A stretch of 60,451 bases of DNA, counting the filler, from Platydemus manokwari (lineage: Eukaryota): NCBI GenBank assembly GCA_037951405.1. It is 5 parts of 5 records of this genome, joined end to end, with 100 filler letters (N's around TTAATTAATTAA, not from the genome) between each part and the next. Parts side by side here need not be neighbours in the genome. Positions count along the whole stretch, not along the records: positions 14,571 to 29,603 come from JBBMOY011359204.1; 4 more parts are not named here. The stretch is one strand, 5' to 3'. Shown piece by piece: positions 1 to 60,451 of the stretch. How positions within the stretch are numbered: position 1 is the first letter of the stretch; every line of letters begins with the position of its first letter. Position numbers and translations under genes: made by a program. A model generated the notes under the pieces. The model was not told the origin of the DNA and ran no database searches. It saw only the letters and a program-made list of their open reading frames with translations.

Positions 1-43
<43 letters not shown>

Positions 44-97
44 GTTATTATTATTATTATTATTATTATTGTTATTGTTATTGTTATTATTATTATT
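1..97. repeat. (TTA/TTG)n trinucleotide microsatellite
   Basis: About 32 near-perfect TTA/TTG units read directly. This explains the spurious poly-Leu ORF 42..230. Confidence 0.95.
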
Positions 98-349
98 CTT
101 GATTTTTCATTATTTTTACATTCAAACTCACCTAAAGATTACCATAATAGAACATTCATTCACCATTCAACAGTTTCATATCGTTGTATCCCTCATAAGA
201 CAAATAACAATTTTTAAAGGTTTCTCTTAATGTTTTATGCATTTTAACAATTGATACCAGATTTATACAAAATATTAATTTATTTGAATGGTTGTAATTA
301 AATATAATTCTAAGTCCTGACTTTTTAGTTCGTTTTAAAAGCGTGCTTA

Positions 350-730
350 TATATTATAAGGGTGGCTTACAATTATTATAAGATTTTTCAACATTTATTT
401 GACATGGTCTTTATTTCGAATGTATATATTTTACACAAGAAAGATGATAGTAAGTTGCATTGATAAATTTCATTTTCTCGTCGAAATTGTCGAAATATAT
501 GGAGATGGACAGTAGTCGTCATCGACTAGGATAAAGTGCTCTTCTTTGGCAGTACAATCCATATAAACTTATTGAGAAATATTTTGCGGGTTATGTATTA
601 CTCAACTTTTCAAGAGCTAACGTAACCGGGAGATGCAAATTGTGTCTTTAAAAAGTATTAGGAGCGAATCGAGATTCTGGTGTCTCTAATGTTCCTTATG
701 TATGTCACTTTGCCACTTTAAAAAATCAAT
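350..730 (+). mobile_element. piggyBac transposase 3' remnant (degenerate)
   Basis: From 362 the frame reads VAYNYYKIFQHLFDMVFISNVYILH, resembling the piggyBac motif WY.KIF.HLLD...N.YIL. Downstream, across a frameshift, GRCKLC..IRSESRFWCL*CSLCMSLCHF resembles the piggyBac C-terminal Cys-rich domain. Confidence 0.7.
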
Positions 731-1310
731 AAATTTAATACAATTTTTATTTTATTTCACGAGATTTGATGACATTACTTATTACTACAAAAATTCTTAA
801 TGTGAAACGAGTTTCACATAATTTTATTATCCGATTAATAGTTTAATATACTCTAATAGAAAAATCTAATCACCTTTTAAGTTAGATAATTATTGATTAA
901 TTTTAAAGTCACCTAATTTAATATCATTAAATATTTTTTTGAATTTAATTTCTTAATTTTTTTTAAAAACATTTTAACAAAATTTTATTAGCTGGTTAGA
1001 ATATCACTGTGTTTGTCAGCTGCTGCTGCCTTTAATGTTTTTCCATTGAAGAAAATTGTTTTTTCATCCAAAAATATTGTACCACAATATTCCAACAATT
1101 TATAAATTTTTTTTGATATTTGAATAGGAAAAGTTTTCATTTAAATCGAGATTAATATTATCACTAAATGTATTGCTCCCAAACACTTTCACACTCTGAA
1201 CGTTGACTTTGAGATATATAAACATTTCATTATCGGATTTCATGGCTTCATTAATTGTTGCGATTTGTTCCCCGTTACTTCACTTTGATTTCTTAATATT
1301 ATCATTATAT

Positions 1311-1445
1311 CTGTAAACCGCTACTATTTTATAAAGCATGCATTAAATATGAACTGAAAAGTCACAACACTAAATTAATATTTTCTAAACATAATATCTG
1401 ATTTTAAAATATTAAAAATTTTGATTCATTTTAAAATCCTCACAG
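1311..1445. repeat. Dispersed ~150-180 bp repeat, copy 1 (others at ~2715-2873, ~3100-3262, ~12485-12620)
   Basis: All four copies share the ordered motifs tttATAA(G)..GCATT..AA.T...AA.(G/T)C.CA.CA...AAT.ATATTT...AAAT(C/T)CTCAC in the same orientation. Confidence 0.7.
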
Positions 1446-2211
1446 TACCCATTAGTATTATCCATTCTTTTCATATTTTGGCTTGTATACATTATTCGAT
1501 TGTCAAATTCAATTTTTTTCTTTGTATTTCTGATAGTATCATTTAGGTTTTCCTAAATTTTTATGACATTGATTTGTGTACCATTTATCGCGTCTGGTGA
1601 CCTTTGGACAATTTCTCGATACGGGATCCTTTTCATTTCACGTGAACCAAATTGCAAATTTGAAGATATTGCGATTTCTGAAAATATGTCTCGTTTAATG
1701 GCGATTGTAACTTGTTTTGTTTTCTCTTCTGTTTGATTTTCTTTCTAATTTTATTGTGTTGGCATTTTTGACATCTCGAATTTCATCTATTTTTTAACCG
1801 TAAATTTTATTTCATTCAATATTTTCATGACTGACATTTCAATTTCTTTATTTAAACCCCCCAATTATTCTCTGATAAATACATATTGCATAATATCGTC
1901 AACAATCAACAAATCATAATTTATGGATATAAAGTACATATTTTACATATTTCAGTGGGTTTTATCAATATTTTTATGCGAACATTTACAGATAAAGTGC
2001 AAAAGAATTCAATATTATTATAAAATAGATCGTCTATTGAATATACTTATTACATTTACGAGGGTTAATATAAAATGTAATGCAAATTATCGATTAATAT
2101 GTATAATAGGTTATCTTATATTATTCATGAAGACAGTTGATTTATAAAAATTATAGCTCTTTTCAAGTGGTATTTTTTGATTGAAATAATTTTTTGGTAT
2201 TTTTATAATAG

Positions 2212-5200
2212 TGAAAGCGGTGGGCGAACCTTATTCAGATTCATGGTGCGAGATGCAGGGTTGGAAAATGAGCAAAGTCTCTTGTCTGAGACGATCCCAA
2301 CTTGGATTATGGATATCGTTACAGGGGTAAAACGTTTTCGAAATATTCTATTATATTTGATGTCCAATTTCAGATTTCAACCCCGAAATATGTCAAAATA
2401 CCTTTCTTTTTACTTCCAGACCCGAAAGATCCAAATATGAAAAGCCTAAAGAAGTATGTTTGTTGAACTTTAAATGTATTTTAGAGAAATATCAAATTTA
2501 AATGGTAGAAATCACAAGCAAATACTATGCATAGCTCATTTATTTTATTTATATTAAATTAAAAATTAGCTTTTCATAAAGTGTCCTGGAACACACGGAA
2601 AGTAGTTCAAATTCACAAATCAGCGATTCAATAACCCTAATTTATTTGAAATTAAAATCACAGAATGTGTTCTGGTTATGTAATGACGAAGTCCTAAGCC
2701 GAAATATTGATTAATGACGGTCAGCCTCTCATATTTCATAAGACGGCATTCGAAGCTAATTGGAAAGTCACGACACCAAATTATATTTTGATTAAAATTA
2801 TTCAAACCAACAAATATTTTATAAAAATCTGATTTTAAAATTTTTCAAATTTTAATTTATTATAAATCCTCACGTTTCCTTTCTTCCAAATCTTTGATTT
2901 CCTCTGAATTTTTTACCTGTGTAAAAATTTCTATTTCTTCTCTACTTTATATAATATCGATATCTTTTTAATTCTTCACTTTTTCTTCTCAATATATTCT
3001 ATACAATTTTGCTTTATCTTAAATGTTTTCTATGTCTTCCTCTTTTTCTTCTATATTTACATGACCTAGATATTCTCAGAATCGAATCGAAATACGTGGT
3101 CGCCAAGTAAGTCGCTCTTATTTTATAAAGAAGGCATTTGAAGCTGACTAAAATGCCGCAACATAAAATTATATTTTCAGTACAATTATTCAAACAAATC
3201 AATATTTTATAAAAATCCGATTAAAAATTTTTTCACATTTCAATTCATTATAAATTCTCACAATGACGAATAAATAACTGCAAAGATGTGGAATTCTGTC
3301 TGAAATCGTACTATTATATAGCAGGCCCACTTTTTAACTGCACTTTTTGATTTTTAATTTTAGTTAGCAATTGCTATCTAAGCAAATATAAAGATACCAA
3401 TATACTGTCCTAGTACATAATCCATAATTTTGTTTTATAATCATATGAGGGCTATATGTTATAAGCATGTACTATATCGATATTATTGATATATTTTGAT
3501 TTCAAAACATTGGGTGTAAAGAGCAACTTCGTATTGTTTACTAAATTAAAAAAGCGCTGAGTTCTCTCTTTTTGTGTTAGAGACATTCTACCAGACTTCG
3601 CGTTAAAAGTTACAATTTCTATGGTTAACCCAGGAATTAGTTCCAAATTTGGTATAAACGGAATTATTTAAAAATCAATAACTCCAAAACATCAATTCCC
3701 AAACTGTTAAAACCCCACAGAATTGATTTTATTTATTTCCAAATGCTTGACATGATTTATTTAATGATAAATATTTGTTTACAGGGGTTGTTAAATCAAA
3801 CTTGGCAAAATGTGAGTTTTCTATTCTTGATTTGTTGTTTTTTCTTTAATTAGAATCGATTGGATTTAAGTTCGAAAAGTATAAAAAACATACTTGAAAA
3901 TTATTTTGCACCGGGAATATAATTTTGAAAATCAATTCATCGACTGATGACACACTTGATTAATTTTGTTAACGATGTTTGAAGCGGTCAATATCTTCTC
4001 TAATACGATTCTTGTGAACTACTTTGGAAAATTTTGATCATCTCTATTCATCTTCTAATTTAATAGCTTTATATTCACTACGCGGGATACAACGTGGCAA
4101 TGAGCAAAAAATTTCTAAATGTTGAGAATGAATTAGATGCACGCACTTATACATGAAACATCCATATGCAAATAATGAATAAGATTCGAAATTATTTTAA
4201 AATTGCCTTATAAAGAATGTACCAGTTGCGTTTAGAATTCAAAAATCATAAAAATTTACCATATATTTAAAACAATGACAAACAACTTGGTATAAAAATG
4301 GTAGCTTAAAATCAAAATTTTCACTGTGGATTCTCATTATTTAATATAAAATATACTGTGCGATTCATAAGTCTGTCTCTAAACTATAATATATACTCAT
4401 ATTTATACTCATTGATATTAATTATTATTCACTGATTAATGTACTTTATTCCTTATTTCTTATTAGTCAGATGCATTATTACAATATAACGGAAGCAGCT
4501 AGTGAAGCTGAATTTTTGCTTGCGGATAGTGTGTTAATAATTAGCCATGTAATAGTGTACCAAAGCAGTACCAAAGCTTGCCAAGAATTTCAACAACATT
4601 TTAATTCTGCACCAATAGCTAGCACAACATTGCAATACTGGCAACAGAAGTTTGAAGAAACTGGAAACATATCCACTAAGTTGCGACCAGGAACACCGTC
4701 TGATGAAATCATGAATGAAAAGATGGTAAATTTGTGAGAGGATGATGGCACAAATCAACGAGAAACTGCACAGGAATTTATGATTTCATAAAAGTTTGTT
4801 GACAGTTATCTCAATGAAGAAAAAATATAACCTTTCAAATATTCTTTTTTAATTTTATTTTAGAGGCGGAGACTTATAAATCTCACGATATATTATGTGT
4901 ATATAACTACACTTATTGTCGTTCATTTTGTATAACTTTGAAATTTAGTTATTTTGACAATTGGCGTACCATATCAGAGCACCATGAAAATACTTCAAAA
5001 ATATTAGCATATGTAATAATAGATCTTTCAATTCCCATATTTATTTTCATATTACATAATTCTCAGATATTTACATCAATTTGTAAATATAAATTGACTT
5101 AAGTTATCGATTTCTAATTTTCAAAATTATGAATTTGTTATAATCTTGATATTTTATTATTTTATTCAATATCATCATGATAAGCATGCTCCTCAATATC

Positions 5201-5791
5201 ATTGTACTAAAGATAATTATGTAAATGTTATTGTTAGATATTCTGAAATTGATACTCAAATATTTATCAGTATTCGTTTTGTATTAACAAATCCATTTTC
5301 AAATTGAGTTGATTTTATTAGAAATATTATTATTTTTTGTCTGAATAACTTGAAGTGTTTAGAGATAGACTATCAGCCAATGATGTGCTTTTAATCAGAA
5401 AGGTTATCGAACATGTTTACGATCGCATTTCATCTGAAAGTATCACAATGAATAGTACTACCTCTCCTAACAACCAAACGACAATTCCAGGACCATTATC
5501 TGCAGGCAATTGACACAATAAATTTAGCATAATTTTAATAAGTATATTAATTAAGGCGGTACTTTACCTAAGCGTAATGGTGCCAATAATGAGAATTCGT
5601 CTCAAAACGATTCAAATAAACCAAGCGGTTCACAAGTGTCGACAGAAATATCCAATCCAGAAGATTATATTGAAATTATTTGTGGTGATCAAGTTTTACC
5701 ACCGAACATAGATTTGAGAACGGCACGACATTTCTATTGGAAGCAAGGTGGTGAATTAACTCTGAATTATCGCATAATAAAGGCATTGTAA
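2212..5791 (+). CDS. WDR48: WD repeat-containing protein 48 / UAF1, last four coding exons (5' part not found in this window)
   Basis: Exons 2212-2326 ([38 protein letters not shown]), 2374-2453 ([19 protein letters not shown]), 5363-5505 ([19 protein letters not shown]) and 5556-5791 ([38 protein letters not shown]). Phases are consistent and the peptides match the recalled WDR48 C-terminus ([61 protein letters not shown]). AATAAA at 5815. Confidence 0.93.
4354..4890 (+). mobile_element. Internally deleted Tc1/mariner-type DNA transposon in a WDR48 intron
   Basis: Imperfect ~30-bp TIRs (TACTGTGCGATTCATAAGTCTGTCTCTAAA at ~4354 and TTTAGAGGCGGAGACTTATAAATCTCACGATA at ~4859), TA-flanked. ORF 4471-4737 contains the HTH-like segment [34 protein letters not shown] (DUF4817-like). 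Confidence 0.8.
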
Positions 5792-6090
5792 ACATGCTAT
5801 TGTCTAGTCGTGTAAATAAATGTTATTTTATAAAATATTGTGCACAGAATTTCCGTTTCAAAGACTTTGTTAACACGGTGGAAAACACAGATGTTTCCTT
5901 ACTGATAACTTAAATTTGAAAGAATATCATGGTCGAACAACGAAGGATAAATCATGTTATAAAGGGTCACGATAAAGTTTGACTTTTCCACATCAAAATA
6001 CAGTGGAAAAATACATTTATTCAAATATATTGACTGAATTCTTATATAAATCCATTGATAAGGGACTCTATATTTTATAAATTTAGTAAT

Positions 6091-6560
6091 TTATTTTCTA
6101 ATTGTTGGTTTCGTAGCGAAAACTAACAACTCTAATTGCCCACTCATGCAGATCATATCGAAGAGTGCGTAGAAATAGAATTTTAAAATATTATCACAAG
6201 AAATGAGAGTGGAAGACATTGCACCTCGCAACATTCGACATTTGTGATAGCATGGAAAATAAAAGGACCCAAAGATTTTATATGAGGTCATTTCATCGTA
6301 TATCGTTTTCATGAGTAGATTCTGCTGCTTTTCTGAGATAATGTCTGTCCAATAATTTAAATTTTGTTGATTCAAAAACGCTCAGTGTGATATGTGCTTT
6401 ATTCCTGAATTATTAAGGAGAATATTTTAATGAAAATCAGGTCAATCTTCGAACATCTTATCCAAATTTTTCATACCGAATATCACGATCTTCGATGGAA
6501 GGAAATTGACTGTAGTGTGGCTTTCAAGTACACCGTTATTGAAAAGAGAGATCACTTTCC
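6091..6560 (-). pseudogene. Degenerate LRR-like coding relic
   Basis: One frame runs ~155 codons with 3 internal stops and includes MFED*PDFH*NILLNNSGIKHISH*AFLNQQNLNYW, an LRR-like LxxLxLxxNxIxxIxxxAF pattern. Confidence 0.35.
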
Positions 6561-7125
6561 CTTATTATTATTATTGAGCTATTATTAAATATTTATTTCA
6601 GTGTTTGCACAGCGTCTGTCTCATAAAACGATCATCAATTTCGAATCCTGTCACAATATGTTCTCCTGTAATATTGTCATTTATCATCTTTACACTTCTT
6701 TAGAGATAGACGCACGTGCTTCTTTATAAATGGTTCGAAATTCAAACAAATAACTACATTGTCTGTTTCAAAGTCATCTATTCATTTTATTGAGCATTTT
6801 TGCAATTTTATTAATCCTATTCTATATTTTAATCAATAATTAGATTTATAAAATGAATTCACTTATTCATCCAGGGAAATTTACACATGGTTTTGTGGAA
6901 TTTGAATAGAATTATGTAATAGCAGAAACGAAACATCAATTTGGTGTATAATATCATAATCAATCCTGTTAGTGGATCTTAAAACAATTCAAATGATAAA
7001 TAGTAAATAAAACGGATACAGTTATGAAGCAGAAATATCAAATAAAGATGCAATTACTTCTAATAGTTATTCTAAAAATAACTATTTCTAAGAAAATGAA
7101 ATGTTTTAGTGGATAAAAAATTGAA

Positions 7126-8078
7126 TCATTTCAAACGATATGATCCACCATTATGATTGTAAAGATGACATTGGCTTCTCAATTTCATTTTAAATGAAAT
7201 ACAGTTAGAATTGAGAAAACAATCCTTGCCACATTCGATATGAGAGATATTCTCAATAATTTGCATTGCAGTTATATTTTCGTAATTGAGATTGATTTCA
7301 TAGAATGTAACTAAGAACACAATGTAAATCGAAATACAGATAAACAGTATTTACATATCGAAGGATTTAACGTCACATGTAGCGTTTCGAATATATCGAC
7401 TTCACAAAAATTAATTGATTCTGCCTCAGGCGACTTAAATATAACTATAGTCCTGGCAATCTAAATATCTTTATTATAAAAGTTTGGAATGAACTTGGAG
7501 TAATTCTTTACAATATCGGACAGGGTGATATTGACTATGGTTTCAGGTGATATCTCATTACCGTGATAATAACCGACTTTGAAGAACTTGGGTGAATGTT
7601 CAACAAACTTAGTTTGAACCTCCAAACTGGCATAAAATGATAGAAAGCTCGTCCTATTAGCTTAAGTATATCGATAAAATTAATAATATAAAATTTTAAT
7701 CAAACAAACCACAGCAATCGGTTCTAGCATAAATGCGAATCAATGAAATATCAGAAATATTTTGCAGTACAACCAGCCACCATTTATCGAAATAACCATG
7801 ATAACTATGATAACAAGAATCTAAAAATAAGTTATAGCAAACGATAATACTGTTTAATGTCTCACTAGCATCTAAATTGCCATTGTAATTACCATCAACA
7901 GCATTTGAATGAGACAAATTAATTAAACCATGCTGGTAAACATTTGAAGCAAATGTAGGTTGATTCCTGGATAGGAGTTTACCTAAATATAGAAGTATAT
8001 CAAAAGACAAAAATAATTCAAATAACCAATTTCGGCAGGATTTATAAGACCAATAAGCAATAATTTCAAAATAAGCAT
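7126..8078 (-). CDS. Secreted F-type lectin (fucolectin/FTP) + PAN/Apple domain protein
   Basis: Exons 8078-8027 (signal-like MLILKLLLIGLINPAEIG), 7982-7866 (LSRNQPTFAS..SNAVDGNY), 7820-7710 (SCYHSYHG..WWLVVL..IRIYARTDCC), 7660-7355 (ANR...INFCEVDIF) and 7310-7126 (ECGKDCFLNSNCISF..CHLY, PAN). Introns are 44-49 nt GT-AG. An in-frame TAG at ~7461-7463 is removable by a 51-nt GT-AG intron. Confidence 0.8.
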
Positions 8079-8699
8079 TTCAAAATAAGAGAAAACCATC
8101 AATAAGTGCATTATATTCAGAAAGAAAAGATATTTTCTTAACAAACCAATCATAGTAATTTAACAGAACAATAATAATACTTCACATTAATTTCTAAACG
8201 CAGCCTTAAAATTTTAAAAATAGAATTATTGAGAAGTAATAATTGGTGCATATTAATGCTTTTTCCTAAAATGTTAATGGTAAATAAAAAAGAATATTAT
8301 ATGGGAAAGGAATAAAAATTACATTAATATTGATCATTTTTAAATCGTGGAAGTGTAAAACAAATTTAATGAATGGTCGCCTGTCTATTGTCGATGATTG
8401 ATTTGTAGAATTAGAAATAGAAAAGTAGAAATGAAAAAGTAAATCGAACTCGTAAAAATAATATTTTTCACTTAACCATAACCATTCAAATTTTTTTCTA
8501 GAAAATTGATTCAGATATATTGGTATGTTCTAATCCACTCAATCAATTTTTCCACTTGATAAAGATAGCGACCAATTGGTAAGCTGTTTCCTTTACGCTT
8601 AAGCTTTTATTAGGTCGAAACATCGATATTACAATCGGCACTTACTATTTTTTGGTTTACAATTTATAAAATTGATAATCAATACTGGTTATCTAGCCA

Positions 8700-11600
8700 T
8701 GATCTCTTCAGTTTAAGTTGTTATAATTATTTATAATTATAATTTAGCTCATAATTATATAAAGCCATACATTAAACTGATTTGAAGAAAAAAACTTTTC
8801 ATAGGCTGTTAAAAATCAATGAAAATTGCAACAGCTCAAATTGAATAACAACCGTAATGAAAGTAATAAATGTGATAAAGTAGACAATTTCTATTCAATA
8901 CTTTTAAAGATTTCTTATTAGATGTCTAACAATAAAATACTAAATTGATATTTTACACATTTCAAGAAGTCTAATAGTTTTATCAACAACATTTGAATAT
9001 CGAAATTAAAGAATGACAGACATATTTGTTGTCAAATCAGACTCAAATGAATAACTTGAAATCATACAAGCTGAATAATATAATTCTATTTGTTCATTTA
9101 GGAACAATAAATCTTTAAAAAATTCTACTTTAAACAATAACCAAAAATATTCTTAAACAAACATTTGAGTTTCTTTGGTTAATATTTATCTAAACTAATG
9201 GAAAATTATTTGAGTGGAATTAAAAGCAAATACTTCGATTTTTACACAGGTTATCATTGTATCATCAAATAATTGAAAAAATAAATTGATTTGTATGCAA
9301 TGAATTTTAGTTTTACTCATTTTCTAGCACTTGAAATTAAATCAACTATTATCAGTTAATTAATTTATTTATACTTTAGATTATGTTTTTCATAAAATTC
9401 AAATATTTATTAATACAATCCAAAACTATTGATTATCTACATAAAAAGGATAATATTGTTCTGGTTGTTCAATATTTCAAATGATGATCTTCAAAATTTT
9501 TCAATTATTGAATATTTTTCTGATAAACTATTATTGCTTATTGATTTTATATTTAGAAAGTTTAGATATTGGTATCCAGGTGGTATTTATGTATTTAAAC
9601 AAAATCTGGTTGGTAAGCTGCAACATTCTAAATTAAATTAACTTTTTCAATAACTTGTAAAAATTGAACATAAAATTCTTATTTATTAAAAAATTTATAA
9701 TATGAACAAAAATTTGAAAGTAATTTGATATTAATTCACAATGTTGAATAACCAAGTCAAGATAGCAAGAGACAAACAAATACATTTCATTTTCTCAACT
9801 GGGTTCCACTGGCTTGGATTAGAAATAGGCACTGTTTTCAACGGAATTTATATATGGAAGATTGTGTGTAATACTTGATTTGACTTTAATAAAATATTCA
9901 GCATTTCGTTATTCTAATTGCATTTATCGATTTATCATGTCCAGTATTGATTAATCTATGTGTAAGTGTCTTTTTGTGATTATACATTTTGCCAAATTGA
10001 AATCATTGTTATATTTTTTATGATTAGTTAAGTATCATGCCTGTACCACTGTGCATGTATGTAAGATGTCAAAACAAAAGTTCTAAGACTTGTTGATTCC
10101 ATGAAAATCTTCAATATTAAATATCAAGAAATCAAAAATTTTAATTTTTTCCAAAAATAATTAACTTATCACAAATAAATATTATGCTGAAAAAATTAAG
10201 TCCACTTACTTATATAAGTTTTCGGATAATGACTGTTGATGGTGAAAAGGCATACTTTATGAGTATTTGATTAGATTTACAGTACACAGTTTCCCAATAC
10301 TTATAAGCAACAATTCAATATTTAGAAAAATTACAATAAGGAGTTTTAAAGCTTCTGTCAAATACTTCAGAATGAAATGCTGTTATTTTGAATAAAACAG
10401 GATTGAATTAAATGATTATAATATCATGATAGCTGAGAAAGTACGATGGTTCTTTAAAAATATTTTTCATTCGAATGTAATAAATTTATATGGATATCCA
10501 CGGTTTTATTTGAATAATATATGTAAAATTTTAAAGTGGTTGGAAAAATATGTTGAGCTAAACCAGTATTAATTATAGCAAAATGGATAGTAACATTTTC
10601 TCGGAAATCTTTTCTAAGGAAAAAAGGAAAACCTTTTAGTTTGAATTAGAAAATCTCTGTGTTATTAATTAGATGAATGGAAAAAAATCATCAATTTGTA
10701 GACTCCTTGTTCAACATGAAATCGCTTGAAACTTGTACAACTATTATCAACACAATATTAATATCATAAATATCTTCTTTGAAATCATAAGTTTCAATTA
10801 AGCAGTTGTTTTTATAATTTAAATTGTTTTAAAATAGATGCTTTGGATTCATATTTTGTTAAATATTAATGTTGGATTAATGTTGTAATCCAGAATGAAT
10901 AAGTTTCCTAAAAATGACAGATAAAAAATGAGATTTGTTTTAATATTAAAAACGCGTGTGATTTTGAAATAGAATAAAATAAATTATAGATTTATAGGTT
11001 CACGATGTCTCAAATGCCTATACAGAATGCAAACACATTAATTTTCAAAGTGTAGGCATAATGTAAGAAGTAAATCTTTTAAAAAATATATTTTAGAAAA
11101 TACAAGTCACATTGTACATATTGTGAAGTAATATCAATTTAAAAGTTCTGGAATCTTGAAAACCTTCAAATATGGAATCCTAAACATGAAAAATTGTGTA
11201 GGTAGTCGTAAAATATCTCACAGCAGAAATCTATTATAAACACAATATAATGGCCATTCAACCAAGGATCAAATGATCTCTCATTTCTTAAACAATAAAT
11301 ATTTCGAAATTTTTTGAAAAACTATCCTGTTGCATTTACCTGATTATTTACTGAATTTGCGCTTGCAATTGACTTTCCAATTAGTGTTTCAAATATTTTT
11401 AATGGTCAAGTTCGCACGTTTAATCTAATTTAAGCAAGACACTAACAATCAGAAATAAAATAATAATTCATTGCGCAAGTAATCCCATTGGGACCTTATT
11501 GTCTAGCTGTAATACACAAAATGAGGACAATTTAGAGAATATCATCTGAAATATATCATCTTTTTAGAGTGATAATTATTTTAGATCAAGCCACATTAAC

Positions 11601-12070
11601 GAAATAACCTAATATTTATAAATAATATAAATTCTATAGGCATAAAACAATTGCAAAAAATCAGGCATTATCAACAAACAAATACCAAAGTCCATCTGAT
11701 TAATAAATTCGCAAAATAATTATGGGACCAAATTATCAAATCGGTTGTCATAGTGCTCTTCACGAAACCAATTTAAATAATTTTCCTTCCACCATATTTC
11801 ATGAACACGAATAAGGAACTGACACACAAAGAACTTTTATAAGCACATTCACGAGAAGAAATACGCATCTGAAATGAGCAAATATTATTTGATTTTATAA
11901 AATGTTTAATTATAATTGTTATATTAATTCTGTATATATCTCTAAAGTGACCCAGAAGGATAACATTTATCATTCGTTTAAATAAATGTTACACAAATTG
12001 GATATTCAAATGTTTCTAACATTTTTAGTTTTACTAGTTGTTGGTATTATTTGCAATTATAATGCATAGA
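8700..12070 (+). pseudogene. Heavily degenerate LRR-containing (possibly LRR-Ig-TM) receptor relic
   Basis: Scattered broken-frame fragments: NLAHNYIK (~8740), SNNKI (~8925), LNNNQ (~9130), LMENYLSGIKSKYF (~9195), Cys cluster SCLYHCAC (~10035), Ig-strand-like LYISKVTQKD (~11930) and hydrophobic FLTFLVLLVVGII (~12013). Many stops and frameshifts. Confidence 0.35.
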
Positions 12071-13134
12071 ATTAATTATTATTAACTACTTGAAAGGTAA
12101 ATTAGTTATTTAAAGTATTTTATAATAAGTGTGATAAGCCCGGAATTCATAAAAAATTTAAATACATACTTAATAAATATTAATAATTGTAAACAAAACC
12201 CAACCCAACGAAATGCAACTACTTAAGAATTAAATAAATAACCCCTTGTGCCAATAAAACAATAAATAAACATCGATTAAGTGATTGATAAGAATGAAAT
12301 GAAGCACAGTAATCAGAAAAAATTAAAAAAAATATAAAATAGACACATCAATTGATTTTTCTAAAATATATAGAACAAATAATATTTAATTATATAATCA
12401 TATTCGATTTAAATAACATATATTAATAATCAGATTTGAAGTGCATATAAATTATTATTTTTATTTAACAGCAAAATTATGCATGTAAGCTACTACATTT
12501 TTTATAAGGCGCGCATTGAAAACTAAATGAAAAGCCACAGCACAACATCAAATATTTAACTTGAATTATTTAAATAATAATTTATAAATTCTTTTAAATC
12601 TACATTTCAAAATCCTCACTATAATTATGCCTTTATTGATTAATTTGTCACGTAAAGTTAGAGTATTTTAAACATCAAATAAGTCATGATAAATTGTTCG
12701 CTGTTAATTATGGATAAATAATCTATGATAAGTGTATTGCATTATGATGCTTAAATTTTCAATTAAAATATTAATTTACACATTTTCATCAGATGTGCTA
12801 TTTAGGCCAGTGATTTGTGTTTGGATTCCTAATATAAATCAAAGTTAGTTATTACGTTAAAAGATGTACTTAATAATTTGGTACAAAGAAACCTTTATGT
12901 ACACCAGTGTAACATATAATTAAAACAATTAATAATTTTACAGATCCATAAAATCAATTTAGATAAAGATAAAATTGTTTGATAAATAGAAAATGAAATG
13001 AATATAATTATGAAGCCAAAAAATTAAAAATATACACAATCAATTCATTACACCCCTAATCGGTGTTGTAAATAAATCGATTGGAAATTTCTCGAAAAAT
13101 AAATTGTTACTGTAGACATTACATTTAATTTTTT

Positions 13135-13745
13135 AAATGATATTATCCACAAGCATTGCTGTAAAGGTCACAATTGGCATAAAATTTCATTGAAAATGAA
13201 ACACAATCCAAATTAAGAAAGAAACTCTTACTACATTATAGATGAGATATATTTTCAATGATTTCACTGTAGTTTTTTTGTATTTAAGAGAAATTTTATT
13301 GAATGTAACCAAAGAAATCATGTGCATCAAATTAAACATAAACAATATTTATTTGACTTCAAATATATAGTTTCGTATATCGACTTCAAAAATATTAATT
13401 GATTCTGCTTTATGTGACCAAGATGTAACTTTCACCCTATCATTTTAAATACATTGAGTAATGAAACTGGTGTAATTTTTCAAAATTTCAGACAAAGTTA
13501 TGCTGATGATGATTTCTGGTAATGGTTTGTTACCACGAAATAATAAAAATTTTGAAGAACTTAGATGAATTCGATAGATATATACTGTGATATTCCAAAG
13601 CGGTATTAAATGGTAATCAGGTAACCTGTAAGCTTAAACATTACGATGAGTTTAGAAATATAAAACTGAAATGAACAAATTACAGTGAACGGTTCTAGCA
13701 TAAATTCGAGTCATTAAAATATTATAAATATTTGTCGACATAATT
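13135..13745 (-). pseudogene. Pseudogene paralog of the F-type lectin-PAN gene
   Basis: Collinear with 7126-7760: RIYART, SKFFK, AESINIFEVDI, IIENISHL*CSKSFFLNLDCVSFSM..CDLY. Several stops and frameshifts. The 5' part is not recognisable. Confidence 0.8.
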
Positions 13746-14570
13746 TTGATAGGTATAGTAACATTAATCTAGAAAATAATTACTAGGAATGATATAATTT
13801 CTTAATAGTGTTGGGGGAGCATAAAGGACGAAATTGCATCCAGGCATATTGAATGTAGGAAATGGTTAAAAAGTAGTAGTGTTGGGAAAACATAGATCGA
13901 CCAGTGCTCTACTCAGAGAGTAAAGAGAGTGAAGAAGAGAAAATCCAATTCACCATCAGCTCTTATAGTGAATGGAGGAAAAGGATAGATGAGGAAAAGA
14001 AGACTCAACAACAACATCAGCGACCACCTCAGGAATCCGTGTGTAAACCACCTCATGAACCCATGTTCAAAAAGCCAAGAACACCTTCCCCCATGAGACA
14101 CAATAAACCCACAACACCAATTTCTATAAAACCCATAAAACCAAACCCAAAATGGGATACTTGGGCCACCCAAAGCTGGAGTGTGGATTTGGATGCCTGA
14201 TGTCAACAAGAATTCAATCCGTAATCTGCGACAAACCTGACAATCCGACAATCCAATTTCTACAATTCAGACAATTCCAAACAATGATTTTATAATTGGG
14301 TTTTTTGAACATTTCAATATTTAATCTGATTCTTCTGAAAAATGTATCCTCTGATTGTATATTGTAGAAAAACTGTAATATTTTATGTAATATTTTTATG
14401 TAACATTTTTATGATATGAATTATGTGACAAATAAATGATATTAAAATACTTGGATGGAAAATATTAATANNNNNNNNNNNNNNNNNNNNNNNNNNNNNN
14501 NNNNNNNNNNNNNNTTAATTAATTAANNNNNNNNNNNNNNNNNNNNNNNNNNNNNNNNNNNNNNNNNNNN

Positions 14571-15940
14571 AATATTTCTTTCGCAAATTTTGTCGTATAT
14601 CTTTTCTCAAATTTATTTTTATATTTAAAAATTCTTACTCTATCTAAAATTTTAAATTTTGATTTAGCATTTAAATTATTATTAAAATCATTCCATTCTA
14701 CAATTTTTTCTTTAATTGTTTCAGGGTTTTTACTTACCTCAGTAGAAGAAATTTCAATACTAGAATGTATTTTATTATAATATCTATTTACAACACTAAT
14801 GGATAATAATTTATAACTTCCGGCAGCTGTAAAATGTTTCCACATAATATTTTTCATAGTTCTAATAAATCTTTCTGCAAAAAACAGCTTTACCTTCATT
14901 TTCAGTATGATATAATATAATTTGATTTTCATTACAACTAAATCAGTACTATGAGTATTGCCTTTAGAAAATATTTAAGCTTTTAAAAAATTCTTAGATT
15001 TTTTATATTCATGATATAATTCTTGAGCTAGTAAATCTTCATCACATAACTTTGTAAATTTAAATTCTTCATCGCTATCATCAGAATTTCCTTATATTTT
15101 CTTAATTGCTAAATCTTTTGCTAAACTTTGTAAACGTGAAAAGCTCTGTCCAAGCATAATTTTCCCTTTCATAATACTTTTAATTAAAATATTTTCTAAT
15201 TTTTCTCTGAATGTTGGATTTGGAACATTATTCATTTGATGTAACATTCAAACATCAGCAAGATTTCTATCTTGTAAATCTTTTGAAATATAACTAACAT
15301 CATGTGACACTGCAGTTTCATCTATTCTATTCTATTCTAGGTTGATATTCTTCTTTGGGAATTGGTGGAATAATTGAGTTTCCTGATGAATCATTTATTT
15401 TTCCAGTTTCATTAAAATTATCAGTAATTTCTTCAAAATTTTGTAATTGTTCTTGAAGATTTGTTCCTGAACCTGTAGGTACATAATTTTCTTTATTAAA
15501 TGGATTCATACCTTTTAAATGAAATTTTCCAGGATGACAACCAGTACTACATTTATATAAAAACTTATTGTTTGTAATTGCTTCTAGTATATCAACACCA
15601 GTCCTATTTAACTAAATTATTAAAATAAATTATCAATATTTTTTAGTATTACAAAAAGATCAGTACATACTTCATAAGTGGCTTTATTAAAAATAGACCG
15701 AGATATATACTATCAGGATTCAAAGATCATGATATTAGTTTTACAAAAAATAATTCAAAATTTTTTCAGTTAATTCGTAATAATAAAATTAAATCATTAA
15801 GAGGAAAATTAAATAACACAAATTATCCTATGAATAAATTGCAATTTGATATAACAGATAATAATCAAATAGAATCTTATTTAGCTTATGTTAATTTATG
15901 TAGGGACTTTGGGAATAAACCACAATCAAACATATTAGAT
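14571..15940 (-). mobile_element. Polinton/Maverick fragment (retroviral-like integrase and neighbouring ORF pieces)
   Basis: ORF 14519-14932 reads AERFIRTMKNIMWKHFT..YYNKIHSSI..KFKILDRVRIFKYKNKFEKRYT.KF..EI, the typical Polinton integrase C-terminus. Upstream LAQELYHEYKK resembles its N-terminus. Truncated by a gap. Confidence 0.8.
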
Positions 15941-16339
15941 TTTCAAAAATTGTACTCTATATTTTGTTTTGAGTTATGAATTTCGGGTAAAGAAAGTTGT
16001 GAAGGAGATATTCGACAAGAAAACACTCTTGAAGAAATTTCAAGACTATTTATTCTGCAAGGTCTAAATAGTAAGAAACCAATAAAGTCTTTAACTCTCG
16101 ACCATTCAATATCTGACGATAGAAGAAGAAAGTTGGCAGTCAATTTGGAGAAGCTAAGTCTGACGAAGCCGATAAACGTCATCAAGTAGACATATGCTCA
16201 GTCGGTATATTAAAGCAATCCTAGAAAAACCTTGAAGAAGGAGACTTTTTACAAGAAGCCAAGCCAAATCGTGCAGTAAACAGATTTTGATGTAAAGAAA
16301 AATCATCGGACACCAGTTAATCACATGGAATCTGATAAG

Positions 16340-16580
16340 AATGATATTTTATTGAATAAATGCATTAAAGAAATTTTTCTGGCTTCTCGGTTCGATTTTG
16401 GATTAACTGATTTTGTGAAACACGAGATCTGAACAAAAGGGGAACCTATTACACAGAACCTCAGAAGGCAACCAACAAATTTATAAACCAAAATTCAAGA
16501 GTTGATAGAAAATATCCTATAATGTAATTTCATAATGCCAAGCAAAAAACATTGGAACTCTCCTTTGGTCATGGTTCTTT
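16340..16580 (+). mobile_element. Ty3/Gypsy pol fragment (start of RT)
   Basis: DFGLTDFVKHEI*TKGEPITQNLRRQP..IQELIENIL*CNFIMPSKKHWNSPLVMV matches the Gypsy pre-RT pattern (H.I.T...PI.Q..RR.P ... PS.S.W.SP.V.V). Probable gag-related sequence from ~15950. Confidence 0.8.
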
Positions 16581-16619
16581 CATGGAAAAGTATCTTTCAA
16601 AAATAAGAATAAAGGAATT

Positions 16620-18240
16620 CAAAAAGGAATTCAATAGTCTTTGTGTGAATTTTTGTTGTATATGGTAAGTCTATAAGCCCAATTTTTCCTTTCGTGAAGA
16701 ATATTTTTAAATATTCTGTAACTTTGTAGCGGCAGACTGACTTTTGTCTCCTTGTTCTGGCTCCCCAAGATGATGAATTGAGCTGGTTGCTTCAATATGT
16801 CGATAAACGAATAGATAAACTGATCCATCAATGTTGGCAATTGTGGCAACGTAATTTATATCTCTGAACTGTTTAAAGTTGAAGTTGACAATGATGTAGT
16901 CTCTATTTTCTTGCAGAATGTTAATAGTTGAGGCTACATTCATGATACAAATATCTGGGCATTCTTTGAAGTACAAGCTGAGAATATTGATAATTTCTTC
17001 AGTTTGCTTTTCAGTACTGTTTTTGATTGAAGTAGTTCCTCCACCAATCTGTTTATCCGATATTTTGCAATCATCATCATCATTCAACAAGTCAATTATT
17101 TCTCCATAAACTGGATTATTGTGTGAATGTTCATGTGCCAGTTTGCGAAGTTCGATTATTGGATAATCCTCATCGTTGAGACTTTGACCATTGGCGATTT
17201 AAGTGGCATTGAAGAAAATCAATGGTCCACAATCATATCCATTGTTTTGACGACGTACATCTGACAAAGGACTTTCAATAAATTTGTGATTAGTTACAAG
17301 TAATTTGTTCAGCCTTTGATGGACTTTGGTGCATATCTCAATCGATGTTTTCGGATCGTAAATTGTTTTGATAGAATCAATCCAATAGTCTTTGTTGGAA
17401 ACATTGTCGTAAACTAGCAGGATCCAGTGTCTATTTGCAATGTTGATCAGTGGAAAAACTATTTGTGAGGCTGAACGAATTTTTAAAAATTCAAATGCAG
17501 ACGTTTGCCGTTTACGATATTTGAGATGAATAATGGATTGATTAAGCTGAATTTTGGTTGTGGTATATATATCTGCAGGATTTCATGATATCTGTGTCTG
17601 AAAACAATAAATTTGGGTTGAAACGATAATTTGTTTTTTTCCGGACGGATGTGCTATCTGCACCAAAGAGAGCGATATTGGTGCAGCCAGCTGGTACAGG
17701 CACACTCCGTCATTGATTTGTGTTGGTTTTGTCTTTATTTTTCGAAGCTCCAGAACTGGTTGTAATTTTGTTTTTTTCCTCTATATGTGTCGATTCCTGA
17801 ATTTTGTCAGCTGAATTGATGAGTTCGACTGTCGTATCATCTTTCAATTTACCAGCTGCTTCAATTAGTGTCGGTTAACTCAGGACATTTTATATAGTGT
17901 CTGTCTCATTTTCTTTTTGGAAATTAATTGTTAGTGGTGGTTTATTCGACAAGATGTAGAATGATTTGTTTTGTAGAAGATTGCTTGCAGATTGCCTTAA
18001 CGCGCTTTTAACAATATCTAAATATTCTTTCATATTTTGATATTTAACATTTGCTGTCACTGCGTAATGTGATTAGTTTATCTAACTTATCCTCGGGTTC
18101 TTTGCATTTCGATAGTTGTTTCATGATGAAGTCATTGTATCAATGGTTGATTGACTTCTCACTCCGATGGAAAGTAGTTAATTAATAACTTCTTTAAATG
18201 AGGTGTTTTTTCGTCTATTCTGAATGCGTCCGATACTTTG
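16620..18240 (-). mobile_element. Transposon fragment encoding a Ulp1 (C48) cysteine protease; NeSL-like non-LTR element suspected
   Basis: Intronless frame 17520-16707: VFPLINIANRHWILLVYD..YWIDSI..RRQNNGYDCGPLIF, showing the His-Asp-Gln-Cys catalytic motifs. One internal TAA at ~17200, then continues into ORF 16707-17090. Confidence 0.65.
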
Positions 18241-18625
18241 ATATTAAATGAAGTAGAGCTTCAAAATCTTCTAATATTTGATTATTTGCAAATAGGATCA
18301 AAGTAGATCGAATTACAACTTATTAAACAAATATTTTAACATTAGAATCAAATTGAGACATACTTAAATTTTTTACAATTATTTTATAAAAATAAGCAAT
18401 GATATTATTAAACGTGCCTATAGTTAACTAGCTCAATTTATAATTAAAAATTAAAATTTAAATACTCAAATAATCATATAGAATTGTAGTGATTAAAATA
18501 TGAACTTAAAACTATATTTAGTCACTATTAGACATCTTAAAAAGTGAGATATTACTGAATTATAAGAATAAGTCAAATTCATTATTACGAAAGTAGAACT
18601 AAGGACTCTTTTCCTTAACTTAAGC
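18240..18625 (+). mobile_element. Truncated copy of the ~600-bp MITE family (see 41913-42512)
   Basis: Collinear with 42061-42512 (ACTCAAATAATCATATAGAA, GTCACTATTA.ACAT, TTAACTTAAGC end). Confidence 0.85.
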
Positions 18626-20304
18626 TCAATGTTCGAAGCATGAAGTTTAAAATTTTAAATTAACTAATCATAATCAGTGTCATTGATTTTCAGTTTATTT
18701 TTCACTTAATACAAACAGCAAACAACAATTGGTAACAACAAATTAGATTTATCGAAGATTTACCTTACTTTGTCTTGTGATAAATTTTCCATGTAGGTTG
18801 TGAAAAATGAATGTAAATTTTGTTGTTGACAATATCTAACAAAATATTCTAGGTTCCAAAATAGACATGAATGTGAAGATGAAATGAACAGAAAATTCTA
18901 TGTAGATTACATGGAAATAATGATAACTAATACAGCACCACACCATTTCTTTCAATAAAATTTTGTGGAAATTCATTTACTCTTATTATTACTATTATCA
19001 TTGTTTGGAAAGTATTTTGATTCGAAATGACATTGAAATATGTTGTTAATGTTTCCTGTTTTGTTTTGAATAATTCATACTCTAGAGAATTTTGATAATC
19101 TTTGAAATATCCTGTTAATGTGACACATTGATTACTCTCAAGATTTAGCAGTGACTTAGGTTTACCGCTTTTGTATGTTTAAACAATGCTTTTCCTGAAT
19201 ATCCTTAAGAGAAAATCAATGCTGTTTAGGGATATTTTTTATTTTGTTTAGATTTTATAATTATGAATAATAATAATAATAATATTAATAATAATAATAA
19301 ACATTAAAAAAAATAAGAAAAATGATAATATTAATAATAAAATGAAGCATGCACACTTGGGTTCCAAATAACGTTAGGCCGTATCGTTAAGTAGTGTTGA
19401 AGCCTTATAAATTCAGTTGACAAGACATAATAAATAGCAATATTAAGGTCATTTCATTATAAAATCAAGACTAGTAGAACTATTTTAATAGTACTCAGGT
19501 ATTGGATCAACAAACGTAATAATCACATGATGTTTGATAAGGTCATTTGTGGAATAAAATTATTATTATGTCAGAAACTTCTATTAAAAATATTTTTCTG
19601 GAATTATTTTCCATCATTAAATGAAAAATACGTATTAAATAAATCCGTGCTGTTTATCGAAGAGATTATGCAATGTTACAATTAATTGAGAATCAAATAC
19701 ATTTTGAATTTCTCATTAATAACAGTAACTCATTTAGATTATTTTGAACTTGAACACGGAATATTAAACAACATTGGCACACCTAGATTATTAAAACCAT
19801 TGTGGATTTGTTCAAAGGTTGAAAATTAAAATGAAAACCTTTTACCAAACTTAATTTTCACTTCCTAAATATTTTCAATTTTGATTATTGATCAAAAAAA
19901 TTTCCAGATTTACCAATCCTTAAAAATTATTTACAAAATAATTTAATTTGAAAATACTACCAAATGAGAATGACAAACTGTACATTTTCTGTTGTCACGT
20001 AACCACCTATGCACACACACCCAATTCATATCCACATAATACACGTGCACACATACACATATATCGAAATACACACCAATTGTTGTACAGTGATATTGTC
20101 GAATTGATAAAAGAGACATTGATATTTTATGAGCAAATAATGACCCATAAAATTGTTAATTTCATTAAGATTTTCTAATTGTGTGCGAGCCTCATCAATC
20201 TGAAAGTGCTGACAAATCGACAATAAAATTTTAATGCAATTAATATGGCTGACAAATTCCAATAAATTCAACTGATTCAAAATCATAAACTCCATTTTCA
20301 TCTA

Positions 20305-22791
20305 ATGCACGAATTTGATTCATTGAATAAATTTACAAATTACCTCCGAGAAAATGATGCTTTACGATTCAAGTCCGAAATTAAAAATTTACCAAATGAT
20401 ATTGTTAATCTTATCGATCATTTGAATGAAAAAGAAAAAGAACGCGCAATTCGGTGGTGTCGAGATGAAAACGTATTTTTGATTCATAAACTATTCATGG
20501 CAGTAAGAACAATCGATTCCATCATTTTCATTAAACATAATTTATCTTATTACAAACAAAATCATTTGTTGGATGATGAAAATCGAACATGGCTCCACAT
20601 TGCAGTATCAGCCAATAGAAATGAAGCGATTTTAAATTTTCTTATAATCGATATTGCTATAGATGTCGAAAAACGTGATTTATATAACTATACCGCATTG
20701 CATATTGCTTGCCAGAAGTTAGAATACAATGAAGGTGAGTTGACTGTTTTAATTCAAAAATCTAATCAACTCATTGTATCATCACTCGATGATGTAACAG
20801 CATTGGAACTAGCGTGCTGTGACATTAGAAAGTTAAATGAAATACAACGAAACAAACGTGTTAAATTAAAGGAATTACTGGAAGCGATCGATAACATTTG
20901 CAATGATCTGCCACAAACTGACGATTTTTATTACAATGATCAGATGTCAAATGAGAAAATCTGGACAAATCTGCTCCACAAAAATGACAAATATAGACTG
21001 ATAAGTGCAATGAGAAAAGATGCCAATTTCAAAGATAGATTTTATCTCTCGACTCAAGAAATCACAAATATCTTATCAATGTGCCATGAAAACGGTCAAG
21101 GAATATTGACTTACATAAAGAAAAAATTTATAAATAACAACAATAAAATAATTTCATTGGAAAACGTCTTTTTCAGAATATCCACCTTATCGATGGAGCA
21201 TCACATCAACCAACAAGTCACCAATGAGTTTTATAAATCAGCACTCTTTGTCTCTTTAATAACAGGTCGTTTTGAATTGGTTCCTCCTTTGCTGAAATTT
21301 TGCCAATTCGAAATTATTCCTTATGCCATGATTATTTGTTTGATTTGTCAGAGACTCAACAATGAAATCTTGTCTTTCCAGGTATTGGATAACATTATTA
21401 AATTGAAAGATTTTTGTGAACTCTATGCCATAGAAGTTTTGAATAGAACATCTATTCGAGATTCTACAATAAAGAAAAAATCGATTTTCAACTTCTTAAA
21501 TGGTTTGAAATATTCTAATCGAACTATTTTGGATATTGCTTATATGGCCAAATGTTCAAGATTTCTCAGTTTACCATCCTGCCAAGAAGTTTTAAATTGT
21601 ATATGGCGTAAAAAAAACAGAAAGTGCCCTTTGATGAAATTTTGGATCCATACGTTTACACATATAATATTCTTAGGTCTGTTAGCACATATATTGATTT
21701 CTGTATTTTACATAAAAATATCAATAGAAGAAGGCGTCTGCTATGTTTATGGTTTTGGATATTTCATAGAAGAATGTCGTCAGATTTTCATTTTAAAAAG
21801 AAACGGTTTGATGTATTACTATATAAATAATGCGACAAATATTCTTGATATTGGAGCCTTGATTTGCATCAGTATTGGTTTTGTACTGAGATTTATTTAT
21901 TTTTCACCATTCTCATCTGGATTCCATGATCAAAACTTGTATAACGAAAGTAATGATGAGTCTCTTTTTGTCATTAAATTGTTGTTGTGCATCTCTTTCA
22001 TACTTTTTTCAATGAGAATTATTTATTTCAGTTCTATTTTTCAAACGTTGGGTCCGAAATTAACTATGATTAGTAAGATGATCATTCACGATTTACTGCC
22101 TTTGATTTTCATTTTTATTATATTTATATTTTCCTTTGGTATTGTTTTCCAGTCGTTACTCTATCCAAATAGTTTGTATAATTATCAAAATATCACCCAA
22201 TATTATAAGAAAACATTGATCTTTGTTTTGGGGGACATTTTAAGAAGAGCAACCTTTACAATTTTCGATCCACACTACATAATTAGAGAATTGGAGGATA
22301 ATTTTGACAAATCAAAGATAAATTACAATGGAAAAATAGCTGTATATTTTCTCACTTTAATTTATGTTGTTGCAGTCAGTGTTATGCTGATGAATCTATT
22401 AATAGCACTCTTCAGTTACACAGTGACGATTATTATTCAAACGTCACAAGAATCGTGGAATGCAAAGAGATACAACGATATAAAAGAATATTTAGATAGA
22501 TCAACTTGTCCTCCTCCATTGAATATCATTGAAATTATAATAGAAATCGGTATGTCATATAAAAGAAGTAGAACAAGACAGAAATCTGAAAAATCGAATC
22601 CGATTATACAATTATACAATTTTCAAAATAAAAATATTCCCAAAATTGAGTTTGATTCATTTGAAATTTTACAGGCTTTTGCTCTTCGAGAGTGCCGTCA
22701 TAAATTAATTCAAACCCCAGAAGATAAAGAATATGAGAGGCTAATGGACTTAAGATTATTGCATAGAAAATTGAATGGTAAATTTAATTGA
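20305..22791 (+). CDS. Ankyrin-repeat-containing TRPM-like cation channel (828 aa, uninterrupted ORF)
   Basis: Ankyrin motifs (NRTWLHIAVS, NYTALHIACQ, DVTALELACC). TRPM MHR4/pre-S1-like segment TILDIAYMAKCSRFLSLPSCQEVLNCIW. S1 PLMKFWIHT, S4-S5 LGPKLTMISKMIIHDL, QSLLYPN, S6 LMNLLIALFSYTV and TRP helix SWNAKRYNDIKEY..PPPL. A possible extra micro-exon follows a GT at ~22777. Confidence 0.9.
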   Translation: MHEFDSLNKFTNYLRENDALRFKSEIKNLPNDIVNLIDHLNEKEKERAIRWCRDENVFLIHKLFMAVRTIDSIIFIKHNLSYYKQNHLLDDENRTWLHIAVSANRNEAILNFLIIDIAIDVEKRDLYNYTALHIACQKLEYNEGELTVLIQKSNQLIVSSLDDVTALELACCDIRKLNEIQRNKRVKLKELLEAIDNICNDLPQTDDFYYNDQMSNEKIWTNLLHKNDKYRLISAMRKDANFKDRFYLSTQEITNILSMCHENGQGILTYIKKKFINNNNKIISLENVFFRISTLSMEHHINQQVTNEFYKSALFVSLITGRFELVPPLLKFCQFEIIPYAMIICLICQRLNNEILSFQVLDNIIKLKDFCELYAIEVLNRTSIRDSTIKKKSIFNFLNGLKYSNRTILDIAYMAKCSRFLSLPSCQEVLNCIWRKKNRKCPLMKFWIHTFTHIIFLGLLAHILISVFYIKISIEEGVCYVYGFGYFIEECRQIFILKRNGLMYYYINNATNILDIGALICISIGFVLRFIYFSPFSSGFHDQNLYNESNDESLFVIKLLLCISFILFSMRIIYFSSIFQTLGPKLTMISKMIIHDLLPLIFIFIIFIFSFGIVFQSLLYPNSLYNYQNITQYYKKTLIFVLGDILRRATFTIFDPHYIIRELEDNFDKSKINYNGKIAVYFLTLIYVVAVSVMLMNLLIALFSYTVTIIIQTSQESWNAKRYNDIKEYLDRSTCPPPLNIIEIIIEIGMSYKRSRTRQKSEKSNPIIQLYNFQNKNIPKIEFDSFEILQAFALRECRHKLIQTPEDKEYERLMDLRLLHRKLNGKFN

Positions 22792-23749
22792 ATTATTTCA
22801 TGAACTGCGAAAAGGAAATATCGATGGTAATCTGATTTATTTCAGTAAATCTAGAAATCTAACCCCGATCATTGTTAAGGTAACTTGTATTGTCTTTTAT
22901 TAATTTTTAATCAATAACAATCGATCTGTTTAATATTTGATGTAATAATTTTGTACTAAACTGTTCTAAACTTAGAAAATGATTATTCTTACGACAGTCT
23001 TATGTAGAATTTTATTTGATATTTAGATTCTATAAGATATAAAATGTTTTCTACTGAGATCAATCAGATGAATTTATAGATATTGAAACTTAAAACTCAT
23101 TTGAAAACCCATGCTTTCACTCCAAAAATAAAAAAAACATCTGTGATATCTGTCATAACATTTGAAAAAGTCTAAAAACCTGGATATATTTTCAAATGAT
23201 TTGGAAGGATTCACGAATATTGTACGTTTTTCAATTTTCCTTGACGACATTGAGCTGCTATATGTTTGTTAGTCACATTGAGAAACCTCTGTAAGTATTT
23301 ATGGTGAATGTTGTTTAATTATTTTTTAATATCAAACATTCACATTGTCTTTACCACACAACAACTAATTTAATCCATAGAGTCCATACACAATTTCGTG
23401 GGTATTTTTCTGTCTCAACAAAATACCCTAACAAATCTTAAGATTAACACGATTGATCAGGAATATTTGATTATTTATAGGATTTTAATAGGAATTCTAA
23501 TCACTAGATTAACGAAATTATTATGTTATATAAACCAACTTTACGTTGTTTATTTCGCGCGTATTTTACTTTTCAACTCATTCCTTCGTGTGGCAATAAA
23601 ATATATAAAGTACTTGCCCGTTGTTATTCATTTATTTTTAATGACGATTAATAATTCAGGTTTTGAAACGTTAGTTTTATTTTTTTAATTAAATTTTTAG
23701 AGATATATAAAATGTTGAAGTGGCTTATATTTATCATTATGTTCTTTGC

Positions 23750-24350
23750 AAGAGTTATATCCAAATCATAAAGTAAGTTTTTAGTGCGCCGCTCAAATCA
23801 TGATAAAAGACAAAAAAGATAAATAAACTTAATTTACTGGAAATTTCTGCTCAATTTTATCTATGAATTGGGAGATTGTAATGAAGACAGATAATTCTTC
23901 AGATTATCAGAAAATATTTCGCATGTGTCATAAGAAATCGTTAAATATTTCATGACAAATTTTGATCAAAATTTTCGAAACTAAAATTTTCATGTTTCTT
24001 GTCAAATGATCAATGATAATGAAAATTTTATAAGAAACTCAAAAATATCATTTTTCGAATCTCCAAATTTGCTTTACTAAGTACGTTATGAAATAACAAC
24101 TATTGATCAAAATTTCAAGTTCTTCTTGTCACATGATAGAACCAGATTACATGAATTTTGGTCAATGAATATAAAGTACCTTTTTCAATTTCAAGCAATT
24201 TGCCTAGACTCTTTCAAAAGAAATTTCAATAATTTCGAGGCTAAGAATCCACTTATAAAACCAAGTTTACATTACAAAAAATAATTGCTCTAGTAACATA
24301 ACTCTCGTATGTGTTGAAAGATTTCCTAGTAAAAGTAAGATATTAATTTT
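23750..24350 (+). mobile_element. Possible hAT transposase C-terminal relic
   Basis: Broken fragments LHEFWSMN and VCVERFPS resemble the hAT dimerisation region (FW ... ER.FS). Weak. Confidence 0.3.
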
Positions 24351-24419
24351 TCATGTATCGTTCGAAAAGATTGAATATATATTGAATATGTGAGGTTCAA
24401 TTAAAATAATTAAAAATAA

Positions 24420-24530
24420 CAACTTTTAAAACATTTAAAAATTTAATATTTTTATATAAAATGTTTTAAAAGAATTTTAAAAGTTTTAAAATGTTTTAAA
24501 AATTTTAAAAGTAAAATTTTTAAAATAAAT
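24420..24530. repeat. Tandem palindromic TTTTAAAA minisatellite
   Basis: Repeated ttttaaaa units read directly. Confidence 0.7.
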
Positions 24531-25833
24531 ATTTATATATATAACCCTGATTAAGATAAATATTAAATGATAAAGCTTTCAAAAATTTGCTTGAATAATG
24601 TTTATTTGTTTTATTAAATAAATTTGAGAAAATCCTAGTCAAGAGTTCTTTTGATGAAACACCAGTAACAAGTGAAGTAGCGGCCACTAACAATATGATT
24701 TATATGAAAATCAGCATAAGTTATATTTGAAGATTTGTTTCATATGTGATTCAAGCAAAATATGGGACTGTTAGAATCGGACTAAAGAACATAAAAATGG
24801 GTAAAATATACAGACTTTATTGTGAAATCGCTTACCAATGAAAGACATCAACAAATATAAACTGAATCAAACATACTTCTGGATTTTACAAAGAAATAAT
24901 GAATTTTATTAATTTTGGTTTAAATTTGATGCCTGAATTTATTATTAGAACAACGAATTTAAATTTCACCTAGTAAACATTAGGAAATTTACCCTTAATA
25001 AAATTACATATGATTTTGCTAAACTCTAATTAAAGTAACATATTTTAAGGATTAATGATTGATGTGCACAGTAGTTAGAGTGGTGTTAATTTTAGTAAAA
25101 ATTGAATAAAGTTTGTGAAGTATAAATTGTTTTAATGACGAAAAACGTAATCGGAAACGCTATATGATCAATTTGTTGTCAACCGAATCAAATCAACATT
25201 TAGTTTTAACATAATTTATGAGTGTCAGTCATAAAATTATCTAAGCAGGTACACTAGATAAAAAATGTTATAAGTTCAGTTAAAGTAAATGAGAACTGAA
25301 AATAAAATAAGAAGTGGCAGACCAACATAAGTAATATTTTAAGAAATCGTTTAGATAATAAACCTATAAAATTTAATATTCTGCAAGTAATAAATTTTTT
25401 TACTCAGATTTTACTAATAAAAACATAATTTTTAAATAAGCAGATAATATAGATGTATAATTTCGAATGTTTCGAATTTATAAATCATTTACAATAAATG
25501 AAATTAACTTCGATTTGATAATGCTCCAAAACTTGAAAATTTCTATAATAATAATAATTTTATTTTTACGAATGGACAACAGACATCCACTATAAGTAGT
25601 CATCGTAAACAGATCAGAAACATTTCAAATTAGTATTTTTATCTGATTATTTGATGGCAAAGGGATACTAATGACTCGATCAATCGGCTTGTATATACAT
25701 ACAATCATGACACATTGCAATTATTCAATACACAACTGCATCTGATAATAATGATGTAGAATGCAGATGAGGCCAAGATAATCGTTATAAAATCTTTAAT
25801 AAAAAATCTAAATATATATCTCAAAAAATTTAC

Positions 25834-28800
25834 CAAAGAATCTGTAGAATTATCGGCCATTTTGTTAAACAATTCACCACAGATCACTGGAACAATTCCT
25901 CTAAAGTTAAAATTTAATAAAAACATAAATCATAATAAATTTAATAAAACTTAATATTTGTTTAACACATTTGTTTAAAACATTCAATGAAACTTAACGT
26001 GAAAAATTGAGATTTATTGTGTAACCGGGAATTTTATCCGACATTCTAATATCCTGAATTGGATTGTTTGTGTGCATTTTTCATTTTTAGTTTCTAGCTA
26101 CAAGTGCCAAATAATCATGAAATCTTTTTCTAAATCACAATTTCAATATGTTCTAAAGTATTTTTCCATTATTTATTATTTAATTATTATAAAGATTAAT
26201 TTTAAGTCTTTCTTTTAAGCGGTTAAATTAATTTAAAAAATCAAAATATAATCAAAGATGTAAAATTATCTAATTGTTAACATAGAGTATCTTACTTGTT
26301 ACTACCATAGCCAACCATTGAATATGACTTGCCAGAACCCGTTTGACCATATGCAAACAATGAACAATTATATCCATTAAATGCATTTTCTAAAACATTT
26401 AATCCAAGGCTTTCAAATACTATTTTCTGACTAGCATATTTTGAATTAGGATTATCGGGGAGAAGTATCCCATTATCATCTTCCTTGAAGCCATCGTGAG
26501 ACCTTGAATTAAGTACACTCTTTATGAATAAATATAATGGATTTCACCAATAAATAAATTTCACTAATGATTATTCAATGACTCAAATATTTTGTTATAT
26601 AAATGGTGTTTTATGCGAAATATTTCACGATGAAATCTGCATTAATTCATTCAATATTATTTACAAAGGTATGCATCGTAATGCAATAAATCCTACTTAT
26701 TTTAAAAATTTAAATTCTTTGTATTATTGATTGTTTGATTATTGTGGTACATATTCAATTTCAATTATGCCACTACATCAGACGATTAAAGAGCCTTTAT
26801 TGGATAATTTTTATTAAATTCTAAAACGATCATAATATGGTCTGACTTTTTGAAGATTTTTACGACATGTCAATCGATCACAAGTTAATTTATTCTTTAA
26901 TTGACATATTCGAAAAAAACTGGAAATATTGATGAAAAATCACATGGCAAACCTCGGACTAATAATTAAAAATGTAAAGTTGGTGCTGTTGATAATTTTG
27001 TGAATGAAATGGGTGATAATTTCAAACAAAAGGGATCTAAGAATCTAATACCTAAATTTTATTCTCTCCATGAGCTTAATGAGAATCAGTCTGATCAACA
27101 ACAAAGTGCCTATGAAGATTTCGACGCTTAATGACAAGATCCTCAACTAATAGAGAAAAAATAGACAAAGCCAAGTTATATCTGATTGGATCAGCTAATC
27201 ATTATAACTGTATATTTTGATTTGATAAAAACCAAAATCATTATTATATAAAATCTAATGTGTGACTGTTTAGACTGACATTTTAGCACAAAGAGTTATT
27301 GCGCCAAATTTCTTCAGGACAATTTCATGCTTCAAAACATTCTTCCAAATGCTATAGGGCCTACCTACCAAATTTTTCTAAGCCATTTGGTTAGTTAAGA
27401 GGATCTCCTTTTGGATCAGATCTCCAGATGACTTAACTCCATGTTATTTTTTTTAATATCATGTAAAAGAAGTAGTGTTATCCTCTATACTTGGATAAAT
27501 TCGAAAATATAATTTGCAACGCTAATAAATGATTCTATAGAAAAGTATACTTTCGACTTATTGAGAATCGAATTTGTCATTGTATTAATGAAAGTGGTAG
27601 AAAATTTGAAAATAAAATTTAAAAGTCTTTATAAAACGAGGCTTGAGAAAATGTACCGTCGGACACCTTGTATATTTTAAGTTTTTTCGAGATCATAACA
27701 CGATCTCAACCTAACATACTGTAAAAATAAACAAGTAACCTTTTAAATTTAACTTTCAAAATAATAATAAAGAAGATTTCAATTTCATGGCTTCCACATC
27801 TCTTATTTGTATATATATAAGTATATAAATGTGTTTCACATAAAAGAGTGCGTTATATGTAGAGAATATCCTAATACGAGTCAGACTGAAAATTTATTAC
27901 AAATACAAATAGAAAATAGATTAAGAAAATTAGTAAATTAAAAATCCAAGGTCATTCAGATGAGTAGATATAAAAACTAAACACATGCAGCAGTGTAGCA
28001 CTTGTGGTGAATATCAAGGTTTTAATCAGAATATCATCATCTATTGTTAGATTAAAACATTAAAAATTTAATTAATATAATACATAGAATATAATGGTAA
28101 CATCATAACTATATTTAATAAATTTTATTGTAATTCCACCAAATAACAATTTATAATCATGATATTTTGTGGAGTCACTTGTCGGTGCATTCAATAGTAT
28201 CCAAAAAGTCAAAGGAACAATATAATATTTATTTCAGTAATCAATAGTGTTCCCAAAAATATAATCCCCGAATTTTGGGAGTTAAATATCAATTTGTACA
28301 TTAAATATTTCTTATACACAAGTGGTTATTTTCAATACTTTTCAAAAAGAATTATGGAAGTTAAATATTAATGGATTTATCAATGTTTTAAAATAATTTA
28401 CGTTGGTTGTTAAAAGGAAATTTAATTAAACAAAAATTCCAAGTATAATTTGCATAAAAATTAATGAGTTATTGATATTTCATATCCTATAGTATCATTG
28501 ATAAAAAGTAAAATGAATTTTGTTCTTTGTGTTTTGTTTTTCATTTGATCATGTTTTTATCAGTATGTGAGAGAGAAATGCAAAAGTCTTCAAACATAAT
28601 TTGTAAGTGATAGTAAAATGGAGGTTGAAATTAGCGCGGACCTAATAATATAATTCAAGTTTCTTTGCTTCAAGGTCGTTGGAACTGATCAATCGATACA
28701 AAAGTAAGACCTTATAACCTTTAAATAAATCTTGATTATTGATTATACTATCACACGAAATTAGTTACCACTAATTCTGAACTCTTTTCATTGAAAGACT

Positions 28801-29305
28801 TAAAGAAACTTTTGAGTATAACATAATTTTTAAATCTATCTTGATAATATCCCAGTTGATACTCTTAAATAACATATCATGAAATACAAAAAATTAAATC
28901 GAAATCGACTGGAATATTTTTGCAAATTGATTTAATATAATAAAAAAATATTGGTTGTAAATATTTTTTGTAATAGAGAAAATTTATTTTATAAAATTGC
29001 CTGCATAGTCGAATTATCAATTAATAAATGAATTACCAAAATGAATAATCGAATGTGAACATCTTCTTATCACTGGGATCTAAATTATTTCAAAGCTTAT
29101 AATATTATGATTTTTTATAAATATCTCTACTTTCAGGATTTGTTATTATTGTAGTATTTTCTTGCATTTCGATCGTTAATTTGGCCATCCTATCCTTTTC
29201 TCTTTGATTGAAAGGTCTTACTCTAACTGCAACTTTTACTCTAAAGAATATTCCAGTAAACATTTTGTTTACAAAAAAACATTATGCTTACGATTCATCA
29301 GCCAT
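25834..29305 (-). CDS. Kinesin-3 family motor, KIF28-like; first five coding exons
   Basis: Exons 29305-29292 (MADES), 29240-29131 ([17 protein letters not shown]), 29079-29037 (MFTFDYSFW), 26502-26296 ([33 protein letters not shown]-loop) and 25900-25834 ([11 protein letters not shown]). All GT-AG with consistent phases. Later exons were not found. Confidence 0.92.
26850..27675 (+). mobile_element. Degenerate Tc1/mariner transposon in the kinesin intron
   Basis: [20 protein letters not shown] (~27412-27480) resembles WPPRSPDLTPCDFFLWG. FLQD motif at ~27310. Terminal GGACACCTTGTATA is typical of a TIR end. Confidence 0.65.
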
Positions 29306-29703
29306 CGTAAATAATTATTCTAAATATTACGATATCTTAAAATTTTAACATGAAGTTTAAAATTGTGATTTGAGATTTGAATTGTATATAGTAAAACAAA
29401 TGAAATTTAACTAAAAAGAATTAACTTCTTTTAGTTAAAAAATATTTTTATATGCGTGTGTTGTAAATATAATAATTTAAATAAAAATTTTGTCTTCCTA
29501 ATTTTTGTTCATTAATATTAATAAAATAACAAGTGCAGATAAGTTAATACGTTAATTTTTTGTCTATTGGCTTGAATTTTAGAAATCTAAATAATAGAAA
29601 ATTNNNNNNNNNNNNNNNNNNNNNNNNNNNNNNNNNNNNNNNNNNNNTTAATTAATTAANNNNNNNNNNNNNNNNNNNNNNNNNNNNNNNNNNNNNNNNN
29701 NNN

Positions 29704-30221
29704 ATTGCAAAATTCTGTATAGTTTATTTAATTATATTCTTTAAAAACTTTGTCAATTTTTTATTTACGTACTTAAGAAGACTTTTAGTTGTTTGAAATC
29801 AAATATTATTTTAAAAAATGGAAAAAGTAGGTCGAATTGCAATTTGTTGAAAATTAGCGAGGGCCTCTCTTTTAACATTAGAAGTAAATTGAGTTATACT
29901 CTCAATTTTTACAATTATTTTATAAAAATAACCAATGATATTATTAAATATGTCTGTAACTAATTAACTTGATTTATAATTATAAAAATTTAAATTTAAA
30001 AACTCAAATAATCATATAGAAACGTTGTGATTAGAATGGGAACTTGATTTTAAAACTATATTTTGTTACTATTAGACATCTTAAAAATGAAATATTAACT
30101 GAATTATACGAACAAATCAAACATAGCAATTATATATAAAATTAAGTTATAAAATTATCTGATGCGCGAAAATTCATTACAATGAAAGTAGGCCAAAGGA
30201 GCCTTTTTCTTAACTTAAGCC
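29704..30221 (+). mobile_element. MITE family copy (left end in gap)
   Basis: High identity to 41964-42512. Ends in TTAACTTAAGCC. Confidence 0.9.
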
Positions 30222-30700
30222 AAAAATTTTGCATTATTATTACCATAAATTACAACCAATCAAATTTGATTATATTTATCAGTGATTTAAAAAAAATTCA
30301 ATCAATTATTAATATTCTACAGTAAATGACCGATGGAATTTAGGTTATGATGACATTAAGCGATTACTGATATTAAGATGGGCGATATTAACCGAATAAA
30401 TTCATGTACAGCTTTGTACCAAAGTATAATATAAGCAATAAGTATAATATACGCAATGTGAAATGGTAATTTGTTTAAATTTATTGAATATTAATTTCTT
30501 TTATTAAATAATTTGATTCGATAAATGTCTCGGAGACAGAGTTAATTTATTCGGTCTGTTATTTAGAAATATTAAGTATCTGTTTTATTCTGTGCTTTAA
30601 CGAAAACCTGATTTCAGTATCGCACTGTTGGTGTATCATACTTTGCATATTATCGAGTTTCATAATATTTGCAAATATATTTCAGTGGAACTGTACGCCA

Positions 30701-33700
30701 ATGAAAATCACGGTTTCATTTATCGTTCTTTGGCAAATATATCGAGTGGAATCCTTAACAGTAGGTATGAAATATTAATGTTATAAATGTCTTTGTGTCT
30801 CAGACGTGTTATCTTGGAATTTTAAAAAAATTAAATAATAATACTTAATAATGATGATAATAATAGTAATAATAATAATAATAAATACCTCATATAAAGG
30901 ATTTAAAACATGAATTTAAGACAGATATGAATTACCAATCAATCACACTTGATGCTAACACTACAATTTCTTTCCCAATGGAGTAAAATAATTGATTTAT
31001 AAAGGATAAACTGAGAAAAGTTGTTATTTTTACTAAAATTATGAATAAAATAAAAATAAACGAAATGATTATGGCATATTCTTACCAGATGTTATTAAAT
31101 TTTATCTCTTAATGGAAATATTCCATAGGAAATGGATTCCGTATAATGATCGTGTACTGATAGAAATTATTTCATCACCGAATGTATTGTGAGATAAACA
31201 AAATGATTTAATTTATAATTAAATTCTTTGAAGTCTACTTTTGTTTTAATTGCGACGCCAATGGAACATTAATCAAATATTATTTTTCGTTGAATGAATG
31301 TGGTTTTAAAATACGAGCTAATATTTAATTCTGATTTAGATTTCATTGAAACAATGCAGTACAAATATTTTAATATCATTATCATTATCAGATTTGTAAT
31401 GAAAAACCATAATTCGATTTAGTTGTCATTGGAGAATCGACCAATGAATATCTATTCGATGCAGCAATTATGGGATTCAATGATCATTTAAGAGAAATGA
31501 ATAATTTTACGAGAATATACAACGATCAGGACAATTTTCTTGAACAAGGTTTGGATATCTTTGAATATTTAAATATCGTGTAGCGATATTATTGATAAAA
31601 TGTTATATTTTAATGATAATTTTAATTGCAACTTTTCAGTTATGTTAAGTGGTCAAAATATATAAAAATAAATAAAATACCTTTTGTTGAATAATTAATC
31701 CTATTTCGACCCTCCAAGGGCCTCATCAGTATCCTGGTTCAGAGATCTATAGGACGATCTATCTGAGCTTTCGAAAATGTTAGCTTCAATGTTGATGATG
31801 GTGGTTTTATGATGCACATAGTGTCCTACTTAGGCCTTCCACGGGCCTTATCAAAGTCAGAGGCAGATAGGACTAACAAAAATCTACAAAATAGCTATCC
31901 ATTTATATACTAATTTTGAGACCATTTCATCAAGTAATTCAAAACCCAGTATTACTATATTGTGGCTAAAAATTCAAGCAGAACCCGAAGGGATTTTAAA
32001 GCGCCGATAGACAATAAATTACGACTCATTATTGCCCTCAGGATAAATCCCGTTGGAGTATGAAAATCCAATTAGTAATCGATTACAGATAGAGCTACGA
32101 GTATGATGGATGACGGTGGCTCAATCTGATAATTAAATAAAAGTAATAATTAAAATTATAATTAATTATAATCATTATATAATGCACATATTATCAACTA
32201 GTATAAATAGTTAAAAAATATTAGATAAAATTACACAAAATTTTGTTTAAATCTAAAAATTCATTATATAGGATATTGGCAATATATTTTATTTTGCATT
32301 ATATTTTCATGTTTTAGGTTGCTAAAGTGGGTAGTCTACTAGGCTACCTGGTTTAAATGGATTCTGTGATTTAAATAATTTGTTTTAATGGATCGAATAT
32401 TATTGTTTCATTTTGTTTTAACTCCGTATTTCTATTTTATAAACAGTTTATATAATATTATTAAATGAGTTTATTTAGATAAAATAGAAATAACAAAATA
32501 TTTGNNNNNNNNNNNNNNNNNNNNNNNNNNNNNNNNNNNNNNNNNNNNNNNNNNNNNNNNNNNNNNNNNNNNNNNNNNNNNNNNNNNNNNNNNNNNNNNN
32601 NNNNNNNNNNNNNNNNNNNNNNNNNNNNNNNNNNNNNNNNNNNNNNNNNNNNNNNNNNNNNNNNNNNNNNNNNNNNNNNNNNNNNNNNNNNNNNNNNNNN
32701 NNNNNNNNNNNNNNNNNNNNNNNNNNNNNNNNNNNNNNNNNNNNNNNNNNNNNNNNNNNNNNNNNNNNNNNNNNNNNNNNNNNNNNNNNTAAGCAGGAAG
32801 TAAGAATTTTTAGATAATATGGGACTCACGATTAGAAGGTTAATTATCTCCCGGTTCCGAATCTAACTGATATATTTCTATTCATCATTTCAACATCCAT
32901 TTCTCATTTTTGATTTTTAGAATAATTTTTGAGTGTGTTTTTTGAGCTGTATATATTAGATTTTATAAACTCTGTTCATAGATTGGCTATTCATCAGTTC
33001 AAAGAATGTTTCACCATCAAAATGAATGAAAGTTGATTCGATACATCTTATGGACTTGTTTAATAAATCATATGACGACAATAATCACGACACAAACATA
33101 TCAGAAAATCATTTACAAACTTTCTCATCATTTTCTCTTGTGTACCCATTGGAAATTATTTATACTAAATTATTTATACTAAATTATTTATACTTCAATT
33201 ATAAATACACGGGGAAATGTGGTTTTTCTGTACCCTTTAAAATATATTTGATGAAATTCTGCTTGAAATGAAAATTTATCAAAAATATCTCCACTGAAGA
33301 TAGTCAGTCAGAAAATATGTTTATCTCTAAGAAAATCAATTCAATCAAAATAGATCCTTAGCAACAGTTGCTAGTCTCAATCAAAGTTAATTAACGAGAA
33401 TTATTCAGTTTCAATTCGCAAACTGCTATTGGTGGTTAGGGTTTTGAATTTTACCGTAGTATTGATTGGTAGAGAATTATTAGGATTATTATATGACTTA
33501 ACATGGTCGTTCAAAATTGTAGATTTATTATTCTTATTATATAGCTCTATTCAAAAGGAGTATTTATTTCTCATAGAAACGACAATGAATAATATTGCTA
33601 CAATTTCATGCAATTCATTTCCTTTTTTGGCATCCTGAAAATTTAGCTGTTAATATAATCTTTATTTTATGTTAAGGAAAGCTGCATATAGTTGAGAATT

Positions 33701-36700
33701 ATTATAAAAATATTGATGATTGTTTGTGAGGATTTTCAAATCAATCAATATGTTTTGAGAGCAGATTTTCTTCCAATAAAAAGCACATATAAAGATGAGC
33801 ATAAAGCACTACCAACACAGAAAAGAGACAATGATACAAGGAGTATTGACAAATATGAGATAGTGGTCCCAAATCTAGAAGGAATACAGAAAGAGATGGA
33901 AACCAAACCAGTAGGCAAAAATATGCTAGAAAGTATATGAAATTGTAGTTTTACACCAATGCTTAGAACATCAGTAGAAAAGGATTTGGGCGAAGTATAC
34001 AGTAACAGCGAGAATTAGAGTCATGTGAAAAGGAAATATTCCCTACTGAGCGAAAGGTGACCAATCGGTTACTATTTAAATGAACCAAGCTCTCTATTGC
34101 ACTGCACTTGAAAATCTAGCAAGTTATAAATTGGAGGTGGAGTTTGGGAAAACATGGGGTTTTGCTACAAAAGGAATGGAATAATCGGAGAATCGATTTT
34201 GCTTAGCCAGGTTCAGAATGAACCACAGAAGTCAAAGCCTATCTGTACAGACTTCATTTATCAATAATTTGACTAATATTCTATCTTGTGAATAGTATTT
34301 CATACATTTATGTATGACTGGTATACCCTGTATTTTTGATAATTGACAACAATCTGTATGAATATTCATGATATTTGAATTCCTAAATGATAATGTTTAT
34401 AATATTGGTGTATTGGATACCAATCAATATCTATTTCATAATTCGCTGTTGATAGATATAAATCATTCACATTCACTATCACTTACCGCTTGGCTATGAA
34501 GGCCTATTTATTATTCCATATCAGCTTGTTCTTTGTAATGTTTCTTTATCTAGAAAGATATTAAAAGTAAAAGATCGCGATTTGAGGATGTTTTGTGATG
34601 CTAGGTATCTGGAAAGAATGTCAATCTTAATAAGGGCAACTAAAATCACACAATAACCCTTATTTGCTTCTAGCACTATCAAACCGAGTTTCAATTTGCT
34701 GCTAAACATATTGTTGTGTACCAGGCCCCATCCCAATTAGGAATAACAATCAATAAACAATTTTTACATTTAATAGGCTAGAAAATAGATTATAAGATTA
34801 TTATAAATTAAAAGACAAAGATAGGATTTAAAAAGTACAAAAACAGAACAACAAAATAATATCAAAAAACAGAATAAAGAAATAAAAATAGCAAAGAATA
34901 AAAACAAATTAGATAAAAAATCACAAAAGTGATAAAATTACAAAGCAAAAGGTAACAAAAATAAGACAAAGAGAACATAAAAAAAGCCCATTAATGTCAT
35001 TAACATTTGCGTTTATTGTTTGTTACAAAAATCGTTTTGAGGTGTATTTAAAAATCAATAATTTGCTACTCGTATGGATTACTGTAAATATTGATCAATA
35101 ATTAAAACGAAAAACAGATTGCAGAAGAATTATTTTGACCTGTCATCTAAGTAATTTATTTAGAAATTTTATCCTGTTGCTTACAAGTAATCCTTTAATT
35201 TTAACTTTAATGTTACTATGCGATTCTATTTAATGCTTATCATCAATTTAAGTGGCTTGTACCCAATCAAAATCATTTTTTAAAATAAGCTTTAAAGTGG
35301 CTTAGAGTGATTGCTTGCACATGTAGGTTCAACCATCAGTAAGCTATTCAGTGAAGAGGACTCTTAAGGATGCAAGAACGCTATATCATTTTCAATCAAA
35401 CATTATTACCTGATCATTGCCTCATAATTAATAATTGTTTCTATTATATCGATTGTGTCAATAATTATTTATTTATTTTACGTTTAATTTGTTTAATTTG
35501 TTTAATTTGTTATATATATTCACATTTAATTCCAAATTAATTCACTTAGTTTGTCAATTAAATTCGTCTACAATCGATGGTCTGATTGATGTTAGCATTG
35601 ATTCGATTGGTAGTGAAGATATCGCCAGTCTCTTGGACAGTCCTCTTGTAACAATAAAAGAATGGACTCAAAACTCTGAAATGTCAGGCATCCCATCTGT
35701 CAGACCGAGCTCAAACGATTACATGGAATCAGTGATATCCTTTGTAAATAGGTTGAATTCTACGAGAGATTCTATTTTGATCCTATATTCGGCGAATTTC
35801 GGTGAGAAAATTGGAATGATTTACAAAAATCTATAAGTTGAATATGATAATTTTAACAGAGATTCCATTAACAACAAATAATATTTCTTCTGTTTCTACA
35901 TCATAAATTAAATCAGACATGTGTCTAGACTACTCTAATATATCAATTTATTTTTTAATCGGGTTATTGTGAATGAAATAGTCTATCTTGGTTATTGTTA
36001 ATGAAATGTTCTATACTGGCTATTGTGAATGAAATGTTCTATCTTGGTTATTGNNNNNNNNNNAATATTTTGAATTATATATAAGAGATCTTTAGTTATT
36101 CAATTCCATAATGAACCTTTGATTTATAATTTAATGAGTTATTTTAAAATCATATTAACATTTATTGGTTTAAGAGTTACTCTTTTAACAATTTCAGCCA
36201 AATATTAAAAATTCAGCTGAAATAAAGTTTACCACTTAATCTAAAACTTAGATTAATAATTATTGCTAATAGTCATCAATATTATAATAAATTATTATTA
36301 ACACCATGATATACCTAGATAGGTATTAATTAAATTGTGCAGCACAAGCATTTTATATTTCTACTTTTGTTTCATAATATACGTATAATATACGTATATA
36401 TGTATAATTCAGCTAATAGCATCATTGAAAACCATTTAAAAATCTTTAAAATAAAATTTCCATTTATTATTGGAAATATTTCGCCTTCATGTCTTTTTCA
36501 ATGTCTTGCCTGAAATGACTTGATATTGCAGGAGGTTTAATAAACCGAATATATTAATAATTAAAATATGTTGGTTAACGATAACTCAGCTATTTATCAA
36601 AATGATCAGACGATTCCCGAAATAGCAAATAAACAAATATGTTTCTGATCATTTCACTAATTTTCATCCCACATTCTTTCATAAATAAAGTTCTTTCACA

Positions 36701-39314
36701 ATAATTGACAATATTTTATAATATAAATAATTATGTTACTAAAATAAAATGTTATTATTATTATTATGTATCTGATAATGTGCCTAAACTGTAATCTAAA
36801 TATAATAATAATCGACAAAATAAATTAATAAAATTATTAAGAATTATTTTTAATAATAAAATAAAATAAATCATTGTTTTGAAAAAATGAAAATATCGAA
36901 AATAAAACAATTAAAATTATGAAAGTAGAAAATTAAAAAATAAAAATAAAGAAAAAAAGCCCTTTTAAAATTATATTAAAATTACAAAACACACTTGACA
37001 AGATTATCCGATAAAGAAAACTAAAAATAGTAAGTGATGTACTTGTTGAAAATTAGTAGATAAAAGTAGAATTTAAGCTTCACAGCCAAATAAAATCGTC
37101 TTTGTTGTTGGTGAGTTTACATTGTTAAAAGGAACCCGATCACAGATGATTCAAATAAAATCCTTCCATTTTAGTAATCTCTTAAAATTAAAAGTAAAAA
37201 AAATTATGCAAATTGTACCAAATAGAGTTGATTCAGTAGATGCGCTCCGTCAGAACTGGCATAAAAAGCGACATTTTCAATGAGAAAACTGAAAATGCGT
37301 TGCAGAACTAACAAGAACACCGTAAATAAAAACGTGCTTACTAATTTGCTCATAAAAGGATGTTTTTATCCAATAATAGTTTATATGATCGGTTTTATCG
37401 ACAAAATCAGCTCATATTGAGTTTCAGGAATCAGATTTTAGTAACCAATTTCTTGTACAAGAATAATTTTGATGATAGTTAGCTTTCAAGAGAATCTACT
37501 ACATTAAAATGTCGGAAAGTACTTAAAATGTCTCAAGAAGTGGTAAGAAGCTACATTTTTAAAATCGAGCTATATCGAAATTGCATTGAAAAAAATGTTC
37601 ATCAAAGAATAAGTTATTGCATTTCTTTTCCATATTTTTAAATAAAGAAAATGATATTGATCTAACTGATGGCATTAAAATGTAAAAATTACTGACTCCT
37701 ATTGGTGGGTACAAATACACATAAGCGAAAATCCCATCGACCATAATGAAATTGAATTTTGAACATTCATTCATATGGGTGTACAGTTTATGCTACAAGA
37801 TTAATAATAATGACATTATTATTGCAAGTTCGCTCATGCGTGATGCTTCGATTCATGAATTCGAGTTGGAGATAATACGTATCAAATGACTTAAAATCTT
37901 TTTCAATGGTTTTTGTTTTTGATTGTCATATTATATTACCATTGGAAAAGTTATGCAACGAGTCAATCCCGTCCCTATTTAGGTCATTTTATAACAAGAT
38001 CAATGACTCGAGATGTTTCATATTGGTTATTAAACAAGTTGTTCTTAGTTCATTCAAATATATGACGAAATATTGACAATTCCACTGTACGATTATTAAT
38101 ATTATTAAAGTAAGTATTTGTTGAAAGCATTAAATAGAGGTGTCGACTTTGTAAAGGAATACCTCACCAGTATTTAATCGATTGTTTGATGAAAAATTAT
38201 TAAACAACGAATGGTACTGTTGTTACTTTAAGCTTTTCTCATTGGTATTTTGTTTTAGATGGCAGTCTTCTATTTCCATCTTTGAACACGGAATCATTCA
38301 TTCCAGTATTCATTAAAGAAGCTAATTATACAAATATAGATGAAATCATTTCTTTCATTCGACGATTACGAATTGCGGAAATCATATTGGCTTCTGAGCT
38401 AGAGCTGGCTACACTGGTGGTCTCTAAGGTATGACCGTGTGCTAAAATTTTCAATTTATAAAGTATAATAAACCTTCCAATTGGCTAGTTGCCAAAATTT
38501 CTTCATTTCTAATATTCAAATTATAAGTAATGTTTACAACAGAACAAAAATCAATTCGTCAATACATCAATTTTCAAACAAATTTTATATATTAGATTTA
38601 AAATTATTTCCATCTTATTTGTCTTCATTTTAATCCAAATATAACAATGCTCCCATTCTTATATTACATCTTATTTTTTTAAAAGGATTTAAACAATTTA
38701 AATAATTTTAAAACTTAGAGTTTAACTGTATTTTTAAGCAAGATCCTTTTATAAATATTAATATGCTATATTAATTTTTATAAAATTTTTTAAAAATATC
38801 TTTTAGTTCAAGTTTAATAATTTTAATTCTATGTAAATTTTAATTACATTTCGTATTTTTAAATAAACCTCACACAACCCGTGATAAACTTTCAGTCTTT
38901 GTATAATTTTAGACTGTGAAAGCCAATGTTCTGAACGGAATTTATCATTGGTATATTGTTACAAAAGACATTCACAAATTTTCCTGTGATTCGTGCTCGA
39001 AAGGCGAATTCATCTTGTTTCAAAAAATGATCGATGATAATGTATTGTACAATAAAATTATGACCATCAACAATTCTGTGTCAAAAACTCATCGGGCTGT
39101 AAATAAAATAATTTTACAATTATCGATTACATCATAGTCATTGCAGTTAGATATGATTTATTCTTATCAAGCCGGACAAGTTCTTGCTACGATAATCAAT
39201 CAAGCCAAGAAAACCAACCGATGGATGGCATCATCGTCTCAGTTTAGTTGTTGGAATATAAGTGATTCGCTGACGCCAGTTAGATTTAATTTGGGAAAGG
39301 AGCTAATGAAAAAA
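30701..39314 (+). CDS. Ionotropic receptor, IR25a-like (iGluR family), signal peptide and amino-terminal domain exons
   Basis: Phase-consistent GT-AG exons: 30701-30764 (MKITVSFIVLWQIYRVESLTV), 31423-31548, 35550-35801 (VCQL..SVRPSS..ILILYSANF), 38259-38428, 38913-39098 (YHWYIVTKD..FSCDSC) and 39147-39314 (RWM..FSCW..LTPVRFNL; alternative acceptor 39138). The pattern resembles the recalled IR25a ATD (AILYD.SF; FAWHAIT; W....LNC....TPQR.LDL). Ligand-binding and pore exons were not seen. Confidence 0.7.
31698..31755 (-). ncRNA. Type III hammerhead ribozyme motif
   Basis: Minus strand reads GUCCUAU-A-GAUCUCUGAACCAGGAUA-CUGAUGA-GGCCCUUGGAGGGUC-GAAA-UAGGAU. Intact core, 7-bp stem III, 6-bp stem II, closed stem I with a G.A mismatch at the first pair, AUA cleavage triplet. 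Confidence 0.8.
31822..31874 (-). ncRNA. Degenerate second copy of the type III hammerhead
   Basis: GUCCUAU-C..UUGAUAA-GGCCCGUGGAAGGCC-UAAG-UAGGAC. Stems II and III are retained and the core is mutated. Confidence 0.65.
35962..36053. repeat. ~29-bp tandem minisatellite running into a gap
   Basis: GGTTATTGTGAATGAAAT(A)GT(T)CTATCTT x3+. Confidence 0.85.
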
Positions 39315-40642
39315 GTAAATTACAACAAAAGGATATTTATCAATAATGTTAATGGCTGAAAATTTATGCTTTCTAGCAATTGAAATTTAAACTAAAAAGG
39401 TTTTTGAAATATTGGATGTAAAATTATTAGATATTCTTTGGAATATAATAAGGAAATTTAACATTTTCTAAGTTAGCACTGGCTGTATTTCTAAAGTTGA
39501 TCTTTTGTGATTAAAATTTGAAGAAATACTTTGTGGAATAAATGTGATTTTATCAGAGNNNNNNNNNNNNNNNNNNNNNNNNNNNNNNNNNNNNNNNNNN
39601 NNTTAATTAATTAANNNNNNNNNNNNNNNNNNNNNNNNNNNNNNNNNNNNNNNNNNNNATTATTGTTATTATTTTTATTATTATTGTTATTGTTATTATT
39701 ATCATTAATATTATTATAATCATTATTATTATTATTACGATTATTTTCATTATTATTTTCATTATTATTTCATNNNNNNNNNNNNNNNNNNNNNNNNNNN
39801 NNNNNNNNNNNNNNNNNNNNNNNNNNNNNNNNNNNNNNNNNNNNNNNNNNNNNNNNNNNNNNNNNNNNNNNNNNNNNNNNNNNNNNNNNNNNNNNNNNNN
39901 NNNNNNNNNNNNNNNNNNNNNNNNATTATCGATAGTTTTAATATCGTGATCATTATCATTATAGTTATTATCATTAATAATGAAAGAAAAATAGATGATC
40001 ATCAATTCATAAACAATAAACTGACAAATGAGTTGCCAAATCAAATTTTACTCTATTGATTTCTGCAATTTACATAGAAACTAATTACTAGTAGACTTTA
40101 TGACATGGACCAACAGTCAGACTATTTCACTCGATAGAATTGCAATTAATGAATGGCATCAGAATGAAAATGTCACTCAATTTATCACCATTGCAATCAT
40201 ATACTTCACAACCTTAGCTTAGTGATGTAATAATCAATATCTCTACCATTCACTCATGCTCATATCCACCCAGTGCTAGTTGTAATTTTATCGAACTGCT
40301 ATTTAAAAGTAATATATAACTTGAATTATAATCTTGACCTTGCTAAGACCCTATGAATTTCAACAAATAAATATTATTGTCAATGACAAAAAATTACGAC
40401 ATCATCATACCAAATAAATTTATCAGAAAGAAATTTAAAACAAAAAACGTGCACGGAATTCAAATGTTAAGTCAGACTTTAGAAAACGCATTCGTTTAAT
40501 ATTGTTGGGACTTTCTGTTGTTCAATATTCGACCAATGGCCGCTGGCCTTTGAGCTCGTGATTTTCCATTGAATTAGAGATTCAGTATCCGGAATTCTCT
40601 AAAGATTTCATTAAGTTCATAGTTCAATGTACACCTAAGCCT

Positions 40643-40685
40643 AAGGCTGATGACTAGGCTCAATAGAGCCGAAATCGACTACCAA
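40643..40685 (+). ncRNA. Minimal type I hammerhead-like motif (Penelope type), probably degenerate
   Basis: GG-CUGAUGA-CUA-GGCUC(AAUA)GAGCC-GAAA-UCGAC-UA-CC. Core and stem II are good. Stem I is only 2 bp. Confidence 0.5.
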
Positions 40686-41912
40686 GAGTAATAATCAATT
40701 GAAATTTCGAATAAAATAATAATATACTCTTTCAATTCACAAAATATATTATCGGTAATAAATATAACTCATCGGATTATTTCACTGTGTTCTATATCTA
40801 TGATCATTCCGATTATCAGCAAAAGATAATCACTGTTATTGACATCTTAAATTCAAGTAGAATATGATATTTAAAATCAATATAAATTCGAACAACAATA
40901 ATTATATCATAAAAATAAATTTTTTATGAAGCAAAAATTGAAATTCTTCATGCCGATTGATTGATAGATAGAGTTTAAAAAGTTCGCCTCTATAAAATTG
41001 ATAGAGTAAGATTATTGGAATAATTTCATCGAAAATGAATATTTATCGGCTAAATTTCGAATTAAGAATTACAATGTTACTTAGATACTTTTCGTTAAGC
41101 CTTAGTTAGCATTACTGTCTTGTTCATATTATTTGACGACATATCAGGTTTTGATATTGTCAATACAATGTCACCGACATTCTTAAAGGTGTCAAAATAT
41201 TATTTCATTGAAAATATTTCTTATCTTCTCTGATATCTTTAGTATAATAATAAATAGTTATATATAATGAATATGAAGCGATATATTGGAGAGAACACTG
41301 AAATGCAATGCCAAAACCAATTTGAAATCCGTTAAACTATGAATTAATAAAACAAATCATCGTGGCAATTTGCAGGCCTATTGACAATGCTATGAATAAC
41401 AAACTAGAATGGTTTTCAAAAAAATTAAATCAAAATCAAAATTTATGATTTCTTTACGATTTATATCGCGTTTGATCATACCGTAAACGTTAGGTTGTAT
41501 AAATCATTATTATCGGTATCTTAACAAAATACAACACATAATAAAAATGTATTTTCTGGCATATTATCAAACAGGTTATGCGAAATGCAATCTAGAAAAT
41601 TTTATTGAATCACATGTGTATTTTGTGATTTGTAGGCGTTTACAATGTTTGAAATAATTATGTTAGTGCAGTCCAATCATTGTTTAAAATCGTCGTAATA
41701 TTTGCAGTCAAATTTCGCAAATTATCTTAATGATCTTATTATCTCTGTGAATGCAAGTGATTTCATTTATCATTCAATCCTTGCACTGTTAAGGACAGAC
41801 ATTAAAATAGATGAGGATTATATGTTGAAAATGAAATGATTTGGTTTTCTACAATGTGATCTAAATACGAGAAAATATAATAAAGAAATATCAATATGTA
41901 AAGATAATATGA

Positions 41913-42512
41913 GGCTAAAGTTAAAAAAGGGTCCTAAAACGAAATTTTAAATTTGTTGAATGTATTGCAAAATTTTATTTAGTTTATTAACTTATATTCT
42001 TTAAAAACATTTTGAATTTTTTATTGAAGTACTAAAGAAGAATTTCAGCTGTTTGAAATCCAATATTAAATACATGAGAGCTTAAAAATCTCCTAAAATT
42101 TGATTATTTGAAAAAGTGAAAAAAGTAGGTCGAATTGCAATTTATTGAAAATTAGCGAGGACCCCTTTTTTAACATTAGAAGCAATTGAAACTCATTCTC
42201 AATAATTTTATAAAAATAACCAATGATGTTATTAAGCATATCTATAATTAACTAACTCGATTTATAATTATAAAAATTTAAATTAAAAAAACTCAAATAA
42301 TCATATAGAAGTGTTGTGATTAGAATGGGAACTTAGTTTTAAAACTATGTTTTGTCACTATTAAACATTTTCAAAAATGAGATATTAACTGAATTATACG
42401 AATAAATCAAACGTAGCAGTTTTATATAAAATAAAGTTATAAAATTATCTCATGTGTGAAAATTCATTATTGTGAAAGTAGGTCAAAACGCCCTTTATTT
42501 TTAATTTAAGCC
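41913..42512 (+). mobile_element. Full-length ~600-bp MITE, PIF/Harbinger-like
   Basis: Imperfect TIRs GGCTAAAGTTAAAAAAGGG / CCCTTTATTTTTAATTTAAGCC, flanked by TGA/TTA. Four copies in the window (18240, 29704, 41913, 49374). Confidence 0.85.
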
Positions 42513-44217
42513 TTAAATTGTCTTCTTATCGCAGTAACCGAATTTGTTTTTAAATGTTTCTCGTTTGAACTCAAGTATTTTTGCTGGTCAAAATGGGGGG
42601 GGGGCTAACGAGAAAGTTTATTTGAAACTCCATAACTCTTACAATCACTAGACAACTACTGTCTTTCAAATCACAAAAGTTATGACATACATTGTATGTT
42701 AATGAGATCGATTTTCTACCTTAGTTAAGTTCTCTATGTTTAAAAATATCAATCGAGTTGCTTAATGAGTTTCTAATTTTAATGATATTCATTAGATAAT
42801 TATTAATATTTTATCTCAATATCGGGTGGTATTTCATTACAATATATCATCGTATGTCATCGTATTGTAAAATATAATTTATAATTATATATACGATCAC
42901 ATAATGATTGATATTATCCTCAATTATTACCATAATTATAATTATATTTATTTATATTTATTAATGTTTTATATGTTGTGATGTTTGAAAAATTTGCAAG
43001 TTAAATATGTCTCAAAAATTAATATCAAAAGAAACAGATTTGTTTAAATGGTTGGGTTAGTTAATTTGGAGTCCTGATCTTTTAGTTGGTTTCCAATGAT
43101 AGCGACCACGCAATTGTATTTGATTCTGAGAAGGTCCAATGTATTAAAGGATGAAAGAAGATGTGGATTTATAAAAGATGAAGAAAAGATGAAAATATAT
43201 TGATAAGATATAAAGAAAATAAAGAATATTTAAAGAAAAGAGAAGAAATAGAAGTTTTCATTCAGATCAATATATGGAGAATTCATTACATAGAGAATTA
43301 GGAATACATGGAACATTAAATACATTTATAAAAGGGTGGTATGAGGATTTAAAAATTTTAATTCAAAAATTAATATTAAAATATATTAATTTGTTTTAAT
43401 AATTGGTCTTGAATAGATAATTTGGTTCCGTGATTCTTTAGTCTTTTTCACTGAGTTCTTTATAAAATATTAGCGACTTACAATATTATTGGTGAGCTGA
43501 AATTTTATATTGTAATGGCTGTCTAAAAAGATTATCGATTTTCTGATTCCTTTATTAATTTTTAGGATTTTTAGGTTATAATTCTTATGGTTGTTTAATT
43601 TTCTTAAGAAATATGGGTGATTATATTTATACAAATAAAACAGTGATATAATCTTGAATCGATTATGAATTTATTTACAATATTATTTATCCTTAAATGA
43701 CAAATTCTAAATAAATCAATAAATCAATACTGATATTCTTAAGATTGTGCATTAGTTTTTAATATATTTTATTCAATATCTACTATTCATTATTGAGTGT
43801 TATTATTCAGACACTCATTAAAATATTGTCGATGGTTTCAAATTCCAAATAAATATCGATTAACAATGTGAATATTTTTAAAATTGATTTTATCAATGAT
43901 AAATCATTTTTAACTTCAATTCCAAAAACCAATGTTAACGTAGTTCAATTGAAATATAAAAACACTGTTTAACTATTGATTTTTCAGATATACGGCCTTT
44001 GTTAACGATCCAATATTATCGTTTGCAAGTGATGTTATATAATGAATGACACGCACTTTAATTAAATTTTTTAATAAATTATTTATTACTCCATTTATTG
44101 ATAATTTTGAAATATTATTGTGAAAATTACGTTATTACTTTAATAGTAATTATTGTTACTGTTATTGATCAATATTGATTTTTAGTTTCATAATTTTATT
44201 TGATATTTTATAATTAG

Positions 44218-44391
44218 ATCCCATTGAACTATGTTACTTATCCAAGTCGGTCGGATCTCACAGAAAATACAATATCCAAATCTAGCTTGCATATGAGGAA
44301 ACAAAACAATCCAAGTATTCTTAGCAAACCAATGTCAAACACACCATCTAATTCAATCATTATTGCTCCTCGACCAATGAGAAAACGATGA
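44218..44391 (+). CDS. Possible terminal coding exon of unknown parent gene (perhaps the cytoplasmic tail of the IR gene)
   Basis: AG acceptor, 57 open codons (IPLNYVTYPSRSDL..APRPMRKR), TGA, then AATAAA at 44411. No recognisable homology. Confidence 0.3.
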   Translation: MPLNYVTYPSRSDLTENTISKSSLHMRKQNNPSILSKPMSNTPSNSIIIAPRPMRKR

Positions 44392-45229
44392 TCTCATTTG
44401 TCTATCCAAGAATAAAGCATATCAATATTGATGTATTATTGACGAAATTATTGATACATATCAGTAACTTAGATCCTTTTGTTATTTTATCGTTTAAAAA
44501 ATATATTTATTTTATTTCTTATTGTTGTTTAAAATTCTGGAATATCGTTACTATTTTTAGAAACAATAAGTGATATAATATATATATTATTATTTACTCT
44601 GCAACCAACGAGCACCATCAAGGATTAATAAAAGATTGAATGGAAAAAGAATTACATTAAAAAAAATATTAAATTATTTGATTGACAAAAGGAATTGTTG
44701 TCATTTTTATGGTATCTTTGAACTCAATCTTTTGTAAGGTGATATGCAATATAATGGGAATCACAGGGAAATGCCAGATTAATCTCCAATGTAAGAGAAA
44801 ACAATTGAATAGAATATTGTTCCAAGTAATAAAAATAAAATGGAAATTTGTTTTCAATTTTAAATTTCTTTCAATCCCGATGTTAAATACAATCGAAAAA
44901 TTCAAAAATCCATGACCAAACAGCCAATTTGATGACCAAATACTCATGATAAATACCCTATTCAATTTCTTATAAATCGGCAACAACAAATTAAACCATA
45001 ATCAATCGTCACCTTGATTCCAATCCACAATCCAATCGTTAATTCACAATTCACAATTCTAAATCGAAAATTCATGTTAAAAATCTTAGCCCAAATTAGA
45101 TGCAGCACTCCATATAGCAAAATTAATCGCTGCAAAATCTTTCGACGGGAAAATTGAAGACCACAATAAAAATATTCGAATACGAAGTCCGAAAAATTAA
45201 TATAAGATTTAAAGTCATAAAAATTATAG

Positions 45230-45620
45230 ATCTACGACGATATAGTGATGAAATCCTACTAACCTGTGCTAAGCAGTATTTGGTGTGACGATTTAAAGAT
45301 AATTCAACTAGTAATAACTCGTTGATAGATATGATTAAAATCAGAACAATCGATATTCCCCACCAATGATCTGATCCCAACCAAAATAATAGGCTGCGTG
45401 TATGATTCGGGTAATATAATAATGATAGATCAATAAAATAATGACGCAACGATACAGATACTTTTATTATAATATAAAATTATCGAATGTATAATGCTAA
45501 AGATTTAACAGAGGTTAGTGTTGTGCCTTGAAGATGAGGAACAACCGAAGCAGGAAACTAGGTACCGCCCTACTTCGAACAATAAACTAAAGAAATCAAT
45601 TTAGATAGCTAACCTTTCGA
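45230..45620 (+). mobile_element. Penelope-like terminal repeat with a degenerate minimal hammerhead
   Basis: GTGCC-TTGAAGA..GAAAC-TA-GGTAC at ~45523-45565. The block is homologous to the reverse complement of 53310-53620. Confidence 0.55.
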
Positions 45621-46009
45621 CTTTACAAGTTATTTTTTCCCCTACAAATTTCATCGAGCTTTTCGACGGCATGATTGAGTTTGACTGATAAATATAATAA
45701 CGATTGGTGATGCAGTCTCGAAGCTTAATAGGTGAGAAATATGCCTAAGCTAATTGATGATAATTGAAAAATTCTGTTGGATGAAGGTTGTTCCAAGAAG
45801 AATATTGTCACGTATGAGCGAAGATAAGTTTGAATGTCTAATACTAATAACGAATTTTCGTGCAGAAAATATGCTCTGAAGTCTGAGCGTTGGAATTTGA
45901 AGTTACTAATGCTTTCGAATTAGCAATATATAAATCACCATGGTGACGTTAATTAAATTTTTAAATTACCATGACAATGTGGATTTTTAAATTTCCCGAA
46001 TTAATTTTA

Positions 46010-47240
46010 GGAATTGATTATTCATATTATTTATATTATTAATGTGGATTGGGATGTGGGCTGTATGGACTCAACAATAGAAACAGTTTTAATAACCAAA
46101 AATCAGCAACTAATCGATAATTTCAATTTGACAGATGATTCATCTCATTTTATAATCATATACTTTCTTAAATGACCTAAGAGTGAGTAATTGAATATAT
46201 ACTAAAGCAATTGAAGAAAAGTGCATCCATTTTTAGGGAACAATACTTCTTCAATATTCTTGATAAGCCCAATTTATGTTGTATGGAATTAGTTAATAAA
46301 ATGACAAGATTGTTGAATGAACTTTCATGATTCTGAATTCTACAAATACTCCCCTTACGCAATAATTCATAGATAAAATAATCACGGATATTTGACCAAA
46401 TCGCAATAATTTTCTTCTATTAATATCAGATACAATTCCTCTACATGATATCAGTTAGTACAATGCTCAAAAAATCAATGATAGGAATATCATAAGCTAT
46501 TTCGTGTTATTTGTCACAGATACCAATTGAAAGATTGCGATGTTATTATATTTCCGTAAATCATACTCCTATTACAATGTTTGCATTCCAGGAGTAACTA
46601 TAATAGTTAATTCCTGAGAAAACTCTGATGTGATTGACCAAAAAGCTATCAACAATAATGTTAAAATCGATTTTCTAATGATAATCAAGCATTGGTTAAA
46701 TAAATAAACAACTTGATTCTCCCTAATTTTATTAATGAAGCAAGGTCATATAGGATGGTTTAATTGGTCTTTCTAGTGATTCTGTTGGAATTTAGTGACT
46801 GTTGCTCACTTTGACTCAATTTCTTAGCGATAAATTGAGTTGATAATTATTATTTATGCTACTTGGACTGCGATATTAATGAGGCAATTCCACTTATATC
46901 TGACTCTTAAATTTTAATGTTGAATCTTTATAGCCATAAAGAGATTGACAACCACTGTTTTCAAACTAATGGAACTCTGTTTGAAAAAGAGGATAGACGA
47001 GAAGAGAGTAAAGAAACCTGTCAAATTTTTGGTGAGAACTTCCAAGGAATTAATAAAACGATGAGAATCCCCTTTCAAATATTATTACAAAGTTAAATGA
47101 ACACAATTCACCCATGATTTTACTGATAATGTTGCGTAATTGGAGGTCGCCATCCAATTGTAGTTATAATTATATTTGGCGCTTATTTTTTGTGCGTTTA
47201 AATTATGTTAGAAGACGGTTTGTATAGTACTTACTTTGCA
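46010..47240 (+). pseudogene. Possible degenerate divergent ionotropic receptor relic
   Basis: LIIIIYATWTAILM (~46841) resembles M3 (LIIIxSYTANL). ELIKR* and IGG..IVVIIIFG..IMLE (~47140) resemble the pre-M4/M4 region. Many stops. Confidence 0.3.
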
Positions 47241-49373
47241 TCGATATGATTGGCTGACTTTCTGCTGTTTATCGATTATTTACTTTATGTTTATATTTAA
47301 CTTCTTTTCCCAATGATTTTTCTTTAGTTGCTGTGTCAAGATATGTATTGCCATAGTGATTCAGATGATTCTGATGACAATGTCATCATGTTCGCGTATT
47401 CTATTTTTCTTACAGTTTTTAAAAATATTGTTTTTCAAAATTAATTACACTTTATTTTACAAATCTAATCGATTCAATTGTTCATTTATAAATAATAATA
47501 ACAGTGTTTCATAGAAATTTGGTAAAAACCATTGTTATTAACCTTACTATTTGATCTAGATTTGAAATCATTGTGAACACTGCAATTCAATCTCTAATTC
47601 GACTAATGTTTGCATTGAATATTTCAATCATAACTATTTTGAAATTATAATCCTTGATCACAACTTAATTTTGAAATTATTGTGGTATTTTTGTTAAAAA
47701 AATTGCAATGAATATTTTACTGTTCATACTGTTATTTTGTTTCTAAAATGATAGAATTTTTTGACAATAATATTAATTTGGAAAATTTGTTTTTGCAATA
47801 TATATTTATATTAACCATAGCTTTTACAACTTATGTTCTTATTTTTTACGATAACTAGTTTCGAAAAGTGAGACTTGTCCTTTCTTTTCCTTACAATTCA
47901 TTACAATTATCTTCAAAAAATTTTATTTGGTCAATTTAAAAAATGGACAATGCAAATAATCCTCCATAAGAGTGTGTAGATCAACTAAGATTCACCAAAT
48001 TCAGCATCAATTGTTCGACTAATATAGAAGCAATCTTTTGCTCAATGATTTTTATCTTGAAATGCATTGCAAAATTTGTATTTATGAACTTGAATATTAC
48101 AATTAAGTATTTATTATTATTAAGTATTTACTATTAAGTATTAATTAAGTGTTTTTGATTATAATTTTTTATTTTCTACGAATCTTACAACTTTTTCACT
48201 ATCATTTTCTATAAGTAATAATATTTATTTTGCTAAAATTTTATTGCCATAAGGCGTTTTATTAAAATGCATGATTGTTTGAATTGAAGGTAAGGTTGAA
48301 AATAAGATAAGAAAAACGAGAAAGAATTAACTAATATGCTTAGACTTGTAAAATTATGTATATTTCGAAATTTGATTGTCAAATTTGGTTGCTAAAATCA
48401 ACATAAATGAGCACACACATCAAGACTTTTTTTGTCCGAAAGGTCCTTTTTCATTGCAATACAGTTCCACATATCGATTTAAAGTGTCCACGATGCCCTC
48501 TCTAAATTAATTACGATATGTTATTATTAATATGAATTGAAAAAATATATAAATCGATAAAAACAACATAAAGCTGATACATAAACTGATACTTGCGATA
48601 ATGGATGGCCAACTGGTGAGAGTATCAATATATTTATACAAAAAGGTAAGCTCTTCATATATAATAAATATATCAATTGGATAATTATTTTTTTATTAAT
48701 TATTTATCTCATTGAGTTCTGATAAACAATCGAAATGGCAGCTCAATTTCTAATAAGCTCTAAATTGCTTTTCTAGCAACTGTCAGAACGATGAACACTA
48801 GTTTAATAAATAATATTTCACAATTTATTGGTTGTCAGGATTTAAAAATGCTAGACACCATATACAATAAACTCAAACTTCACATCACTTGATTTTTTGC
48901 TGGCGAATTTATTTATAATAACTATATAAACGATTGGCTATTTTGAAAATTTCATTGGTTTTATCTTTCTATGCTAAGTCATGTGACGGGGTGAAACAGG
49001 AATGTCAGTAGTACTTTAGTCATGATGCTGCGGATTTGGATTAAAAATAGTAATTGTGCACTTGTAAAATATCCTTGTGTTTTGGTGAATAAAATTATCG
49101 GAATTTGTGTACAACTAATCTTTCGTTTTGAAGAACTTTAAAGGCATGCCCATTTGCATATAATGTGGTATTAATATTTCATTGTTGACAAGGATCTTTC
49201 ATTTTATGAATTTTTTTACGATTTAGTAAATAATGACGAATAAAAATAAAGGTAGAACTAAATCGATAATAGTAATATTATAATAAACGTATTTTAAAAT
49301 TATTAGGTTTCTTATTTTACTTTAAAATAGTAAGAAAACACGATGACGACAAAGCTTTATTAATTCAAAAACT

Positions 49374-49440
49374 GGCTAAAGTTAAAAAGGGTCCTAAAAT
49401 GAAATTTCAAATTTGTTGAGTGTATTGCAAAATTCTATAT
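49374..49440 (+). mobile_element. Left end of the MITE family
   Basis: GGCTAAAGTTAAAAAGGGTCCTAAAA.GAAATTT.AAATTTGTTGA.TGTATTGCAAAATT matches 41913-41975. Confidence 0.85.
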
Positions 49441-49943
49441 AAAGCTTTACTCATAAGTCGGGACACTAATTTGCATATTGTGTTATATAAGAAATTTAAT
49501 AATTAAATTATAAGGTNNNNNNNNNNNNNNNNNNNNNNNNNNNNNNNNNNNNNNNNNNNNTTAATTAATTAANNNNNNNNNNNNNNNNNNNNNNNNNNNN
49601 NNNNNNNNNNNNNNNNAAAATTGTATTAAAAAATTAAGCAGTGTATTTATTCATATGTGGAGTTTTTCAAATTTCACTTTAGAAATTCAATTTTGATAGA
49701 ATTCAATAAAAATAATAAACTTAATAACAACCCCAACCAAATAAATTATTATCTGATATTAAAAAAGCATAACTTAAATAATGATAGATATACTTTTCAC
49801 ATCTCAACACAAATTATTCAAAACTATTTTCAAATTCATACAGTACTGCAATCAAATAATTATCTTGAATGTAAATAATAAATAGCTTCAAATATTCGAC
49901 AAATATTAATATATGCATAGAAAAGTGAGTAAAACATATTTAC

Positions 49944-50707
49944 CTGATTTTTTTGGTCTTCTTTATTACAGTTTATAATATCTGCCTTCGGAGAAAAATC
50001 TCCAAAATGTGCATTAGGATGATTCTTTAAATTAATTGCTAAATCTACTGATACACGCCCTCCTGAAACTGAAGATAAAAAATTAATTTACTTATTTTTG
50101 AATAAGACAGTGAAAAACTAAAATAATTAATTTTAATTAAACATTTTCCAATTTCGTAAATATAAAATAATGCTTTATTTACTAGAAAATGCTGCAAAAC
50201 CAAAAATTACAATTATATTAGAAAAATTACTTTCATAAAATCGGTCACAGTCCATTACTTTCTGAACCATATTCAGTGAATTCATATCAAATAAATTTCT
50301 CCAATATAATGTTTCCGGTGTATGCCAGTGATAAATATTATGAAATGGCGGTAATATTATAGTCCAATTATCATTAGGATCAAGCATTCTAAAATAAAGT
50401 TTAAATATACACAGTACAATAATGAATGAAGGGCTTGATAGAAAATTTAATTTAAAATTTTTAACAATTTTCAGACTATAAGATTTACCTTACAAAATTA
50501 ACGATTCGAATGTAAACATCTCTGCGTAAATTGAAACCCTCTGTATAGGTCACATCATAAAAAATAACGCTATGAAATGGTTTTCATGTAATAAATTTGA
50601 AAGTTAAAAATACAATTATACCGTGACTTTATTAAATTAAATAGATTAAAACCAATTACTAATAAGAAAATTATTTTGAATACAAAACAAGAACAATATG
50701 ATTTCAT
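49944..50707 (-). CDS. POFUT2: GDP-fucose protein O-fucosyltransferase 2, first four exons
   Basis: Exons 50707-50622 (signal/anchor), 50569-50489 (IFYDVTYTEGFNLRRDVYIRI), 50388-50231 (WTIILPPFHNIYHWH..WRNLFDMNSLN) and 50068-49944 (SGG..). These match POFUT2 motifs EGFNLRRDVYIR and LPPW..LYHW. The gene is cut by the gap at 49517. Confidence 0.93.
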
Positions 50708-51399
50708 AATAAAAAAAATTTTGAATTTAGAAAAACAAATCATCAATTTATAAATACTAACTTGGAAGACAACTTTACATACACTAATTACTGATTAATA
50801 TATAGATGGGCTTGTTTATTTCGATTTGTGCAGCAAGTTGTTATGAAGTTAAAAAGATGTTTTTAAAATATTAAATGAAATATTTATACTTCCTAAATGT
50901 TATATTTTAATATAAATGAATTTAATGAATTCGCGGTCATTTTTATAATAAAATTATCGATAGTTTTATCTTCATGAATAAAATTTTAAAAATATACAGA
51001 TGCATACAAATACTCAAACACCGTATGCAAGTTTGATAGTAATTCAAACTTGATTTATATCCCACAATTTAATACGGGCAGCAAATTTATTTTCGTGTGT
51101 AACTTATTTCGTTCGTTTTCGAAATAAAAATAATTTTTTGCAAATTTAAAAATAATTAAATAATAAGATTAAATATTAGAAATAATAATGACAATTAATA
51201 TTCAGCAAAGAAGATAATCCTCGAAACATCTGCAGCACTCATAAGAGCAAACACAAATCAAGTAGACAGATTAGTAAAAATTTCAAACCTAGCTTAGTTT
51301 ATTTGACTTAATTAAGATTGAATTTATATTAAAAACAAAATAAGATGTAAGTTCTCATTATTATTTTGTGAGATTTATTGTGATGGACTTCTAATTTGA

Positions 51400-52500
51400 A
51401 TGTCATTATTCACTTCATTTTCAAATTACAACTTGACAAAAAATTTGAATTGAATAGAATAACCTGTACATTGGTTAATAGGTTCTTTTGTGGCTTATAG
51501 AATAGTACTTAATAATATGATACTATGAATAATATTATTTATTTATTTACTTCATATCCAGATCCACTTAATGTTTTTATTTTCTATAATCAAATAATTA
51601 CTTCAATAATTTTTAAAATATTACTTTTGTTGAGGAAATATCTGAAGATATATTTACTTTTGGGAAGCTCCAAATTCATCGAAATCCACGGATATTGCAA
51701 AGAGGTACTAAATGACTTTGAAATTGATTTTATTTGTAACTTTGTAAATGTATCTGAATTTGGGCTTCTTCTAAAAAAACTAGTTTATGTAAATATTATA
51801 TTTTGTGCTTTTCATAGACAGAATCTCTTCTATTAGGATATAGAATATATTAAATAAATTGAAAGAAATCGTATTGATTTTGTTCGAGTTCTCAAAATCC
51901 GGAAATTTCAATCTGTTTTAAAATATCTATTTGTAGTTTACTCTGTTGTTCAGTACAGTTTTTGTAAAGAAAGGAATCTACATACCATTAGAAAAAATTG
52001 AATATGTAGTGAGCGAAAAGATTGAAGATTTTGTATGGATCTGATCACTAAACCTCATGACCAGATTTAGTTCTTCTAATTTTGTTGTTTTCCATTCTAA
52101 ATACAGCGTGAATAAATCCCAAAAGCTTTGATTGGATGGCATGTGTAACTGTAATTTATTTATTTTTCATTTATTGTCTAATCAATCTTTCATTTTGGTG
52201 GTTATTAAATTGATCTGGTTGAAAAGTTGGGACCATGTCTTTTATATTTTATTTCTATTGTGAGTTCTGTACTACCGGTTGAAGTACTATGTCAATCCGT
52301 TAGATGAGAGAATTTTAATCAAAATATTAATTATGTTGGGTGGTTTGTTGTTTTTATTATTTACAGTGGTCCTAGAAGGCTTCAATAGCTAGTATGTGTA
52401 TGAAGCTACCGGAAAAACTGCTAAAAGTATCTTAAGGTCAAGCTCATTAATATTGTTACAACAAGGTGTTTGCTTGTCATGTTGTAATAATTGCGAGTTG
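51400..52500 (-). mobile_element. Degenerate LINE (non-LTR) RT-region relic
   Basis: RSPNSDTF (KSPGPDG-like) followed at the expected distance by a YKP..LL fragment (NYRPI.LL-like). Broken frames. Confidence 0.4.
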
Positions 52501-53309
52501 TACTGAATGTGGACAATAATTGATTAATAATTTATGAATTATTGATTAGAGTTCATTACGATAGGCAAAGATGTTAAATTAATAAATCAATAATTGAATA
52601 ATGTTTATTTAAGAATGACAAAAAAATGTTAACAGTAAAAGAACAAAACAAAATATGGCAAATTATGCAAGGCACCACTCAAGTAGTTTGCCGCAAATAT
52701 CCGCACAAGGGATATCGGAAGACACCAAATACAGGCAACTATTGGGTTACTATTACACCCTATTAACCCATATTGCTGCCCACATTAATTAATTCATAAT
52801 AATTACAAATAATTTTAACACGCAAATAAATAATCAATCCTTAAAATTTTCTAAAATTCGCATTACCATGGAGAATTAATATGTTGCTAAGGAGAAAGCA
52901 CTGGTAGTGATCAAAAATAATGATCACTTCGGGAAAATAATAAATTACCACATCAACGACGGAATTCCTTCCACAAAAAATCTTGGAATATAAACGAAGC
53001 TTAAAATTTTAACATGCGTACAAAAATTTCATCACGACACCCAATATTGGGATTTATTCATCTAACACATCCAAAAGAAATTAATTAATTTGACATTGGA
53101 ATTTACTCACCTAACGCAGTAATTAAATCTAAATACGATTGTATTCCACTAACTCAAACAAGCCAATCTTTCACAGCAGCGTACATCCAACCCTCTTAAG
53201 TATTCTTCATTACTTAATTTTATTGATGTTATTGGTAAATTCTATTATGAATTTATCCTTTATTATTCTACAATAATTCACAAAGCCGAACGGATTTGTG
53301 ACAACTGAA

Positions 53310-53620
53310 TTTCAATCTCCTTTATTTTATTGCTCAGAGAAGAGCGGCACCTAGTTCTCTACGTCAGCCTTCAGGGCACAACACAGTATCTGTTAAAATC
53401 AACTGCATTACACAATTGTTTATTTGTATTATAATAAAGTATTATTGTTGAATTATTGTTATTTTAACTGCTCTATCGTTACTATACTATTTTAAAGTAT
53501 AACACGAAAACCTATTATTCTGATTGGGAACAGACCATTGGTGGAATCGCTATTTTTCTGATTTTAATCGGTATCAAAATAATATTTAGCAACAAGTTAG
53601 TAGGATTCCTTCACAACTAA
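53310..53620 (-). mobile_element. Second copy of the Penelope-like terminal repeat
   Basis: Reverse complement shares AATCCTACTAAC, CCACCAATG.TCTG.TCCCAA and GTGTTGTGCC-CTGAAG..AACTAGGT.CCGC with 45230-45620. Confidence 0.6.
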
Positions 53621-53819
53621 TAGTTATAGTTAAATTTGTTGAGGATGCACCATCTACATCATCCTCAAAATCGAACAAACCCATGTTCAACAACAATATA
53701 TTCAAATCCCAATGACAGTGAAAACCGAATATATACAACAACAATCATTCAAACCCCAGCAAACAGTTATCCTCCTTAAATCCGAATCAAATGATCCGCA
53801 CAGCAATCGAATTCAGTAA

Positions 53820-54010
53820 CCCAATCCAATTATTCCCACAATTATTCAAACAATCCAATTATTCAATCGCCCTCAAACAGTCCAATCGTTCAATCGCCCT
53901 CAATCAAATAATTAATCCAGTTATTCAATCGTCCTCAATTAAATAATTCTCGAATCGCCCTCAAACAATCCAATTATTCAATTGCCCTCAATCAAATAAT
54001 TCTCAACAAA
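53820..54010. repeat. ~27-bp C-rich tandem repeat
   Basis: CAATCCAATTATTCAATCGCCCTCAA(A/T) units, about 6 imperfect copies. Confidence 0.8.
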
Positions 54011-54469
54011 ATAATCTACTCATCCTATAATCATCTTTGATCGATCCAGCAGACCAACCAAATTAATCAAACCAACATTCATTACAGTCAAATCACTTTC
54101 AACTCCAAAAATCAGTTTCAATTTTATCCCAATAACATTTAAACATTTGATTGACATCCTAATAATATTTGACTTATTGATTTGATCCAGCAATTTGATA
54201 TTTGCTTTTTTAATGTTGATATAATCCGCAATTTGATATTTGCTTTTTTGATACATGTATATGTGAAGTTTGATAATAATTATTTATACTCTTGAACTTT
54301 GATCTTGTAAACTGGAGGGAGAGACTATGTTGAGACGACAAGCACAATGGTGAGAATTATGCAATGAACGGCTTGCGAATACAGCGAGTGGAATAGGCGG
54401 AAGATGACAATAAAAAAGATACAACATTAACATAATAAAACAATAAGTGATAACGAGAAACATAATAAT

Positions 54470-54548
54470 AGCATTAAGAATAATAATAATTATTAGATGG
54501 TAATAATGGTAATAACAGCAATAAACGACAATGAAAAAAATAATAAGA

Positions 54549-54594
<46 letters not shown>

Positions 54595-54700
54595 TAATGG
54601 TAATAATAAAAATAACGACAATAATAACAAAACATAACGATAATAATATAGATAATAATAATGATAATAGTAATAATAACTGTAATATTAATAACAATAA
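54470..54700. repeat. (AAT)n microsatellite / low-complexity region
   Basis: Read directly. Explains the poly-Ile and poly-Asn ORFs 54284-54697 and 54531-54755. Confidence 0.9.
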
Positions 54701-56016
54701 AAGTACAATTCATAAAATAAGTTATATTTTGTCTGATCTAAGGGAGACAAAATAAATCAGATAACAAATAAACAAAAATAGTAACATAAGAAATCTATTA
54801 TATTTGATTTTTATCGGATCTAAAATCGAATATTCATAAGAATCAATAATAGAAATAAATTTAGTAACAGCCATAGCGCTGTACAAATATACAAAATAAA
54901 ATAATAATATCAAAGCATAAAATGGCGCCAGTTGTAGAAACGGCACCATGGAAAATGATATATAAGCACAGTGCAATATAAAGCATTCACCATCACAAGA
55001 AACACCACAAGACACCACAAAACAAGAAGCCACACAGCACAGAAAAGCTCGTTACAGGAAGGCATAGTGAAACCTGAACTGACGACTATTCGACGATTTT
55101 TATTCTATTCCGGCCTATTCAACTATATTCGTAAGGATATTTTATCACCATTGCTGAATTATTAAGTAATTAATTATCTTGTGTCGTCTCCCGAACTCTT
55201 TCCTTCCAGTACTCGGTATTTTTGAGTGCCAAGTAGTTATCTGCTTGCGCAGTGTACTACGCAGTTTAGCAAAATTTGTTTTGTTCTTTTTTATTGTTAC
55301 TTATTTTCGTTCTTATCAAATAAATTATTTAATTAACAAAGGCATTTTAGCGTGTTATCATTTAAGTTACAAGCCTATTAATATCATTTCAACTCATAGG
55401 TTATTCTGGTGACAACGGAATATCCTAAGTCCTTGTTGCCACAGTTGATCATATATTACAGGGTTATCATTTTTGACCTTTATTCAGTTTAATTTTCCAA
55501 TAGTTTCGTCCTCATACGAGCTATTGAAGCCCTCTATAGAACCAGTAAAATTAATAACCCTAACCACAACCCAAATAATTTATTTCAAATTAATTAAATT
55601 AAAATCGAGCGATAGTGCTAATAATTACAAACAATCGAATCTTACTCTTGAGAATAAAACTTTCGGTATATATCGTCTCTGAGATCAAATTTTACTGTTG
55701 TGTGCTCATTTCGAAATGTTAAACCCTTAAATATTGATTTACACCGGTGCCTATTTTGTGCACTGGCGCATTTTTATCTTAAATTCATATTTTTCTATAC
55801 TGCATTCTTTCCGCTTTTCTAAACCAATGGTTGTTACTATTTTTATTTGTTCATAAAATACGTTTTTCTGATTCATCCTTCCAACCTATTTTTCAGATCA
55901 TATAATCACTTATTTTTCGCTTCATTTATGGCGACTTTCATATTATTTTATTTTATTTTTATTTAATTTTCATGTTGCGGCTTGTTTTAATGTTTGATTT
56001 TCCTGAAAATTTGTAA

Positions 56017-56047
<31 letters not shown>

Positions 56048-59000
56048 TTTAATTTTTCGTTGTCCTATTCTGACAATTTAATTCAATCATAAATCGTCAG
56101 ACATTAATTTCTAAATTTCGATTTCGCCCACATTATTAATTATAATTATAATTTTTATTAATTATAATTTTATTTATTATAATCTCTGTAAAGGATTTAT
56201 TTATTATATTTTTATTTATTATAATTTTTAATATTATAATTGCTTTCAACTTCAAATTACAATTCAAAAATAACATTGCAGAATTATAATATACATAGAT
56301 CTGTTCATAAAAAACAAAAATTTTTCTTACATTATTGTTAACGTATAAAATAAAGATTATTATCAAATTAAAGTAATTTCATATAAGATCACATAATATG
56401 TCACCCATCAATCTTCACTTTCCACTTGGATTGGGATTGAAACTTTTAGTGAGGTAATTGTAGGCTTTGATGGGGCGATTTGTTTTGGGTTTGAAATTCT
56501 ACCTTGTGGTAAACTAAGGACTGAGATTATTGTAAAGATTGAGAAGTTTGATTGAGAAGTATTACGATATTAAATTATATAATCATATATGACCAAGTTT
56601 CTGATTACATGCCATCGCCTGTTCATATTAATGTTGATGAATTGAAGTGCATTAATTTATTAATAATATCCACGTCAAAGTTCCATTTCTAATTAAAGAT
56701 TTATAACAACAATCTGAGTTTAATATTTCGAAGTTATATTTTGATAAAGTCATTATTGATCGTTTGATAACTGATAAGCAATAATAATCTGATAAAGTAA
56801 AAAAAATATACTAAATTATCATTAATATACTTAACAAATTATTGAATATTCAGAAAATCAGTAAAACTATTGTATTTTAAAATATATCAAAAATAATTTG
56901 AACAATAAAATTCAAACTAGATTTACATCGACTCCCTAAGTATCATTTTTTATAAAGACTTCTGCTTTAAGATTTTTATTTTCAAAATTTTCCACATTTT
57001 TATTAAAACTAAGACAAATTTGCTCCTCAATAACTCAAGAACATACCACTGCATACAGTTTTTCATCAAAGTCATGGAGTAGGTTGAAAAGCATGAAGAT
57101 GAATGCGATATACTACCTTATTGGCATGAAAGAAATCACACTTAATCAGGTGATCTGGGTGGAAAGTTCAATGGTTTGAAAAGTTTAATTGGACTGATGA
57201 GTCATACCGCCGAACCTCATCCTATGTGAACATACTTCCGTGTCCTACAACACCTGATAACTAATTTTCAAGAATGGGGAGATATTTTTTATTAATTAGG
57301 GGTTTTGTTAAGTTTAAGAATCGAAATATTCACAAAAGTTTGATTTTTGAACACTTATTTCGTATTTTCTTCTTGTTCAATTCAAATATTACAATTAAAA
57401 AAAGGTTTTCGAATTTCGGTAGATTTATAAATCTATATGCTCATTCACCGCAGAACACTTATGTGAAGTGATATTAAGAGGTCAAAATTTATTATTGTAA
57501 TAATAATCGGTTTCTACCAAATAAATATCTGAATAACAATAATTCAATCAGAAGTGCATGTGATTTTAATAATAAGTACGTGACATCTTGACTTTACATT
57601 AATTAAATGCATTTATGAAGGAAATTACATTTAAAATTCAACTCAGATTGGCAAATAAAACTGAGAAGATCTTGTGAAATACAAATAACAAAATAAACAT
57701 ATAGTTTATCAAAATGTGAATCTCATCACAAATTGGATGAATGAGAAAATAAAACAATGACGTAATTATTTTCTCTGTATTCCAATTACGTAAGTTACTA
57801 TGAGTTCTGATAATTAATTATTACAGACTGATGTAGCTTTGCAAAATTCAAAAATAATTTAAAGCTCTTTTGAATAGTTGTGTAATTTGGGTGACTAAAA
57901 TAACCATCATCTTACACTCTGTGTTTGATTTCTTTTCTAATAACGTTTAAATTTGAAATAAGAAAATATAACACAAACAAATAAATACATTTATTAATAA
58001 TTACAAATTTAACTGAAACTTATATCCACCGAATCAAAAGAAAGTACTGTGTGATATTAAAAAGGTCAAAGTAGAAGGGAAATGTTATGTTAATCAGTCT
58101 TACACCAAAACAATCGGTTAAGGAAATTTCGAATTTCAAAGTGACAATTTTTAATTTAACTAAAGAAAAATCGAAAATTTAATTAAAGTGATAAAATTGA
58201 ACCAGAGAGAAACTCGATAATTATTTTTTTTTTTTAATTTGTGCAGATTTAAATCGTAATGATCTGTTTTAACAATTATTTTCAATATCAATTGATTTGT
58301 GTTTGTAATTTTTGTACTTTCGATAATACGAGATTCTCACTGATTACCTGTATGCCTATTTCTACTCTAGAACTAAATTAATACAAATCTTTAATTTCTC
58401 ATTGTCATTTAACTCACTTGTTTTGTTTAAATATTTCATTTTACTTGTTTATTAAGATATGGTGATCAAATGATTTAAAGTAAACAGGACTATAGTTATA
58501 TAGTTACTATCAATTTATTATTAATTTATTATTTAAGTTTTAGATATATTTCAAGTCATAAAAGCTGAATATGTATATTTTGATGATTATTTTGTCTCTT
58601 ACAAAATTTGTTTTTTTATATGCTGATGTAATTACAAGTATCTTCATAAATTTTCTAATGCTTGCTTATGACGAATTTAAACAGATTTTGATGATAAGAG
58701 AGATATGAAGTTATCTTTATTCAATTATGACAATCATGTAAGTCTATAATTTATTATGTTTTTAAGAGTGTAAAATATTTGCAATGAAATGTTTGTACAT
58801 AAAACAAAATAACATTTGTGGTAAAATATTTTCGGCAATATAATTTAATCTAATTTTTAATATTGAATGTTGTTACAACATTAAAATTGGATTTCGATTC
58901 TCAATTTGACATTGTCTACCATTTGAAATTAACGTATACACGTTATTAAATATTATTTTTAATTGATAATTTCTTAAGAACTTTTTCTATTAAAATCAAA

Positions 59001-60451
59001 AATTAATTCGTTGTGTTACAAATATTTTCATAAACTTTCTTGATCTAATGAATCACTATCTATTTAAAGCATGTATAATGAACAAAAAGCCTGAAGATCA
59101 GTTTTTTTTACACTGAAGATCAAAGTTTTCTAGTAATACGAAGTCACAAGAGCCAAGTTTTAGAGAAACAACCTAATATTAGTGTATTTTTATCAAACCA
59201 CCTGCAGATTTATAATAAATTTCAAGCTTGATAATTTTTAAAATGTACTAGTGCAGACACTCGGTCTATCAATTGATATCGACAGTCTACGAAGTATTAA
59301 AAATTCTAATATTATCTGAATAGCACCTATAATTATTTAAAATTATTAAATCAATGATAATTAATGTTGGCTGCATTTATAAAACTTCTTTTAGCGCTTT
59401 ATGGGAATCGCGCTGGATAGATAATAATATTACGAATATTAATAGCAATCGTGTTGACATTGAAATTTTTAAACACTTTCTATTGATAATGGAAAGCTTT
59501 AAATAATAAATTGAAAACATTATTTCCATTTTATCTTTTACAATGATAGCAGTTTATTCATTACTTATTCAATGCCGAGATCTAATTCAGAGATTGCACA
59601 TATATTCTTTTTGATTCTTTGAAGGATTCTCACATTTTTGGAAATAAAATGCATATTTTCTCGATATATTTCTTCCACCATATTTAATTCTTAATAAAAT
59701 GTGAAAAGTCATAACGAAATTAATAATATTTTTAGTAAGTACTCACTTCAATTTCTCGTGTCAATGAGTAAAGTGAATAAAAATATGTACTAATATATAG
59801 CCACATTAAATGCCAAAATCGTGCGGAACTATGCATAAACCCAATATTTATATTTCAGTTATAATAATAATTATTATTATTCTAAAATGGCATCCATTGT
59901 GGAACCATGCCATAAATTATCAAGGGTATTTATTTTATTAATAGAATTCTAACATCTGCATAATTTTATCCTTTATAATTTCAACTCCATTAAACATCCA
60001 TTGAACCTTATAAGTTGACTATCTTCCATTTATAACGTTTAAAACTTAATGAAGTGAGTTTGAAACCGTCAAACATGATCGCTGTTTTTTCAACTATTGT
60101 TTTATTTAATCTTTTTAAAATCCTATGTAATTATATATATTCAATATATATAACAATATATTCAATATAGCAATTCAATATGTAAGAAATGGGTCGAGTA
60201 TTTCTTGAAATAAACTCAAATAGATTCAATTATGTATAGAAATGTGTTGGGATTATTTTTATCTGATTTGATATATCATTTTATAACAAAACCTTGTATT
60301 TTTCAATATCACTTGTCATCAAAAATTGTTTCATCAGCAAAATTATTTTCAAAAATTCTTCAGCTAAATTATTTATACTTCACTGCATTTATTTTTTTTA
60401 ATAATAAAATAAAATATATTTTATTTTTTTTTCATTATTCATTAAAAATTA

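Follow-up and report, generated by a model that had tools for sequence, protein, structure and literature searches.

A probable short form of the flatworm TRPM_MCLZ channel family, with N-terminal ankyrin repeats, encoded in the genome of Platydemus manokwari

An open reading frame (ORF) of Platydemus manokwari (assembly GCA_037951405.1) joins ankyrin repeats to a channel with TRPM-like motifs, which raises the question of whether it encodes a new kind of TRP channel, a chimera assembled at this locus, or a member of a family already described. It lies in a window (the whole stretch of DNA that was analysed) of 60,451 nucleotides. A sequence-only reading had favoured a lineage-specific TRP architecture, with a hint of retroposition or domain shuffling.

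Reading frame and domain organisation

As that reading had it, the gene is one uninterrupted ORF at 20305..22791 on the plus strand, running from ATG to TGA in a single exon. At 828 aa it far exceeds every other ORF in its piece of the window, the runners-up being of 137 aa (which runs into the N stretch at the edge of the piece) and 127 aa; the surrounding DNA is about 30% GC, and the other complete ORFs there are all of 127 aa or less. Upstream of the ATG there is a stop codon in frame (TAA at 20263). The alignment also shows the N-terminus to be collinear with those of two related proteins, P0001 and P0002; the ORF start is therefore probably complete. Searches of the piece found no second copy of the gene and no tRNA or Rfam family, and in a Pfam search no family matched the neighbouring ORFs. 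The features are listed below, with the evidence for each in brackets.

20305..22791, plus strand: complete single-exon ORF, 828 codons and TGA (ORF scan; N-terminus collinear with P0001 and P0002)
20332..20874, plus strand: ankyrin-repeat stack of about five helix-turn-helix repeats, aa ~10-190 (Ank_2 score above cut-off; AlphaFold helices; Z 13-14 to ankyrin proteins)
20914..21606, plus strand: helical linker resembling TRPM MHR3/MHR4 (the linker helical domain), aa 204-434, up to the invariant W434 (structure alignment; TRPM3 sequence match)
21607..21627, plus strand: seven-residue link, aa 435-441, in place of the 87-190-residue pre-S1 segment of relatives (alignment)
21628..22038, plus strand: S1-S4 voltage-sensor-like domain, aa 442-578, with S1 at 442-465, S2 at 474-499, S3 at 510-532 and S4 at 552-578 in the AlphaFold model (AlphaFold helices; alignments; PMC12861061)
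22051..22413, plus strand: S4-S5 linker, S5, pore helix (638-654), filter (..TIFD655) and S6 (674-703), together aa 583-703 (PDB matches; model; alignment)
22420..22521, plus strand: TRP helix, aa 706-731 (box W718-N-A-K-R722-Y723, and Y729), followed by R732-S733-T-C-PPPL (motifs; model; alignment)
22522..22788, plus strand: short C-terminal helices, aa 740-828, stopping where the long coiled-coil tail of relatives starts (alignment; model)

The N-terminus both scores and folds as ankyrin. Pfam Ank_2 matches aa 75-138 (nt 20527-20718) with 33.2 bits, above its cut-off of 27.3, and the score rises to 36.4 bits when the N-terminal half is searched alone. In the AlphaFold model of the protein (mean pLDDT 88, pTM 0.84) the helices of the stack have a pLDDT of about 90, and aa ~10-186 superpose on solved ankyrin-repeat proteins with Z 13-14 and an rmsd of 2-3 Å over 120-175 aligned residues. 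The ankyrin assignment of the sequence-only reading thus stands, but its count of about three motifs does not: there are about five, spanning nt ~20332-20874. The range given for those three, 20570-20830, falls within the modelled stack.

No SLOG/LSDAT, NUDT9H or kinase domain is matched by Pfam in the whole protein or in its N-terminal half, in agreement with the earlier view, and a local SLOG HMM, which does detect the full-length canonical TRPMs on which it was tried, has no match in it. The earlier statement that canonical TRPMs lack ankyrin repeats is correct at the level of sequence but not of fold, as the MHR3 of TRPM takes the fold of ankyrin-like repeats (PMC8145809).

Kinship with TRPM and with TRPM_MCLZ

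From aa ~204 to 828, the protein is nearest by sequence and fold to the linker, S1-S6, TRP helix and C-terminal helices of TRPM. A sequence search of the PDB gives only TRPM chains among its best 60 matches (E 3e-20 to 6e-15), all 50 of the Foldseek matches listed are likewise TRPM, and VIA-align gives Z 20-21 (rmsd ~4 Å) for TRPM, compared to 16-18 for TRPC and 16.6 for NOMPC. Structure alignment places aa 204-828 of the model on TRPM5 346-1080, TRPM4 405-1160 and TRPM2 465-1160, and aa 204-435 on the MHR3/4 of TRPM2, 4, 5 and 7, so an MHR3/4 linker is present before S1; there is also a weak sequence match of aa 336-438 to TRPM3 640-744. The TRPM-like motifs picked out by eye (PLMKFW, LGPKLTMISKM, QSLLYPN, LLIALFSYT, WNAKRY and CPPPL) are all found in the translation. 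Among the residues that are invariant or nearly so in the family and in TRPM, W434, P442, G583, P584, M592, N697, W718, R722 and PPP are kept, and E490, Q493, N512 and D515, in S2 and S3, align to the TRPM consensus columns of a predicted Ca2+ site. The protein thus shares with canonical TRPMs (TRPM2, 3, 4, 5, 7 and 8, its best matches from the MHR3/4 linker through the C-terminal helices) these Ca2+-site residues, LGPK, NLLIA.FS, W....R and PPP. It differs from them in starting with a canonical ankyrin stack, in lacking SLOG/MHR1-2, NUDT9H, kinase and a Pfam TRPM_tetra match, and in an identity of only 22-28%. The TRP box and pore loop are also divergent, as had been noticed: the box retains W718 and R722 but differs between them (WNAKR, against WLADR in the family and WKFQR in TRPM), and the Gly column of the TRPM selectivity filter holds Asp655. 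Pfam Ion_trans gives no score on the protein, though long relatives do score; for this reason the miss is taken as a problem of sensitivity with an AT-biased query.

Could the channel instead belong to the ankyrin-bearing TRPC, TRPN or TRPA, and only mimic TRPM motifs? TRPC and TRPN (NOMPC) have the same order of ankyrin repeats, linker helical domain, transmembrane domain and TRP helix, and align over the first three of these with whole-chain Z of 16-18. A language-model feature search returns painless, TRPC, TRPN and TRPV clusters (0.95-0.96), and the channel part of a further related protein, P0003, matches NOMPC well. We read the feature-search clusters as reflecting domain layout rather than kinship, since the alignment-based searches rank TRPM first. 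Sequence and fold scores to TRPC and TRPN are lower than to TRPM, the TRP_2 domain is absent (Pfam), the TRPM-specific motifs and Ca2+-site residues are kept, and the published flatworm TRP tree sets the group beside TRPM (PMC12861061). Moreover, in an exhaustive profile search with 3800 matches, no protein of TRPC or TRPN layout is among the best 150. SLOG is absent from the top ~35, and ankyrin repeats are present in those that include an N-terminus; below them the full-length matches are nearly all SLOG-bearing TRPMs. Membership of TRPC, TRPN or TRPA is accordingly extremely improbable, and the kinship with TRPM proposed from the motifs holds.

The layout itself is not new. A "TRPM-like" flatworm channel with ankyrin repeats instead of SLOG, TRPM_MCLZ (Smp_333650), was published in 2023-2026 as the target of the anthelmintic meclonazepam, which activates it, and the same layout is reported for the schistosome protein and for its trematode, monogenean and cestode orthologues (PMC10788528, PMC11731825, PMC12861061; see section 3.1 of PMC11731825 and the legend to Fig. 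1 of PMC12861061). The cloned S. mansoni cDNA covers the ankyrin and channel parts in one transcript (PMC10788528). As a novelty, the lineage-specific architecture suggested earlier therefore falls away.

Phylogenetic analysis was carried out with IQ-TREE (58 rows, 533 columns, unrooted), and a repeat with 104 rows gave the same result. In the tree of 58 rows, 21 proteins without SLOG form one side of a 100/100 branch; those whose N-terminus is present have ankyrin repeats, and the named members are all flatworm (cestodes, trematodes, one monogenean and Macrostomum). The present protein forms a 100/100 group with P0001 and P0010, inside a 100/99 clade with cestode and trematode proteins. This clade includes P0005 of Echinococcus granulosus, a verified TRPM_MCLZ orthologue, whose F952 in S4 agrees with the published Eg.TRPM_MCLZ[F952H] (PMC12861061), and excludes the SLOG-bearing TRPMs. 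Another candidate TRPM_MCLZ, P0035 of Schistosoma rodhaini, was rejected: at the published positions it carries residues that are inconsistent with TRPM_MCLZ, and it groups with the SLOG-bearing TRPMs.

The residues of the drug pocket are also retained. Six residues of the S. mansoni channel are predicted to contact (S)-MCLZ (H827, H831, Y864, E868, R943 and Y1117; PMC12861061), and all six are conserved here as H449, H453, Y486, E490, R571 and Y729, a mapping that relies on the alignment together with published numbering for Echinococcus and not on the S. mansoni sequence. The variable S4 position linked to sensitivity is His946 in S. mansoni and Tyr in species of low sensitivity (PMC10788528). 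Here it is Tyr574, which by analogy predicts low sensitivity to (S)-meclonazepam.

With TRPM_MCLZ the protein shares the N-terminal ankyrin repeats in place of MHR1/2-SLOG, the TRPM-like linker, S1-S6, the TRP helix, the six predicted drug-contact residues, and few or no introns. It differs in its length (about 830 aa against about 1100-1400), in its shorter ankyrin array of about five repeats, in the missing coiled-coil tail, and in the segment before S1. We consider it likely that the protein is a short-form paralogue of the TRPM_MCLZ family. It forms a separate short-form branch, apparently beside a long-form gene, and is not a one-to-one orthologue of TRPM_MCLZ.

As to the deeper history, the trees split the clade from every sampled SLOG-bearing TRPM at 100/100, but they are unrooted. 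Ankyrin repeats have been stated to be lost before the TRPM-TRPS split (PMC7306681). Alternatively, the flatworm clade might survive from a lineage that is sister to all TRPM and TRPS channels with SLOG, having kept the ancestral order of ankyrin, linker and transmembrane parts instead of swapping SLOG for ankyrin. We regard this as distinctly unlikely. If true, it would make the clade effectively a separate TRP family, and would place both the loss of ankyrin and the gain of SLOG after the divergence of this clade, revising PMC7306681.

The short form: layout, origin and integrity

The new part of the finding is a short subfamily, comprising the present protein with P0001, P0010 and P0030; the ankyrin-TRPM-like layout was already known. 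Its members share a stack of about five ankyrin repeats and a truncated C-terminus, and seven residues separate two invariant landmarks ahead of S1. In the present protein the landmarks are W434 and P442, whose equivalents have 87-190 residues between them in an alignment of 18 further family members and 47-145 in ten canonical TRPMs; the link to S1 is thus cut to a few residues, as had been proposed. The protein stops 106 residues past the TRP-box Arg722, ending in a single helix of 23 residues (805-827, AlphaFold). The four short forms are mutually 42-54% identical, and the persistence of one shortened layout at this divergence indicates that it has been maintained over the long term, as judged from sequence. 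Three of them (P0001, P0010 and P0030) belong to one UniParc batch, together with a long-form fragment, P0023, which is 80% identical to P0002; these four proteins would appear, only from their neighbouring UniParc numbers, to come from one species.

A recent local chimera, in which retroposition or exon shuffling fused a TRPM channel with an ankyrin module of unrelated origin, would account for the single exon and for the ankyrin repeats at the position of SLOG. However, the ankyrin region aligns collinearly with its homologous counterpart in the long relatives (E 2e-35), and the same layout is found in cestodes, trematodes and Macrostomum. The presence of ankyrin-bearing members in Macrostomum means that the fusion is older than the split of Macrostomum from other flatworms. 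The single exon is only a small step, as relatives have just two or three (three in the S. mansoni gene, PMC10788528, and in Echinococcus TRPM_MCLZ, and two in one Macrostomum member), and no poly(A) tract or remnant is evident 3' of the stop. Target-site duplications are hard to see in the AT-rich flanks. Nor do the proteins that match the N-terminus only (P0051, P0053, P0055, P0068, P0146, P0151 and P0158) provide a donor family: each is a fragment or else a gene model that is split or chimeric, one example being a Paragonimus Cu-ATPase fusion. An origin at this locus is thus highly improbable, and the hints of retroposition and domain shuffling are not borne out.

A different concern is that this gene may be an expendable copy in an expanded short-form subfamily, or one in decay: a pseudogene, polymorphic or inactivated only recently, whose ORF is intact in this assembly alone. 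The only other read set containing this DNA, X1, has TGA for TGC at codon 333 (C/A at 21303) in the sole contig covering it, a net loss of 9 nt in S6 (codons 695-700, nt 22389-22404), some stretches that are replaced, and several deletion-like joints, with skips of 499 and 71 nt. It differs from the assembly at 5 synonymous and 14 non-synonymous positions (per-site pN/pS about 0.7). A search for RNA runs containing the gene found none. The pre-S1 segment deleted here is otherwise universal in the family, and since all the other relatives aligned possess it, its loss could impair gating. On the other hand, the X1 contigs are short and may derive from other copies or individuals. The 828 codons are uninterrupted despite the AT-rich DNA, the invariant and nearly invariant residues of the family and of TRPM are retained, and the four divergent short forms keep one layout. 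We therefore think it unlikely, though less so than the deep sister-lineage origin, that the copy is decaying.

Possible mechanism and significance

Taking the gene as an intact short form, we infer that the product is a tetrameric non-selective cation channel, in which an ankyrin stack replacing MHR1/2-SLOG is followed by an MHR3/4-like linker, six transmembrane helices, the TRP helix and short C-terminal helices. Gating would take place via the cavity between S1-S4 and the TRP helix, the ligand site of meclonazepam in TRPM_MCLZ, and intracellular Ca2+ may bind at the conserved E-Q-N-D site of S2 and S3 as a co-factor. The short subfamily has lost about half of its ankyrin array, along with the C-terminal tail and all of the pre-S1 segment.

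Because the architecture has already been published as a validated anthelmintic target, this is no new kind of channel, and the added value is modest. The short subfamily provides a natural minimal version for structure-function work on TRPM_MCLZ-type channels, one which drops the pre-S1 segment, half of the ankyrin array and the tail, yet is predicted to keep the ligand cavity and the Ca2+ site. The family, with several paralogues, reaches the free-living Macrostomum, and its layout thus predates the split between the lineages of Macrostomum and the parasitic flatworms.

The reading frame and its surroundings

The part of the window taken from JBBMOY011359204.1 (14571–29603, here called the piece) has a GC content of 23–35% and carries the following features.

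20305–22791, plus strand: the sole long ORF of the piece, 828 codons from ATG to TGA
14573–14932, minus strand: an ORF reaching the N edge, containing the stretch FAERFIRTMKNIMWKHF
19257–19340: an (ATA)n microsatellite with about 27 repeat units
20000–20065: a CA-rich low-complexity tract, 240–300 nt upstream of the ATG of the long ORF

The next longest ORFs in the piece encode 137 aa (reaching the N's at the edge of the piece) and 127 aa, and a search within the piece found no second copy of the gene. There is an in-frame TAA 42 nt 5' of the ATG, and the first residues of the 828-aa protein (the query) can be aligned with the N-termini of the related proteins P0001 and P0002. On this evidence neither end of the reading frame appears to be truncated.

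Between 16000 and 18100 the GC content is 0.34–0.35, compared with 0.23–0.29 on either side. Minus-strand ORFs of 72–127 aa are found here, possibly exons from an adjacent gene; Pfam gave no family for the longest. The stretch within the minus-strand ORF at 14573–14932 may resemble the C-terminal part of retroelement integrases, and Pfam gave no match to this ORF.

The ankyrin part and the channel part

The sequence-only reading described ankyrin repeats joined to a TRPM-type channel in one uninterrupted ORF, with no SLOG domain and no NUDT9H or kinase tail, and the analysis bears this out. Pfam places Ank_2 above its cut-off at residues 75–138 of the full query (33.2 bits against 27.3), rising to 36.4 bits when the N-terminal half is scored alone. 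It detects no SLOG/LSDAT, NUDT9H or kinase domain in the query, and a local SLOG HMM that detects the full-length canonical TRPMs tested also gives no match. The best 60 PDB sequence matches are all TRPM (E 3e-20 to 6e-15).

From an alignment of 60 sequences, AlphaFold2 gave a model of high confidence (mean pLDDT 88.1, pTM 0.84). It was compared with about 48,000 representative PDB chains in a search made without Foldseek. Residues ~10–186 overlay ankyrin-repeat proteins and DARPins (Z 13–14, rmsd 2–3 Å). Residues 204–828 overlay TRPM5, TRPM2, TRPM7 and TRPM4, beginning where MHR3 starts and continuing through the C-terminal helices (Z 20–21, rmsd about 4 Å, 525–564 residues aligned). TRPC chains score lower, with Z of 16–18, as does NOMPC, at 16.6. 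In a separate Foldseek run, all 50 matches listed were TRPM.

The accompanying statement that TRPMs lack ankyrin repeats is true at sequence level only, as MHR3 of TRPMs itself has an ankyrin-like repeat fold and is sometimes named the ankyrin repeat domain, or ARD (PMC8145809). In the predicted model, the MHR3/4-like part is preceded by a canonical ankyrin stack, which occupies the position of MHR1/2.

Relatives and the published channel TRPM_MCLZ

Word-index searches found relatives of about 820 aa (P0001, 54% identity; P0010, 42%) and longer ankyrin-plus-channel proteins in Sparganum, Echinococcus, Mesocestoides, Taenia and Hymenolepis, as well as two contigs. Over the region searched, canonical SLOG-bearing TRPMs share only 24–27% identity with P0002. 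A profile made from nine family members, covering the stretch from linker to C-terminus, was then searched exhaustively and gave 3800 hits. Roughly 35 at the top are without SLOG, and their N-terminus, where present, has ankyrin repeats; the named ones are from Opisthorchis, Dicrocoelium, Fasciolopsis, Echinostoma, Protopolystoma and Macrostomum lignano (several paralogues). Nearly all full-length hits beneath them are SLOG-bearing TRPMs, and no TRPC- or TRPN-like protein is among the best 150.

Several public models call for comment. P0008, P0009, P0020, P0024 and P0025 (Hymenolepis, an ENA contig, a Fasciolopsis buski cluster, Echinostoma and Protopolystoma) are N-terminally truncated, and hence seemingly without ankyrin repeats. 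Two models from Opisthorchis, P0018 and P0164 (1906–2059 aa), look over-extended. P0158 (Paragonimus westermani KAA3680707.1), annotated as a Cu+-exporting ATPase, has ankyrin repeats and a TRPM_MCLZ-type linker (profile positions 19–143, E 8e-42) followed by HMA and P-type ATPase domains, and probably joins two adjacent genes in error. P0026, a two-exon ankyrin-TRPM-like gene on M. lignano NIVC01001595.1, lies wholly within the range of an opposite-strand LRR/EF-hand gene.

An unrooted IQ-TREE analysis (LG+C20+F+G4, 58 rows, 533 columns) separates 21 non-SLOG proteins from 37 SLOG-TRPMs on a 100/100 branch. Among the non-SLOG proteins, those of Macrostomum form one group (100/99), which stands opposite a 14-row group (100/99), in which the query, P0001 and P0010 form a group at 100/100 and the remainder are P0002, P0021/P0022 and trematode and cestode proteins. 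A quick tree of 104 rows agrees.

This ankyrin plus TRPM-like architecture is already described. Park et al. identified Smp_333650 as TRPM_MCLZ, the S. mansoni channel activated by meclonazepam, with three exons and N-terminal 'ankyrin-like' repeats (PMC10788528). Sprague et al. (section 3.1) note that it is without MHR1/2-SLOG and has ankyrin-type modules in its place (PMC11731825), and 63 TRPM-like orthologues from trematodes, monogeneans and cestodes have been analysed, this group clustering next to the TRPMs (PMC12861061, Fig. 1 legend). The E. granulosus protein P0005 has Phe at S4 position 952, as does the channel altered in the published Eg.TRPM_MCLZ[F952H] mutant, and the clade of the query is therefore the TRPM_MCLZ clade. 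Of the earlier interpretation, the TRPM-like channel with ankyrin repeats stands, and the novelty of the architecture falls.

With the mapping anchored on this position, the query keeps, like TRPM_MCLZ, all six residues predicted to contact the drug (H449, H453, Y486, E490, R571 and Y729). The S4 sensitivity position, His in sensitive schistosomes and Tyr in insensitive species (PMC10788528), aligns with Tyr574. As in TRPMs, the putative Ca2+-site residues of S2/S3 (E490, Q493, N512, D515) are retained in the sequence.

The single exon had hinted at retroposition or domain shuffling at the locus. Neither hint is upheld. The Echinococcus TRPM_MCLZ gene is split into three exons, of which the third encodes 775 residues, and a Macrostomum member has two; because the family is intron-poor throughout, a single exon is a small change, and no poly(A) tract was found 3' of the stop. 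The ankyrin region is homologous to its counterpart in the long relatives (E 2e-35) and runs collinear with it, which makes the fusion an old one rather than a local event.

Functional state and the short subfamily

None of the RNA runs searched contains the query sequence. The sole run with its DNA, X1, resembles a fragmented genome assembly. Its contigs are identical to the window over much of the gene, and other parts occur in variant contigs only, with 5 synonymous and 14 non-synonymous substitutions. The sole contig across codon 333 (window 21303) has TGA rather than TGC, S6 codons 695–700 (22389–22404) are a net 9 nt shorter, and some contigs have joints (20520 to 21020 and 22592 to 22664) that skip 499 and 71 nt. 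These variants could be another individual's alleles, or diverged pseudogene copies elsewhere in the X1 genome. That the query is itself a decaying copy seems unlikely: the window copy is intact and retains residues that vary little or not at all across the family and TRPMs. It is probably a channel gene of the TRPM_MCLZ family that works or did so until recently.

Only seven residues lie between the invariant W434 and P442 in the query, P0001 and P0010, compared with 87–190 in 18 other aligned family members and 47–145 in ten canonical TRPMs. The whole pre-S1 segment is therefore gone; the sequence-only reading had described a link cut to a few residues. Compared with the long forms, these three proteins also lack several ankyrin repeats, and stop where the long-form C-terminal tail starts. 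P0030 is a fourth short form (48–50% identical to the query and P0001, 47% to P0010), and P0023 is a long-form fragment 80% identical to P0002. The UniParc numbers of P0030 and P0023 fall in the same series as those of P0001 and P0010, from which we infer that all four come from a single species. This suggests one lineage with a long-form gene and several old short paralogues. What is new here is the shortened subfamily, within a flatworm channel type already known, and the interest is modest.
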